DNA of 64,000 nt from Vulcanimicrobiota bacterium (lineage in GTDB: Bacteria; Vulcanimicrobiota; Vulcanimicrobiia; Vulcanimicrobiales; Vulcanimicrobiaceae). This document shows, piece by piece, positions 1 to 64,000 of the stretch; the stretch's first letter is position 1; each line of letters starts with the position of its first letter. Location: contig CAWETW010000003.1 in the NCBI GenBank assembly GCA_963812155.1, positions 960,001-1,024,000 on the forward strand, read 5' to 3'. Below the pieces are notes generated by a model. The model had not been told where the DNA came from and searched no databases. It worked only from the letters and a program-made list of their open reading frames with translations. Both the position numbers and the translations under genes were made by a program.

Positions 1-32
1 CAAGTTTTGACTAGGTGCGCGACGCCTGCCTT

Positions 33-124
33 ACTGCAAACGCCGCGTAAGCCATGCGAAGACCCAGGACTACGGGACCAAAAGACTCACGGGAAACCCG
101 GGTTGTGGCGCAGCCGGCAATAGT
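33..124 (+). promoter_or_regulatory. Possible divergent c-di-GMP-I (GEMM)-like riboswitch or structured leader upstream of the response regulator
   Basis: Motif order GCAAA (36-40), stem with GTAA loop (41-58), GACCCAGGACTACGGGACCAA (61-81), hairpin, GTGG-CGCAGCCGG (to 117) echoes the c-di-GMP-I pattern GCAAA-GNRA-GACGCAAAGCYNCGGGTCTAA...CAGCCGG. Several conserved positions differ; judged by eye only. Confidence 0.2.
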
Positions 125-201
125 GTCAGACTAGTTGGAGACCCGCACGACAAGCCTATCGCGGCGTCTACACTGCTTAGCAGCCGGGTGGTTTCTCTCA
201 G

Positions 202-867
202 ATGGAGTTTCTCAACAGAATGTCTGTATCAACCGCTGTATCAACCGCTGTATCAACCTTACCGCTTCGCGTGCTCGTTATCGAGAAGCAACTGCTTTTC
301 GCCAAGGCCGTGGCTGCGGTGCTGTCGGCCGACCCGGATATCAAAGTCGTGGGTATCGCGAGCGGTCGTGATTCGGACGTTCCCAAAGATGTAGACATCG
401 TCGTTATCGATATCGACACCGAAGAAATCGATGACGTGGTCGAGCACTATAAGGCTCGGGCCCCTGGGGCCCGCATTTGCGCGCTATCGGCCCATACCCA
501 GGGCGAACTCATGCAGCATTGTTTGAGCGCGGGTGCCGACGCCTACATCGTAAAGGACTCATCGCTTCAAGAGCTCGTCACCGCCATAAAGACGATCGGC
601 GAGGGCGCCAGCTACGTCGATCCGCGAGTCGCTGCATCGCTTCTGCGGCGCCGCGGTCCGTCCAACCGCTCGACGAATGAATTGTCTCCGCGCGAGCGCG
701 AAATCATTCGTCTGATTGCCCAGGGCTTATCGAATCGAGACATCGGCCGGCGTCTGGTTCTATCGGAGAAGACGATCAAGAACCACGTAAGCCATATCTT
801 TTCGAAGATTCATTGCACCGCGCGTTCGCAAGCGGCCGTTCACGCGATCAGGATCGGCCTCGCCTGA
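202..867 (+). CDS. NarL/FixJ-family response regulator (REC + LuxR HTH)
   Basis: REC: RVLVIE...DIVVIDID...ALSAH...GADAYIVKDS. HTH: LSPREREIIRLIAQGLSNRDIGRRLVLSEKTIKNHVSHIFSKI. Start could be ATG 220. Confidence 0.92.
   Translation: MEFLNRMSVSTAVSTAVSTLPLRVLVIEKQLLFAKAVAAVLSADPDIKVVGIASGRDSDVPKDVDIVVIDIDTEEIDDVVEHYKARAPGARICALSAHTQGELMQHCLSAGADAYIVKDSSLQELVTAIKTIGEGASYVDPRVAASLLRRRGPSNRSTNELSPREREIIRLIAQGLSNRDIGRRLVLSEKTIKNHVSHIFSKIHCTARSQAAVHAIRIGLA
224..258 (+). repeat. 12-bp tandem repeat CTGTATCAACCG, about 3 copies, in frame (VSTA)n
   Basis: ctgtatcaaccg ctgtatcaaccg ctgtatcaacc read directly. Confidence 0.95.
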
Positions 868-2294
868 TCTTGCGCCGGCAGCGAAGCGCGCGTCCGCGAA
901 GGACGAAGAGCCGCCGCCACGGCCGTCACGAGCAGCCCTAAGAGGCCTAGCCACGCCGCCAGTTGGGGAGCAAAGGTGGGCCGGGTTAAAGCAGCTGTCG
1001 CGCGAAGATATCTCGCCCACGCAACCGGCGAAAGCTCGTCGGGCGCTGCACTAAAAGCGTGCGTCACGATTTCTCCGGCTGTCGGGCCGGGTTGGACGTG
1101 CACGAGGAGCACGACGCACAACGTCGTCGCAGCCGCGCCGATCGAGGCCACTGTAAGGCGTCGCCCTAAGCTGCCGCCGAGTACCGCAACGAGTCCTCCG
1201 AAAACGCCCGCGAAATCAAGCGCGATGGTGGTGCGCGAGATCTTCTGAGTCCATACGGCAATCAGAAGTCCCAAAGCAGCCGTACCGATAGCACGAAACA
1301 TCCGTGCCGGCACTCGCGACGCAATCGCTACGGCGGCCGGCAGAGCGATGAGAATCTGAATGTCGTGCAGGTAGACGCCAAAGAATAGAACGGCGGCTGG
1401 GGGCAGCAACGGCACGAGGATATCTTGGCGGTTGCGAGCCGAAAGCACGCCGGCTAGGACAACTCCGAAAACGGCCGCACAGGCAAACCAAATCTTTCCC
1501 AGCAGCAGTGCGAGCGGCGGCGATACGCCGGCAACGAAAAGTAGCCGGCTCAGACTGTATTGATCCGACGCAACGAGTTCGGCGTACGCCATCGACGGAA
1601 GCACCTGCGCGAAGTATTCTTTGTTTTCCGCCACGCCGAGAGCGGCGAGACTCAAAAGGGCCAACGCCGCTACGGAAACGATAACCGCAGCACGCGACCT
1701 GTGTACGAACAAGAACATTGCGACGACCGCCGGAACGCCGACGTTGGGTTGCAAGACGGCCAACGACGCTGCACACCCGGCGGCAATCCATCGATGCTTG
1801 GTCAAGAAATATGCTGCCGCGCAGATCGCCAGCATTGCAAATGGCGCGGTCTCTCCGTAAGCGACGTTGAGCAGCGTGAGCGGCGCAAAAGCAAGGAGGA
1901 TGCCGGTGGCGGAAGCGTTCGTGGGCGCGGCCAAAAAGCGGGCGCTTACGATGGCCGCCAGGGCGAGGGAAATGCAAAAGATTTCCGCAGCTAGCTTGGG
2001 CGGGAGCTTTGAAAGAATTGCGAACGGTAGCAGGACGTAACCCGGTAAGGGCGCGGGTTCCACGTAGCCTGCCGGCATCGCATCGCGTTCCAGGCCGCGT
2101 TCGCACGATCGCAACGGTTCGACGCGATAAGGATCGTGACGTTCCCGGACGGCGACGCCGGCGCAGTAGAAGGCCTTGAAGCTTTGGTGCTGCACGTCGC
2201 CTCGCGCGCCTAGCGCGAACGCCGCGAGCGTCAGCAAAAGTGAGACCGCCGCAAAGGCGGCGTTTCCGTACGATTTTCCCACGACGTTCATCAT
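840..2294 (-). CDS. GT87/DUF2029-family polytopic membrane glycosyltransferase (GT-C)
   Basis: N-terminal TM then FKAFYCAG...DPY, Pro-rich PAPLPGY..LPF, many TM segments. Start may be GTG 2282. Confidence 0.72.
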   Translation of the reverse strand: MMNVVGKSYGNAAFAAVSLLLTLAAFALGARGDVQHQSFKAFYCAGVAVRERHDPYRVEPLRSCERGLERDAMPAGYVEPAPLPGYVLLPFAILSKLPPKLAAEIFCISLALAAIVSARFLAAPTNASATGILLAFAPLTLLNVAYGETAPFAMLAICAAAYFLTKHRWIAAGCAASLAVLQPNVGVPAVVAMFLFVHRSRAAVIVSVAALALLSLAALGVAENKEYFAQVLPSMAYAELVASDQYSLSRLLFVAGVSPPLALLLGKIWFACAAVFGVVLAGVLSARNRQDILVPLLPPAAVLFFGVYLHDIQILIALPAAVAIASRVPARMFRAIGTAALGLLIAVWTQKISRTTIALDFAGVFGGLVAVLGGSLGRRLTVASIGAAATTLCVVLLVHVQPGPTAGEIVTHAFSAAPDELSPVAWARYLRATAALTRPTFAPQLAAWLGLLGLLVTAVAAALRPSRTRASLPAQDQARPILIA

Positions 2295-2402
2295 AACGGC
2301 CGCTCGGCATCGCCGGCGAGAGGCCGCGGGACCATCTTGTAGTCGAACGGCTCACATTTCCGACCGGGACCTTCGGTCGGTGAATCATGGTTCGGTTTCA
2401 CG

Positions 2403-2431
2403 TTGGCCGAAGGCGGTTCCGAGAGTATAAT
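2403..2431 (+). promoter_or_regulatory. Sigma70-type promoter giving a leaderless transcript
   Basis: TTGGCC (2403-2408), 17 nt, TATAAT (2426-2431), 7 nt, in-frame GTG (2439); no SD. Confidence 0.6.
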
Positions 2432-2438
2432 CGGCCCG

Positions 2439-3956
2439 GTGACTTCAGCAAGCCGAATACCCGCAGTGAAAACGAATCGCCTTTCGATCGCCTGGATGGT
2501 GCTTGGGTTGAACCTCGTCATCACGGTTCCGCTTGCGGGCGTACTGAACATCTGGCAAGACGAAGCGTATACGCTGGAAACGACGAGCCGCGGTATCGGC
2601 TACGCGTTTGCGCAAGCCATAGGTTTCGAGCAAAACGCTCCCCTGTATTTCGTGGTCATGTCGATATGGCGGCACGCCGGCGACGGGATCTTTCTCTTGC
2701 GCCTTTTTTCGGTGCTTTGCATCGCGGGGACGGTCTTGCTTCTTCCGGGACTCGCGCGCAGGTACGTCCCTCAGGTGGACGGCGTCCTTGTCGCCGCAGT
2801 CGTCGCCTGCAACCCTTTCGTCGTTTGGGCGGCGGTCGAACTACGCGTCTACGCGTTGGTCGTGTTGATCTCGGCACTGCTGCTGCGGACGTTTTTCGAT
2901 GCCTTCATGGAGGAACATCCCGGTAAGGGGGCCGCGATTGCCTACGCCGTGTGCGTCGCCGGCGCCCTCTATACGCAGTATTATCTGGCGTTTATCGTTG
3001 CAGCACAGGGCGCAACGCTCTTGTTTTACAACCGGCGCGCGATACTGAGGTACGCGCTAGCGGGGGCGGCGGCCGCGCTCGCGTTCGTGCCGATGCTCGC
3101 GATCGTTCCGGGCCAGGTGCAGAATTTTAAAGGCATCTTCGCGCCGCCGTCGATCGCTCAGACGTGTATCACCCTCACCGGCATCGTGTTGCGGTACGTG
3201 CTGCCGCTGCCGATCTTGCATGCGAAGAATGCCTACGTAGTGTTGGTAGTCGTTGCGATTCTGGCAGCGGCCTTTGCGCGACCGTCGTTGAAAGCGATCG
3301 GAAGGAACCCAATCGTCGCCATGACGGCGTTTGCCTTTGCGTTTTTCGCCGTCGGTACGTATCTGTCGGGCGTACACGTCTTGGATCGCCACGCCGCCTC
3401 GCTCTACGTGCCCGCCACGCTTTCGATCTTTGCCGTTCTTGCGACCGTGCGCTTCGCGAACGGACGGCGCGCCGTGTTGGTGTGTTCGGCTTTGGTCATG
3501 GTCCTATCGCTGGTGACGCTCGTGGAAACCTATCGGCACCTTGCCAAGCCCGGCGACTGGGCGCGCGTCGCCGAGTATCTCCAAACTCACGAACGAAACG
3601 GCGAACCCATCGCCGTCTTCGAAGCCGAGAACGCCCTGCCGCTTGCCTACTATTACAAAGGGGCCAACCGGATCGTCCCGATACCTCACGGCGTGGATTT
3701 TCGCCGGTACGACGTTAGTCGGTTTGTGGTCGAGAATGAGGCGGAACTTCAATCGACGGTGCCGAGGGCAAGCCGGCTCTGGCTCGTGACGTCCGGCGAA
3801 TGCGCCTCCGCAAACGTACGGTTCGGCTGTAACCGGCTCGAGGAGTTCGTCGCCCAGCGTTATCGGATCGGCGCCGACCGGCAGTTCTATGGGACCCGAG
3901 TTCGCCTGATCGAGGCGATCGGGAGGCGCACGGACCACCGCCCCCTAAAAAAATAG
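2439..3956 (+). CDS. GT39/ArnT/PMT-like membrane glycosyltransferase
   Basis: IWQDEAYT, EQNAPLYF, LRLFSVLC, ELRVYAL, ALYTQYY motifs; multi-TM. Start chosen from the promoter position. Confidence 0.8.
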   Translation: MTSASRIPAVKTNRLSIAWMVLGLNLVITVPLAGVLNIWQDEAYTLETTSRGIGYAFAQAIGFEQNAPLYFVVMSIWRHAGDGIFLLRLFSVLCIAGTVLLLPGLARRYVPQVDGVLVAAVVACNPFVVWAAVELRVYALVVLISALLLRTFFDAFMEEHPGKGAAIAYAVCVAGALYTQYYLAFIVAAQGATLLFYNRRAILRYALAGAAAALAFVPMLAIVPGQVQNFKGIFAPPSIAQTCITLTGIVLRYVLPLPILHAKNAYVVLVVVAILAAAFARPSLKAIGRNPIVAMTAFAFAFFAVGTYLSGVHVLDRHAASLYVPATLSIFAVLATVRFANGRRAVLVCSALVMVLSLVTLVETYRHLAKPGDWARVAEYLQTHERNGEPIAVFEAENALPLAYYYKGANRIVPIPHGVDFRRYDVSRFVVENEAELQSTVPRASRLWLVTSGECASANVRFGCNRLEEFVAQRYRIGADRQFYGTRVRLIEAIGRRTDHRPLKK

Positions 3957-4043
3957 GCCCTTAGCGCTAGAATATTCGCGCTATTAGGAGTAAGCTGGTT
4001 TCGCCTGGTCAATAGGTACCAGGTCCTTTTAGTTGCGGGAAAG

Positions 4044-4196
4044 GTGAGTTCGGTGGCGTTTTTATTCGCGGTTATCCTATTATTTACAAACATGCACCCG
4101 GCCGATACGCCGGGAGGCCCGCTCGATACGCCGGGCGGACCAATCGCCCACGCGACGGCGCCCGTTGGACCGGGAGCGTCAAGGCATCTGCATTAG
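4044..4196 (+). CDS. Small (47-50 aa) putatively exported peptide with tandem DTPGGP repeats; candidate signalling propeptide, absent from the ORF track
   Basis: Manual translation from GTG 4044: MSSVAFLFAVILLFTNMHPADTPGGPLDTPGGPIAHATAPVGPGASRHLH*. Alternative GTG 4053 has SD-like AAGGTGA at 4041-4047. The two repeat copies differ at synonymous third positions. Confidence 0.65.
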   Translation: MSSVAFLFAVILLFTNMHPADTPGGPLDTPGGPIAHATAPVGPGASRHLH

Positions 4197-4326
4197 CGCG
4201 ACGATGTCGCTGGGTCTTTACGTTGCTCTGAAAAGGACCCCCGCTTCTCGGGTGTAACTAGCGCACCTTAACTTCGAGTGCGATCCGCGGCGCCGTTATG
4301 CATCGTGGTCAGGAGCAGTTTGCCAC

Positions 4327-5799
4327 TTGGGACCACGCGAGTTATTCAGTACGGGTGAGCTGTCCGCATGCGTTCGCGCTACCGCTCGGGCTACGTCTAC
4401 GCACGACCGAGTCCTACTTGTTCGCGCGCTGATGCGTCTGGACCGGCATCGCGAGGCACTTGAAGCGATCGCCGACACGCGCACGACGACGCTCGAGGAA
4501 GAAGCCTTTTTCCGAGCCTTAGAGGCATCGTGCCACGCCTTTCTCGGATCGGTGAATCTCGCGGCCCGGACGCTGCTCGGCATCGGGACTTACGCCTATG
4601 GCCTGGACACGCAGTACGAGATCGCCCACGCGCGCATGCTTACTTCCTGGGTCCAAGGCTCACCGGACTCGATGGAAGCCGCGCTGCGCGACGTCGACGT
4701 AAGTTCGGCGCCGCACCTTTACGGTCACTGGCTGTTCTCGCTCTCCTGGGTCGCATCGTTGCGGGGTGAATACCTCGAACAACTGCAGCTTCTCGAAGAG
4801 GCGGCCACACACGTCGCCGGCGTCCCCGAAGCGCAGGACATCAGCCTGCTGGCCAATGCGACGCGATCCATGATCCACTTGGTACGCGAAATTTCCGCGA
4901 AGCGAACGCTCGATTTTGCGATAAAGATGGCCGAATCGATCCCCTGGACGCACGATCTCGAAGTGGAACGGTTTCTAACGTTCCGCGGCCTCGCGTGGGC
5001 ACACGCACTGCGCGGCGAACACGAACGCGCCTTTCACTATGCATATTTCGCTCGCGATATCGCGCCCTCGGTAATGTGGATCACCGCCTCCTACGCAGAC
5101 CAAGCCTATCTTGCGAGAATGGCCGGCGAGAATTCGAGCGCCGATGCGCTCCTGCGCCACGCCGTGGCCTGCGCGCGCGAAACCGATTGGTCAACGATGG
5201 GCGAAGAGCGCGTGGCACTGCTGAACCTGATCGAACTCCTTTCCGACCAAGACGTGGAGACTGGAAAGGCGCTGCTCGCAATCTACGATGGGATCCCGAT
5301 GCGGCTGTCGTCACGCTTCGCACTTTCGCGCGATTGCCGGCTCCGTGCGATGGAAGAGTACGCGCGCGGTACTATTCTCGCCGTCTCCGGCGATCAAAAT
5401 TCCGCGATCGATCTCTTGATTAGCGCTTATTCGACGTTCCAATCGATTCACTACGCATGGCGGGCGGCCGCCGCGGCCCTGCGGCTCCATGCGATTACCG
5501 ACGATTCTTCTTGGATGCTGCGCGCTCGCGACGCGGTCGAGGCGTTTCCGGAGAGCTCGGTCGCGGATCAAATTCGCAAGACCGCATCGGTTGCCGAAGA
5601 CGAGCGCATTGCCTCGCTCACTCCGGCGCAGCGGCGGGTGTTCGGGCTCATCTGCGAAGGTCTCACCGACAAGCAGGTGGCTCAAACCCTGGGCATCTCT
5701 CCCGAGACGGCCAAAAACCACGCCGCCCGCGTTCGGGCTGCGTTTGGAGTTCACTCCCGAGCCGCGCTCATTGCCGCCGTTCACCGCGAGGCGGTCTAA
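4327..5799 (+). CDS. Large transcriptional regulator: ~420-aa helical (TPR-like) N-terminal region plus C-terminal LuxR HTH
   Basis: HTH LTPAQRRVFGLICEGLTDKQVAQTLGISPETAKNHAARV; Ala/Leu-rich helical repeats; no REC domain or Walker A seen. AGGAG at 4311-4315 precedes the TTG. Confidence 0.8.
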   Translation: MGPRELFSTGELSACVRATARATSTHDRVLLVRALMRLDRHREALEAIADTRTTTLEEEAFFRALEASCHAFLGSVNLAARTLLGIGTYAYGLDTQYEIAHARMLTSWVQGSPDSMEAALRDVDVSSAPHLYGHWLFSLSWVASLRGEYLEQLQLLEEAATHVAGVPEAQDISLLANATRSMIHLVREISAKRTLDFAIKMAESIPWTHDLEVERFLTFRGLAWAHALRGEHERAFHYAYFARDIAPSVMWITASYADQAYLARMAGENSSADALLRHAVACARETDWSTMGEERVALLNLIELLSDQDVETGKALLAIYDGIPMRLSSRFALSRDCRLRAMEEYARGTILAVSGDQNSAIDLLISAYSTFQSIHYAWRAAAAALRLHAITDDSSWMLRARDAVEAFPESSVADQIRKTASVAEDERIASLTPAQRRVFGLICEGLTDKQVAQTLGISPETAKNHAARVRAAFGVHSRAALIAAVHREAV

Positions 5800-5906
5800 G
5801 CAGGCTTCGCCTGCCCTTTCGCCCCCTAGCCCGAAGGACTCCCGGACCAGAGGTGCTGCGCCTGCCGGGACTTCTGGTTGGCGCGGCGTCGCGTTACCAT
5901 CGAACC

Positions 5907-6818
5907 ATGGGCCGAGCTCTCGCCATCGCTACCTTTTCGCTGCTGTGCGCTATCGGCGCGCAGGCGGCGTTTGCCGGCGGCGCCGCTGCCGCAGTTGCCT
6001 CTCAAACGGTCATTCACCCCGGCGATCAGCTTGGCGTCCTCGTTTTCGGGGATCAATCCCTTACGCAAAACGTCATGGTGCTTTCAGACGGAACGATCGA
6101 GTTTCCGCTGGTGGGACGCCTCGCGGTCGCTGGAAAAACTCCGACCGCGGCAGCGACACTGCTCGCGGAGCGGCTGGCCCGCTACGTGCGTCATCCCGTC
6201 ATTACTATTTCGATCGCCCAACTCGGCCAGCCCAACGTGCTCGTTCTCGGCGAAGTGAAATCGCCGGGCAAGTATCAGCTTCGCTCGGAAGCAAAGCTCA
6301 CCGATGCAATCGCGGCGGCCGGCGGCATCGCCGATAGCAACGGTGCCTTTCCGGAAGCGCGCGTTGCCGATGCGACGGGTAAGGTGACGCTCGTTTCTCT
6401 CCAGAGTCTTCTTCAACGCGGCGATACCTCGCTCGACATACCGCTTGCGGAGGGTTCGGTCGTATACGTGCCCGGTCCGATACGCTTTACCGTCAGCGTT
6501 GCGGGCGCCGTCGATCATCCGGGCGACGTTCAAGTGAACGAAGGCGACCGTCTTTCGATGGTGATCGCCAAAGCCGGAAACAGCCAAAACGCCCAGGCCG
6601 ACCTCAACCACATTCACCTGATTCGCATGGGACCAGACGGCAAACAAACGACCACAGAGGTCAACCTCTACCTCGTCCTCAAGGGCGCCGACCCGAGCGC
6701 GGACGTCGCGCTGGAGAAGGGTGACGTCGTCTACGTGCCCCAGGGCGTTCGACACTCGGATATATTCTCTGGGATCGGCAGCGGCCTACTCTACGTGCTC
6801 ACTCACTTCATCCCGTAG
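5907..6818 (+). CDS. Polysaccharide biosynthesis/export (Wza-like) protein with SLBB domains
   Basis: Signal peptide; IHPGDQL.V.VFG...DGTIEFPLVGRL.VAGKT; VLGEVKSPGKY; LEKGDVVYVP. Confidence 0.88.
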   Translation: MGRALAIATFSLLCAIGAQAAFAGGAAAAVASQTVIHPGDQLGVLVFGDQSLTQNVMVLSDGTIEFPLVGRLAVAGKTPTAAATLLAERLARYVRHPVITISIAQLGQPNVLVLGEVKSPGKYQLRSEAKLTDAIAAAGGIADSNGAFPEARVADATGKVTLVSLQSLLQRGDTSLDIPLAEGSVVYVPGPIRFTVSVAGAVDHPGDVQVNEGDRLSMVIAKAGNSQNAQADLNHIHLIRMGPDGKQTTTEVNLYLVLKGADPSADVALEKGDVVYVPQGVRHSDIFSGIGSGLLYVLTHFIP

Positions 6819-7046
6819 TCCCCTGGACAGTGCGTCCTGCCGCGTAGTTTTACGCTCTCGGCTGGTTAATCGCGGCCAAGACAAGGGGACAAACCGATGC
6901 ATGGCAAGGGGCCTCGCAAAAAAGACATCGCCACGCTTCATTGGGGCACCCCAAGCATCCGCAGTGCGACGGTCCCGACGTCCATACCGGGTTCGATCTC
7001 GGCCAGGGTTTCCACGTCTACGGTTGCCATTGGGAACCCAATGCCG

Positions 7047-7244
7047 TGTAAAATTCGACGGAACGTTAGCGCACAACGCCGTAGCTTGAGCGGGCGTTGG
7101 GAGGCGATAGGTGGTGGCATTCAATTCCACGGTGTCGAATCGTTCGGCATAGAATTCGAGCCAACGGCGCTGCGCTACGCCCGCGGGATAAAATCGCCCG
7201 CGCCAGTCGCCGTATACCCAGCCGCTCGTTCCGATGCGAATCAC
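7047..7244 (-). pseudogene. N-terminal fragment (~66 codons) of a DUF72/YecE-family gene
   Basis: IRIGTSGWVYGDWRGRFYP...WLEFYAERFDTVELNATTYRLP...VPSNFT, then similarity stops; intact members are several times longer. Confidence 0.8.
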
Positions 7245-7263
7245 CGTGACGATATACCCGCTC

Positions 7264-7329
7264 GTCCTTCGACTTTGCGTGCCTTCGACTCGCTTCGCTC
7301 CCTCAGGGGCGCTCCGCTCGGCGTGACAC
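7264..7329 (+). repeat. REP-like dispersed repeat, nested double copy
   Basis: gtCCTTCGAC tttgcgtg [CCTTCGACtcgcttcgctccCTCAGG] ggcgc tcCGCTCgGcGTGACAC. Confidence 0.75.
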
Positions 7330-7356
7330 AAAGGGTCTGCGTTCGGGATGACCCGG

Positions 7357-8931
7357 CTAGTTGCCGAGCATGACGCGGGCGGCGTTCCATCCGGAGGCGC
7401 CCATGACGCCGCCGCCGGGATGCGCCGCGGCGCCGCACATAAACAAACCTTTCACCGGCGTTGCGTAGCTCGCGAATCCCGGTACCGGGCGGAACATAAA
7501 GAGTTGGTGCAGCGGCATCGCGCCCTGGAAGATGCTGCCGCCGGTGAGTCCGAACGTTTCCTCCAGATCGAGCGGCGTCAGAATTTGGCGATCGATGACG
7601 GACGCTTTGAAACCGGGCGCATATTGCTCTACGATGTCGAAGCAGCGGTCGGCGTATTCGTTGCGCAACGCATCCGTCCAGCCGCCGTTGGGCGCGTATG
7701 GCGCATACTGCGTAAACATCGACATGAGATGCTTGCCGGGCGGCGCGACGGTCGGGTCGAGCGATGACGGCATCGTGCATTCGACGACCGGCTGCCGTGA
7801 AATGTTCCCGTACTTTGCGTCGTCGTAGGCGCGTTCGATGAAGTCCTGATCCGGGCAGAGATGCACGGTCCCGAAGTGCTGGGGTCCGGGTTCGTGACCG
7901 GGCAGCGCAGTAAAACTCGGCAGCCGCTCCAGCGCGACGTTGATCTTGCACGAGGCGCTGCTATACGAAATGCGCTCGACGGCATCGTTAAACGCCGGCG
8001 GGAGCGTCGAAGGATCGAGCATGTTCTGAAACGTGAGCCGGCAATCCACCCCCGACGCAACGCGCTTGGCGGAAAACTCGTCGCCGTTGGTCAGAACAAC
8101 CCCGGTGACTGCGCCGTTTTTCGTGAGAATGCGCGCGACCTCGGATTCCGTGCGGATTTCGGCGCCGAGGTCGGTTGCGGCGCGTGCGAGCGCCTGCGTC
8201 AAGCCGCCCATGCCGCCTTTGACGTAGCTCCAAACGCCGCGCTTCCCGTTCGTCTCGCCCATGACGTGGTGGAACAACACGTACGCCGTGCCGGGCATCG
8301 ACGGCGCCATGAACGCGCCGATGATCGCATCGGTGGCGATTGTGCCCTTCAACTCTTCCGACTCGAACCAGCGATCGAGAATCGGACGCGCGGCGCCGGT
8401 GAGCACTTCGATCGCCTCACCCATTGCGGGGCCGAGCTTCTGCAATGCTCTGCCCATCTTGCCCATCTGGAGCAGTTGAGGAATCGACGGCCGCAGCAAG
8501 TTCGGCGGCACTTGGGTGAGCGTCGGCTCGACGACCGATGCAACGCGCTCCAGCATCGCTTCGTACTGCGGATAGCGCTCCGCATCTCGCTTACTGAACT
8601 TGGCGATCTCTTCGACGTCTTGGTGCGTGCCGGTGCCGAGAATGAGATAGCGGCCGTCGAGGAAGGGCGAGAACGACGCCGGATTGCGTTCGATCGGCTC
8701 GAATCCGTAGTCGCGCAGGCGCAAATCGGCGATGATCTCGGGCCGGAACAGACTGTTGACGTAGGCGGCCGTCGAGACTTTGTAGCCCGGCCACGTCTCT
8801 TCGGAGACGCAGGCGCCGCCGACGACGTAGCGCCGTTCCAGCACGAGCACCTTCCATTTGGCACGCGCGAGATAGCAGGCCGTCACGAGCCCGTTATGTC
8901 CGCCACCAACGATGATCGCATCGTAGGTCAT
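7357..8931 (-). CDS. NAD(P)/FAD-dependent oxidoreductase, phytoene-dehydrogenase/PYROXD2-like
   Basis: MTYDAIIVGGGHNGLV, GGACVSEE, GGMGGLT, TPLDLEETFGLTGGSIFQG, CGAAAHPGGGVMGASG. ATG overlaps the upstream stop (ATGA). Confidence 0.9.
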   Translation of the reverse strand: MTYDAIIVGGGHNGLVTACYLARAKWKVLVLERRYVVGGACVSEETWPGYKVSTAAYVNSLFRPEIIADLRLRDYGFEPIERNPASFSPFLDGRYLILGTGTHQDVEEIAKFSKRDAERYPQYEAMLERVASVVEPTLTQVPPNLLRPSIPQLLQMGKMGRALQKLGPAMGEAIEVLTGAARPILDRWFESEELKGTIATDAIIGAFMAPSMPGTAYVLFHHVMGETNGKRGVWSYVKGGMGGLTQALARAATDLGAEIRTESEVARILTKNGAVTGVVLTNGDEFSAKRVASGVDCRLTFQNMLDPSTLPPAFNDAVERISYSSASCKINVALERLPSFTALPGHEPGPQHFGTVHLCPDQDFIERAYDDAKYGNISRQPVVECTMPSSLDPTVAPPGKHLMSMFTQYAPYAPNGGWTDALRNEYADRCFDIVEQYAPGFKASVIDRQILTPLDLEETFGLTGGSIFQGAMPLHQLFMFRPVPGFASYATPVKGLFMCGAAAHPGGGVMGASGWNAARVMLGN

Positions 8932-11900
8932 AGTTTCACCTGTACGCTGAAGTATGCGTTGAACGGTTGCATGAGGGAGCTGGAAAGGTCGTTGTACGTT
9001 CCGAAGTACGGTTCGTAGGGATAGCGCAGGAACGTCTGCACGTTGTCGTGCGGATTGTAGGCGTTTCCGACCGGAGGCGTGCTGGGACCGCCGACCAGGT
9101 TGGTGTAGAGGCAGACGTTGTTGCCTTGCAGGTAGGTGAAGCCGGTCGTTTGTCCCCCGAAGCAGGTCTGCAGCAGATTCGCGAGCGTCACCGTCAGCCG
9201 GATGCGCGGCGTCGCGTCGTAGGTCATTTGAAGATGCCCGAGGAGTTGCGCCGGTTCCCGGAAAGCGCCGAGCGCATCGAACTGGCCGGTGTACGGATCG
9301 GGAACCGAAAGCGCCGCCGACGAACAGTCGTGCGCGTTGTAGGGCAGACCGCCGGACGAGCCATACGGATAGCGCGGATCGCCTCCGGTCGAGCCCGGCA
9401 ATGCGGTGCAGCCGGCTGCGGCCGGATCGATGCCGGGCGTCGTCAGCGGGGCGCCGTAGCGGTTGCCCGCCGAAAACTGAAACGACGGGGTGATGGCAAA
9501 CTTGTCGTGCTTGTAGTTGAGGATAAGGGTCGCGACGTATGGGTAGTTGTAGGCGTTGACGCCGGAGCCGACCGGTCCCGGAAAGACCGAGTAGGGAAGG
9601 TACGCCGCCGACGGATCGTAGAGCGAGAAGACCGGTGAGTTCCAGTAGGGATTGGCGATGTCGCCTTTGGCGCACGACGGATCCGGCGCGCCGCTCACCG
9701 GAACGTAACAGGGAGCCGCATACGAGTTCGGGCCTTGCGTCGTGTAACCGCAGACGAGTTGACCGAACTGCTTCTTTCCGTATTGCGACCCGCCGGGAGC
9801 GCAGGCCTTAGTATAGGCGTTGTACTGCGCGATGCCGGTATTGATCGGCGTGAGCAGCGTCGTTCCGTTCTGCAGCGTGCCGTATTTGAAGGTCGCATAC
9901 GTGTACGCAAACGAGAGCTGCCCGGAGATGCCGTTGCGGTTGAAGTCGCCTTTGTTGAACTGGAACTCGAAGCCGCGAGACGTCTGGTAGCCGGCGTTCA
10001 AGCCGGAGGTGATGCCGGTCGTATAGTTGATGTAGAAGTTCGAGACTTCGGCCTGCGTTTGGCGCAGGAAGGGCGACAGCTTGAACGACATGTCGGTGCC
10101 CTTGAAGTGGTGCTCGATCGAGAAGTCGCTGTTGAACGAAATCGAGGGTGCCACCGCGTGGCCCGGCGAGTTGAAACCGAGCGCGTAGAACTCGGTGAGC
10201 GTGTCGGGGAGATTTGCTTCGAGCCCGTTATACTGCTCGTACGCCGAACTCGGCTGTTCGTTGTATTTTCCGTAACTGGCGCGCAAAACCGTGTCGGGGT
10301 TGACGGTGTACGTCGCGCCGATGCGCGGCTGCACGATGTTATAGTCGAAGGCCGCGGGCGTGTTGTCGAGATGCGCGTTGACGTACTGCTTGCCGAGCTT
10401 CGGACACGGCAGCTGCGAGTTCGTGCTCCAGTCGCCGCGCGGGAGAAGCGCGGTCCGGTCGACGAGGGTCAGCGTCTGCGTATCGAAGCACGTGTCTTGG
10501 TTGAACGCATCGAACCAGAAGTTCCGGGCGGCGCCCGTGTCGGTATTCGAACCGACGAAACTGTAGTTGTCGACGCGTACGCCGGCGTTGACGGTAAGCT
10601 TGTCGTTCGGGCGCCACTCGTCGGTGATCGAGTAGCCGGCGAAGTGCGGCGTGACCGTATTGTTGAGGCCGTAGTCGCCGTTTTCGGCGACGTAGTACGC
10701 GCACGGACCGTTGCCGCAGCGTAAACCGCTGACGTTGGGCTGGCCGCTGCCGTTGAGGCCGAGATACGAGGGCAGCCGGTTGGCGCCGAACGAGACGCCG
10801 CTCCCGCCGCCGTCGTAGCAGGTGGTCGCAAACGTGCCGTTGCCGCCCCGCTTGATGCGATAGCAGGTGCCGCCGTAGATGTCGTTCGGGTTGACGAGCT
10901 GCGCGAACTCGTTGCCGTAGAAGCGGCCGAATGCGAACATCTGCTCGTTGTAAATCCGGGCGCCGGTTGCCGTGGTGTAGCTTCCTTCGGCCTGCAGCAG
11001 GTTTTGCGAGTTGATCTGATCGGTGAACGAGGCGCTGATGCCGCGCGTGTGGTTGTTGATTTCGTAGTCGCCGCTGTCGTAGTACGCGTACGACTGCAGC
11101 GACATCATCGGGCCGTTTTCGATCCAGTCGGAGTAGTAGGTGTAACCGTAGAGCCGCAGGTACGCGCTGGAACTGAAGTTTTTCTGGTATTGCAGCTTGA
11201 CGATCGCCTGGCCGTTGTAACCGCGGTCGCGCTGAAAATTCGGATCGGGGATCGAGCCTTGGAATGGATGGGACGGCGACGACGGATAGAGGTAGGGAGA
11301 GATCAGCGACTGGTAGTTGGCCGGGAGCAGCGTGCCCGTGGGACCCTTGTACTGATACGTGTCGAGATAGTAGGGTGGAAACGATCCGGTCGATGAGATC
11401 CAGTTTTGCAAGCCTTCGTCGGTCACCGAACTGTTAAAGGTCGTGAAAATCTCGTCGTTGTCGTAGAGCAGCTGCACGTCGTCGCGCAGCGAGTCGTGTT
11501 TGTGCGGGATCGCGATGTGGAAGTTCGCGACGAAGGTGCGGTCGGCGATGTTGACGGGATTGAGCGTCCCGAATCCGATCGGCCCGAGCACCCAGCCGGT
11601 CGTTCCGAGCGGCCCCACGTTCGGCTTTCCGTTGGTGAAGCACGACGGCAGCGCTTGGATCGATGTCTTGCCCGGACATTGCGCCACCTGCTGGCCGAAC
11701 TCGTTGGTGTAGGCCGCGCCCCCGAACTGATCGACGAAGACGTGATCTTGATTGTAGCCGTTGAACCCGACGTAATAGGAGAAGAGCCGGTCGGGCGTCG
11801 CGCCGCCGGTCTCCACGCTGAGGCTGTGGTAGAAGGTCGGCGAACCCGCCGCGAGATCTGCTTGCGCGTAGCCGGGGAACGTGCCGGTTTTGATGACCTG

Positions 11901-12635
11901 GTTGATGAAGCCGGCGAGACCTTGCGCTTCGGCGCCGGCGGGCGTCGCACCGGTGTAGACTTGCAACTCGAGCTGGCCGAGCGACGAAATCGATCCTGAC
12001 GGGTAGTTGTCGAAGGCGCGATTGATCGGAATGCCGTCGAACTCGTAGCCGACTTCGTAGGAGTCGCCGCCGCGAACGTGCACCGCCTGCAAGTATCCGG
12101 CTTGATTCGGCGGCACGTACGCGCCCGGTACGCTCGCGATGGCCGAGTAGGCGCTGTTGAGACTGCCGCCGCCGCCGAGCGCCGAGAGCCGCGCCTGCTG
12201 CGCCGCGTTGATCGAATAGATGTCGGCGGTCGTGCCGGGGCGCACCAAACTCGACGCCGAGCGCGACGAGACTTGCGCGATCGTCTTGAGCGCTTTGTGC
12301 ATGGCAAACGCCAGCGTCTGCTGCGCGTCGGCGAGCACCGCGATGCCCGGGTACGACACCGGGTCGTAGCCCGACTTTTCGAGCGACGCCGTATACTCGT
12401 CGGGAGCGAGCGAGACAAAATGAAAGTGGCCGCCGGCGTCGGTGAGCGTGCTCGCGCTCTGCGACGGACTGGCGACCGTGACGCGTACGCCGGCGAGCGG
12501 CGCCGACGTTCCGGCTTCGGTCACCGTGCCGCCGAGGCCGCCGGTCGTGCCGGCCGGCGCAAGCGAAGGGACGATGACGGCGCCCGCACACGCGAACGCG
12601 GCGAGAGCGGCGACGATGCGGCGATGAATGCTCAT
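8928..12635 (-). CDS. TonB-dependent receptor with N-terminal carboxypeptidase-regulatory-like domain (Oar-like)
   Basis: Signal peptide, GTTGGLGGTV...TDAGGHF, plug VRGG...FDGIPIN, DEWRPNDKLTVNAGVRVD, QPRIGATY, C-terminal beta strand FSVQVKL. Confidence 0.88.
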   Translation of the reverse strand: MSIHRRIVAALAAFACAGAVIVPSLAPAGTTGGLGGTVTEAGTSAPLAGVRVTVASPSQSASTLTDAGGHFHFVSLAPDEYTASLEKSGYDPVSYPGIAVLADAQQTLAFAMHKALKTIAQVSSRSASSLVRPGTTADIYSINAAQQARLSALGGGGSLNSAYSAIASVPGAYVPPNQAGYLQAVHVRGGDSYEVGYEFDGIPINRAFDNYPSGSISSLGQLELQVYTGATPAGAEAQGLAGFINQVIKTGTFPGYAQADLAAGSPTFYHSLSVETGGATPDRLFSYYVGFNGYNQDHVFVDQFGGAAYTNEFGQQVAQCPGKTSIQALPSCFTNGKPNVGPLGTTGWVLGPIGFGTLNPVNIADRTFVANFHIAIPHKHDSLRDDVQLLYDNDEIFTTFNSSVTDEGLQNWISSTGSFPPYYLDTYQYKGPTGTLLPANYQSLISPYLYPSSPSHPFQGSIPDPNFQRDRGYNGQAIVKLQYQKNFSSSAYLRLYGYTYYSDWIENGPMMSLQSYAYYDSGDYEINNHTRGISASFTDQINSQNLLQAEGSYTTATGARIYNEQMFAFGRFYGNEFAQLVNPNDIYGGTCYRIKRGGNGTFATTCYDGGGSGVSFGANRLPSYLGLNGSGQPNVSGLRCGNGPCAYYVAENGDYGLNNTVTPHFAGYSITDEWRPNDKLTVNAGVRVDNYSFVGSNTDTGAARNFWFDAFNQDTCFDTQTLTLVDRTALLPRGDWSTNSQLPCPKLGKQYVNAHLDNTPAAFDYNIVQPRIGATYTVNPDTVLRASYGKYNEQPSSAYEQYNGLEANLPDTLTEFYALGFNSPGHAVAPSISFNSDFSIEHHFKGTDMSFKLSPFLRQTQAEVSNFYINYTTGITSGLNAGYQTSRGFEFQFNKGDFNRNGISGQLSFAYTYATFKYGTLQNGTTLLTPINTGIAQYNAYTKACAPGGSQYGKKQFGQLVCGYTTQGPNSYAAPCYVPVSGAPDPSCAKGDIANPYWNSPVFSLYDPSAAYLPYSVFPGPVGSGVNAYNYPYVATLILNYKHDKFAITPSFQFSAGNRYGAPLTTPGIDPAAAGCTALPGSTGGDPRYPYGSSGGLPYNAHDCSSAALSVPDPYTGQFDALGAFREPAQLLGHLQMTYDATPRIRLTVTLANLLQTCFGGQTTGFTYLQGNNVCLYTNLVGGPSTPPVGNAYNPHDNVQTFLRYPYEPYFGTYNDLSSSLMQPFNAYFSVQVKL

Positions 12636-15619
12636 GTTTGGTAAGCCTCGATGAAGGTATGGTAAGCGGACATGGCGCGGTTGAACTGGTCGCCGATCTC
12701 GGCGGCTTCGCGAAGATGCGGCGGAAGCGGAGGCCCTTGTGAGAGGTTCACGACGCCCAAGAGAATCGTCAAGCGCTCGCGCAGCGCGTCCGGTTTCCAC
12801 TGGTCGTCTTCGGAGTTCACGATACCCGACGTCAACTGTGCGTAGACGGCGTCGAACGCGTGCCGCTGCGACGCGTGCACGCGTCCACGCAGCGCGTCGA
12901 GCCGGTTGAGCGCGGTATCGACCTGCGAGAGTTCGCGATCGAGCGCCGCGATGAAATCGTAGCGCGCAACGTACTGGGCTTGCGTCCAGTGCGCGCGCGG
13001 ATCGGGGCGAACTTCAAGCGTTCGTTCGGACGCGCGGTCGCCGATGCGAAGCCGTACCGTATAGGTGCCGGGTACGACCTGCGGCGCGCTCCAGGCCTTG
13101 TTCCAATCGCGCGCGGCGTTCCACGGCACGATGGGTTCGGCGAGCAAATCCCAGGACGCGCGATCGATGCCGGCGTCTCCGGGTGCATCGAGATGCCGCA
13201 CGACCGCGCCGGAAACGTCGAGCAGGTCGATCGTGACGCCGGGCGTCTCGCGCGGCAAATAGTACGACAGCAGCGCGCCGTAGTCGGGATCGCTTCCGCT
13301 GAAGACGCCCGCCGGCACGCAGCATTCGTCGTCGTGCGTTCCGTATTGGCCGGACCACCAGATATACCACGCGTACGCCGGACGCGGCGCGAAGAGCGCC
13401 GGAACGCCGGCGTCGCGCGCGGCGGTAAACCCTTCCAGCGGCGTGAGATCGTCGAGGATGTAGATTCCGCGTCCGTGCGTGCCGGCGATGAGATCGACGG
13501 CCTCGGGCTGCACGCGCAGATCGCGGACCGCGGTCGGCGGCATGTTCAAACGGAGACTGCGCCAGGCCGCGCCGCGGTCGAACGTCACGAACGCGCCCTG
13601 CTCCAAGCCCGCGTACAGCACGTCGGCGTTGCGGGGATCTTCGCGAAGAACGTGCGCGGGCTGGTCGGGCGGCAGGCCCGCGACGACCGAACGCCACGAC
13701 GTGCCCCCGTCATCGGTTGCGAGCACGTAGGGCGTGCGATCGCCCATCGTTTGGCGATTGACGACTGCGTACGCGCGGTCGATCGAGACACGCGACGGCT
13801 CGACGGTCTCGACGCGCCCCCATTCCGGGACGAACGACGGCGTAACGTTGCGCCAGTGCGCTCCGCCGTCGATGGTGCGCCAAATCAAGCCGTCGTCACT
13901 GCCCACCCAAATCGTCCTTGCATCGATCGGCGACGGCGCGATGTCGAGCAGCGTGTCGTAGAACTCCGCGCCCGAAACGTCGGTGTTGATCGAGCCGCCC
14001 GCAACTTGCTGTTTGCTCGGATCGTTGCGCGTGAGATCCGGACTCATCGCAGTCCACGTACGCCCGCGGTCGCGCGTTTCGAAGAGCACGTTCCCGCCGA
14101 AGAACGCGACCCCAGGCTCGAGCCGCGAGAACGCCAGCGGCGATTCCCAGTTGAAGCGATACGGCAAACCCGCCAGCGGACGTCCGTTGGTGTCGCGCAC
14201 GTAGGGCGAGATGTCGTAGTTCTGGCGCGACGCGAGGTCGAAGATGCCCAGCTGTCCGTTGAGTTCGTTGATGCCGACGTTCCAGACCGATTGCGGATCG
14301 CCGGGCTCAGGCCAGACGGCCACGCCGTCGGCATCGTTGGCGACGTCCCGCCAGTCCCGTTCCGTCAAGCCGAGCGGGCTGAGCGAGAGATTCGGCGCGC
14401 AGTAGGAGTCGTCGTCCTGCATCGCCGCGCAGACGTGATAGGGATTCTGGTCGTCGAAGCCCACGTGATAGATCTGCGCGATATCCACGTTGAAGCGCCA
14501 GTCCCAGGTCGCGCCGCCGTCGATCGAGATCGGCGCGCCGCCGTCGTCGGCTTCGATGATGCGCCGCCCGTCGCGCGAGATCCAAAAGCCGTGATGGTCT
14601 TGGTGGACGGCGGTCGAGATATCGTCGAACGTCTTGCCGCCGTCGTGCGTAACGAGCAAATCTTCCGAAGCGAAGAAGACGCGATTGGGATCGCGCGGAT
14701 CGACCGCAAGACGGCTGAAATAAAATGGGCGTTGATCGATGATCGTGTCGCGCGACATCATCCGCCAATGCGCGCCGGCATCTTCGGATCGCCAGAGCAA
14801 TCCTTCGCGCGATTGAATCAGCGCGTAGACCCGCCGCGGATCGCTCGGGGCCACGGCGATGCCGATGCGTCCCATTTCACCCGAAGGCAGGCCGTTGCCG
14901 CGCAGGCGATGCCAGGTCGTGCCGCCGTCGGTCGACTTGTAAATGCCGTCGTCGGATCCTCCGCTGGTGAAGGTCCACGGTTTGCGCCGGAACTGCCAGA
15001 CGCCGGCATAGACGACGCGCGGATCGTGGGCGTTCCAGGCGAGGTCGGAGACGCCGCTGCGCGGCCCCGCGTAAAGCGTGCGCCGCCACGTTCGTCCGAA
15101 ATCGGTCGTGCGGTAGACCCCGCGGTCGCCGGAGTCTTTGAATGGATTGCCGAGCGCTCCGGCGATGACCGCACCGGGATCGTGCGGGTTGATCAGCAGC
15201 GCGGAGACGGCATAGGAATCGTTCAATCCGCGCCGGCTCCAATGCACGCCGCCGTCACGCGTAAGCCAGATGCCGTCGCCGTAGGACGCGTCGTTGCGAG
15301 GATTCGGCTCGCCGGTTCCGGCCCATACGACCTCTTGGTTCGAGGGAGCGATGGCGATTGCGCCGATCGCGCCGACCGCGTCGCGCGACCACACGTCGCG
15401 CCACGTCAATCCGCCGTCGGTCGTCTTGAAAACGCCGCCGCCTGCTGCACCGAAATAGTACAGGGAAGGATTCGCGTCGGTACCGGCTACACCGGAGGTG
15501 CGCCCGCCGGCGAGTGCCGGACCGATGTTGCGCCAATCGAGCCCAATCGCGTCGCTGCCTTGTGCTGGTGAGGTCGCACATGCCACGAACAGCGCGCAAA
15601 CAAAAGAGAAGAGGCGCAC
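12632..15619 (-). CDS. Secreted BNR/Asp-box (VPS10/sortilin-like) glycosyl-hydrolase-type protein
   Basis: WRNIGPA..GGR, repeated (S/T).DGG.TW boxes, SPDLTRND, GTHGRGIYILDD. Start GTG 15619 is approximate. Confidence 0.85.
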   Translation of the reverse strand: MRLFSFVCALFVACATSPAQGSDAIGLDWRNIGPALAGGRTSGVAGTDANPSLYYFGAAGGGVFKTTDGGLTWRDVWSRDAVGAIGAIAIAPSNQEVVWAGTGEPNPRNDASYGDGIWLTRDGGVHWSRRGLNDSYAVSALLINPHDPGAVIAGALGNPFKDSGDRGVYRTTDFGRTWRRTLYAGPRSGVSDLAWNAHDPRVVYAGVWQFRRKPWTFTSGGSDDGIYKSTDGGTTWHRLRGNGLPSGEMGRIGIAVAPSDPRRVYALIQSREGLLWRSEDAGAHWRMMSRDTIIDQRPFYFSRLAVDPRDPNRVFFASEDLLVTHDGGKTFDDISTAVHQDHHGFWISRDGRRIIEADDGGAPISIDGGATWDWRFNVDIAQIYHVGFDDQNPYHVCAAMQDDDSYCAPNLSLSPLGLTERDWRDVANDADGVAVWPEPGDPQSVWNVGINELNGQLGIFDLASRQNYDISPYVRDTNGRPLAGLPYRFNWESPLAFSRLEPGVAFFGGNVLFETRDRGRTWTAMSPDLTRNDPSKQQVAGGSINTDVSGAEFYDTLLDIAPSPIDARTIWVGSDDGLIWRTIDGGAHWRNVTPSFVPEWGRVETVEPSRVSIDRAYAVVNRQTMGDRTPYVLATDDGGTSWRSVVAGLPPDQPAHVLREDPRNADVLYAGLEQGAFVTFDRGAAWRSLRLNMPPTAVRDLRVQPEAVDLIAGTHGRGIYILDDLTPLEGFTAARDAGVPALFAPRPAYAWYIWWSGQYGTHDDECCVPAGVFSGSDPDYGALLSYYLPRETPGVTIDLLDVSGAVVRHLDAPGDAGIDRASWDLLAEPIVPWNAARDWNKAWSAPQVVPGTYTVRLRIGDRASERTLEVRPDPRAHWTQAQYVARYDFIAALDRELSQVDTALNRLDALRGRVHASQRHAFDAVYAQLTSGIVNSEDDQWKPDALRERLTILLGVVNLSQGPPLPPHLREAAEIGDQFNRAMSAYHTFIEAYQT

Positions 15620-15624
15620 ACAAA

Positions 15625-16749
15625 CTACGTAGACTGCGGACCTTGCATTGCGTGCAGGTAGTGGCGGTCGAAGGACCCCAACAATCCTTCGGCGTTCGAG
15701 TACGGCCCCGGCGAGTAGGCGCGCGAGCGCAATCCAAGTTGCGTGAATTCGCTCACCCGCCAATCCTGGCGATTGGTGACATCCCAGAAATCGACTGCGT
15801 CGCTCGGATCGAAGTGCGGCACCTCCATCGTTTGCGGTTCGAAGAGCCAGGTGCAGGCAATGCGCGTGCGATCGATGGCGACCGGCGTGACGTAGTGCAC
15901 CATGACGTAATCGGCGTGGAGGCTCAGCAGCATCGACGGAAAGATCGTGTAGTAGTAGATGCGGTCGAGATCGTCGCCCGAAACGGTTCCGAGCGGAGGC
16001 CGGTCGGTTTGGCCCGTGATGGTGAGGCTGCCGACGTGCGAGCGCAGCTCGGAGTAGCCGCCGAGCACCGGGCCTTCGGTGAGATCGTTCCGACCGGACT
16101 CCGAAGGCGAGAGTTTATCGAGTTGCGGATGGACGAGCGGGCAGTGATAGCACTCGGAGTAGTTCTGAAAAACGAGCTTCCAATTGCAGGCGATATCGTA
16201 TTCCACGGTGCGTCCGGTGCGCAGCCGCTCGAGATCCCATCGCGTGAATCGCCCTTTCAGCGATGCCAGCGCGCGTTCGAACGGTTCGGGATCCGGCGTG
16301 AGGTTCACGAAGATGAAGCCTTCCCACACCGTGACGCGCGCTTCGTGAAGCGGATAATCGGTACGCTCGAAACCCGGCACGTCGGCCATGTTACGCGCGA
16401 CGTTGAGCGCGCCGTCGAGTCCGTAGGTCCAGGCGTGATACGGACATTGAATCGAACCTTGAAACCGTCCGGTACGTTCGAGACACAGTCGCGTGCCGCG
16501 ATGGCGGCAGACGTTATGGAAGGCGTGAATGACGCCGGCGCGATCGCGCGTGACGATGAGGCTTTCGCCGGCGACGTCGCTCAAAAAGTATTCGCCGGCC
16601 GTCGCGATCCAATCGGCGCGGCCCACGCCAATCCAATCGCGCGCAAAAATCAGCTCGCGTTCGCGGGCGAAGTTCTCCTCGGAGAGATAGCGGAAAGCCG
16701 GAAGCGTCCTCGCTCCCGGCGTGACGACGGGCTTGCTGAAAACGGTCAT
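15625..16749 (-). CDS. Rieske non-heme iron oxygenase alpha subunit (GbcA/choline monooxygenase/CntA-like group)
   Basis: NVCRHRG...CPYHAWTY; NWK..FQNYSECYHCPLVHP; NRQD; YSPGPYS. Confidence 0.92.
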   Translation of the reverse strand: MTVFSKPVVTPGARTLPAFRYLSEENFARERELIFARDWIGVGRADWIATAGEYFLSDVAGESLIVTRDRAGVIHAFHNVCRHRGTRLCLERTGRFQGSIQCPYHAWTYGLDGALNVARNMADVPGFERTDYPLHEARVTVWEGFIFVNLTPDPEPFERALASLKGRFTRWDLERLRTGRTVEYDIACNWKLVFQNYSECYHCPLVHPQLDKLSPSESGRNDLTEGPVLGGYSELRSHVGSLTITGQTDRPPLGTVSGDDLDRIYYYTIFPSMLLSLHADYVMVHYVTPVAIDRTRIACTWLFEPQTMEVPHFDPSDAVDFWDVTNRQDWRVSEFTQLGLRSRAYSPGPYSNAEGLLGSFDRHYLHAMQGPQST

Positions 16750-16879
16750 CGCGCGGCTCTTCCTGGCGAAGCGAGATTTGCCCGAGGGTTCCCCGGCGTT
16801 TGACAGAATCCCGCAGCTAACAGCGATTTATTTGGCGTTCTTGGCGATAGACCGTCAAAGCCTTCGGGAGCGTCCCTAG

Positions 16880-18058
16880 TTGGCCGAACGAGAACCGAAT
16901 ACCACCGCCACTGCGACGGGCCCGCTCGAGGTCTCGCTGCCGCGCGACGCTTACCTCGACGCGACGTTTTTCGAGCGCGAACAACGTGCGATTTTCTGGG
17001 ATCAGTGGTTCTGCGCCGGACGAACCGAGGGACTCGAGCATAGCGGCGCGTACCGGGTGGTCGACGTTGCCGGCGAAAGCGTCATCATCGTCCGCGGCGC
17101 GGACGGTCTCTACGCCCACCTCAATCTCTGCCGTCACCGCGGCAGCCGTTTACTCTGCGGCGACGGCGTGTTGCGCGGCGCGATTCGCTGTCCCTACCAT
17201 GGGTGGGCGTATTCGCTCGAAGGCGACGTCGTCGCGACGCCGTTCGTGGACGAGCGCGACGTACCGCCGGACGCCCGTCGTCTGCACCCGGTAGGCGTGG
17301 AGTGCTGGGGCGGTTTCGTCTTCGTCCATCTCGGGTCCGAACGCGCTCGGCGTGAGGGGTTCACGCTGAGCGCGCAACTCGGCGCGATTGCGCAGCGCCT
17401 CGCGCGCTATCCGCTCGAAGAGTTGCGCGTTGCGCGATCGCTGCGTTACGAGGTCGCCGCCAACTGGAAGGTGCTGCTCGAGAATTACAACGAGTGCTAC
17501 CACTGCGCCGGCGTGCATCCGGAACTCTGCCGCGTGGTGCCGGCGTTCAAGCATCGCGGGGGAAGCCAACTCGATTGGGAACGGGGCATTCCGCACCGCG
17601 ACGGTGCCTGGACGTTCACGGCGAGCGGAACGTGCGATCGCTTGCCGTTCTGCGGACTGGACGCCGACGAACGCGTTCGTCACAAGGGCGAACTCGTCTA
17701 TCCGAATCTCATGCTCAGCCTTTCCGCCGATCACGTCGCCGCGTTCACGTTATGGCCGGAGGGTGCGGAACGGACGACGATCGTCTGCGACTTCCTTTTT
17801 CACCCCGAAGAAATCGCGCGCGCGGCATTCGATCCGTCCGATGCGGTCGAGTTTTGGGATCTCGTCAACACGCAGGATTGGACGATCTGCCAAAGCGTTC
17901 AGGCGGGAATGCATTCGCGCGCGTTTCGTTACGGCTACTATGCGCCGATGGAAGACGCAAGCCTCGACATCCGGCGCTACGTTGCCGAGCGATTGCGCGC
18001 CCCTTCGACTGCGGCGCTTCGCGCCTTCGCTCAGGGTGACACCAAGGATGATGACTGA
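16880..18058 (+). CDS. Second Rieske oxygenase alpha subunit, divergent paralog
   Basis: NLCRHRG...CPYHGWAY; NWKVLLENYNECYHCAGVHP; NTQDW.ICQSVQAG. Confidence 0.92.
   Translation: MAEREPNTTATATGPLEVSLPRDAYLDATFFEREQRAIFWDQWFCAGRTEGLEHSGAYRVVDVAGESVIIVRGADGLYAHLNLCRHRGSRLLCGDGVLRGAIRCPYHGWAYSLEGDVVATPFVDERDVPPDARRLHPVGVECWGGFVFVHLGSERARREGFTLSAQLGAIAQRLARYPLEELRVARSLRYEVAANWKVLLENYNECYHCAGVHPELCRVVPAFKHRGGSQLDWERGIPHRDGAWTFTASGTCDRLPFCGLDADERVRHKGELVYPNLMLSLSADHVAAFTLWPEGAERTTIVCDFLFHPEEIARAAFDPSDAVEFWDLVNTQDWTICQSVQAGMHSRAFRYGYYAPMEDASLDIRRYVAERLRAPSTAALRAFAQGDTKDDD
18001..18042 (+). repeat. REP-like dispersed repeat inside the 3' end of the Rieske gene
   Basis: CCCTTCGAC tgc GGCGC-ttc-GCGCC TTCGCTCAGGGTGACAC. 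Confidence 0.8.
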
Positions 18059-19214
18059 GTACGATGCGATCGTACTGGGTTTGGGCGGCATCGGGAGCGG
18101 TGCGGCATACTGGCTCGCCAAGAGCGGAGCGCGGGTGCTCGGAATCGAGCAGTTCCAACTTGGCCACGCGCGCGGAGAGTCGCACGACCATTCGCGCATC
18201 ATTCGGCTATCGTACGTCACGCCGGCGTACGTGCGCCTCGCCAAAGAAGCGTATCGCGCGTGGGACGCGCTCGAGCGCGATGCCAACGAGCGCCTCGTTT
18301 TTCGCACGGGGGGGCTCGACGCGGGACCCGCCGGCGGCGCGATTCCGCTGGAAGGCTACGCCGATGCGATGGCCGCGTGCGGCGTTCCGTTCGAATGGCT
18401 GGATGCCGGGGAGATTCGACGGCGCTGGCCGGCGTTCGAAGTCGAGGACGGCGTGCGCGGCCTGTTTCAGGAAGATGGCGGCATCGTCGCGGCCGAGCGC
18501 GCAACTGCGGCGCATCAACGGATGGCGCGGACCTTCGGAGCGACGCTGCTCGAACGTGCGGAGGCGACGTTGCTCGGCGCGGACGGCGGCGAGATTCGTA
18601 TCGAAGCCGCCGGCCGGCGCTACACCGCGGGCCGCTTGGTCGTGGCCGCCGGACCGTGGACCGCGCGCATCTTGGAGTTCTTCGGCATTCGCATTCCGCT
18701 CGAAGTGACGAAGGAGCAGGCGATGTATTTCGCCGCGCGCGATCTCGAACGGTTTGCGTTCGGACGTTTTCCCGTGTGGATCTGGATGGACGATCCTTCG
18801 TTTTACGGTTTTCCGGTTTTCGGCGAAGCCGATGCCGTGAAAATCACGCAGGATGCCGGAGGCCGCGCCGTCGATCCGGATACGCGCGATTTCGACGAAG
18901 ACGCTGAAATCACGCGGCGCGTCACCGAGTTCTTGGCGTACCGGCTGCCGGCTGCGCTCGGGCCGCGCAAGGTGGTCAAGACGTGTCTCTACACGCTCAC
19001 ACCGGATCGAGACTTCGTCATCGACCGGTTGCCCGGGCACTCCAACGTGTGCGTCGCCGTCGGCGCCGGTCATGCGTTCAAGTTCGCATCCGTGATCGGG
19101 CGCATTCTCAGCGATCTCGCGCCCGGCGTTTCGGTTCCGCCGGCGATCGCGGACTTTTCGCTCGACCGCGAGATCCTGCACATGAAGACGCCGCCCAAAA
19201 CGTATATGGTGTGA
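18051..19214 (+). CDS. solA: N-methyl-L-tryptophan oxidase / monomeric sarcosine oxidase family
   Basis: YDAIVLGLGGIGS, GESHDHSRIIRLSY, KTCLYTLTPDRDFVID (flavin-binding Cys), GHAFKFAS.IG. Confidence 0.88.
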   Translation: MTEYDAIVLGLGGIGSGAAYWLAKSGARVLGIEQFQLGHARGESHDHSRIIRLSYVTPAYVRLAKEAYRAWDALERDANERLVFRTGGLDAGPAGGAIPLEGYADAMAACGVPFEWLDAGEIRRRWPAFEVEDGVRGLFQEDGGIVAAERATAAHQRMARTFGATLLERAEATLLGADGGEIRIEAAGRRYTAGRLVVAAGPWTARILEFFGIRIPLEVTKEQAMYFAARDLERFAFGRFPVWIWMDDPSFYGFPVFGEADAVKITQDAGGRAVDPDTRDFDEDAEITRRVTEFLAYRLPAALGPRKVVKTCLYTLTPDRDFVIDRLPGHSNVCVAVGAGHAFKFASVIGRILSDLAPGVSVPPAIADFSLDREILHMKTPPKTYMV

Positions 19215-19251
19215 ATGGAGCGACGCGGTCGCCGCAGAAGGGAACGAGAAC

Positions 19252-19773
19252 TTGAGAGGTACCCGCACCCTCGCTCTGGTCGTACTGCTGGCAATCGTCG
19301 CCGCCGGCGCGTGGTTGTATCTCTCGCACAAGCCGCCGGAACTCGGCGGCTCGCTGACCGTTTACTACACGAAACTCGACGGAACGACGCTCGGAACCCA
19401 GAGCGTCTCTTTACGTCCGCGCGAGCCGGGCGAGAGTGCGGCCGAGCATTTGCGAAATGCCGTGCTCTATGCGGCCGTGCAGGCGGTCGCCGGACCTCCG
19501 AGCGACGTGCAAGCGATTCGCTTTCCTCCGGGAACGCGCGTGCAAGATGCAAGCGTTTCCGGTTCGACGGCGACGATCGACTTGTCGAAGGACGTCGAAC
19601 GGCAACCCGGCGGGACGTTCGGCGAAAACGGAATGTTCAAAGCGCTCGTGTACACCGTCACCGCCGTCCCCGCAATCGCCGCGGTGAAGATTACGATCGG
19701 CGGCGCCGCGCTGCCGACGCTCCCGGGAGGACATCTTGAGCTGGACGAGCCGCTCCACCGCTCCGATTTTTAG
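19252..19773 (+). CDS. GerMN-domain membrane-anchored protein
   Basis: N-terminal TM; AGPP...FPPGTRV...ATIDLS...LVYTVT...VKITIGG. Confidence 0.82.
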   Translation: MRGTRTLALVVLLAIVAAGAWLYLSHKPPELGGSLTVYYTKLDGTTLGTQSVSLRPREPGESAAEHLRNAVLYAAVQAVAGPPSDVQAIRFPPGTRVQDASVSGSTATIDLSKDVERQPGGTFGENGMFKALVYTVTAVPAIAAVKITIGGAALPTLPGGHLELDEPLHRSDF

Positions 19774-21664
19774 GGCGCTCCTGTGTTCGGGGCTGGTCGC
19801 GGCGTTCGCGCTGCCCGCCGCCGCCGACGCTCCGATCAAGGCCCTCTATCTGCAGCAGCCGATCGTCTTCACGCACGTGTCGGGTACGGGCGCGACGACC
19901 GCCGTCGGCGTCAACGACCCGGGTTTGCGCGCGCTGCTGCACGCGACCGGCGCCGCGATCACGTGGCGTCCCGGAGAACGTTACGTCCTGATGACGACGG
20001 CCGCTCCGGCGGTCGTGAGTTTCGCGGTGGGCGATCGCCGCTACGACGTTGGACCGGTCGTGCTGCAGGCCTCGATTGCGCCGTTCGTTTCGGGCAACGA
20101 AGCCTATCTTCCGTTCAACGAACTGCTGCGTTCGCTCGATTTGGCGATTCGTCCGGACGGCGCAACGTGGATCTTGCAGCCGCAGCTCGCATCGCTCGAC
20201 GTCCGTTCGTGGGGCAACCGCGCCGATATCGTCGTGCGCGGCGGCATCCCGTTGCGGCCGCGCATCGTGCAAGATGCGCCCGGCGCGGTCATTTACGAGT
20301 TCGACGGCCTCGGGACCGCGTTGACCGGTACGCGCAACGTCAATGCCGGCGGCATTCGATCGATTGCGGTTTCACAAAGCGGGCCCGCGCGCGATCCGAA
20401 GACCGTCGTCAACGTCCAGCTGCTACCGGGCGCGTCGCACGACGTGCCGCGCAGCGACGACGGCCGAGACCTCGTCGTTTCGTTCGGGCCGGCCGGATGG
20501 ACGTCGCAAGTGCCGTTCGGACAAACGCCGCCGCCGGGGGCCGCGGCGAACGGCGAACAACCCCAAACGCCTAGCGTAAACGCGTCCGGCGCGCCGGCTT
20601 CCGGCGCCGCGGCCGTGACGAGCGTGACGGTTGCGCCGTCGTCCGACGGCTACGCGGTGACGATCGCGGTCAGTGGGAACGCCGCATTCGAGTGGCACCG
20701 ACTGCGCGATCCCGACAACCGCTTCTGGGTGGACGTCAAGAACGCGCAACTGCAAACGGCCCCGATCGATCAAACCGAGCCGGATCCGCTGGGCGCGTTG
20801 CGCGTGCGGCAAATCGATCCAACGACCGTGCGCATTGCGCTGTCGCTGACGGGTCCCAAAGCGCTGGCGGTATCGCCCGCGACGACCGGATTGAGTGTCG
20901 ATATCGGCTCGAACGACGTCGCCGATGCGCCGCGCGCCGGCAGCGGCAGCGTCGGCACGACGGTCGCATCGAGCGAACAAACGGCGCCGGTGACGCCGGC
21001 CCCGGGCAGCGAATCGGCATCGTCGTGGAACGACGCCGGAAACGGGTGGAAGTTCGGGTCGCGCTCGTCGTACGTGGCGGCGAATCCGCGGCTCATCGTC
21101 ATCGATCCGGGACACGGCGGGAGCGACCGCGGCTCGTCGCGCCACGGCGTCGACGAAGCCGGCCTCGCGCTCGACATGTCGAAGCGGCTGCGCGACATCC
21201 TCGTCGCCCGGGGATGGCAAGTGCGCATGACGCACGACACCGACGTTGACGTCTATCAGCCCAACGACAGCGCGCACGACGAGCTGCAGGCTCGCGTCGA
21301 CGTCGCCAATCACGCGGGAGCGCGGATGTTCGTCAGCATTCACGCCAACGCATACATCAACTCGGGGCCGTACGGAACGACCTACTATATTTCCAAGCCG
21401 GGCGATCTCGCGCTGGCCCAGGCGATCGAGCGCGACCTGTCGTCGGACGGCACGAAGGACGACGGAATCGTCCGCGCCCACCTCTACGTCACGCTCCACT
21501 CGCTGATGCCGGCCGTGCTGATCGAAACCGCCTTTATCTCAAATCCGAACGATTTCGCGCTCCTCAATTCGTCCGCGTGGCGCCAGCGAGTCGCGCAGTC
21601 GATCGCCGACGGCATCGACCGGTACGCGGCGCAATACCCCGCATCGAATCAGCCTGCACAGTAG
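19736..21664 (+). CDS. N-acetylmuramoyl-L-alanine amidase (Amidase_3) with AMIN-like domains
   Basis: IVIDPGHGGSD, L.ARV..AN, FVSIHAN, PAVLIETAFISN; LRDPDNRFWVD AMIN-like motif. Start uncertain. Confidence 0.9.
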   Translation: MSWTSRSTAPIFRALLCSGLVAAFALPAAADAPIKALYLQQPIVFTHVSGTGATTAVGVNDPGLRALLHATGAAITWRPGERYVLMTTAAPAVVSFAVGDRRYDVGPVVLQASIAPFVSGNEAYLPFNELLRSLDLAIRPDGATWILQPQLASLDVRSWGNRADIVVRGGIPLRPRIVQDAPGAVIYEFDGLGTALTGTRNVNAGGIRSIAVSQSGPARDPKTVVNVQLLPGASHDVPRSDDGRDLVVSFGPAGWTSQVPFGQTPPPGAAANGEQPQTPSVNASGAPASGAAAVTSVTVAPSSDGYAVTIAVSGNAAFEWHRLRDPDNRFWVDVKNAQLQTAPIDQTEPDPLGALRVRQIDPTTVRIALSLTGPKALAVSPATTGLSVDIGSNDVADAPRAGSGSVGTTVASSEQTAPVTPAPGSESASSWNDAGNGWKFGSRSSYVAANPRLIVIDPGHGGSDRGSSRHGVDEAGLALDMSKRLRDILVARGWQVRMTHDTDVDVYQPNDSAHDELQARVDVANHAGARMFVSIHANAYINSGPYGTTYYISKPGDLALAQAIERDLSSDGTKDDGIVRAHLYVTLHSLMPAVLIETAFISNPNDFALLNSSAWRQRVAQSIADGIDRYAAQYPASNQPAQ

Positions 21665-21665
21665 C

Positions 21666-22457
21666 GTGATCGGGCTATTCGATTCTGGATTGGGCGGCCT
21701 GACCGTGATTCGGCGTCTTCGGGAGCGGATGCCGGAGGCCGACATCGTGTTCTTTGCCGATCAAGCGAACGTGCCGTACGGCGATCGAGAGCCGGAGGAA
21801 TTGCACGGACTGCTCGCGGCGAATCTGGCGCGGCTCGACGATTACGGCGCCGATGCAATCGTCATGGCGTGCAACACGTCGTGCGCGATTGCGGAGCGTT
21901 ACGGCTGGCCGTCGACGCGCGCGCCGGTGCTCGATTTGATCGATTCGGCTGCGACGGCGGCGCAACGGGCCGGATACCGGCGTCTGGGCGTCGTTGCGAC
22001 GGCTGCGACGGTGAGCGCCGGTTCGTACGGGCGAACGCTGCGTTCTGCAATTCCGGGTGCGGAAGTGTGGGAGGTCGCCGCCCCGGCGCTGGTGCCGCTG
22101 GTCGAGTCGGGCGACGTACGCAGCGCGCGAGCGCGCACGGCGGTCGAAAGGGTCTGCCGCGAACTGCCCGGCGACCTCGACGCAGTCATCTACGGCTGCA
22201 CGCACTACCCGGTGCTGGGCACGCATTTTGCCGCCGCGCTCGGCGATCGCGTCGCACTCGTCGATCCGGCGGTCATGCAGGCCGAGCGCGCGGCCGCATT
22301 GCTCGACGCTCGGGAAGTGCCGCTCGAAGGCGGCGCCATGCGCTACGTGACGTCGGGCGATCCGGTTGCGTTTGCGGCGGCGGTGGCCCTGATTACCGGT
22401 GAGGCCGCCCCGCCGGTCGAGCCGCTCGCCGGGACGGCGGCGCCCGTTCGCTCATAG
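21666..22457 (+). CDS. murI: Glutamate racemase
   Basis: IGLFDSGLGGLTV, PYG, VMACNTS, GCTHYP. Confidence 0.96.
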   Translation: MIGLFDSGLGGLTVIRRLRERMPEADIVFFADQANVPYGDREPEELHGLLAANLARLDDYGADAIVMACNTSCAIAERYGWPSTRAPVLDLIDSAATAAQRAGYRRLGVVATAATVSAGSYGRTLRSAIPGAEVWEVAAPALVPLVESGDVRSARARTAVERVCRELPGDLDAVIYGCTHYPVLGTHFAAALGDRVALVDPAVMQAERAAALLDAREVPLEGGAMRYVTSGDPVAFAAAVALITGEAAPPVEPLAGTAAPVRS

Positions 22458-23087
22458 ACGCGCTACGTGGAAGAGCGAGAAGAAGAGCATCGTCGTAACC
22501 GTCGCCAAAGCGGCGCCCGCCACGACTTGCGCGACCGTGTGGGCTTTCAAGTAAACGCGCGCCCAGCAGACCATCGGAATCAGGACGAGAAACGGAAGCG
22601 GACCGCGGCCGTAGAGCAGCGTCAGCGCCACCAGCGGCGCCGTGATCCCCAGCGCGTGGGTGCTGATCTTCCAGTAGCGCGTGATGTAGCCGACGATCAG
22701 CGTCGACGCGACGTAACCGAGCATTGCGGCGATCATCAACCGCGGCGCGCCGATCAGCCACAACGCTGCGGCGCCGAAAAGATAAAAGACCACGAAGGTA
22801 CTGAAAACGACCTCGCGCTCGCTGCGCACCGACATGTCCAAGTCCGAGATGCGGTCCGTAGAGTAGAGCCAGAACACGTACAGCATCGGGCCGAGCGATG
22901 TGAAGAACGTCGAGAGGAAAAGCAAGCGCCAGAAGTCGAGGGTGCTTTTTGCGGTGATCTCGGCGAGGATCACGAAGAGCGCGAGCGCCGTGAGAAACGG
23001 ATTGAAAATCGTCGAGAGAATGCGTGCCAAGTCGCGCCAGACTTGACGATTCTTGATCGGGACGACGGACCGACCGGGCTCGACCAC
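22452..23087 (-). CDS. PAP2-like integral membrane protein
   Basis: WKISTH...WARVYLKAHTVAQVVAG; about 6 TM segments. Confidence 0.75.
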   Translation of the reverse strand: MVEPGRSVVPIKNRQVWRDLARILSTIFNPFLTALALFVILAEITAKSTLDFWRLLFLSTFFTSLGPMLYVFWLYSTDRISDLDMSVRSEREVVFSTFVVFYLFGAAALWLIGAPRLMIAAMLGYVASTLIVGYITRYWKISTHALGITAPLVALTLLYGRGPLPFLVLIPMVCWARVYLKAHTVAQVVAGAALATVTTMLFFSLFHVARL

Positions 23088-23182
23088 AGCGGCTACTCAC
23101 GTCGCAGGCGCGCCGACTCCTGCGGGCAGGCCGCGCCGGGTTGCCGGTCGTAGTGATAGCCGGCCCCTATAGATAGGAGAGA

Positions 23183-23608
23183 TTGATTCATTTGAGCTTG
23201 CTTCTGCTTGCCGCGACCCCCGGCTACTCGCTGCCCGCGCCCATTTCCACGTCGGTTATTTCCAACGGCGTCAAGGCGACGGCTCACGCCGCGCCTGCGA
23301 AAGCGGTGCCTTTCGTGCCGCCGGTTTCGACGCCGTCTTTGCCCGCGCCGGAGACGTGGGTTGCGCAGCACCTGCCGTGGCTGACCCATGGCCTCGCCGG
23401 AATTTTCGTCATCGCCGCACTCGCGCTGATTTTCTTGCTCGCGATTCAAACGACCAAACAAGAAGGCCTCACCGGCTCGATCGGCGGCCGCGTCGAGTCG
23501 GCGTATCGCGGCCGCCTCGGCGCCGAAGAACAGCTCAAACGCATGACCGGCGGTGTGGCCGTCGTTTTCGTCGTCGCCGCATTCGTGCTGTCGCTGACCG
23601 GAATCTAA
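23183..23608 (+). CDS. secG: Preprotein translocase subunit SecG with N-terminal extension
   Basis: LIFLLAIQTTKQEGLTGSIGG...LKRMT..VAVVFVV core. Confidence 0.8.
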   Translation: MIHLSLLLLAATPGYSLPAPISTSVISNGVKATAHAAPAKAVPFVPPVSTPSLPAPETWVAQHLPWLTHGLAGIFVIAALALIFLLAIQTTKQEGLTGSIGGRVESAYRGRLGAEEQLKRMTGGVAVVFVVAAFVLSLTGI

Positions 23609-23626
23609 AGGGACGCGAAGGCTTCC

Positions 23627-24650
<1,024 letters not shown>

Positions 24651-24654
24651 CCTT

Positions 24655-25688
24655 GTGAGCGGGCTGCTCGTCGACGTCAACGACCTCTACAAGTACTTTC
24701 CGATTCACGCCGGCCTGATGTCCGCGCCACGTCGGCGACGTCAAGGCCGTCGACGGCGTCAGCTTCTCGATCTCCGCAAGGCGAGACGCTCGGTCTCGTC
24801 GGCGAGTCGGGCTCCGGCAAAACGACGATCGGCCGGCTGTTGCTGCGTCTCTTGCCCGTCACCGAGCGGCGAGATCATTTCGACGGCCAGTCCGTCGTCG
24901 CGCTCAAGCAGGCACGACCTGCGCCAGCTGCGGCGGAAGATGCAGATCATCTTCCAGGATCCGTTCGCATCGCTGAATCCGCGGATGACCGTCGGCGACA
25001 TCATCGGCGAACCGCTGCGCATCCACGGGTTCGCGCAGCGGCAAGGCGGTCGACGAGCGCGTCCAGGATCTGCTCAAGCGCGTCGGCCTGCAGCCCTACC
25101 ACGCCAACCGGTATCCGCACGAGTTCTCGGGCGGGCAGCGCCAGCGCGTCGGAATCGCGCGCGCGCTCGCCGTCGATCCGAAGTTCATCGTCTGCGACGA
25201 GCCGGTCTCGGCGCTCGACGTCTCGATTCAGGCGCAGGTCATCAACCTGCTCGAAGACCTGCAGCAGCAGCTCGGCCTGACCTACCTCTTCATCGCGCAC
25301 GACCTCTCGGTCGTGCGGCACATCTCGACCCGCGTCGCCGTCATGTACGTCGGCAAGATCGTCGAGATCGGCCGACCGCGACGCGCTGTACATGCGAACC
25401 CGCTGCACCCCTACACGCAGGCGCTGCTCTCGGCGATTCCGATCCCCGATCCCGCGCTGGAGAAGCGCGCGCAAACGCATCGTGCTCACCGGCGACATTC
25501 CGTCGCCGGTCAATCCGCCGTCGGGCTGCCGCTTTCACACGCGCTGCCCGATCGCGTTCGAGCGCTGCACGATGGAAGAGCCGCCGTTCAAGGACTACGC
25601 GAGCGGTCATTTCGCCGCGTGCCACTGGGTCGAAGAACACGGCGGCCAGGCGCCGAATCTGGCCGGCGGACCGATCGTCGTCGCGTAA
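24655..25688 (+). CDS. oppF: Oligopeptide ABC ATP-binding protein (OppF/DppF type); frameshifted as sequenced
   Basis: [58 protein letters not shown] across frames. Confidence 0.85.
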
Positions 25689-25700
25689 ACCGCAGCAATC

Positions 25701-25738
25701 AAAATAAACGAAGAGCGGCTGCCTTTCGGCAACCGCTC
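25701..25738 (-). terminator. Intrinsic terminator of the histone-like gene, possibly bidirectional
   Basis: Minus strand GAGCGGTTGCC-GAAA-GGCAGCCGCTC followed by TTCGTTTATTTT. Confidence 0.75.
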
Positions 25739-25759
25739 GTTCTGCGTTGAATCCGGGCG

Positions 25760-26140
25760 TTAGCCCTTTTTCTTGCGTCCGCGTCTCTTGCGACGCACGA
25801 CTTTGCGGACGGCTTTCTTGCGGACGGCTTTGCGGGCGACCTTTCTGCGGACGACCTTGCGAACCGCCTTCTTGCGGGCTTTTCTGCGGACGACTTTCCG
25901 CGCGACTTTCCTTCGGGCGACTTTTCTGCGTACGGCCTTGCGGGCGACTTTCCGGCGCACGACTTTGCGGGCGACTTTCCTGCGTACGACTTTGCGGGCG
26001 ACTTTCTTACGAACGATCTTGCGAGCCACTTTCTTGCGCACGGCCTTCCTGACGATGGCCTTGCGCACGGCGCGTCTACGGACGGCTTTGCGGAGACCTT
26101 CCCCGCCCATTCCGCCGTTGTCCATCATATCCGAGTCCAT
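25760..26140 (-). CDS. Arg/Lys-rich histone H1/Hc2/protamine-like repetitive protein
   Basis: 126 aa, 64 K+R by my count, RKVARKVVR-type repeats; strong SD GAGGAGGA; own terminator. Confidence 0.85.
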   Translation of the reverse strand: MDSDMMDNGGMGGEGLRKAVRRRAVRKAIVRKAVRKKVARKIVRKKVARKVVRRKVARKVVRRKVARKAVRRKVARRKVARKVVRRKARKKAVRKVVRRKVARKAVRKKAVRKVVRRKRRGRKKKG

Positions 26141-26285
26141 TCATTCCTCCTCGTCCCCCGGGGGACGACAAGCCGTAAGTCGGATAGCGCTCGTTGGCGC
26201 TTTGAGCGCATCATAGTGGATTTCGTCGAATCGTGCAAATTCGCGCGCGCTGCCCACGCGCGTCACGCGCGCGAGCGCGAGACGT

Positions 26286-26315
26286 TTGCCGGGGCTTGAC
26301 CAGCGAGAGTATACT
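26286..26315 (+). promoter_or_regulatory. topA promoter, leaderless
   Basis: TTGCCG (26286-26291), 18 nt, TATACT (26310-26315), 7 nt, GTG 26323. Confidence 0.55.
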
Positions 26316-26322
26316 AGGGCCC

Positions 26323-28449
26323 GTGAAAAAGGCCCTGATCATCGTCGAGTCGCCGACCAAGGCGCGAACGATCAAGAAGTTTCTGCCGCCGCGCTACGCA
26401 GTGTCCGCGTCGGTCGGGCACGTGCGCGATCTGCCCAAGAGCACTCTCGGCGTCGACGTCGAGCACGATTTCACGCCGAAATACCTTACGATCAAAGGTA
26501 AGGGCGACGTCATCAAAGAGCTCAAGAGCGCGGTCAAAGGGGCGAGCGACGTCTATCTGGCGACCGACCCGGATCGCGAAGGCGAAGCGATTGCGTGGCA
26601 TCTCGCGGAGTTGCTGAAGCTCCCGAAACCGAAGCGCATCGAGCTCCACGAGATCACCAAAGACGCGGCGCTCGCAGCGCTGCGCGACCCGCATCCGATC
26701 GACATGGATCGCGTGAACGCGCAGCAGGCGCGCCGGATTCTCGACCGGCTGGTCGGTTACAAGATCTCGCCGCTGCTCTGGGCGAAAGTCCGCGGCGGCC
26801 TCTCGGCCGGACGCGTGCAGTCGGTGGCGGTCAAACTGATCGTCGATCGCGAACGCGAGATCAGCGCGTTCGTCCCGCGCGAATACTGGATCGATCACCG
26901 CGTCGCTCGCGACCGCGCGCGCCCCCGGCAGCCCTTTCCGGCCGAACTCGTCGCCGATCGCGGCGAGAAGGCCGAGGTCGCCTCGCAAGCGCGGGCCAGC
27001 GAGATTCTACGCGAACTCGACGGCGTGGCCTTCGCGTGTCGTCGGTGCGCAAGCGCGAGGTGCGGCGCAACGCGCCGGCCCCGTTCACGACCTCGACGCT
27101 CCAGCAAGAGGCGTCGCGCAAGCTGCAAGTTGCGCGTCCGCAAGACGATGCAGCTCGCGCAGGCGCTGTACGAAGGCGTCGATCTCGGCGGCGCCGAGGG
27201 CACGCTCGGTCTCATCACCTACATGCGCACCGACTCGACGCGCATCAGCGATCCGGCCCGGGAAACGGCGCGCGAGTACGTCGAGCGACCTACGGCGAAG
27301 ACTTCCACGGCGGCCGCGTCTACAAGGTCCGCGAGGGCGCGCAAGACGCGCACGAAGCGATCCGCCCGACCTCCGTGTTCAACACGCCGCAACGCGTCGC
27401 CGGCGACCTCAAACGCGACGAGCTGCGGCTGTACACCATGATCTGGGAACGCTTCGTGGCATCGCAGATGTCGGCCGCGGTCTTCGACCAAACGACGGTC
27501 GACGTCTCCGCCGGCAACTACACGTTCCGCGCGACCGGCTCGGCGATGCACTTCGCCGGCTTCACGCGCGTCTATGAGGAAAGCCGCGACGACGAAAAGG
27601 AGAGCGGCAAACGCATCGTGCTGCCGGAACTGCACGACGCCGACCCGCTCGACTGCCGCAAGATCGATCCGAAGCAGCACTTCACCGAGCCGCCGCCGCG
27701 CTACACCGAAGCGTCGCTGGTGAAAGCGCTCGAGGAGAACGGCATCGGCCGGCCGTCGACCTACTCGACGATCGTCGAGACGATTCAAGCGCGCGGCTAC
27801 GTGACGCAGCAAGAGCGCCGCTTCATGCCGACCGAGATCGGGATTGCGGTCAACGATCTGCTGGTGGAGCACTTCCCGAAGATCGTCGAGTCTGGATTTC
27901 ACCGCGAGCATGGAAGGCGATCTCGACAAGGTGGCCGGGGCAACGGGGACTGGGTCGCAGTGCTGCGCGGTTTCTACGGACCGTTTGCCGGCGAACTCGA
28001 GGCCGCGAAGAAGAAGCTGCCGCAGCTGGAACTGCGCGACGAGCCGACCGACGAGATCTGTCCGAACTGCGGGCGACCGATGGTCATCAAAACGGGCCGC
28101 TTCGGAAAGTTCATTTCGTGCACCGGCTATCCGGAGTGCAAGACGACCAAACCGATCGTCAAAGACACCGGCGCGAAGTGTCCCAAGGACGGCGGCATGA
28201 TCGTCGAGCGCACGCTCGCGCAAGGGACGCACGTTCTTCGGCTGCGCCAACTATCCGAAGTGCGACTTCGTCTCGTGGGATCGCGTCGTCCCCGAACCGT
28301 GCCCGGTCTGCGGCGTCTACGTCGTTGCGAAGACGCGCCGCGGCGGCGACCGTGCACTTCGAGTGCGCCGCCGATCAAGACGCACGACGTTGTCGGCACT
28401 CGCGGCGTGGCGCGGACCGGCCGAATCTGCGACCTTGAGCGCAGTCTGA
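26323..28449 (+). CDS. topA: DNA topoisomerase I; several indels as sequenced, end approximate
   Basis: [58 protein letters not shown]-terminal Zn ribbons. Confidence 0.95.
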
Positions 28450-29800
28450 CGCGGCTGACCGTCATCGGCGGCGGCCTCGCGGGATGCGAGGCGGCATGGC
28501 AAGCCGCGCGCCGCGGCGTCGACGTCGATTTGTACGAGATGCGGCCGCATCGCACGCGGTCCGGCGCACCAGACGGGCGATGCTGGCCGAACTCGTCTGC
28601 AGCAACTCGCTGCGCGGCGCCGCGCTCGAGAACGCGGTCGGGCTGCTCAAAGAAGAGCTCGCGCGGCTCGATTCGCTCATCGTCACGTCGGCGCGCGAAG
28701 CCGCGGTGCCGGCCGGCGGCGCGCTGGCCGTCGACCGCGAGCGGTTCTGCCGCTGCCGTCGAATCGCGCTATCGCACCACCCGCGCTTCGCATCGTGCGT
28801 GACGAAGTCCGCGCGATTCCGCGCGATCGGTCCGGTCATCGTCGCGTGCGGACCGTTGCCGTCGCAGCGCTGCTCGACGACGATCGACGCGCTGCTGCGA
28901 GAGGCAACGGGCCGGCCTCGGCGCGCGGCTGCACTACTTCGATGCTGCGTCGCCGATCGTCGCGACCGACTCGATCGACGAGACGCCGATGTACCGCAAG
29001 TCGCGCTACGATAAAGGCGACGGCGACGACTACCTCAACATTCCGCTCGACAAGCGAGCAGTACCTGCAGCTCGTCGCCGATCTGCGGACGCTGCCGACG
29101 CCACGAGCCGAAAGATTTCGAGGACGGCGACGCGCAAGGTACTTCGAAGGCTGCCTGCCGATCGAAGAGATGGCCGATCGCGGCGACGATACGCTGCGCT
29201 TCGGTCCGCTGAAACCGGTCGGATTGCGCGATCCGCGCACCGGCACGACGCCGTACGCCGTCGTGCAGCTGCGCAAGGAAAACGTCGGAGGGCACCGCGT
29301 TCAACCTCGTCGGCTTCCAAACGCGCCTGACGTGGCCCGCGCAAAAGGAAGCGTTCGGAAAACTCCCGGGCTTGCCAACGCCGAGTGGCTGCGTCTGGGC
29401 GTGATGCACCGCAACACGTTCATCGATTCACCGCGTCTGCTCGACGCGAAGCTCAGCTGCGCGACGCGACGGACTCTACTTCGCGGGACAGATCACCGGC
29501 GCCGAGGGCTACGTCGAAGCGGCCGCTTGCGGCGCGATGGCCGGAACGCACGCGGCGCGCGCGATTCTGGGCTATCCGCGATCGAGTTTCCGCGCGAGAC
29601 CGCGTTCGGCGCCGTCGTCGCGCATCTGCAGAACACGGCCACACCCGACTTCCAACCGGCCAACGTCACGTGGGCGTCGTTCCCGCCGCCGGCGAACGAG
29701 GTCCAGCGACAAAAGGGCGCGGCGGCGCGCGCTGGCGGCGCGCGCGCTGGCGGCGGTCGATGCGATGGCGCGTGAAACCCCGCTCGCGCCGCGGGGGTAA
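28446..29800 (+). CDS. trmFO: tRNA (uracil-54) folate/FAD-dependent methyltransferase; indels as sequenced
   Basis: [57 protein letters not shown]. Confidence 0.93.
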
Positions 29801-29810
29801 TCACCGTACG

Positions 29811-30348
29811 ATGAGAATTCGATCGACGACGATTTTCGCGGTGCGTCGCGACGGCAAGCTCGCGATCGCCGGCGACGGCCAGGTGACGCTCGACAAGACG
29901 ATCGTGAAGCACGGCGCGCGCAAAGTGCGCAAGATCGCGGGCGGCAAGGTGCTGGCCGGCTTCGCGGGATCGGCCGCCGACGGCATCACGCTGCTCGAGA
30001 AGTTCGAGAACAAGTATCGGCGAGTACAAGGATCTGCACGCGCGCCGCCGTCGAGCTGGCCAAGGATTGGCGGCAAGACCGCGCGCTGCGCCGCCTCGAG
30101 GCGCTGCTGATCGTCGGAACGCCCGGAACATCTGTTCGTGCTCTCCGGTACCGGCGACGTGATCGAACCCGACGAAGGCATCGCCGCGATCGGCAGCGGC
30201 GGCCCCTACGCGCAAGCGGCCGCGGCGGCGCTGCTGCGCAACACCACGCTGGCCGCCGAGGAGATCGCGCGCAAGGCGCTCGGAGATCGCTGGCGAGATC
30301 TGCATCTACACCAACGACGACATCATCGTCGAAACGATCGAGGTTGAT
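29811..30348 (+). CDS. hslV: ATP-dependent protease peptidase subunit; indels as sequenced
   Basis: [11 protein letters not shown]...[29 protein letters not shown]. Confidence 0.93.
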
Positions 30349-31813
30349 TTGACGGCTACGACGCTACCGGCGGGAACGCTCGATCCAGGCACGCTGACGC
30401 CGCGCCAGATCGTCGCGGAACTCGACAAGTACATCGTCGGCCAAGGCAAGGCGAAACGCGCCGTCGCGATCGCGCTGCGCAATCGCTACCGGCGCGACAC
30501 GCGCTGCGCGAAGACCTGCGCGACGAGATCACGCCGAAGAACATCCTGATGATCGGTCCGACCGGCGTCGGCAAGACCGAGATCGCGCGCCGCTTGGCCG
30601 GCTCGTCGGCGCGCCGTTCGTGAAAGTCGAAGCGACGAAGTACACCGAGGTCGGCTACGTCGGCCGCGACGTCGAGTCGATGGTGCGCGATTTGGTCGAA
30701 GCCGCGATTCGCATGGTGAGCGACGAGCGCCGCGCCGAAGTGCGCGAAGCCGCCGAGCATCACGCCGTCGAGCGCATCATCGACGTGCTCCATCCGGAGA
30801 CGCGCCCACCGCCAGCGCAAGCCGGCGGCAATCCGTTACCGCGACGCTCGGCTCGATCTTCGGCGAACAACTTCCAACCCGCAGCAGCCGGCCCCGGCGC
30901 CGCAGCCGCCGCCGGCGGCGCACCGCCCGACAGCCGCAACGTGCGCGAACAGACGCGCGCCGAAATCGAGCGCGGCTTCTACGACGTGCGCTTGATCGAA
31001 ATCGAAGTCGAAGAAACGCCGAGCCTGCCGATCGGCATGATCGGCGGCATGGATCAAGGCGGGGGCGCCGACATCGGCGAGATGCTCGGCGGCATTCTTC
31101 CCAAACGAACGCAGCAAGAAACGCGTGACGGTCGCCGACGCGCGGCGCATCTTCGCGCAAGAAGAAGCGCAAAAACTCATCGACATGGATGCGGTCAAGC
31201 GCGAAGCGCTGCGCCGCGCCGGCGAAGACGGCATCATCTTCATCGACGAGATCGACAAGGTCGCCGGGCGCGAAGGCTCGCGCGGCGGCCCGGACGTTTC
31301 GCGCGAAGGCGTGCAGCGCGACATTCTGCCGATCGTCGAAGGCTCGACCGTCAACACGAAGTACGGCACGATCAAGACCGACCACGTGCTGTTCATCGCG
31401 GCCGGCGCGTTTCACATCAGCAAGCCGTCCGACCTGATCCCCGAACTGCAAGGCCGCTTTCCGATTCGCGTCGAGCTGGATTCGCTCACCGCCGACGATT
31501 TCAAAACGATTCTCACGCAGCCGAAGAACGCGCTGATCGAGCAGTACAAGGCGACTGCTCGCGACCGAGAACGTCACGCTCGATTTCCGTCCCGACGCCA
31601 TCGACCAGATCGCGACCTTCGCGATGCGAGTGAACGAAACCGGAGAAAACATCGGCGCGCGCCGTCTGCACACCGTGCTCGAGCGGCTTCTCGAAGACGT
31701 CAGCTTTGCGGCGCCCGAGGAAGCCGGCACCGTGCGTCATTGACGCCGCCTACGTCCGCGAACGGCTCGAAGACATCGTTGAGAACGCCGATCTTTCTGG
31801 GTATATCCTGTAG
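30349..31813 (+). CDS. hslU: ATP-dependent protease ATPase subunit; indels as sequenced
   Basis: [70 protein letters not shown]. Confidence 0.95.
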
Positions 31814-31879
31814 AGCGTTCCTAATGGCTTTCACATCTGCTCAGAAGGGGACAGAGCAGACCCAAGAGGATTTTACGGC

Positions 31880-32344
31880 ATGAAGAAGTCAATCGGCCTC
31901 ATCTTCGCCAGCGTGCTGGCGGCCGCTCTCGTTGCCGGTTGCAACTCCAGCGGCAGCAATAACAACAACAACGGCTTCGGAACCAACTGCGGCGGTCCGC
32001 CGAACGGGTTCCAGGTGCTGTATCCGCGCAACAACGCGCCACGCGTGCCTCCGGGCAACGCCAACGCCGTGTATGTCGCGGCCAAGCCGCCCCTCGTCGT
32101 CGGGAATTCGTATAACTTCCTGCCCGTCGTGCAAAGCGGTTCGCTGCCTTATACGTCCACGTTTGCAACCACGAACCAGTCGATTCCGAATCCGCACACC
32201 TCGCCGCAGCCGGGCTCGACCATCTACGTCGCCCAGTTCCTCTATCCGATCGGTCCCCTGCAAACGGTTCAACTCTACTGGAACGACGGTGGCACGGGAT
32301 GCACGCCGAACGTCATCGTGAGTTCGTTTACGACCGGACAGTAG
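31880..32344 (+). CDS. Hypothetical lipoprotein
   Basis: MKK...LVAG-C lipobox; SD GAGGA; two further Cys residues. Confidence 0.8.
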
Positions 32345-32455
32345 GGCTCGCTCGCGATCGCGAGTTACGGGCGAACGACATACCACCCTTGGGACGCTCG
32401 CATTTCCGCGCCCATCGGAAAGGATGATTCGGGGTTGGGGCGCGTATTGCCGGGG

Positions 32456-33001
32456 ATGGCGTACGTGCGGGAGATCGTTACCGACGGGCATTCGGTGCTC
32501 CGGAAGGTGGCGAAGAAGGTCGATCTCAAGGAGATCGGCGAGCCGCTCTTTCAACAGTTGATCGACGACATGTTCGAAACGATGTACGCGGCGCCCGGCG
32601 TGGGGTTGGCGGCGCCGCAAGTCAACGTTTCCAAACGCGTCTTCGTGATCGACGTGCGCGAGGACGAACATCCGCCCGCGGTAGTGATCAATCCAAAGTT
32701 TGAGTCGGCCGAAGAAGAAGTCGAACTGACCGAAGGCTGCCTTTCGGTTCCGGGCATGGTGGGCGAGATCGTGCGGTTCAAGCGCGTTGCGGTGAGCGGG
32801 CTGGATCGCGACGGTAATAAGATTCGCCTGGAAGGCGAAGGCATCTTCGCGCAGTGTCTGCAGCACGAAATCGGCCATCTCAACGGCGAGCTCTATATCG
32901 ACCGCGCGCGCGACGTGCGGCCCGCCGTCACCGAAGAAGAGGAAGAAGCTGCGGAGGGCGGCGTTCCCCACTCGGGCGACGCCGTCGGCGCGGAGGCCTA
33001 G
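32456..33001 (+). CDS. def: Peptide deformylase
   Basis: GVGLAAPQ, EGCLS, QHEIGHLNG. Confidence 0.95.
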   Translation: MAYVREIVTDGHSVLRKVAKKVDLKEIGEPLFQQLIDDMFETMYAAPGVGLAAPQVNVSKRVFVIDVREDEHPPAVVINPKFESAEEEVELTEGCLSVPGMVGEIVRFKRVAVSGLDRDGNKIRLEGEGIFAQCLQHEIGHLNGELYIDRARDVRPAVTEEEEEAAEGGVPHSGDAVGAEA

Positions 33002-33015
33002 CAGTCCCCGATCGT

Positions 33016-33843
33016 TTGCGGACGGTGTTTTTCGGGACGAGCGATTTTGCCGTGCCGAGTTTGCGCGTCGTCGCCGAAAAGACGCGTCTTGCCGGCGTCG
33101 TCACGCAACCCGACCGTCCGAGCGGCCGCGGCCATAAGCTGACAGCGTCGCCCGTCAAAGCGGCGGCGCTGGAACTGGGGTTGCGCGTGTTCCAGCCGCT
33201 GCAGCTGAAAGCGTTCGCGCAAGAGATCGACGGCGCCGTGGACCTTTTTGCGCTCGCATCCTACGGCCGTATTTTGCCGTCCTCGCTGCTCGCGGTTCCG
33301 CGACTCGGTTCGCTCAACGTCCATCCGTCGCTGCTGCCGAAATATCGCGGTGCGACGCCGATTCAAACCGCATTGCGCGACGGCGAGCGAGAAACCGGCG
33401 TCAGCCTGATGTTGATGGACGCCGGCATGGATACCGGCGATATCGTGCTTCAAGAGCGCGTCGCCATTGCGGCCGAAGAAACGTATGGCGAGCTGCACGA
33501 CCGTCTGGCCCGCATCGGTGCGGAGATGCTCGGGCGCGCGCTCGATGCGGCGGCAGAGGGTCCGTTGTCGCGACGCGCCCAAGAAGGCGCCGCGAGCGTC
33601 ACGGCGCCGATTCGCAAAGACGACCTCACGCTCGACTGGTCGTGGCCGGCGCAGCGCATCGTCGATCACGTCCGCGCGTATTCGCCGCAGCCCGCGGCGC
33701 GCGCCACGCTCGATGGCGAGACGGTGAAGATCCTGCGCGCGCACGTCGGCGAGAACGGCCGCGTGGAGATCGACGAACTGATCGCGCCGAATCGCGGACG
33801 CATGAGCGGCGCGGCGTACGCGCGGGGACGCGATAAGCCGTGA
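33016..33843 (+). CDS. fmt: Methionyl-tRNA formyltransferase
   Basis: FFGTSDFA, VVTQPDRP.GRG, NVHPSLLPKYRGATPI, MDTGD. Start approximate. Confidence 0.94.
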   Translation: MRTVFFGTSDFAVPSLRVVAEKTRLAGVVTQPDRPSGRGHKLTASPVKAAALELGLRVFQPLQLKAFAQEIDGAVDLFALASYGRILPSSLLAVPRLGSLNVHPSLLPKYRGATPIQTALRDGERETGVSLMLMDAGMDTGDIVLQERVAIAAEETYGELHDRLARIGAEMLGRALDAAAEGPLSRRAQEGAASVTAPIRKDDLTLDWSWPAQRIVDHVRAYSPQPAARATLDGETVKILRAHVGENGRVEIDELIAPNRGRMSGAAYARGRDKP

Positions 33844-35174
33844 ACGCGCGCGAAATCGCACTCGCGGTCGTTCGAGACGTGTTTCCCGATCCGGGCTCGC
33901 GCGTTCGCGCGCGCGGTGCCCAGGAGTCGCTCGACTACCGCGCGCGCGGAGCCAACGCGCAAGCGCGCGACCGCGCCTTCGCAACCGAACTCGCGTACGG
34001 CGCGATCAAGATGCGGCGCGCGCTCGACTGGCGGCTGGAGCCGTTTCTAGGAGAAAGAGCCGCCACGCTTCCGCCGGCGATTCGCGAGATTTTACGACTG
34101 GCGGCGTACGAAATTGCGTACACGCGCGCGGACGCGCACGCCACCGTGTTCGAATGGGTCAACTTGGCCAAACGCCACGGCCATCGCGGCCTGGGTAATC
34201 TGGTCAACGCGGTGCTGCGGTCGTATTTGCGCGATCCGACGTCCGGCCCGCAACGCGAATCGTTCGACGACGAGGACGAGTATCTCGCGACGCGTTATTC
34301 GCTGCCGACCTGGCTGGTGCGGCAGTGGCGTGCCGTCTTCGGCGAGCGCGTCGAAGCCGTATGCGCGGGCGTCGAGGAACCCGCGCGCGCGGCGATCACG
34401 GCAAACGCATTGAAGAACGATCGCGACAGCGTCGCCGCCGACCTGAGCGCAGCCGGAATCGCGTCGGTGCCGTCGACGCTCGTCGCAGAGTCGCTGCTCG
34501 TCGATGCCGGTGCGGGGGCGTTGCGGGCGCTCGAGCGCGACGCCGGCGGAGCTTGGTGGACGCAGTCCGAAAGTTCGGCGGCCGTCGTCGCATTGCTCGA
34601 TCCGCAGTACGGCGACGCCGTGCTCGACGTCTGCAGCGGGCGCGGCAGCAAAGCGCTTCAGGCCGGAATGCGTTTGGCCGGTACGGGACGCCTCGTCTGC
34701 GTCGAGCGCGACCCGCGCAAAGCCGAAGTCTTGGCGCAGCGCGCGGCAGAGGCGGGCGTCGACCTCGAGATGGTCGCCGGTGATGCAACCGACGTGCCCT
34801 TGGCCGAATCAGCGTTCGATCGTGCGCTGCTCGACGCTCCGTGTTCGGGCATCGGCGTCGCCGGGCGCCATCCCGAAGCCCGCTGGAAGAAGCTCTCGTC
34901 GGACGGCGAACGCCTGTCGGCGATGCAGCGCGCCCTGCTCGACCGGACCGCTCGCTGCGTACGCGGCGGCGGCACGCTTGCGTACGCGGTCTGTTCGACC
35001 GACCCGCGCGAGACGAACGAGGTCGTCGAGCCGCTCATCGAACGCGGCGATTTCGAGCGCGCGTCGCTGCCCGCGCCGTTCGAGGCGTTCGCGACGCCTG
35101 CGGGCGACGTGCTGATTCCGCCCGGTATCGGCGGCCGCGACGGCTTCTACGTCGCGCGTCTGGTACGGCGATGA
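33840..35174 (+). CDS. rsmB: 16S rRNA m5C967 methyltransferase (Sun/RsmB)
   Basis: NusB-like N-terminus (LVNAVLR), VLDVCSGRGSK, LLDAPCSG.G, YAVCS, DGFY. Confidence 0.9.
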   Translation: MNAREIALAVVRDVFPDPGSRVRARGAQESLDYRARGANAQARDRAFATELAYGAIKMRRALDWRLEPFLGERAATLPPAIREILRLAAYEIAYTRADAHATVFEWVNLAKRHGHRGLGNLVNAVLRSYLRDPTSGPQRESFDDEDEYLATRYSLPTWLVRQWRAVFGERVEAVCAGVEEPARAAITANALKNDRDSVAADLSAAGIASVPSTLVAESLLVDAGAGALRALERDAGGAWWTQSESSAAVVALLDPQYGDAVLDVCSGRGSKALQAGMRLAGTGRLVCVERDPRKAEVLAQRAAEAGVDLEMVAGDATDVPLAESAFDRALLDAPCSGIGVAGRHPEARWKKLSSDGERLSAMQRALLDRTARCVRGGGTLAYAVCSTDPRETNEVVEPLIERGDFERASLPAPFEAFATPAGDVLIPPGIGGRDGFYVARLVRR

Positions 35175-35827
35175 GCATCTTCGAGCGCATCGAACGCGCC
35201 TGCGCCGCGTTCATCGAGCGCAGTTTCGCGAAGACCTTTCCTAGCGACTTAGAACCCGCGCAGATCGCGCGGAAACTCGTTTCGACGATGGAAGCACAGA
35301 CGCGCACCGAGGACGGGAAGATCTCCGCGCCGGGGCGATACGTCGCATACGTCAATGCCGCCGATTTCGAACGCTTGCAGCCGCATCGCACGTACTTGGA
35401 GCGCGAATGGCGCAGCCTGCTCGAAGAGCTTGCGACGCGCGTCGGCATCGTTTTCACCGACGGGGACGCAGGCGTCACGATGCTGGCGCGCGACGACGTC
35501 CCGGCGGGGGCGGTGGAGGTCGCGACCGACCGCGCCCGCCGCTTTGCGTTGCGGGTGGTCAAGGGCGTCTCGGATTTCGCGGTCTATCCGGTGGAAAGCA
35601 CGGCGCGCATCGGGCGCGGACTCGAATGCGACGTGACGCTCAACGATCCGAGCGTTTCCCGCGCACACGCGGTCATCGAGACTGAGGGCGCGGAGCCGAC
35701 CGTCCGCGATTTGGGGTCGACCAATGGTACGTTCGTCAACGGCGCTCGCGTGCAGGCGGCGCGCCTGCGCGACGGCGACGAGCTGCGTTTCGGAAATACG
35801 CAGATGCTTTTCGAGGCATCCACGTGA
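35171..35827 (+). CDS. FhaA-like protein (DUF3662 + FHA)
   Basis: FPSDLEPAQIARKL N-terminal domain; IGRG...VSRAHA...DLGSTNGTFVNG. Confidence 0.88.
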   Translation: MSIFERIERACAAFIERSFAKTFPSDLEPAQIARKLVSTMEAQTRTEDGKISAPGRYVAYVNAADFERLQPHRTYLEREWRSLLEELATRVGIVFTDGDAGVTMLARDDVPAGAVEVATDRARRFALRVVKGVSDFAVYPVESTARIGRGLECDVTLNDPSVSRAHAVIETEGAEPTVRDLGSTNGTFVNGARVQAARLRDGDELRFGNTQMLFEAST

Positions 35828-36246
35828 CGTTTCAAGCCCAGATGCGCGTCGGCACGCTCGAAATCACGGCGGCGCTGCTGCTCGTGGCGATCGTCGCCGC
35901 GCGGCCTCGCGTGCGAGCGGCCGCCGAAATCGGTCGTATGCAGCCGATGCGGGTGGCGCTGGAGGTCGTCGAGTTCGACCGGCGCCGCGACTACGAAGGG
36001 CGTCCGCCGTTCGAGGTGGGCCGGGGGCGCGAACTCGACCTGGTGCTGCGCGACCCGGAGGTGAGCCGGAGGCACGCTCGCTTCGAAAGCCAAAACGGCG
36101 TCGTGTACGTTGAAGATTTACACAGCCGCAACGGGACGTTCCTGAACGGGCGGCGCGTCGGCGAGGCGATCGAGGTGCGCGACGGCGACGCGGTAGATGT
36201 TGGAGCGACGCGCTTGCTGGTACAATCGATACGACCGTGGACGTGA
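35824..36246 (+). CDS. Membrane-anchored FHA-domain protein (FhaB-like)
   Basis: N-terminal hydrophobic segment; VGRG...VSRRHA...DLHSRNGTFLNG. Confidence 0.88.
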   Translation: MTFQAQMRVGTLEITAALLLVAIVAARPRVRAAAEIGRMQPMRVALEVVEFDRRRDYEGRPPFEVGRGRELDLVLRDPEVSRRHARFESQNGVVYVEDLHSRNGTFLNGRRVGEAIEVRDGDAVDVGATRLLVQSIRPWT

Positions 36247-36256
36247 GGGTCGAGCG

Positions 36257-37000
36257 TTGAACGTAGCCATTCGGGGTGACCGCGCCTCGTGCTTGACGAT
36301 TCAGTTGGGGCCGCGAACGTGGCTGCTCGCGGTGACGCGCGGCTTCGGTTCGGTCGACGGCGTCCCGACCGAGCGCGCGCTGCTCGCGCAGCTGCGAGCC
36401 GAATGCGAGCGCCGGCTCCGCCGCGAGCGGTTCCGGCGCGCCGTCGATCGTCCGCCGGCTGCGGCGACCGCGGTGCTGGCGGCACTCGCTCGCGCCAACG
36501 CCGAAATCCACGCGCGCACGCCGGGTCACGACGATTACGTCACGGCCGCCTGTTCGCTGACGGCGGTGCTCATCGTGCGAGGGCACGCCTACGTGATGCA
36601 TTGCGGGGGAACTGCGGCGTACTTGGCGCACGGCGCCGACGTGATTGCGCTCTCCGGCGACGATACGTTCGAAGATGCGGGGATGCCGGTGCTGGCGCGA
36701 GCGCTCGGAACGAGCACGGGGCTCGACGTCGCCGTTTCGAGCGTGCTGCTCGATGCGGGCGACGTCGTGATTCTGACGAGCCGGCGTCTTGCCGGCTCGG
36801 TCGACCGCCGCTCACTCGCCGCGCACGTCGAATCGGCGGATCCAGCCGAGCAGGTGCTGGTGGCGCGGTTCGAACGCGACGACGCCGCCGACGACGGCGC
36901 GGCTAACGATTCGCGCCGCAAAGCGTTTGCGATAGGACCGGTCCTCGTGCGCGCGGCTGTCGCCGTGCTGCTCGTGCTCGCATTGGTATTGGCGCGCTGA
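36257..37000 (+). CDS. PP2C/PstP-fold protein with degenerate active site and C-terminal TM
   Basis: LLAVTRGFGS, ARANAEI, ACSLTAVL...MHCGGTAAYL, LARALG, GDVVILTSRRL; occupies the pstP position. Confidence 0.72.
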   Translation: MNVAIRGDRASCLTIQLGPRTWLLAVTRGFGSVDGVPTERALLAQLRAECERRLRRERFRRAVDRPPAAATAVLAALARANAEIHARTPGHDDYVTAACSLTAVLIVRGHAYVMHCGGTAAYLAHGADVIALSGDDTFEDAGMPVLARALGTSTGLDVAVSSVLLDAGDVVILTSRRLAGSVDRRSLAAHVESADPAEQVLVARFERDDAADDGAANDSRRKAFAIGPVLVRAAVAVLLVLALVLAR

Positions 37001-37029
37001 TCGCCGTCCTCGTCCGGCGGTTCGCGCCG

Positions 37030-38238
37030 ATGCTCGGAGCGCTCGCCGCCGGCGCGTTGATTCTCTCGTACGCCCCGCGGCACACCGTCGGTCCGGCATG
37101 GCTGCTCGCACTGCTGGCCGCACTCGCGTTGTGCTGGGTCGGCCTGCAGCCGCGTGGAGGCGTTCGCGACGACATGCTGCCCGCACTGGCCGTCGTGCTT
37201 TCGGCATTCGGCTTGGCGGTCGTGGCGCGGCTCTCTCCGGCGCTGGCGCAGAAACAGCAGTATTGGCTGTTGTTTTCGCTCATGCTCGCCATCGCCGCCG
37301 GACCGGCGTTCACCCACTTTCGGCGCTTTGCCGCGTACAAGTACCTGTGGGTGATTGCCTCGCTCGTCCTATTCGTGCTGCTGCTGGTATTCGGCGAAGA
37401 AATCAACGGCGCGCGGCTGTGGATCCGCATCGGCGCGGTGCAGTACGAGCCGATCGAGTTCATCAAACTCTTCATCGTGCTGTTCTTAGCGGCGTATCTG
37501 GCCGAGATGTCCGACGTGATTGCCAACGCGCGGCCATGGTCGCTGCAGGCCAACGTCAAGTACTTAGGACCGCTGTTCATCGGGTGGGGCGCGTCCATCG
37601 CGATCCTCGTCGTGCAGCACGACTTAGGCATGGCCACGCTGCTGCTGGCGACGTTCGCCGCGCTGCTCTTCGTCGCCACGCGGCGCGTCGACATCGTCGC
37701 GCTCGGGGCGGCGATTTTTGCTGCGGGCGCCTACTGGGCGTCGCGGCGTTTCGCCTACGTGCACGCGCGCATCGCGATATGGCGCAATCCATTTGCCGAT
37801 CCGCTCGGCGCGGGCTATCAGTCGTCGCAGGCGTACTATGCGTTAGCTGCGGGCGGTTTGTTCGGAACGGGGTTCCGGTTGGGACATCCGACCTTCATCC
37901 CCGACGTCGCCACGGATTACGTCTACGCGGCGATTTCCGAAGAGTTCGGACTGCTTGGCGCCGCGATCGTGCTCGCGATTTTCATCGGTCTCGTCCGGCG
38001 CATTCTCGCGGCGGGCCTGGAACAACCCGATCTTTACGCAAAATTGCTCGCGGTCGGGCTCGGCACGACGCTCGGCGTGCAAGTCTTCATCATCGTCGGC
38101 GGCGTCGTCGGCTTGTTTCCGCTCACCGGCATCACGCTGCCGTTCATTTCGTACGGCGGCAGCTCGCTGGTCTCGAACTTTCTTCTGGTCGCACTGGCGT
38201 GGGCGATGAGCGCGCGCCCGGTGCAAACGCAGTCGTGA
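37030..38238 (+). CDS. rodA: SEDS-family peptidoglycan polymerase (RodA/FtsW)
   Basis: NGARLWI, EPIEFIK, QHDLG, TDYVYAAISEEFG, PLTGITLPFISYGGSS. Confidence 0.92.
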   Translation: MLGALAAGALILSYAPRHTVGPAWLLALLAALALCWVGLQPRGGVRDDMLPALAVVLSAFGLAVVARLSPALAQKQQYWLLFSLMLAIAAGPAFTHFRRFAAYKYLWVIASLVLFVLLLVFGEEINGARLWIRIGAVQYEPIEFIKLFIVLFLAAYLAEMSDVIANARPWSLQANVKYLGPLFIGWGASIAILVVQHDLGMATLLLATFAALLFVATRRVDIVALGAAIFAAGAYWASRRFAYVHARIAIWRNPFADPLGAGYQSSQAYYALAAGGLFGTGFRLGHPTFIPDVATDYVYAAISEEFGLLGAAIVLAIFIGLVRRILAAGLEQPDLYAKLLAVGLGTTLGVQVFIIVGGVVGLFPLTGITLPFISYGGSSLVSNFLLVALAWAMSARPVQTQS

Positions 38239-38675
38239 AGCGCAGGGCTGCGGCATTGCTGCTGGCGGCGTGCACGCTGGCGGGATGCGCGCGCGAAGGC
38301 GCGTCCGCGCAAGCGTCGCGCGAGCAAGCCGGCAATCCGGGCTCGTCGAGCGACGGCGGGCGCATCTACCTGACGAACTGCTCGAGTTGCCATCAAGCCG
38401 ACGGTCGAGGCGTTCCCGGCGCATTTCCGGCGCTGGCCGGAAATCGCGCCGTAACGGGCGACCCGCGCCGTCCGATCGTCGCGGTGAAGTTCGGGCTGCG
38501 GGGACAGCGTCCGGCGTGGGGACTCGGAGGCGAAATGCCGGCGTGGAACGGCCTGCTCGGCGATGCCGAGATCGCCGACGTCGTAACCTATATCCGGTTC
38601 GCGTGGCGCAACGGCGCCCCGCCGGTGAGCGAGGCGCAAGTGCGCGCCGTCAAGGCTCCGCAGAGCGGCCGCTGA
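38235..38675 (+). CDS. Monoheme cytochrome c lipoprotein
   Basis: LAG-C lipobox, CSSCH heme motif, GAFPAL, MPAW, IADVVTYIR.AW.N. Confidence 0.9.
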   Translation: MKRRAAALLLAACTLAGCAREGASAQASREQAGNPGSSSDGGRIYLTNCSSCHQADGRGVPGAFPALAGNRAVTGDPRRPIVAVKFGLRGQRPAWGLGGEMPAWNGLLGDAEIADVVTYIRFAWRNGAPPVSEAQVRAVKAPQSGR

Positions 38676-38701
38676 GGTGCTCGCACGCCGTTGGGGCGTG
38701 A

Positions 38702-39286
38702 TTAGGCGGCGAGCGAAAACTCCGTGCGAAAGATCCCGTCGACGTAGTCGTGCATGCGGGGATCGATGCGGCGCAGGCGCTCGCGCGTCGCGCGCGGCCA
38801 GGGCGAGGCGGGATCGTTGATGCCGACGTACGCACGCACCGACTCGGCAAAATACTCGTCGATACCGGTCGCGGCATACGGCGTCACGAAAGCGCGTGCG
38901 CCGGTGAAGAGGGCGCGCACGCGCGGATCGACGCCGGAGCGATAAACGCCTCCGCCTAACGCGCAGTCGAGGGCGTGTCCGAATTCGTGCGCGACCGTCA
39001 TCGGGCTTCGCGACCGCAAATACAGCGAACGTTCTTCCACGACGAACAGGCCGGCGGGCGGCGCAGGCCACGCGTCGACGTCGATGCCGAGTCGCGCCAG
39101 CGTCGCGGACGCCTCGCGGTAGAGCTCGCCGGGACGCATGGGCAAGACGGCAATGCCGGCGTCGCGCGCATAAGCAAGCGGCCCGAGTCCAAAGCGCACG
39201 AGCGTTTGGAGGATCGCCGGTTCGGCCGGCCGCTCGTGCCCAGCGTGAAAGAGATGGCGGGCGGCCGATACGGCGTCGTCGTGCAT
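38702..39286 (-). CDS. Zinc metallopeptidase, anthrax-LF/PPEP-1/MtfA-like (ATLF-type) domain
   Basis: AHEFGHALD and YAATGIDEYFAES, LRRIDP. Start ATG 39286 or 39310. Confidence 0.75.
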   Translation of the reverse strand: MHDDAVSAARHLFHAGHERPAEPAILQTLVRFGLGPLAYARDAGIAVLPMRPGELYREASATLARLGIDVDAWPAPPAGLFVVEERSLYLRSRSPMTVAHEFGHALDCALGGGVYRSGVDPRVRALFTGARAFVTPYAATGIDEYFAESVRAYVGINDPASPWPRATRERLRRIDPRMHDYVDGIFRTEFSLAA

Positions 39287-39405
39287 CCGGCCAGCGTCGC
39301 GCTTCCGCATTACGCCGGCGTGACGTGGGCGTTTTCAGAGTTTCTTCACCCGGCTCGACTAGTGTCGTGGCCACCTGCTCTCTTTGGAAATGTTGAGGTG
39401 CTTCG

Positions 39406-40554
39406 ATGCTCTATCCACGAACCGCGGGATGGGCGCGCTTAGGCGTGACGGCGGCAGCCGCTGCTTTGGTTATCGCGGGATGCTCCGCGCACGACGGCGG
39501 AATGAACGCTGCCGGTGGGCCGGGCGCAATTCCGCAAGGCCGCGCCAATCCCGGACACACGTCGATGTCGTCGGCGTCGATTATGAAACATCTGACGAGT
39601 CAAGTCGTCATCGGCTCGACCCTCGATCCGGTCAACGGCTCGCAGAATCCCTACGGTTTGACGATAGCGCCGTCGACCAACGGTAAACTGACCGCCGGCG
39701 ATCTCGTCATCTGCAACTTCAATTCGAAATACAACCAGCAAGGCAGCGGAAAGTCGATCGTCGCCCTGCATCCGCAGCCGGGCTCGACTCCGATTCACTT
39801 GACGCAGAATGCCAGCTCGCTCGGATGCGACGCGCTCGCGCTCGGTCCGTCCGACGATATCTGGGCTGCGGACATGACTGCCAACAACAATCCGATTTTC
39901 AGCCCAACCGGAAAACTGCTGTTGAACATCACGGGAAAGCCGTTTAGCCAGCCGTGGGGACAAGTCTTCGCGCAGCCGCCGAGCGGACCGCCGGCCTTCT
40001 ACGAAAGCAACGCGCGAACCGGAACGATCGTACGCATCAATCTCGGTTCCGGATTCACCTACGACGTCATCGCGAGCAACTTCCCGCGCAATCGCGGCGT
40101 ACCGGGTACTGCGCTCGCACCGTCGGGTCTCGCGTACGACCCGACGATCGACACCCTCTATTTTGCCGACGGCAAGAACAATACGATCGTCGCGATCGCG
40201 CACGTTTCGACCGCTCCTAAAGGCGGCATCACGGCGATGAGTAACGGCATGCAATTCAGTGGTCCCAACGCGGACAACGCGCGCATCGTGTACGCCGGCG
40301 CGCCGCTCAACGGGCCCATCAGCACCGCGCTGTTACCGAACGGAAATCTCGTTGTCGGCAATACGCTCGATCCCGATGGAACGAACCTGCTGATCGAAAT
40401 CACGCCGGCCGGAGCAGTCGTCGACACGACCAACGTCGACACAGGCCCGGCGGGCGCGCTGTTCGGCATCGTCGCAACCGGCACGTCGTCGTCAGATACG
40501 ATCATATACTTCAACGACGACAATCAAACCAACGTACAAGCACTGATGCCGTAA
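39406..40554 (+). CDS. Secreted lipoprotein, probable beta-propeller (NHL-like)
   Basis: IAG-C lipobox; NPYGL, GDLVICNFN, PWG, PSGLAYD, GNLVVGNT, GALFGI. Confidence 0.8.
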   Translation: MLYPRTAGWARLGVTAAAAALVIAGCSAHDGGMNAAGGPGAIPQGRANPGHTSMSSASIMKHLTSQVVIGSTLDPVNGSQNPYGLTIAPSTNGKLTAGDLVICNFNSKYNQQGSGKSIVALHPQPGSTPIHLTQNASSLGCDALALGPSDDIWAADMTANNNPIFSPTGKLLLNITGKPFSQPWGQVFAQPPSGPPAFYESNARTGTIVRINLGSGFTYDVIASNFPRNRGVPGTALAPSGLAYDPTIDTLYFADGKNNTIVAIAHVSTAPKGGITAMSNGMQFSGPNADNARIVYAGAPLNGPISTALLPNGNLVVGNTLDPDGTNLLIEITPAGAVVDTTNVDTGPAGALFGIVATGTSSSDTIIYFNDDNQTNVQALMP

Positions 40555-40576
40555 GCATCAACTCGTACGACAGAAC

Positions 40577-40606
40577 AAGCACCGGTGCGATTGCACCGGT
40601 GCTTTT
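40577..40606 (+). terminator. Intrinsic terminator
   Basis: AAGCACCGGTGC-GATT-GCACCGGTGCTT-TT; 12-bp perfect stem. Confidence 0.85.
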
Positions 40607-40706
40607 CTATGACATAGGATAATGATTTTGATTAACATTGAAGCGACATTTATCGTTATCGATTTATCGAGCAGGTTCGACCATCGCGTGCGCGAAGCAC
40701 GGCCGC

Positions 40707-41892
40707 ATGCGCATACAATCGATATACGCGGCTGCATTGGTGCTCGTTTTTAGCGCTTGCAATGCCGCTGGAACCAATCAATCGGTACCCTCGGCGCCAA
40801 CCGGCTCGGGCATGGCGGTGGGTGCTTCCGATCAAATGCCGGCCGGAGTTTCCGATGACGTGCAGCCTGCGGCAGATCACACGTCAATTTTGAAGATGCT
40901 CAACACTGAAACGACCGTCGCTTCGACGGTCGATCCGCTCAACGGCGACAAAAGACCGTACGGCTTGGCGTACGTGAAGAAAAAGCCGTTCGGCAAGAGC
41001 CTTTTGCAGCCGGGCGACCTCGTCGTCTGCAACTTCAACGATAGTTCGGGCACGCCCGGCAAAGGCACGACGATGGAGTACATGTCGTCGGTGCCGGGTT
41101 CGTCGCCGACGCAGCTCACTCAAAGTTCTTCGCTGCTCGGCTGCGCGTCGCTGGTGCTCAGTCCGTTCGACGCTGTATACTCGACGGACGAGGGCGCGAA
41201 GGATGCCGTCGGCGACGACTCCAACGGAAAGATCAAACAGACGCTGAAGGGCTCGCAACTCGTCGAACCGTGGGGAAGCGCCTACGTTCCGTCGCAGACG
41301 GGATATCCGCCGGGAGACGGTCTCTGGGTTTCGGATGCCTCGACCGGTAAGATCGTTCGCATCAACCTCGGGACCGGCGGCAAGCCGACCTACACGCCGG
41401 TGATCTCAGGATTTGCCGTCAACAAGGGCAAACCGGGACACATTCTCGGTCCGTCCGGACTTCAATACAACGAGAAGACGGATACGCTGTACGTGATTGA
41501 CGGCGTCAACGACACTGTCGTCGCGTTCTCGCATGCGTACAACGACTTCAACGTCGCAAACGAAGTCGTCGTCGGTTCAAACGGCACGACGTTCACCGGA
41601 CCGAAGGCCAAAGACGCAAAGGTGATCTACCACGGAGCGCCGCTCAGCGCGCCGATCAGTTCGACACTGCTTCGCCAACGGTAACCTCGTGATCGGCAAT
41701 ACCGGCAACGAAAAGGGTAAGAACCTGCTCGTCGAGATCGCGACCGACGGTACGGTGCTCGCCTATAAGAACGTCAACAAGGGCAACGGGGGCGCGCTGT
41801 TCGGCATCGCGTCGAGCGGTTCGTCCGACTCAACCACCGTGATCTACTTCAATAACGGCAACACCAACGCCGTCCAGGTGCTAACCAAGTAA
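40707..41892 (+). CDS. Paralogous secreted lipoprotein; single frameshift near 41670
   Basis: FSA-C lipobox and the same motifs as 39406-40554; C-terminus (NGNLVIGNT...GALFGI) lies in the next frame. Confidence 0.78.
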
Positions 41893-44098
41893 AACCTGCC
41901 CGGGCGCCGGAGCGCGCCGGCACGACGCGAATCGTCACGCGGTCGCGCGCGCGGCCGTCGAACGCTTCAAACGTCCACGTACCGGTTCGAACCGGCCAAA
42001 ACGCCGTGCCGCTCGCATCGAGCGGGACGGCGTTACCGTTTGCGGTCCAGGCAAGACGAGCGTTTGCACCGGCGGCGCGCAACGCGATTTGCTGTTCGCG
42101 CGCCTGTAACGCCGACGCAGTCGGATTGGCAACGAACACGTCGCCGTCGCGCGGCGAGACGATGCGCAATGAAGAAACGCCGTCGGCTGGCTGCAGCGAG
42201 AGCCACGGATCGTACTCGTGCGAGAGCGCGGGTGCCGGGCGCCGGACGGCGGCGACGTCTTCGGGCCGCACCCATTCTTGCACGACCGCCGGACAACGAG
42301 GCGCAGGCGCGTGGCCCGTCGTCGCGCAGACGGCGACCCGCACGAATCCCAGTGGCGGATCGAACGGCGCCGGATCGTAGCGTTCGTGCAGATGGAGCAT
42401 GATGCGATTCCACAGCGGGCCGGCGCCGGTGACGCCCGATACGCCGCGCATCGGCGAGCCGTCGAAGTTGCCGACCCACACGGCGACGGTGTAGTCGCGA
42501 GTAAATCCGACCGTCCACGTGTCGCGAAAGTCCGACGACGTACCGGTCTTCACGGCGGCCGGAAACGGCATTTCGAGAACGGAATGCAAGCCGAAGGATT
42601 GGGCGCGCGCGTGCGGATCGGCGAGCATGTCGGTGACGAGAGCCCAGGTCGGGGGATCGCCGACGCGATTGGGAACCGGAGGTTGCGCGCTCAACAGGTG
42701 GAGCGGAATCGAAAGGCCGCCGCGCGCCAGCGTCGTGTAGGCGCCTGCAAGTTCCCAGAGGCTGACCTCGCCGCCGCCGAGCGTCAGCCCCAACCCGTAG
42801 TACGACGGCGGCTTGGTAAGGTGCGTGAAGCCGAGTTGGTGCAAACGCTGCAGAAACTCGCCGACGCCGAGCGACGACAGCACGTGCACCGCGGGCGCGT
42901 TGAGCGAGTTTGCGAGCGCATAGCGCACGCGCACCGGGCCGCTGAAACGGCCGCTGTAGTCGTTCGGCTGATAGAGCCTGCCGCCCGAAATCGCGTATGC
43001 GGACGGCACGTCCGGAAGAATCGCGGTCGGAAGAATCGTTCGCTTTTCGAGCGCCAGTTCGTACATGAACGGTTTTAACGAGGATCCCGGCTGGCGCAGC
43101 GCCGTGACGCCGTCGTTGCGGCCGAGTGCGCCGTCGGAGAAATAGTCGGGCGATCCCACGTAGGCCAATACCGCTCCGGTGCGGTTGTCGACGACCAGCG
43201 CGGCCGCATCCACGACGTGCTCGGTTTGCAGCGAGTCGATGACGTCCACCGTTTGTGCTTGGACGAAGCGCTGCAGCGATCGATCGATGGTCGTGCGAAC
43301 GCGACCGCCGATCGCTTGGGGATAGAGGGCGAAGAGTGCGTGCGGAGCGTCGGTGATGCCTTCGTCGGCGCTGCGGACGTGCAGCGTTTCGGCGTACGCG
43401 CTCGCCGCTCGATCGCGGGTGATCTCGCCGAGCGCCGCCATTCGCGCCAGCACGTACCGCTGGCGCGAGCGCAAGGCGTTCCAGTCGCGTTGCGGCCCCA
43501 GACGCGCCGGGTCGTTGGGAATCGCCGCCAGCAGCGAAGCCTGCGCTAAATCGAGATCCGCGGCCGGTTCGCCGAAGTAGGTTCGCGCCGCAGCCTCGAC
43601 GCCGTAGAGATTACCGCCCATCGGCACGCGGTTGACGTACGCTTCGAGAATCGCCGATTTACTCGAGCGAATCGCGATGCGTTCGGCGCCGGCGATCTGC
43701 ACGAGCTTGCCGCGGATGCTGCTCGGCGTGGGATGGAGCAATCGCGCCAGCTGCATGTCGATGGTCGAACCGCCGCTGCGCGCCTCACCGTAGACCACAA
43801 AGTCGCGCAGCGCGCGCGCGAGCGCCGCGAGGTCGACCGCGCCGTGACGGTAGAAGCGCGCATCTTCGGCTGCGACGACGGCGTGCAAAAAGTCCGGCGA
43901 AATGCGATCGAGCGGAACGGCGAGGGCGTGCCTCGAGTCGGACGCGAGGACGGTTCCGAGCGGGAGGCCGGTGCGATCGGTGAACGTCACGGCCTCGTGC
44001 CGTGACGGAAGCGCCGCGACGTCGATGCCGAAGGCGTATGTTGCCGCCATTGCGCCGACCGGAAGCAGCGCGAGGAGCGCGAGCGCAAAGACTTTCAT
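41849..44098 (-). CDS. pbpC: Penicillin-binding protein 1C
   Basis: EDARFYRH, GGSTI.MQLARL, RQPGSSLKP (SxxK), SLN, KTGTS; adjacent to A2M. Confidence 0.94.
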   Translation of the reverse strand: MKVFALALLALLPVGAMAATYAFGIDVAALPSRHEAVTFTDRTGLPLGTVLASDSRHALAVPLDRISPDFLHAVVAAEDARFYRHGAVDLAALARALRDFVVYGEARSGGSTIDMQLARLLHPTPSSIRGKLVQIAGAERIAIRSSKSAILEAYVNRVPMGGNLYGVEAAARTYFGEPAADLDLAQASLLAAIPNDPARLGPQRDWNALRSRQRYVLARMAALGEITRDRAASAYAETLHVRSADEGITDAPHALFALYPQAIGGRVRTTIDRSLQRFVQAQTVDVIDSLQTEHVVDAAALVVDNRTGAVLAYVGSPDYFSDGALGRNDGVTALRQPGSSLKPFMYELALEKRTILPTAILPDVPSAYAISGGRLYQPNDYSGRFSGPVRVRYALANSLNAPAVHVLSSLGVGEFLQRLHQLGFTHLTKPPSYYGLGLTLGGGEVSLWELAGAYTTLARGGLSIPLHLLSAQPPVPNRVGDPPTWALVTDMLADPHARAQSFGLHSVLEMPFPAAVKTGTSSDFRDTWTVGFTRDYTVAVWVGNFDGSPMRGVSGVTGAGPLWNRIMLHLHERYDPAPFDPPLGFVRVAVCATTGHAPAPRCPAVVQEWVRPEDVAAVRRPAPALSHEYDPWLSLQPADGVSSLRIVSPRDGDVFVANPTASALQAREQQIALRAAGANARLAWTANGNAVPLDASGTAFWPVRTGTWTFEAFDGRARDRVTIRVVPARSGARAGFTWLAPGRRWCCRY

Positions 44099-44158
44099 GA
44101 ATCTACTTTGAATGTACGACGCCGAGCCGCACGCTTGCTGCTCCTGAAAGGACGTCCG

Positions 44159-47100
44159 TTGCGTCTATCGCTGCGTCTTCCGCTCGCTACGCTGGCTGCA
44201 TGCGTCGCTGCGGCGTGCTCGACGCAACCGGCGCCGCCGGCGAAACCGGCCGCAGTCGCGGCGCTTCCGAAACCGGCCCTGCCGCCGTGGATCGCCTCCG
44301 TCTCGCCCTCCGGCGGGAGCGTGCAGTCGCTGGCGCAGATCCGCATCATTTTCGCCAAGCCGGTGACGAAGATCGAGGCGCTCTCCGGCGACGGGCCGCG
44401 CGACGTGCTCGATCACGTGCGCATCGAGCCGGCCCTGAAAGGCCGCTTCAGCGTCCTCACGCCGCGCATGATCGGATTCGTCGCCGGGCAGGCCTTGCCG
44501 ATCGGCACCCGCGTGCGCGTCACCCTGACCGCCGGATTACGGAACCTCGACGGCGACGCGCTGCCGAACGACTTGGCGTGGACGTTTGAAACGGCGCCGC
44601 TCGAACTGCACGGTTTGCCGAAACTCACCGCATCCGACGACGAATCCACGCCCGCTCCAGCGGGACTCGATCCAAAAATTCCGGTCGTCGCCAACGCCGC
44701 CATCGACCCGGCGTCGCTGGCGGCGCACGCCGCGATGACTAGCGGCGACGAACGCGTTCCCGTGACCGTCGCACTCGAGGCGACGCCGACGCCGTTGCCC
44801 GGAAGCGGCGCCGAGGAAGCGTTCGACCCATCGTTGAGCGATTGGACCTATAAGATTTCGCCGCAGCACGCGCTGACTCGCGGGCGGACCTACGCGTTGG
44901 AGATCGCGCCGGGCGTGGCGCCGGCCTTCGGCAACGTGCCGACGCGCCGCGCGTTTTCGGGCGGATTCCGCACGTACGGCGAGTTGACGGTGATCGCGAC
45001 GCCGACGCCCGGCGCGGACGCCTACGGACGCTTCGCCGGCGGCGACCCGGCGATTGCTTTCAGTAATCCGCTCGATCCCGCGTCGATTGCGGGTGCCGTC
45101 AGCGTTTCGCCGGCACCGGCTGCGGTGACGAACCTCGTGCAGCTCTCCGACGACGCGACCTCGATTGCGATCGATCCGTACGCGCTCGATCCGAACGCAA
45201 CCTATGCGGTGACGGTGGCGCCGAGCGTGAAGGACGTCTTCGGCCAAACGCTCGCCGCGCCGCAAAAAATAACGGTGCGCACGGGCGATTTCGCGCCGGG
45301 TGCGTGGGCGCCGTCGGGCACGAGCGTGATCCCGTCAGGTACCGCCGTCGCGCTGAATTTCTACGCAACGAATCTTCCCGGAGATCGCTATCAAAGCGCC
45401 TACGCTCCCGTCACGCCGGAAAAACTGTTAGGCAGCAGCGATCCGCTGACTTCGCTGCCTTCATACGCGACGTGGCCGTTCCGGACGTTGAACGATGTCA
45501 AGCGCAACGCGCAGAGCGTCGTCCGCGTGCCGCTGCAAGCGCAGCTCGGAGGCCCGTTCGGGACGCTCGCGTACGGATTCCGTACCGCACTGGATGCGGA
45601 GAATCAAGCGCCGAGTTTGACGGGCATCGCGCAGCTCACGAATCTCGGCGTGTTCGCGCGCTTCTTTCCCTCGCGGGCAGCGGTCCTGGTGCAGCATTTG
45701 AGCGACGGCGCGCCCGCGGCGGGCGTGCGCGTCAGCATCTATCGCAACGTGGGAGGCTCGTCAAAAGGCTCGCCGATTACCTGCGCGCAAGCGACGACCG
45801 ACGGCAACGGACAGGCCGCGCTCGGCGGCGTGGACGTCGAGCGGTGTTCGGCCGGCAACTCCGCGACCGAAGCCCCGACGCTCGGCGTCGTGGCCACCGA
45901 AGGCGTCGATACGGCGACGCTGACGGTGTACGGAACCAGCGACGTCTATCGTTTTTCGGTCGTGCCCGGCTGGCAGAGCGGCGCGCCGCTCTCGCGCGGC
46001 ACGATTTTCAGCGACCGGCAAATGTATCAGCCGGGCGAAACCGGGAAGCTCACAGGCGTTGCGTACTACGTCAGCGGCACGCGCGTCGTCGCGGATCGCA
46101 ACGCGCTCTATCGCGTGACGCTTTCCGACCCGACCAACGCGACGACGTCGCTGGGCAGCGTCAAGACCGACGGCTACGGCATTTTCACGCTGCCGATCGC
46201 GTTCTCGAAGCAGCAGGCGCTGGGATACTACACGATCGACGCTAAGGGCTCCAACGGAAACGACGTCACGGGCTCTTTGCGCGTCGCCGAGTTCAAGCCG
46301 CCGAACTTCAAACTGAGCGTCGCCGTGAGCGCGACCGCCGCGCCCGCGGGGGGCAGTGTGACGGCGAGCGCCGAGGCCGCATACCTGTTCGGCGCGCCGC
46401 TGCAAGGCGGCAGCGTGCGCGCGTACGTGACGCGCGAAGCGGCCACCGTCGCCCCGAAGGGTTGGGACGATTTCTGGTTCGGACGGCAGTGGTTCTGGCC
46501 CGAGGAAACGCCGTCGTTCGATACCGACGTGCTGCAGCGCGACCTTGCACTCGACGCGCAAGGCAAGACGAGCCTCGACGTTTCGGTGCCGTCCGACCTT
46601 CCGTTTCCGATGACGTATACGGTCGACATGGACGCGACCGACGTATCGCATCTATCGGTAGCCGATTCGAAGACGTTTCTCGCGCTGCCGGCGGGAGCGG
46701 CGATCGGCTTATCGTCGGACTACGTCGGCTCGAGCGGCACGCCGATGGTGATTCGCGCCATCGTCACCGATGCATCGGGTCGCGCCATTGCCGGACGCAG
46801 CATCCACCTCGAGCTGCAGAAGATGACGTTTACGTCAGCGACGGAGCAAATCGAGGGCGGCGAAAGCGCACAGCAGGCGATCAAATACGAGACGGTCGAC
46901 AGCGCCGATGCCGCGCCCGGCGAAAAGGCGGCCGACGTAAAGCTGACGCCGCGCGCTTCGGGGCCGTATCGCGTGCGCGCGAACTTTAGCGATGCGAAGA
47001 CCGACGCCGGAGCGACCGACATTCAAGTGTTCGCCTACGGCGCGGGCGAAGCCGATTGGGGGCAGTCCGATCCGAATGCGGTCGCGGTCGAGCTCGACAA

Positions 47101-49792
47101 AAAGTCGTACGCGGTCGGCGATACGGCCAACGCACTGATCGCGTCACCGTTTTCGAAGGCCGACGTCTACTTCGAAGTCGTCCGCGGCGACACGCTCTAC
47201 CACACCATCGTACGCGGCGCAGTTGGTTCGACCCGCGTACCCTTTAAGATTTCGCCGGAGATGCTGCCGAATGCGGCGGTCCTCGCCGTGGTAGTGCGGC
47301 GCGGCCCGGCATTGGGCTCGCTCAGGCCGGGGTCGCTCGATACGCTCTCGCGTGCCGGGATGGCGCCGTTCGACGTTGACGTCGCGCAGCGGTATTTGAC
47401 GCTGCGCATCTCGCCGCAATCGGCCACGGTCGCGCCAGGCCGGCCGCAACGTGTCGACTTCACGCTAGCGAGAAAGAACGGCGGACCGGTTGCGGGCGAA
47501 ATCGTCGCGATGGTCGTCAACGATGCGATCCTGCAGCTCTCGGGGTACCGTTTGCCGGATTTGGTGACGACCGTCTTTGCGGCGCAGCCGATTTCGCTGA
47601 TGCTCGGAGATAATCGCGAAGGCGCGGTGCTCAAGACGCAGACTCCGCCCTCGGAAAAGGGGTTTGGATACGGCGGCGGTTTCCTGGCGGGCGCGGCCGG
47701 AACGCGGGTTCGAACGGCGTTCCTGCCGACGGCCTATTACGGCGTGTTGAAAACCGACGCGTCGGGCCGCACGAGCGCGTCGTTTACCATGCCCGACGAT
47801 CTCACGACGTGGCGCGTAATGGCCGTTGCGGTGGGGGACGACGACGCACACTTTGCGACCGGCGACGCGACCTTCATTGCAACGCAGCCGCTGATCGCAA
47901 ATCCGTTGCTGCCGCAGTTCGCGCGCACCGGAGATTCGTTCGATGCCGGCGTTTCGATCTCGAATCAAACCGGCGCCGGCGGCGCGCTGGCGCTCGTGTT
48001 GAAGCTCGGCGGCGGGCTGACGTTCGCGAGCGGCGACCCGCGCTCTGCGTCGTCGAACGAAACCGCAGCGGCAGGGATGCAGGCGTTCCGCTTTCCGGTG
48101 TTGGCCGGCACGCCGGCTCCGACAACGTTTTCGGCGGCGGGTGCGCTCGGTTCTCAGCGCGATGCGTTCACGGTTCCGTTTACCGTGAGCAATACGTCCA
48201 GTACCGATTCGGTGGTGGAAAGCGGCGCCGCAACCCCGTCGGGGCCCGCGAACGTGCCGATCGCGCTCGACCGCGGCGGTTGGGTCACGCTGACGCTGGC
48301 GAACTCGGTGGTCCCGCAGTTCGCCGTACCTTCCGAAACGATGTTTGCGCGCGATCCGCTGCCGCTCGCGGACGAATCGGCCTCGCGGCTGATTGCCGGG
48401 GCGGCGCTGCGGGCGTTGCGCGGGCCGTACCGCCTGTCGTTGCCGTTCGACCCGAACGCCGACGCGAACGCGTCGGTTGCGCGTCTGCTGGGATACCAAC
48501 GCGGCGACGGCGGCTTCGGCGAAACGCAAGGCTCCCGTGAGAGCGACCCGTTCGTCAGCACGTACGCGCTCGATGCGCTGGTGTTTGCGCGCTCGCGCGG
48601 TATTCCGGTAGCGCCAAGCGCGATCGATCGCGCGCGTGCGTTTACGGCCGGCGCGCTGGCGAATCCGGGACGCTTTACGTGGTGTACCGGCGCCCTGTGT
48701 AAAGCGCAGCTGCGCTTCGAGGCGTTGTGGGCGCTCGCGCAGGCCGGCGACCGGCGCACGGATTTTCTATCGGACGTCGCGTCGCAAGCGGGCTCCTTCG
48801 ATGCGGCGACGCAGATTCGGCTCGCACGATACCTGCTGCAAACGCCGGGATGGCAAGGCAAAGGCGCCGCGATGGCCGATCGCTTGGTGCAAACGCTGTA
48901 CGTCACGGGACGGTATGCCGCGGCGAACGTGTCGTCGCGCTGGGGATGGCTCGGTTCGGTGGTCGAGGCGCAGGCGCAAATGCTGCAACTGCTGCTGGAG
49001 CGCCACGCTCCGGTGGAACAGACCGACGGCGCGGTGCGTGCACTCGCGGCGCAGCAGTGCAAATGCGGCTGGCCGACGAGTGCGGACACGGCTTCGGCGT
49101 TGGGCGCGCTGTCGGCATACGCGCGTACCGAGCGTCTCGGCCCGGCGACGGCCGAGGTGACGGCGGGCGGCGCGAAGGTTGCGAGCGCGCAGTTCGATGC
49201 GACGGCATCGTCGCGAACGGTGACGCTTGCCGCTTCGGCGCTGAAGGGCGGCAGCTTGCGCGTGCGCGCGTCGGGCGGGACGGTCCATTACGTCGTGCTG
49301 TACACCTATCCGGTGCCCAACGATGCGCCGGGCGAACTGGCAGCATTCCGCGTGGTGCGCAGCGTCACGGCGCCGGGTGCCGCGGCGTCGCCGCTCGCGA
49401 CGATGGATCTCGCGCCGCTGCAGCCGGTGACGCTCGCGGCCGGCAAGGTGTTCGACGTCGGCGTGCGCGTCATCGTCGATCATCCGGTCGACCGGCTCGT
49501 CATCGACGATCCGTTGCCGGCCGGTTTCGAAGCGGTCGATACGACGTTCCAGACGTCACTGCAGGCGATCGTGCCGCAAAGCGACAGCTGGCAAATCGAC
49601 GCGCAGCAAATCTACCGGGATCGAGTCGTTGCGTACGCGCAACATCTCGATGCCGGCGTCTACGAAGTGCACTATCTCGCGCGCAGCGTCACGCCGGGCA
49701 CGTTCGGCTGGCCGGGCGCTCGAGCGTACCTGACCGACGCTCCGGAACAATTCGGCCGCAGCGCGGGAACGACGTTGAAGGTGTCGGAGTAG
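44159..49792 (+). CDS. Alpha-2-macroglobulin family lipoprotein with N-terminal Ig-like domains
   Basis: AAA-C lipobox after SD GAAAGGA; SDRQMYQPGE, VAEFKPPNF, MPDDLTTWRVMA, YQRGDGGF, DPLPAGFE, PEQFGRS. Confidence 0.93.
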   Translation: MRLSLRLPLATLAACVAAACSTQPAPPAKPAAVAALPKPALPPWIASVSPSGGSVQSLAQIRIIFAKPVTKIEALSGDGPRDVLDHVRIEPALKGRFSVLTPRMIGFVAGQALPIGTRVRVTLTAGLRNLDGDALPNDLAWTFETAPLELHGLPKLTASDDESTPAPAGLDPKIPVVANAAIDPASLAAHAAMTSGDERVPVTVALEATPTPLPGSGAEEAFDPSLSDWTYKISPQHALTRGRTYALEIAPGVAPAFGNVPTRRAFSGGFRTYGELTVIATPTPGADAYGRFAGGDPAIAFSNPLDPASIAGAVSVSPAPAAVTNLVQLSDDATSIAIDPYALDPNATYAVTVAPSVKDVFGQTLAAPQKITVRTGDFAPGAWAPSGTSVIPSGTAVALNFYATNLPGDRYQSAYAPVTPEKLLGSSDPLTSLPSYATWPFRTLNDVKRNAQSVVRVPLQAQLGGPFGTLAYGFRTALDAENQAPSLTGIAQLTNLGVFARFFPSRAAVLVQHLSDGAPAAGVRVSIYRNVGGSSKGSPITCAQATTDGNGQAALGGVDVERCSAGNSATEAPTLGVVATEGVDTATLTVYGTSDVYRFSVVPGWQSGAPLSRGTIFSDRQMYQPGETGKLTGVAYYVSGTRVVADRNALYRVTLSDPTNATTSLGSVKTDGYGIFTLPIAFSKQQALGYYTIDAKGSNGNDVTGSLRVAEFKPPNFKLSVAVSATAAPAGGSVTASAEAAYLFGAPLQGGSVRAYVTREAATVAPKGWDDFWFGRQWFWPEETPSFDTDVLQRDLALDAQGKTSLDVSVPSDLPFPMTYTVDMDATDVSHLSVADSKTFLALPAGAAIGLSSDYVGSSGTPMVIRAIVTDASGRAIAGRSIHLELQKMTFTSATEQIEGGESAQQAIKYETVDSADAAPGEKAADVKLTPRASGPYRVRANFSDAKTDAGATDIQVFAYGAGEADWGQSDPNAVAVELDKKSYAVGDTANALIASPFSKADVYFEVVRGDTLYHTIVRGAVGSTRVPFKISPEMLPNAAVLAVVVRRGPALGSLRPGSLDTLSRAGMAPFDVDVAQRYLTLRISPQSATVAPGRPQRVDFTLARKNGGPVAGEIVAMVVNDAILQLSGYRLPDLVTTVFAAQPISLMLGDNREGAVLKTQTPPSEKGFGYGGGFLAGAAGTRVRTAFLPTAYYGVLKTDASGRTSASFTMPDDLTTWRVMAVAVGDDDAHFATGDATFIATQPLIANPLLPQFARTGDSFDAGVSISNQTGAGGALALVLKLGGGLTFASGDPRSASSNETAAAGMQAFRFPVLAGTPAPTTFSAAGALGSQRDAFTVPFTVSNTSSTDSVVESGAATPSGPANVPIALDRGGWVTLTLANSVVPQFAVPSETMFARDPLPLADESASRLIAGAALRALRGPYRLSLPFDPNADANASVARLLGYQRGDGGFGETQGSRESDPFVSTYALDALVFARSRGIPVAPSAIDRARAFTAGALANPGRFTWCTGALCKAQLRFEALWALAQAGDRRTDFLSDVASQAGSFDAATQIRLARYLLQTPGWQGKGAAMADRLVQTLYVTGRYAAANVSSRWGWLGSVVEAQAQMLQLLLERHAPVEQTDGAVRALAAQQCKCGWPTSADTASALGALSAYARTERLGPATAEVTAGGAKVASAQFDATASSRTVTLAASALKGGSLRVRASGGTVHYVVLYTYPVPNDAPGELAAFRVVRSVTAPGAAASPLATMDLAPLQPVTLAAGKVFDVGVRVIVDHPVDRLVIDDPLPAGFEAVDTTFQTSLQAIVPQSDSWQIDAQQIYRDRVVAYAQHLDAGVYEVHYLARSVTPGTFGWPGARAYLTDAPEQFGRSAGTTLKVSE

Positions 49793-50042
49793 CACTTAAG
49801 TTCTAACGCTTCCTCAAGGTCTTGACAAAGCTGACAAGAAGGCGCACGGTAGTTCCTGAGGAGTTGCCACGGGCGTGTCGCGGCTTCGGCCGTTCGCGTC
49901 GTGGATCGCGCTCCTTTGTGCCGGTCCTGCGATCGTTTTGCTTAGGCTGCGATGGCACTGCTTACTTCGACGAGATGCGTCGCAGTGCGCATGAAGCTCC
50001 CGAAGTCGTAAAGGCGATTCGGAGAACTGAAAGCTGGAACGC

Positions 50043-51209
50043 ATGCAAAACTCAAACGTTGCTCTCTACGCATTGAGCATGCGCGCGACTGTTCTCGTAC
50101 TCAATGGCTGTAGCAGCACGACGAACGTCACTCCAACGCAATCCACCCCTTCGATGAAATCTCCCTGCACTTCACGCGCTGCGCATGCTGCCGCGCTGTT
50201 CCTGCCCTCCTGCCTTTCAGATTCGACGAGAAATCAGGGTTCGATTCGATTGGTTGCGAGCGACGGGATGAGTCCCGCAGGCGGCACGCGGCCCGACGGA
50301 ACGTTTACGAATATCGACTTTCCAAACAACGCAAACGGCAACTGGGCCTCCTCTATCGACCAACGCGGCGACATTGTTGGATTCGGCCTCGGCAGCAAAC
50401 ACGCGATCCGATACGCCGGCTATCTCCGGCTCAAGAATGGAAGCTATATCGAGCTGCACGATCCTGACGCCGGAAGCGGACCTGGCCAAGGTACGGCACC
50501 TCTCGGCATTAACCAATGGGGCGACATCGTGGGAGGGTACTTCGATAGCACCAACACCGAGCACGCGTTCCTGCTCCACGGTGGTGTGTATAGAACCTTC
50601 GACGAACCGAACGCTGTGGGTGGGACCACCACGCCGGTGCGCATCGATTCGGCCGGCGACGTCATCGGGAATTACAGTGACGCGAATAACGAACTGCACG
50701 GGTTCGTGAAGCGAGGCCACCATTACACGACCATCGACGATCCATACGGCGGAGTAGGAAACGATTTAGGTACCGAGGCAGGGGACATGAATTCGCATGG
50801 TGTGATCAGCGGCACGTTTTACGATGCGAACAACGTTGCGCACGGCTTCCTGTTTCATGCTGGGAAGTACGTGACGCTGCCGGATCATCGCAAGGCCGGA
50901 TACGGTGGCGGCGAGCAGGGCACGTACGCCTTTGACTTCAATCCATATGGCGGCCTTGTCATGAACTATATAACGAGTGACGGCATCAACTATGGCGCCC
51001 TGCTTTGCAATGGCAAGTACACGGAATTCGACGATCCGCACGCTAAGTACGTACCGGGCCAAGGTTACGGAAGCCAGTTGAATGACGTGGCCGCTGATAA
51101 CGGCGACGGTGTCGGAATGTACTTTGATAGCAACGGCGTTTGGCATTTGTATCTGTATCGCCCGCGCAACGCCCCGGTGCACCGGAGGTGCCGTGAAGAT
51201 CGCGGGTGA
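50043..51209 (+). CDS. Extracellular repeat protein (HAF-repeat-like beta-propeller)
   Basis: About five repeats of DP...GT....IN..GDIVG.Y.D.....H(G/A)F; lower GC. Start may be ATG 50079 (LNG-C). Confidence 0.75.
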   Translation: MQNSNVALYALSMRATVLVLNGCSSTTNVTPTQSTPSMKSPCTSRAAHAAALFLPSCLSDSTRNQGSIRLVASDGMSPAGGTRPDGTFTNIDFPNNANGNWASSIDQRGDIVGFGLGSKHAIRYAGYLRLKNGSYIELHDPDAGSGPGQGTAPLGINQWGDIVGGYFDSTNTEHAFLLHGGVYRTFDEPNAVGGTTTPVRIDSAGDVIGNYSDANNELHGFVKRGHHYTTIDDPYGGVGNDLGTEAGDMNSHGVISGTFYDANNVAHGFLFHAGKYVTLPDHRKAGYGGGEQGTYAFDFNPYGGLVMNYITSDGINYGALLCNGKYTEFDDPHAKYVPGQGYGSQLNDVAADNGDGVGMYFDSNGVWHLYLYRPRNAPVHRRCREDRG

Positions 51210-51274
51210 CCTAAACTGAGCCGGTACACATTCTAGAGTCGAAGGATTGCTCGAGAGAAACGAAAGGACGAAAC

Positions 51275-51819
51275 GTGAAACAACTACGCAATACTGTCGG
51301 CGCCTGTCTTAGTGCTGCGCTCTTAGTCGCGTGCGGCGGCGGCAGCGCCGGGAGTTCACTTAGCTTTGCTTCAAGCGCAATCCCACAACAAGCTGCGCGC
51401 TCGAACGCGAAGGCAGCGACACAGGGCGGTGCTTTCAGTGCGAGCTATTCGGGCAATTACGGTGACACTGCCTGCACAGCGGTTGGTCCCATCAGGGTCA
51501 AGGGTCTTTTCAAATTCATGGGTACGGGTACGGCTTCGTTTCTTGGCTCGAGCACCGAGGACGGGCATTTGGTGACCCACCCCGGGTTGAACCATTGCAA
51601 CGGATCCACGGGACAAGCGACCCTTGCCAGCGCAGGTTCGAAAGACAGAATTGAATGAAGTTGCACTCGGGTGCCTGTACACCAGTTTGTCCAACGGTTC
51701 ACTTTAAGGTTACCGGCGGAGCGGGCGCGTTTTCGAACGCCACAGGCAGCGGAACAGTGACGTTTAGTGCTGCGCGTAACAGTTACACCGATGTCTGGGC
51801 GGGCACCGTTTACTACTAG
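51275..51819 (+). CDS. Hypothetical lipoprotein split by a 1-nt frameshift at ~51655
   Basis: LVA-C lipobox, SD AAAGGA; continues as MKLHSG...VTGGAGAFSNATGSGTVTF...WAGTVYY* (51655-51819). Confidence 0.7.
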
Positions 51820-51954
51820 TCGACTTAGAAGTTGGCGGCCGAGCGCACGTGCAGTCCCTCGCGGCAGAAACATCGATGCGATCGCGCTTCGTGCTGAGCG
51901 AGTAAAAAGCGACGTCGAAACGGGACGCGGGTCGCAGGGTCGAAGGAAGCGGCA

Positions 51955-52395
51955 ATGATTCGCAGCGTGCTGGTAGCCACCGACGGATCGGAAGCGTCCA
52001 TGGCGGCCGTGCGTACCGCCGTTGAGTTGACGGCATCGTTAGGCGGGGAGGCGCGGCTGCACGTGGCCGCGGTGGTCGATTACGCGGGCGTGCCGGGCGT
52101 GTTTGCCAAGCAGCCGCCCGCGGCGCCGGATCTGCTAAGCGAGGAGGCCTCAACCGCACTCGAGCTGGCGGGTCAGATTCTCGCGGAGGCGGCCGTGCCG
52201 GCCGAGCGCCATCTGCTGCACGGCGAGGTGGTCGAGGCGTTGCTGAGATGTGCGGCCGAAAACGCGGTCGACATTCTCGTCGCAGGGTTTCATGGAAGAA
52301 ACCGGTTGGCAAGGTTGGTCATGGGCAGCGTCGTCGGCAAGTTGGTCCGGTCGACGCACTTGCCGGTCGTCGTCGTGCGCGCTGCGGATGCATGA
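51955..52395 (+). CDS. Universal stress protein
   Basis: VLVATDGSEAS; DILVAGFHGR...MGSVV.KLVR....PVVVV. Confidence 0.93.
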   Translation: MIRSVLVATDGSEASMAAVRTAVELTASLGGEARLHVAAVVDYAGVPGVFAKQPPAAPDLLSEEASTALELAGQILAEAAVPAERHLLHGEVVEALLRCAAENAVDILVAGFHGRNRLARLVMGSVVGKLVRSTHLPVVVVRAADA

Positions 52396-52425
52396 CATGG
52401 AGGCGGGTTCCCGGAAGGGGCGGAC

Positions 52426-54249
52426 ATGAGTACGTATCGAGCGCCGGTGCGCGACATGCAGTTCGTTTTGCGCGAACTCGCCGATATCGAAGAGATTGCA
52501 AAACTTCCCGGTTGCGAAGAAACGCTCGACGTTCTCGATTCGATTCTCGAAGAAGCGGCGGCGTTTGCTGCAGGCGTCCTCGATCCGCTCAATCGCATTG
52601 CCGATACGGAAGGCTGCACCTTCGCCGACGGTAAGGTGACGACGCCGACCGGCTTCAAAGAAGCGTACAAGAAGTTCGCCGACGCAGGCTGGATCGGTTT
52701 GCCGGTTCCCGAGGAGTACGGCGGCCAGGGGTTGCCGCAAGTCTTGCTCGGACCCACGCTCGAGATGTGGAACGCGGCCAACATCGGCTTTGCGAATGGA
52801 CCGCTGCTCAATCAGGGCGCAATCGAAGCGATCGAACTCAAGGGATCGCAAGAGCAGAAGAAGCGATTCATTCCTAACCTCGTTTCCGGAAAGTGGACGG
52901 GCACGATGTGTCTCACCGAGCCGCAGGCCGGTTCGGATCTCGCGCAGGTGCGCACCAAGGCCGTGCCCGACGGCGACCACTACCGGCTGACCGGTCAAAA
53001 GATTTTCATCACGTTCGGCGAGCACGACATGGCGGAGAACATCATTCACCTCGTTCTCGCGCGGTTGCCGGACGCGCCGGAGGGGACGAAAGGCATTTCG
53101 CTCTTCATCGTGCCGAAGTTCGTCGTCAACGACGACGGCTCGCTCGGCGAGGCCAACGAGATGGTCTGCGCCGGCATCGAGCACAAGCTCGGCATTAACG
53201 GCAACCCGACTTGCACGATGAGCATCGGCGAAGGCGGCAAAGGTGCCGTCGGTTATCTCGTCGGTGAGGCCAACCGCGGCCTAGAGTACATGTTCGTGAT
53301 GATGAACGCGGCGCGGTTTTCGGTGGGCGTTCAAGGCCTCGCGCTGGCCGATCGCGCCTACCAAAGCGCGCTCGAGTACGCCAAGGAACGCGTGCAGGGC
53401 CGCGACGTCAAACCGGGTTCGCGCGCGCCGGAAACGATCGTCAAGCATCCCGACGTACGCCGCATGCTGATGTGGCAGAAGGCGACGATCGAAGCGATGC
53501 GCGCTCTCGCGTACGTCACCGCTGCGTCGCTCGATTTGTCGCAGCGGCATCCCGATGAAAAAGTGCGCAAGGAACATCGCGCCTTCGTCGAGTTCATGAT
53601 CCCGGTCGTGAAGGGCTGGTGCACCGAAAGCGCGGTCGATCTCTGCTCGACGGCGCTGCAGGTCTTCGGCGGCATGGGATACATCGAAGAGACGGGCATC
53701 GCGCAGCAGTATCGCGACGTCCGCATCGTGACGATCTACGAAGGCACGACCGGCATTCAGGCGCTCGACTTAATCGGACGCAAACTCATTCGCGATATGG
53801 GCGCGACCGCGACGTCCATCGGGAAAAAGATGGAGCGCGTCGCCAAAGAGTGCACCGAAAGCGAAAACGCCGACGTGAAGGCGATCGGCTCGGCATTGAG
53901 CGAGGCATTGACGACGCTGAGCGGAGTATCGCAGTGGATCGGCATGAACGCGATGTCCGACTTGCACAAGGCGTTCGCGTGCAGCGTTCCCTACCTGAAA
54001 CTCTGGGGCGTCGTGGCGGGCGGCTGGCAGATGGCGCGCGCGGCACTCGTCGCCGCGGCGCGGATTGCATCGGGCGACGCCGACGCCGAGTTCTACCGCG
54101 CGAAACTGGCGACGGCGAAGTTTTACGCCAGTCACGTGCTGTCGCAGCACCTCTGGATCGCGCACCAGATCAAAGAGGGTTCGGCCGACGTGATGAGCGT
54201 GACCGAGGCGCAGCTCGAGCTCGATCGTAAAACCGCCGTTCCGGTGTAA
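52426..54249 (+). CDS. Acyl-CoA dehydrogenase (long form, DmdC-like)
   Basis: YRAP.RDM.F, GTMCLTEPQAGSDL, G.KIFIT, MNAAR, FGGMGYIEE, IYEGTTGIQA. Confidence 0.95.
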   Translation: MSTYRAPVRDMQFVLRELADIEEIAKLPGCEETLDVLDSILEEAAAFAAGVLDPLNRIADTEGCTFADGKVTTPTGFKEAYKKFADAGWIGLPVPEEYGGQGLPQVLLGPTLEMWNAANIGFANGPLLNQGAIEAIELKGSQEQKKRFIPNLVSGKWTGTMCLTEPQAGSDLAQVRTKAVPDGDHYRLTGQKIFITFGEHDMAENIIHLVLARLPDAPEGTKGISLFIVPKFVVNDDGSLGEANEMVCAGIEHKLGINGNPTCTMSIGEGGKGAVGYLVGEANRGLEYMFVMMNAARFSVGVQGLALADRAYQSALEYAKERVQGRDVKPGSRAPETIVKHPDVRRMLMWQKATIEAMRALAYVTAASLDLSQRHPDEKVRKEHRAFVEFMIPVVKGWCTESAVDLCSTALQVFGGMGYIEETGIAQQYRDVRIVTIYEGTTGIQALDLIGRKLIRDMGATATSIGKKMERVAKECTESENADVKAIGSALSEALTTLSGVSQWIGMNAMSDLHKAFACSVPYLKLWGVVAGGWQMARAALVAAARIASGDADAEFYRAKLATAKFYASHVLSQHLWIAHQIKEGSADVMSVTEAQLELDRKTAVPV

Positions 54250-54250
54250 T

Positions 54251-56347
54251 ATGGCCGGCGTGCAGGTGATTACCCTCGACAATAAGCCGGTCAACGCGCT
54301 GTCGTTCGCGTATTCGAAGCGTTTGCTCGCGGAAATCGAGAGCGCCGAAGCCGACGACGGCGTGAAAGGCGTCGTGTTCGCGGGCGCTAACGGTCTCTTC
54401 AGCGGCGGCGCCGACGTCAACGACTTCAACACCGAAATGCCTGCCGGTGCGAAGACCATTCGCGACGTGATCGCGGCGATCGAGCGCGGACGCAAACTCT
54501 ACGCCGCCGCGATCGACGGCAATGCGCTCGGCGGCGGTCTGGAACTCGCGCTCGCCTGCGACTATCGCGTCGCCACGACGCGCTCGAAAGTGGGCCTGCC
54601 GGAGATCAAACTCGGCCTGCTGCCGGGAGCCGGCGGCACCCAGCGCCTGCCGCGCGCGATCGGTGCGCAAGCCGCGCTCGAGTTCATGCTCAAAGGCAAA
54701 AATCACTCGGCCGAAGACGCCAAGGCGCTCGGCATTCTCGACGACGTGGTCGCCGGCGACGCCGTGGGCGTCGCGCGTGCCTGGGTGGAAGGGGCAACCG
54801 AGCGCCGGCGCCTCTCCGCTCGGGACGCGATTATCGGCAAAGATATTCCGGCGCAAGCCGGTCCGTTCGTGGTTTCTCAAGCGCATAAGATGGTGCCGCC
54901 CGAAAGCAACGGCGGTTTCGCGGCGCACAAGCTGATAGACGCGGTTGCGGCATCGGTCGAGCTGCCGTTTTCGTTCGGGCTCGCGCGCGAGGCGCGGCTC
55001 TTCGACGAACTGGTGCGTTCGGCGCCGTCGTTTGCGTTGCGGCACCTATTCTTCGCGCAGCGCGAGCTCGACAAGATTCCCGGTCTACCGCCCGCAGAGC
55101 CGATGCCGGTTGCGAAAGCGGGCGTCGTCGGCGCCGGCACGATGGGCAGCGGCATCGCGATTGCGTTCGCGCAAGCCGGCATTCCGGTGACGGTCGTCGA
55201 TTCCAACGACGACGCGGTCGACAACGCGCGCCAGACCGTCATGGGCATGTTCATGTATCAAGTGCAGAAAGGGCGGCTCACACAGGAAGAGGCGTGGCAG
55301 CGCGGACAGTCGATCGTCTTTTCGGACGACGTTGCGGATCTCGGCGACGCGGACGTCGTAGTCGAGGCCGTCTTCGAGGATCTCGACGTGAAGAAAGACG
55401 TGTTCGAGCGCCTCGACGCAATCGCCAAACCGCAAGCGATCCTCGCGACGAATACCTCGACGCTGGACGTGGATGCGATGGCGGCGGTCACCTCACGCCC
55501 CGAGCGTTTCGTCGGCCTGCATTTCTTCGTTCCGGCGAACATCATGCCGCTGCTGGAGATCGTGCGCGGCGCAAAAACGTCGGCGGAAACGATTGCCACG
55601 GCATTTGCAATCGGCAAGACGTTGCGCAAGACGTCCGTGCTTTCGGCTAATGCCTTCGGCTTCATCGGCAACCGGATGATCTTCGATTACGCGCGCGAAG
55701 CGATCGCGCTCGCCGAGGAAGGCGTTCCGCCGTCGCGCGTGGACGCCGTGATGAAGGCGTTCGGATTCCCGATGGGGCCGTTTGCGATGTCGGATCTTTC
55801 CGGCATCGACGTTGCGTGGCATATTGCAAAATCGCGCGGTCGGGATGGTGCGAGCCGCACGCGCGTCATCGAGCGGCTCGTCGAGATGAAGCGGTTGGGC
55901 CAGAAGACGATGGCGGGATACTTCAAGTACGACAAGGCGGTCGGCAAGGGCCGCGAGCCGATTCCCGATCCGGAAATCGAAGCGCTCTTTGCCGAGGAAG
56001 CCCGGGGCGCCGGCGTCGCGCCGCGGCCGGCCGGCGACGACGACATTCGCGACCGGTTGTTGTACGCGCTCGTGAATCGCGGTTCGCATCTGCTCGACGA
56101 CGGCGTCGCATTGCGTCCCGGCGACATCGACATCGTCTACGTGTACGGCTACGGGTTTCCGCCGCATCGCGGCGGTCCGATGTGGTACGCCGACGAGGTG
56201 GGCGTCGATACGGTCTACGAGCGCGTCAAGCAGTTTTGCGAGGAGTTCGGGCCGCAGTGGACGCCGGCGCCGCTGTTGACGTCGATTGCAGAATCGGGCG
56301 GCACGTTCGCGCAACACGTACCGCCGCGAGAGTTCGCTCATGCGTGA
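54251..56347 (+). CDS. Bifunctional enoyl-CoA hydratase / 3-hydroxyacyl-CoA dehydrogenase
   Basis: [53 protein letters not shown]. Confidence 0.95.
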
Positions 56348-57526
56348 AGCGGTGATCGTCTCGGCGGCGCGTACGCCGATCGGGCGCGCGTTTCGCGGCG
56401 CGTTCAATCAGACGCCCGGAGCAACCATGGCGGGACACGTCGTGAAGCACGCGATGGAGCGTGCGGCAGTCGATCCCGCGGACGTCGACGACGTCGTCAT
56501 CGGTACCGGTCTCCCCGAAGGCGCGACCGGCAACAACATCGGGCGCACGGCCGCGCTGCGCGCGGGGTGTCCGGTGAGCGTTGCGGGGCAGACCGTGAGC
56601 CGCTACTGCGCGTCGGGACTCGACGCGATTGCATCGGCCGCGATGCGCGTGATGGCCGACGGCGCGGGGATCGTCGTGGCCGGCGGCGTCGAGTCGGTCA
56701 GCATGGTGCAGAGCCACCTCAACATGAAGTTCTACACCGAGGAGTGGCTGCTGCGCCATACGCCCGACGTCTACATGCCGATGCTGTACACGGCCGACAA
56801 CGTCGCCAAGAAGTACGACGTCTCGCGGGAGCGCCAAGACGAGTACGCGCTGCAGAGCCAGCAGCGCACGGCGCCGCGCAGACTGCCGGGCGGTTCGATG
56901 CGGAAATCGTGACGCTGCCGTCGTGGAAGTACGTGCAGCAGAAAGAGACCGGTGCGGTGAGCGAAGAGCACGTCGTCCTCGAGAAAGACGAAGGAAATCG
57001 TCCGGAGACGACGCTCGAGGCGCTGCAAAAGCTGCCGGGTGCGGTTCCGGGAATCAAAGATACGACGGTTACCGCCGGCAACAGTTCGCAACTCTCGGAC
57101 GGTGCGGCGGCGGTGGTGGTGATGGAGGCGACGCTTGCGCGCGAGCGCGGGCTTACGCCGCTCGGAACGTTTCGCGGTTTTGCGGTCGCCGGATGCGATC
57201 CGGGCGAGATGGGCATCGGCCCGGTATATGCAGTTCCGAAGCTGCTCGCGCAGCACGGCGTGACGATGGACGACGTCGGACTATGGGAGTTGAACGAAGC
57301 GTTCGCCGTGCAGACGGTCTACTGTCGCGACGCGCTCGGCATTCCGAACGATCGCTTCAACGTCGACGGCGGAGCCATCTCGATCGGGCATCCGTACGGA
57401 ATGAGCGGAACGCGCATGACCATGCACGCGCTGATCGAAGGCAAGCGCCGCGGCGTTAGGTACGTCGTCGTGACGATGTGCGTCGGCGGCGGCATGGGCG
57501 CCGCCGCCTTGTTTGAAATCGCGTAG
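56340..57526 (+). CDS. Acetyl-CoA C-acyltransferase (thiolase); single frameshift near 56870
   Basis: [43 protein letters not shown]. Confidence 0.93.
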
Positions 57527-57557
57527 CGGCGCTACGCAGTTCAGACGATGAGGTAAC

Positions 57558-57842
57558 CTATTTCGCCGAGTAAGCGATGCAGTAACCGTTGGGACTGATG
57601 GAGCCTTCGACGATTTTGCAACCGCCGTCGGCGGTCGCCGTCTTGCCGGGAACGTAGAACGTACAGCCGGAGCACTTTTTGCTTCCGTTTGGTTTGTCTT
57701 GGTATTTGAATTGCGTTTTCGAGCCTTTGGCCGCACGCGCGGGAGCGCTTGCGGCGGCGTAAATGACGCCCGCGAGAGCGGGTAGGATGACGGCGGCCTT
57801 GACGAAATCGGCGCGCGAGACGGATTCGTGGCGATCGTTCAT
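57558..57842 (-). CDS. High-potential iron-sulfur protein (HiPIP, short Iro-like type)
   Basis: YQDKP...CSGC.FY...C..V.G.ISPNGYC (4 Cys); Tat-like leader ending ARA; SD GGAGG. Confidence 0.88.
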   Translation of the reverse strand: MNDRHESVSRADFVKAAVILPALAGVIYAAASAPARAAKGSKTQFKYQDKPNGSKKCSGCTFYVPGKTATADGGCKIVEGSISPNGYCIAYSAK

Positions 57843-58029
57843 GTGTGAGCCTCCCGTCCTAGAGAATACCCGGACGAACCAGGGCCGCCTCCTTCGAGGG
57901 CCTTTGATGCCGAAAAAGTCTGAGCGGCGGGCGCTTGGAATGCTCGGAATCCGCTTGCTCGGCTAGGGGCGCGGCCCTTGGTGGAGAAGCCAGCCGCTAG
58001 CTTTTTTCACACAAAGGAACTACGCAACG

Positions 58030-58602
58030 ATGAAACTGTTTCGTTCAGCGTCGCGGCTGCTCGCGCTGGGTTTGGCGGCGGGACTCCCCATGGCGGCGGT
58101 CGCGCAAACCTCGTCGGGATCGACCGTTTCGGTCACGAACGCGGCTCCCCATCACATTACGACGCCGCATCCGGTAAGGATCGGCACCTGCAATCCGCAA
58201 CGCAACACGTACATGTCCGGCGGGTACGCGCCGGGATACTGGCCGGGCGGCCCTACTTGGGGCTGGCCGAGCGTGTACGGCTACAACTACTACTCGTATC
58301 CGGTCCAGGGCAATCCGACGCTCAGTATCGATTATACGAACGTCACGAACGTCGTGATGAAGGATATCGAGTTCGGGCTGATCGCTCACGGCAACATGGT
58401 CGCTGAGGTTCGCGACGTCGGCACGTTCTCGCCCGGTGCCGAGATCAAGCACCAGTTCGGTTTGAGCCCGAACGTCTTTCCCCTCAGCACCTCGATGGTC
58501 GAGTGCGTGCCGCTGAAGATCACCTTCGTCGACGGCAGCAAGTGGAAGAACCCGCACTTGCCTGCGCTCCGGCGGAGCATCTACGGCACCACAAAGTACT
58601 AG
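58030..58602 (+). CDS. Secreted hypothetical protein
   Basis: Signal peptide (AVA-Q), SD AAGGA, Tyr/Gly/Trp-rich segment, DVGTFSPGAEIKH. Confidence 0.78.
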   Translation: MKLFRSASRLLALGLAAGLPMAAVAQTSSGSTVSVTNAAPHHITTPHPVRIGTCNPQRNTYMSGGYAPGYWPGGPTWGWPSVYGYNYYSYPVQGNPTLSIDYTNVTNVVMKDIEFGLIAHGNMVAEVRDVGTFSPGAEIKHQFGLSPNVFPLSTSMVECVPLKITFVDGSKWKNPHLPALRRSIYGTTKY

Positions 58603-58629
58603 AACGGCGAAGCGCGCCGGATAACGCGA

Positions 58630-58655
58630 GCGCGCGGCCCGAGAGGGCCGCGCGC
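58630..58655. terminator. Perfect 11-bp GC hairpin (terminator or stabiliser)
   Basis: GCGCGCGGCCC-GAGA-GGGCCGCGCGC between 58602 and gdh; weak U-tract. Confidence 0.5.
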
Positions 58656-58704
58656 TATGCGTTTCAAAGCAATCCGTAACGCAACGCAACTGAAGGGAGC
58701 CGGA

Positions 58705-59976
58705 ATGGCACAGGACACCTCCGCGGTCCAAGCGGTCGACAACGTCTGGGAAATGGCCAAGCAGCAACTCGACGAGGTTGCAAAGCTCATCGGGCTAAAC
58801 GAATCCATTCACGGCTATTTGCGCCAGCCCAAGCGCGTGCTCGAGGTGTCGGTGCCGGCGCGCATGGACAACGGAAGTTTCCGTATGTTCACCGGCTATC
58901 GCGTGCAGCACAATATGGCGCGCGGGCCGGGCAAGGGCGGCATTCGGTTTCATCCGGACGTGACGTTGGACGAAATCAAGGCGCTCGCGATGTGGATGAC
59001 GTGGAAGTGCGCGCTGGTCAACATTCCGTTCGGCGGGGCCAAAGGCGGCGTGATCTGCGATCCCAAGAACATGTCGACGCAAGAGCTGGAGAACCTCACG
59101 CGCCGGTTCACGAGCGAGATCGCGCTGATCATCGGCCCGGAGAAAGACATTCCGGCGCCCGACGTCTACACCACCCCGCAGATCATGGCGTGGATCATGG
59201 ATACGTACTCGATGCAGGCGGGTTTTTCGATTCCCGGCGTCGTTACCGGCAAACCGATTTCAATCGGCGGGTCGCTCGGGCGCGACAAGGCGACGGCGCG
59301 CGGGTGCCTGTACTGCACCGACGAGGCAATGGCGGTGATCGGAAAGCCGATCGAGGGCGCGCGCGTGGCGATTCAAGGCTTCGGAAATGCCGGCATGTAC
59401 GCGGCGCAGTTGATGGACGAGCGCGGCTATAGCGTCGTCGCGGTTTCGGATTCACAAGGCGGCGTCGCGAACCCTAAGGGCCTCGACATTCGCAAAGTCA
59501 CGGCACATAAGTTCGAGACGGGGTCGATCGTCGGATTCACCGGCGGCGAGCGCATCGACAATCGCGAGGTGCTCGAATACGACTGCGACGTGCTCGTGCC
59601 CGCGGCGCTCGAAAAGGTCATCACGGCCGAGAACGCGCCCCGCATCAAGGCGCGGATCGTGGCCGAAGCGGCCAACGGGCCGACGCTGCCCGAAGCGGAC
59701 GATATTCTGTTCGAACGCGGTGTCGTGGTGCTTCCCGACATTCTCGCAAACGCGGGAGGCGTCACCGTGTCGTACTTCGAGTGGGTTCAGGATCTTCAGG
59801 CGAACTTCTGGGAAGAAGACGAAATCAACGAGCGCCTCAAGCGCATCATTACGCGCGCGTTCCGCGAGGCGCACGAACAAGCCAAGCGCCACGGCGTGTC
59901 GATGCGCAAAGGTGCGTATGCCGTGGCGGTCGATCGCGTTGCCGAGGCGACGAAGCTGCGGGGATTGTACCCCTAA
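58705..59976 (+). CDS. gdhA: Glu/Leu/Phe/Val dehydrogenase (glutamate dehydrogenase)
   Basis: GPGKGGIRF, MTWKCA, GGAKGG, DIPAPD, QGFGNAG, ANAGGV.VSYFEW. Confidence 0.93.
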   Translation: MAQDTSAVQAVDNVWEMAKQQLDEVAKLIGLNESIHGYLRQPKRVLEVSVPARMDNGSFRMFTGYRVQHNMARGPGKGGIRFHPDVTLDEIKALAMWMTWKCALVNIPFGGAKGGVICDPKNMSTQELENLTRRFTSEIALIIGPEKDIPAPDVYTTPQIMAWIMDTYSMQAGFSIPGVVTGKPISIGGSLGRDKATARGCLYCTDEAMAVIGKPIEGARVAIQGFGNAGMYAAQLMDERGYSVVAVSDSQGGVANPKGLDIRKVTAHKFETGSIVGFTGGERIDNREVLEYDCDVLVPAALEKVITAENAPRIKARIVAEAANGPTLPEADDILFERGVVVLPDILANAGGVTVSYFEWVQDLQANFWEEDEINERLKRIITRAFREAHEQAKRHGVSMRKGAYAVAVDRVAEATKLRGLYP

Positions 59977-59979
59977 GAC

Positions 59980-60021
59980 GTCCTTCGCCCTGCGCCGCCG
60001 CTCGGCTTCGCTCAGGGTAAC
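59980..60021 (+). repeat. REP-like dispersed repeat, intergenic
   Basis: gtCCTTCGcC ctgc GCCG-ccgct-CGGC TTCGCTCAGGGTAAC. Confidence 0.78.
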
Positions 60022-60036
60022 GCTGAGGGCTGACGT

Positions 60037-60666
60037 ATGGGAGCGCAGCTTGGATTTTTCGGCGACGGGCGCCGCATGCTGGTTGACGACGCGAGCGGCT
60101 CGATATGGTATCAGCCGGCGTGCGTCGATCCGGCGACGGCTTCGCGCTGGTTCGAGCATTTGCGTGAAAGCGTTTCGTGGAACGCGCAACGTCGCGTCAT
60201 GTACGACCGGGAAGTTGACGTCCCGCGCTTGACGTCCGGATATAGGCTCGATGCGCAGGACGTGCCGGACGAGCTCGCGGAGGCTGCCGCACGCGTCGTT
60301 GCGGTGACCGGCGTTGCGTTCACCAATGCGGGATTGAACCTCTACCGCGACGGGCACGATAGCGTCGCACCGCATAACGACCATTTATACGAAATCGTCG
60401 AAGGCTATCCGATTGCACTGCTCTCGCTGGGAGCGACGCGGCGCATGACGATCCGCAGCAAGACGCGTCCGCGGCGCGTCCTCGACGTGGATTTGGAGCA
60501 CGGCAGCTTGCTCGTCATGAGTTACGAAACGCAGAGGTATTACGATCACGGCGTTCCGAAGGTCGCGGCGGCCGTCGGGGCGCGCATCAGCTTGGCGTTT
60601 CGCGTGCGCCCTTCGACGTCGCGCCCTCCGGGCGCTTTGCTCAGGGTGACACAGATTGAGGCGTAA
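60037..60666 (+). CDS. AlkB-family 2OG-Fe(II) dioxygenase (ALKBH2/3-like)
   Basis: VPRLT, NLYRDGHDSVAPHND (HxD), SLGATR, H.VPK, RISLAFR. Confidence 0.92.
   Translation: MGAQLGFFGDGRRMLVDDASGSIWYQPACVDPATASRWFEHLRESVSWNAQRRVMYDREVDVPRLTSGYRLDAQDVPDELAEAAARVVAVTGVAFTNAGLNLYRDGHDSVAPHNDHLYEIVEGYPIALLSLGATRRMTIRSKTRPRRVLDVDLEHGSLLVMSYETQRYYDHGVPKVAAAVGARISLAFRVRPSTSRPPGALLRVTQIEA
60609..60652 (+). repeat. REP-like dispersed repeat inside the 3' end of the AlkB-family gene
   Basis: CCCTTCGAC gtc GCGCCC-tcc-GGGCGC TTTGCTCAGGGTGACAC. Confidence 0.8.
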
Positions 60667-60672
60667 CGGCAC

Positions 60673-61592
60673 ATGACGGGGGCGCCGTGGGAGGCGGAGT
60701 TTCGCGTCGAGATGCCGTTAGCGGGGCGGCTTATCGCCACGCAGTTCCCGGAATTGGCGGCGCTGCCGGTGCGCGCGTTCGGCGAAGGCTGGGACAACGT
60801 CGCCTACCTCGTCGGCGAACGGTCGTCTTCCGCTTTCCACGGCGCTCCGTATCCGCAGAGTTGATGGCGACGGAACTTCGCGTGCTGCCGGCGATCGCGC
60901 CGAAGCTGCCGCTGCCCGATTCCGGTGCCGCGCTTTACCGGCGAGCCGAGCGATGAGTATCGCATGGCCGTTTGCCGGCTACGAACTTATCCCCGGCGAG
61001 GCGCTGTCGCGGCTGCGTCTCCGGTGACGGCGCCGAGGCGAGCATCGCACGCGACGTCGGCAACTTTTTGCGCGCGCTTCACGCGATCGATTCGGATACC
61101 GTACCGAGGCTCGACAACGATCGCATCGGACGGCTCGATCACGCGCGCTGTATGCCGAAGGCGATGCAGCGCCTGCGAGAGCTCGAAGAAGCGGGCGCCG
61201 TCGAGGACGTCGACGCGGTTCGAGCGGGTTTTCGAGGAGACGGCGCCTCCGGAGCGGACGCCGGACGCCGCTCGTGCCGTGTGCACGGCGATCTCTACGG
61301 CCGCCACGTGCTCGTCGGCAGGCGAGTCGAGCGCACCAGCGGAGTGATCGATTGGGGCGACGTGCACCGCGGCCATCCGGCCGTCGATATGGCGGTCGCG
61401 TTCGAGTCGTTTCCGCCTTCGCGCGGGATGCGTTCGCGAGCGGCGTACGGGTATATCGGCGAGCGCACGTGGATGACGGCTCGTTATCGCGCCCTCTACC
61501 ATTCGGCGATGGTCGCGCATTACGGCTTCAAAGTCGGCGACGACGAAATGTTGCGCGCGGGGTTGACCGGATTATCGTCGGGTTTGGTGTAG
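60673..61592 (+). CDS. Aminoglycoside-phosphotransferase-like kinase; several indels as sequenced
   Basis: GEGWDN, VFRFPRR, FLRALH, VHGDLY..HVL, GVIDWGD...G.PAVD across frames. Confidence 0.8.
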
Positions 61593-61647
61593 CGGTGCGT
61601 CGCTCGCTGCAGGATGACATTCTTTCGCCGGGTCTAAGTCTCTACGC

Positions 61648-62967
61648 GTGAAGGCTCTTCGGTGGATTGCGGTGGCGCTGTTCGTCGCGGCCGCTGCGTC
61701 GTGCGTAACCAGGAACGCTTCCGGCCCGACCCTGCCGCAGCAGGGGAATCTCGCGAACGGCGTTCCGCGGAATGGCGCCACGCACGCGGCCGGGTTCGAG
61801 AGCGAGCAGCGTTGGGGACCGTTGAGCCGCAACGATTGGGAGCCGACCGTCGCTGCGGATCCGTCGTCGAGCTGGGTGTATCAAATGACGACGCCGCAAC
61901 GGCCCAACTACCTGCTGTTCCGAGCGTCGCCGGACGGCGGCGCAACCTGGAACCGGTCGCGCGAGGTCTGCCGCCGCGGCCTGAATCCGAACTGGCAGTA
62001 CGACCCGCAGGTTGCCGTGGCGCCCGACGGCACCGTCGACGTGGTTTGCCTCGACATGTTCAACCCCGGGGTCGTCTTCGCGCAGTCGCACGATCACGGT
62101 AAGACGTTCAGCGCTCCGGTGCGGCTCGACGGCGTTCGCTCCTACAGCGACAAGCCGACGCTGGTGGTTTCGCCTAACTCCAAAGACGTGTACGTCGCCT
62201 TCAACGACCGTTTCCGTCTTCTCGTCGCAGCCTCGCACGACGGCGGCGCGACGTGGCAAACCGCCGTGCGTGCGACGACGCGCAAGCTCTGGTACTACTC
62301 CCTTAGCGGCACCGTCACGCCCAACGGCTCGGTATGGTTTGCGGTGGACGGCGAGGCCGGGAAGAATCAAACCGGTGCCGGATACATCGCGGTCGTTACG
62401 TCGCCGGATGGTGGCGTGACGTGGCGCACAATCGAACTCGGGCGCACGCACGAAGGAGAGCCGTGCAAAACGAAATTCTGCTATCCGGATTTCTATACGG
62501 GCGAAGCCGCGGTCGCGTCGGATTCGAGCGGTGCGCTCGTGTTCGCGTACGCCGCGAACAAACTGCGGCAAGGCCCGAACTCGCTCTACGTTCGCCACTC
62601 GAACGACGGAACGCACTGGAGCGCTCCGGTGGCGATGGCGACGGCGGGTAACTCCACGAGTCCGGCGCTTGCGGCGGGTCCGTCGGCCGGCGATTTTCGG
62701 TTGGTATGGCAAGACAATCGCAACGGTGCGTACGCGTGGAACACGTGGTATTCCCGCAGCACCGACGGCGGCGCGAACTGGAGCGCCGACCAGCGTCTCT
62801 CAGATCGCGGCTCGGGAGCGAAATACAAAAATCGCAACGGCTACGATTGGCCGTTCGGCGACTACTTGGGTTTAGCGGTCGATTCGGCGGGGATTAATTA
62901 CGTCGTGTGGGGCGAGGGTTCGGGCGTGTACGTGCCGGGCGGCACGTGGTTCACCCGCGGCGAGTGA
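61648..62967 (+). CDS. Sialidase-like BNR/Asp-box lipoprotein
   Basis: AAS-C lipobox; repeated S.DGG.TW boxes; WEPTVA, YSDKP, FGDYLGL. Confidence 0.85.
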   Translation: MKALRWIAVALFVAAAASCVTRNASGPTLPQQGNLANGVPRNGATHAAGFESEQRWGPLSRNDWEPTVAADPSSSWVYQMTTPQRPNYLLFRASPDGGATWNRSREVCRRGLNPNWQYDPQVAVAPDGTVDVVCLDMFNPGVVFAQSHDHGKTFSAPVRLDGVRSYSDKPTLVVSPNSKDVYVAFNDRFRLLVAASHDGGATWQTAVRATTRKLWYYSLSGTVTPNGSVWFAVDGEAGKNQTGAGYIAVVTSPDGGVTWRTIELGRTHEGEPCKTKFCYPDFYTGEAAVASDSSGALVFAYAANKLRQGPNSLYVRHSNDGTHWSAPVAMATAGNSTSPALAAGPSAGDFRLVWQDNRNGAYAWNTWYSRSTDGGANWSADQRLSDRGSGAKYKNRNGYDWPFGDYLGLAVDSAGINYVVWGEGSGVYVPGGTWFTRGE

Positions 62968-62968
62968 G

Positions 62969-63331
62969 TCAGGGCGGTGTTGGAGTGGCTTCGACGATTT
63001 CCGGATGGAAGGCGGCCGCGCCCGCGCACAGCATGCGGCCGTGGAGCGTGAAGCCCGCTTCCTGATTGCCGAGGCCCGTCGTCGCATTTTGCGTAACGTT
63101 GACCGTCGCGCCCGGAGGCAGGGCGGCGCGATTGTACAGCAGATCGGTAAGACGAATCATCGAGCTTTCGGAATGGTCGTTGAGATTGTCGTTAAACCAC
63201 GTGCAGTTTTCGACGGGGCCCGGAAGGGCGGCATAAACGTAGACGACGGTCTCGGCCGGCGCCGGCGCGCGGCCGGCGAGTGCGAGTGCCAGCGTAACGG
63301 CAGCCATCGCAAACAACATGGAACGCTTCAT
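62969..63331 (-). CDS. Secreted hypothetical protein
   Basis: Signal peptide MKRSMLFAMAAVTLALALAG; TATATT-N7-ATG upstream. Confidence 0.7.
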   Translation of the reverse strand: MKRSMLFAMAAVTLALALAGRAPAPAETVVYVYAALPGPVENCTWFNDNLNDHSESSMIRLTDLLYNRAALPPGATVNVTQNATTGLGNQEAGFTLHGRMLCAGAAAFHPEIVEATPTPP

Positions 63332-63346
63332 AGCGAGGAATATACC

Positions 63347-64000
63347 CTACCAGCCGCCCGAAGCCCCGCCGCCGCCGAATCCTCCGCCGCCGGCGGAGAA
63401 TCCGCCGCTGAAGCCGCCGCCGCCGCCGCCGAACGACGACGACGAACCGCCGAGAAAACCGGCGCCGCCCCAGAACCACCAGCGGCGCATGTCGGCGCTC
63501 GCGCGTTTCGAGCCCTCGCGCATCACCAGATAGCCGTAGCGAAACATACCGACGATTTGCATGACGATCATGAACAGTACGAACGCGAAGAACAATCCGA
63601 AGACGACCATCAACACGACTGCCGCAGGGCCGCCGATCGTCGTGCCATGCTCCGCCGGCGCTGCGGGCGGCGGCGTCACGTTCTTGTAGGAGGGAGAGAT
63701 TGTCGTCAGCATAGCGGCTACGCCGCTCGAAACGGCATCGTCGGTATTGCCGCTGCGCATGCGCGGTACGATATCGTTGTCGATGATGCCGTGCGCCTGC
63801 GCGTCGGTCAGCGCGCCCTCCAACCCGTAGCCGACTTCGATGCGAACTTTGTGGTCGTCCATGAACAGAAAAAGGATCGCGCCGTCGTCGTGACCGCGGC
63901 GTCCGATTTTCCAGCGATCGGCGGTCTGCGTCGTCCACGTCTCCAGGGGGACGTCGCCGGTGGTCTTGCCGATCCACACGATCACTTGGTGTCCGGTCGC
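63347..64000 (-). CDS. TPM-domain (YgcG-like) membrane protein, 5' end outside the window
   Basis: WKIGR...DDGAILF...RIEVGYGLEG.LTD; TM; C-terminal GGFSAGGGGFGGGGASGGW. Confidence 0.92.
   Translation of the reverse strand, partial: ATGHQVIVWIGKTTGDVPLETWTTQTADRWKIGRRGHDDGAILFLFMDDHKVRIEVGYGLEGALTDAQAHGIIDNDIVPRMRSGNTDDAVSSGVAAMLTTISPSYKNVTPPPAAPAEHGTTIGGPAAVVLMVVFGLFFAFVLFMIVMQIVGMFRYGYLVMREGSKRASADMRRWWFWGGAGFLGGSSSSFGGGGGGFSGGFSAGGGGFGGGGASGGW

Follow-up and report, generated by a model that had tools for sequence, protein, structure and literature searches.

A candidate RRNPP-like peptide-sensing cassette that pairs a short D-x-x-GG propeptide with a helical-repeat, LuxR-type regulator

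To our knowledge, one-component peptide quorum sensing has been described almost only from Bacillota. HetR is, as far as we know, not a TPR/LuxR protein. MalT is a sugar sensor (maltotriose), and the mature SHPs of the Rgg-SHP systems start with an acidic residue. In RRNPPA regulators the HTH or three-helix bundle is N-terminal, according to the accessible part of PMC9765709, and tandem pheromone copies occur in Rap-Phr propeptides (PMC11343458, in excerpt). RRNPP_detector discarded clusters with N-terminal TPRs, as stated in the available sections of PMC10075063. A diderm precedent is HetR-PatX/PatS of filamentous cyanobacteria, where a hexapeptide is exported, matured by a protease and acts directly on a transcription factor in the cytoplasm (PMC12756182, in part). 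Rgg-SHP systems show another departure from the usual route: their short hydrophobic propeptides bypass Sec and signal peptidase I via PptAB export and Eep (passages of PMC10075063 and PMC9765709), the SHP leaders having basic N-termini (PMC10075063, same passages).

Here we describe a cassette found in a 64,000-nucleotide window, that is, the whole stretch of DNA that was analysed. Its three parts (operator, propeptide gene and receptor gene) exist, travel together and are conserved, and the receptor combines a helical-repeat superhelix with a LuxR HTH. The best reading, to which we assign a probability of roughly 0.6, is that they form a one-component peptide-sensing circuit that is RRNPP-like but separately built. 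No published description of the cassette was found in the best-ranked, mostly open-access literature without supplements (the RRNPP_detector supplements could bear on taxonomic range), and it looks like an undescribed form of peptide signalling. The core features are:

4040..4047, + strand: Shine-Dalgarno-like stretch AAAGGTGA, 5 nt before GTG 4053, with similar stretches in the same place in homologues
4053..4196, + strand: candidate propeptide gene, 47 aa, with a 17-aa uncharged hydrophobic leader, a P-x-D junction, two DTPGGP(L/I) units and a variable tail
4104-4124 and 4125-4145, + strand: tandem 7-residue units DTPGGPL and DTPGGPI, the candidate mature signal, judged from sequence and synonymous-codon spread
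4327..5799, + strand: 490-aa regulator, a ~425-aa helical-repeat (TPR/MalT-domain-III-like) sensor with a LuxR HTH at residues 430-482 (5614-5772)

An earlier note on this DNA had pointed to a 47-50 codon ORF with a hydrophobic core and two DTPGGP units in a 7-residue period, and the sequence is as described: the ORF translates as (M)AFLFAVILLFTNMHPA-DTPGGPL-DTPGGPI-AHATAPVGPGASRHLH. It can be read from a GTG at 4044 (50 aa, 4044..4196, + strand) or from a GTG at 4053 (47 aa). The latter is most likely the start, because of the Shine-Dalgarno-like stretch before it and because a start codon lies 16-21 codons ahead of the motif Thr in homologous ORFs, in most cases after a similar stretch. No other short ORF of the 2.96-Mb genome doubles its D-x-x-GG, and that uniqueness, together with its conservation upstream of homologous regulators, argues that the ORF is more than a product of chance. 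Among 34 close-clade propeptides (41-64 aa) the motif occurs once in 27, twice in five and three times in two; the tandem repeat is optional, and doubling is not general. Carriers in some distant clades reach 350 aa. Gene callers tend to place the regulator start at residue 36 and to overlook the small ORF, with which the single relative returned by a propeptide search of a protein collection is consistent.

The two DTPGGP copies differ silently at three positions (GGA GGC CCG vs GGC GGA CCA), which had been taken to indicate selection on the peptide. The spread of synonymous codons agrees: across the 43 motif copies of 34 close loci, Asp is encoded by either of its codons, and Thr, Pro and each Gly by all four of theirs. 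T-P-G-G was fixed by the search pattern, and the Asp and the Pro two before it were left free; Asp is nevertheless present in 41/43 copies and the Pro in 36/43, and the remainder of the ORF is weakly conserved (mean column identity 32%). A DNA or RNA element in place of a peptide is ruled out by this spread, by a propeptide region that showed no unusual RNA fold (z 0.68) and by an Rfam search of the region that gave no match. The motif is conserved as a peptide, not as DNA. A Pro/Gly-rich motif in a short same-strand upstream ORF might also suggest a leader peptide that stalls ribosomes and so governs how the downstream regulator is translated. This would sit poorly with a motif that is present in up to ~10 copies, that lies 60-170 bp plus a variable tail from the regulator start, that is found 45-80 residues into 340-aa proteins in some carriers, and whose region is free of unusual RNA structure; we consider stalling highly improbable.

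The pairing of peptide gene and regulator was followed through 144 loci holding 145 distinct regulators. Eighty of these loci were picked among 150 matches listed, beyond which there were 134 further matches; the first 20 were taken by rank and the others so as to favour other genera, all before upstream DNA was seen; the remaining loci were those that the homologue searches themselves had returned. Ten regulators were dropped for short or truncated upstream sequence, leaving 135. A fixed rule (start codon, hydrophobic 8-mer within 22 residues, D-x(1-3)-GG within 80 residues, stop no more than 600 bp upstream) picked out an ORF upstream of 86/135 regulators, against 2/126 downstream controls, 3/135 divergent controls and 70/1338 long ORFs of the own genome, counts that show a rule and not independent events, because the genomes are kin. 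The upstream scan of homologues suggested in the earlier note thus finds ORFs with a leader and D..GG beside most family members, one of the 86 (L073) being a false positive by inspection. By similarity bin the counts are 32/36, 1/11, 22/32, 25/36 and 6/20, and the close clade stands at 34/36 with the variants NTPGGM and AGPGGM counted.

About 14 of the 49 misses carry variant words (NTPGGM, AGPGGM, EMMGGGP, SVGGGL, EVIGGG, PLGGSGI, leaderless DTPGGL and others), and three have a divergent lipoprotein with C-NTNGG. The rest appear peptide-less, among them tandem receptor arrays, two close-clade loci (L022 and L023) and the own-genome paralog. Searched in the reverse direction, the DNA pattern for P-x-DTPGGP gave 17 matches in 12 of 114 family genomes (reversed control 0), and among the matches listed all 17 lie directly upstream of a family regulator; in distant families the pattern matched six times (control 4), never in a leader ORF. 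As a separate possibility, a general lipoprotein maturation motif is ruled out by the own genome, where only 5/237 lipobox-like ORFs carry D-x(1-3)-GG in the first 50 mature residues.

Several individual loci deserve mention. The second family regulator of the own genome (L002, G000:C3:576602-577801, - strand; 26% identity) stands behind a membrane-protein gene with neither peptide ORF nor palindrome upstream and would be an orphan receptor. Elsewhere in that genome (G000:C1:435716-436877, + strand) a lipoprotein with the mature N-terminus C-QGGL-DSGGGMPG and no family regulator nearby resembles the D(S/G)GG..MPG words of another clade, and could supply the orphan's ligand. Tandem arrays of two to five family regulators occur at L067, L068, L028, L029, L094, L103 and L086, some headed by one repeat-peptide gene (PLGGSGI repeats) and others without. 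The L032 regulator sits between D..GG-repeat lipoproteins, with DVGGGGP upstream and DTSGGP/DSTPGGP downstream. A 95% identical regulator lies on a 4-kb contig labelled Rudaea sp. (L036), a label that is probably a binning error rather than a sign of transfer.

The regulator starts at a TTG at 4327, 130 bp from the stop of the small ORF. Two Pfam families exceed their cut-offs, GerE/LuxR HTH at 430-482 and an overlapping Sigma70_r4_2; searches of Pfam and NCBIfam returned no receiver or ATPase family (and no Response_reg match), as expected from the initial description of a 490-aa protein with a C-terminal LuxR HTH and neither of these domains. An NCBIfam MalT match to the C-terminus is weak. 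The TPR superhelix that the note had proposed to look for with AlphaFold over 4327-5799 is borne out by an AlphaFold2 model (77 sequences) that is all-helical (pLDDT 93.4, pTM 0.84), with no beta strand of three or more residues, and whose top structural matches are of TPR type. A wide structure search ranked MalT domain III first (1hz4; Z 23.4, rmsd 5.1, 327 aligned), 3 Z units over Rap, and then a phage Rap (20.3), an APC subunit (20.3), RapI (19.2), AimR (17.9 and 17.7) and NprR (17.6). Foldseek returned generic TPR proteins, with NprR at rank 7. Against PDB sequences, the family profile matched consensus TPR proteins (E 4e-23) and also LuxR HTHs, with no RRNPP receptor among the best 60 matches.

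On the strength of these structure and profile matches, the regulator is modelled as a MalT-like build minus the ATPase and falls in the same class of shapes as peptide receptors; to share a fold is not in itself evidence of function. Its family-conserved charged and aromatic residues (R187, E188, R220, D258, W288, E293, E294, R295, D336, R338 and R379) could line a pocket for an acidic N-terminus. Complex prediction, run with the receptor alignment and 30 residues from the first Asp, scored 0.02 against a mark of 0.32, a value that we count neither for nor against binding. Queried with 4327-5796, the ESM Atlas contains Actinomycetota clusters of 400-570-aa TPR + LuxR proteins (feature score 0.96).

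The region between the upstream gene and the small ORF, and that just behind the regulator, hold putative control elements:

3967..3996, + strand: putative promoter of the propeptide gene, with a -35-like hexamer (3967-3972) and a -10-like TAAGCT (3991-3996)
4005..4022, no strand assigned: predicted operator, an 18-bp imperfect palindrome with the family core NTAG-N10-CTAN
5800..5814, + strand: short G+C hairpin directly after the regulator stop, then three T; a possible weak terminator that the terminator scan did not flag

An alignment of 30 homologous upstream regions, read by eye, shows CTGGCG..N18..TAnnCT blocks in many of them; a sigma-70 consensus scan returned no promoter site. The palindrome, 8 bp downstream of the putative -10, has the start codon 30 bp further on, and in the upstream alignment it stands just behind the TAnnCT hexamer. 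An unseeded palindrome search converged on GTAGTAAATATTTACTAC, with leave-one-out scores of at least 10 bits in 20/33 regions vs 18/660 shuffles. The refined matrix finds a site in 24/36 close loci and, although trained on close loci alone, also in 22/53 distant-clade promoters, where 1.6 were expected, mostly 55-70 bp ahead of the ORF start. A matrix-free palindrome test gave 46/85 vs 1/85 in coding and 6/81 in downstream controls. Such a palindrome also occurs directly upstream of 8/30 peptide-less regulators. The site at 4005-4022 has the genome's best matrix score, having itself belonged to the training set, and a genome-wide scan gave five matches of at least 12 bits vs 4-15 with permuted matrices, so that no wider regulon is shown. 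A terminator was considered for the hairpin at 4003-4024 (terminator scan: one found, 1.5 expected) and set aside; since what homologues retain is a short, AT-rich palindrome that lacks a T run, the hairpin is read as the operator.

The predicted operator geometry, judged by eye, is too near the start for an activator site, which suggests that the regulator represses the propeptide gene through 4005-4022, a form of autoregulation. A palindrome ahead of the peptide gene would suit a plain regulator-target pair too, where the protein would sense a small molecule and the small ORF would be a secreted, regulated output with some other job rather than the ligand. That MalT domain III is the top fold match (Z 23.4), that many family members are without a peptide and that look-alike TPR-LuxR clusters exist in Actinomycetota all agree with such a pair, as does the position of the predicted operator before the small ORF. 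It would leave unexplained why very different upstream ORFs share solely a 5-7 residue D..GG word behind a leader and why that word is clade-specific and often repeated; nor does any modifying enzyme recur as a constant neighbour among 76 flanking ORFs scanned. We regard the regulator-target pair as unlikely and favour the peptide-sensing circuit.

How the peptide would leave the cytoplasm is suggested mainly by the lipoprotein-bearing clades, because the leader of the close clade does not look like a signal peptidase I substrate: among 33 close-clade leaders of 15-20 residues, none has K/R within the first six residues, none has an A-x-A site, and the residue preceding Asp is L, A, D, I or T (often L, I or D), with Pro at -2 to Asp in 26/33. 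The close-clade leader, judged from its sequence, is not a canonical Sec/SPase I signal. The export first proposed for the small ORF agrees with the hydrophobic core and is weakened by the missing basic residues (0/33 leaders with K/R in the first six residues). Most distant clades, by eye and by pattern, have Sec lipoprotein leaders with a lipobox-like Cys, which would put the motif outside the cytoplasm. The host genome encodes 13 SBP_bac_5 peptide-binding proteins, and M50 proteases at two places. Two leaderless exceptions, L027 (about 1230-1370) and L069, have a DTPGGL word in a short acidic ORF; at both, operator-like palindromes lie on either side of the regulator.

These leaderless versions, together with the missing basic n-region (33/33 close-clade leaders), would suit a small protein that stays inside the cell, as an intracellular or membrane-tethered modulator whose motif meets the receptor from the cytoplasmic side. 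The Sec lipoprotein leaders of most distant clades, with their motif outside the cytoplasm, speak against it, and leaderless peptides can still signal between cells (PMC10518010, in the portion available); an internal modulator seems to us quite improbable, and an exported peptide signal is the better account.

A tree of 128 regulators (HTH removed, midpoint root) gives each clade its own word and its own carrier. Short uncharged leaders precede DTPGG(P/M/I/L); small lipoproteins carry repeats of the DSVGGGP type; 320-350-aa DUF4382 + CarboxypepD_reg lipoproteins have DTHGG/DTLGG/DVLGG in their linker; and D(S/G)GG(T/S)MPG follows Gly-rich leaders. A similar motif thus recurs in three unrelated carriers: the short uncharged leader, the repeat lipoprotein (up to ~10 repeats) and the DUF4382 lipoprotein. 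One genome (G069) has four different pairs (L016, L065, L070, L101). The co-variation asked for in the earlier note holds in that words follow the regulator clade, and does not hold in the lone independent P-to-M change (L010), whose receptor has none of the residues that mark the M/I/L clade; no receptor residues were found that track the P-vs-M/I/L word independently of descent, and linkage alone may explain the congruence of word and clade. At four loci of the DUF4382-carrier class (L098, L100, L102, L115) PAS(-GGDEF) genes follow, which hints at c-di-GMP output.

A wider reading, which we hold at even odds, is that a MalT-type sensor minus its ATPase became a peptide receptor, and that a family-wide, separately evolved D..GG language arose in a diderm soil phylum, with dozens of receptor clades that each read a word of their own, repress one shared type of palindromic operator and form several channels within a genome. 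The words would be released from short leaders, from repeat lipoproteins or from large lipoproteins of the surface. The carriers also bring in envelope proteolysis: the same cell might re-import a peptide released in its own periplasm, which would then report protease activity or envelope state, not density. The diderm host, a motif placed in the linker of anchored lipoproteins in several clades (320-350-aa DUF4382 proteins included) and neighbours that are often surface-glycan or PAS-GGDEF genes are compatible with this. Multi-copy precursors and diversified words better fit signal amplification and private channels, however, and a 5-7-mer peptide could pass porins, so self-sensing is rather unlikely beside signalling between cells.

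The cassette lies in an accessory block of glycan-type genes:

202-867, + strand: NarL-type response regulator, upstream of the block
840-2294, - strand: GT87 glycosyltransferase, upstream of the block and syntenic in loci with long enough flanks
2403..3956, + strand: PMT_2-like membrane glycosyltransferase, same accessory block (Pfam PF13231, E 1.9e-5, just under cut-off; synteny)
5907..6818, + strand: Wza-like polysaccharide export lipoprotein (Poly_export + SLBB), same accessory block (Pfam/NCBIfam; synteny)

Among 36 close loci, the PMT_2-like gene is upstream in 25 and the wza-like gene downstream in 24. In the best-sampled genus, 14/44 genomes have the PMT_2-like gene, and since all 14 carry the whole set in the order PMT_2, peptide, regulator, wza, the block is gained or lost whole. 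The peptide-regulator pair is kept in 9/11 close-clade loci outside the PMT_2-wza block. Several other close copies are beside glycan-type genes (GT4, Wzc-like AAA_31, Acetyltransf_6), some copies adjoin tuf or a Na/H exchanger, and other genera have PMT_2-like and wza-like genes without a close regulator. Synteny thus supports the earlier idea that the cassette controls its glycan neighbours; the refined matrix, which finds no operator before the PMT_2-like or wza-like gene, does not, and we regard such control as a tentative possibility. Further along the window (8928-12800, - strand), a ~1,240-aa secreted protein with a Phe-rich, beta-barrel-like end (by eye) is probably a TonB-dependent-receptor-like outer-membrane protein.

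Named relatives are labelled Candidatus Cybelea, Baltobacteraceae and Eremiobacteraeota, and the host is placed in Eremiobacterota. The genome encodes one Omp85/BamA and one LpxC, in line with the diderm lineage first supposed, and the phylum's cultured member is bounded by an outer membrane with LPS (PMC9758169, in part); on these grounds we take the host, a soil bacterium, to be a diderm. Sensor-domain matches were found in 101/201 phylum genomes searched (97/113 in the window's family, 3/87 outside). Viral contigs contained no relative (close alignment; one distant protein as queries), and plasmids gave no match with the query used.

We infer a mechanism of five steps, given in decreasing order of support. 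The receptor, probably as a dimer, would bind the 18-bp palindrome just downstream of the propeptide gene's -10, where a repressor would sit. The hydrophobic leader (a lipoprotein leader in other clades) would take the propeptide over the inner membrane, where a protease other than signal peptidase I would cut before the conserved Asp at the P-x-D junction, and trimming would yield a 5-7 residue peptide such as DTPGG(P). An Opp/Dpp-type transporter would return the peptide, and the superhelix groove would bind it. Binding would lift repression, giving positive feedback that reports cell density or confinement. Finally, output in the window's clade may reach the adjoining surface-glycan genes, perhaps by read-through into wza. 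If true, this would be a convergent solution in an outer-membrane bacterium, shared by the majority of genomes in one abundant soil family and offering a large set of natural receptor-peptide pairs; it would be a source of orthogonal peptide-inducible switches, and one would have to ask by what route such peptides get across two membranes. Under the published detector rules, a repeats-first, HTH-last architecture like this one would be discarded.

Compared with known systems, the cassette shows four of the five RRNPP signature features given in the available sections of PMC10075063. The propeptide (47 aa) is within the 10-100 aa of RRNPP(A) and the receptor (490 aa) within 250-500 aa, TPR-like repeats are seen in the model, the structure matches and the family profile, and the genes are adjacent, 130 bp apart here and so paired in 86/135 family members. 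With regard to secretion, RRNPP(A) propeptides leave through Sec/SPase I, or PptAB in the case of SHP and PrgQ, on a basic n-region followed by a hydrophobic core; the leader here has the hydrophobic core and lacks the basic n-region and an A-x-A site. The RRNPP(A) domain order (effector N-terminal, repeats C-terminal) is reversed, with the repeats N-terminal and the HTH at 430-482. The earlier proposal of an RRNPP-like module of different architecture keeps its adjacency and its TPR-like receptor, and gives way on the closest solved fold, which is MalT domain III and not an RRNPP receptor. Like the RRNPP(A) pairs (Rap-Phr, NprR-NprX, PlcR-PapR, Rgg-SHP, PrgX, AimR-AimP), it has a leader-bearing propeptide gene beside a 250-500-aa helical-repeat protein, variable short words with tandem copies in some propeptides, and a fold close to Rap, AimR and NprR (Z 17.6-20.3). 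Unlike these systems of Bacillota, it resides in a diderm host, with a leader that is without a basic n-region or is of lipoprotein type. It would thus work like RRNPP, and is not a member, because its domain order is reversed with the LuxR HTH last. Rgg-SHP is similar in its short hydrophobic propeptides that do without the Sec/SPase I route, and dissimilar in the N-terminal HTH of Rgg and the basic N-termini of SHP leaders. MalT/LAL proteins share the order of helical-repeat sensor and then C-terminal LuxR HTH; the cassette regulator is not one of them, because it has no ATPase, and it also differs in having no arm domain, in length (~490 vs ~900 aa), and in being paired with a peptide gene and a palindromic predicted operator. 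Tested against NarL/FixJ response regulators, it has no receiver and its model is all-helical. HetR-PatX/PatS likewise joins a diderm host, a short peptide and a cytoplasmic transcription factor, binding in our cassette being a proposal, but uses one conserved RG(S/T)GR patterning word, whereas here the receptor-peptide pairs are diversified.
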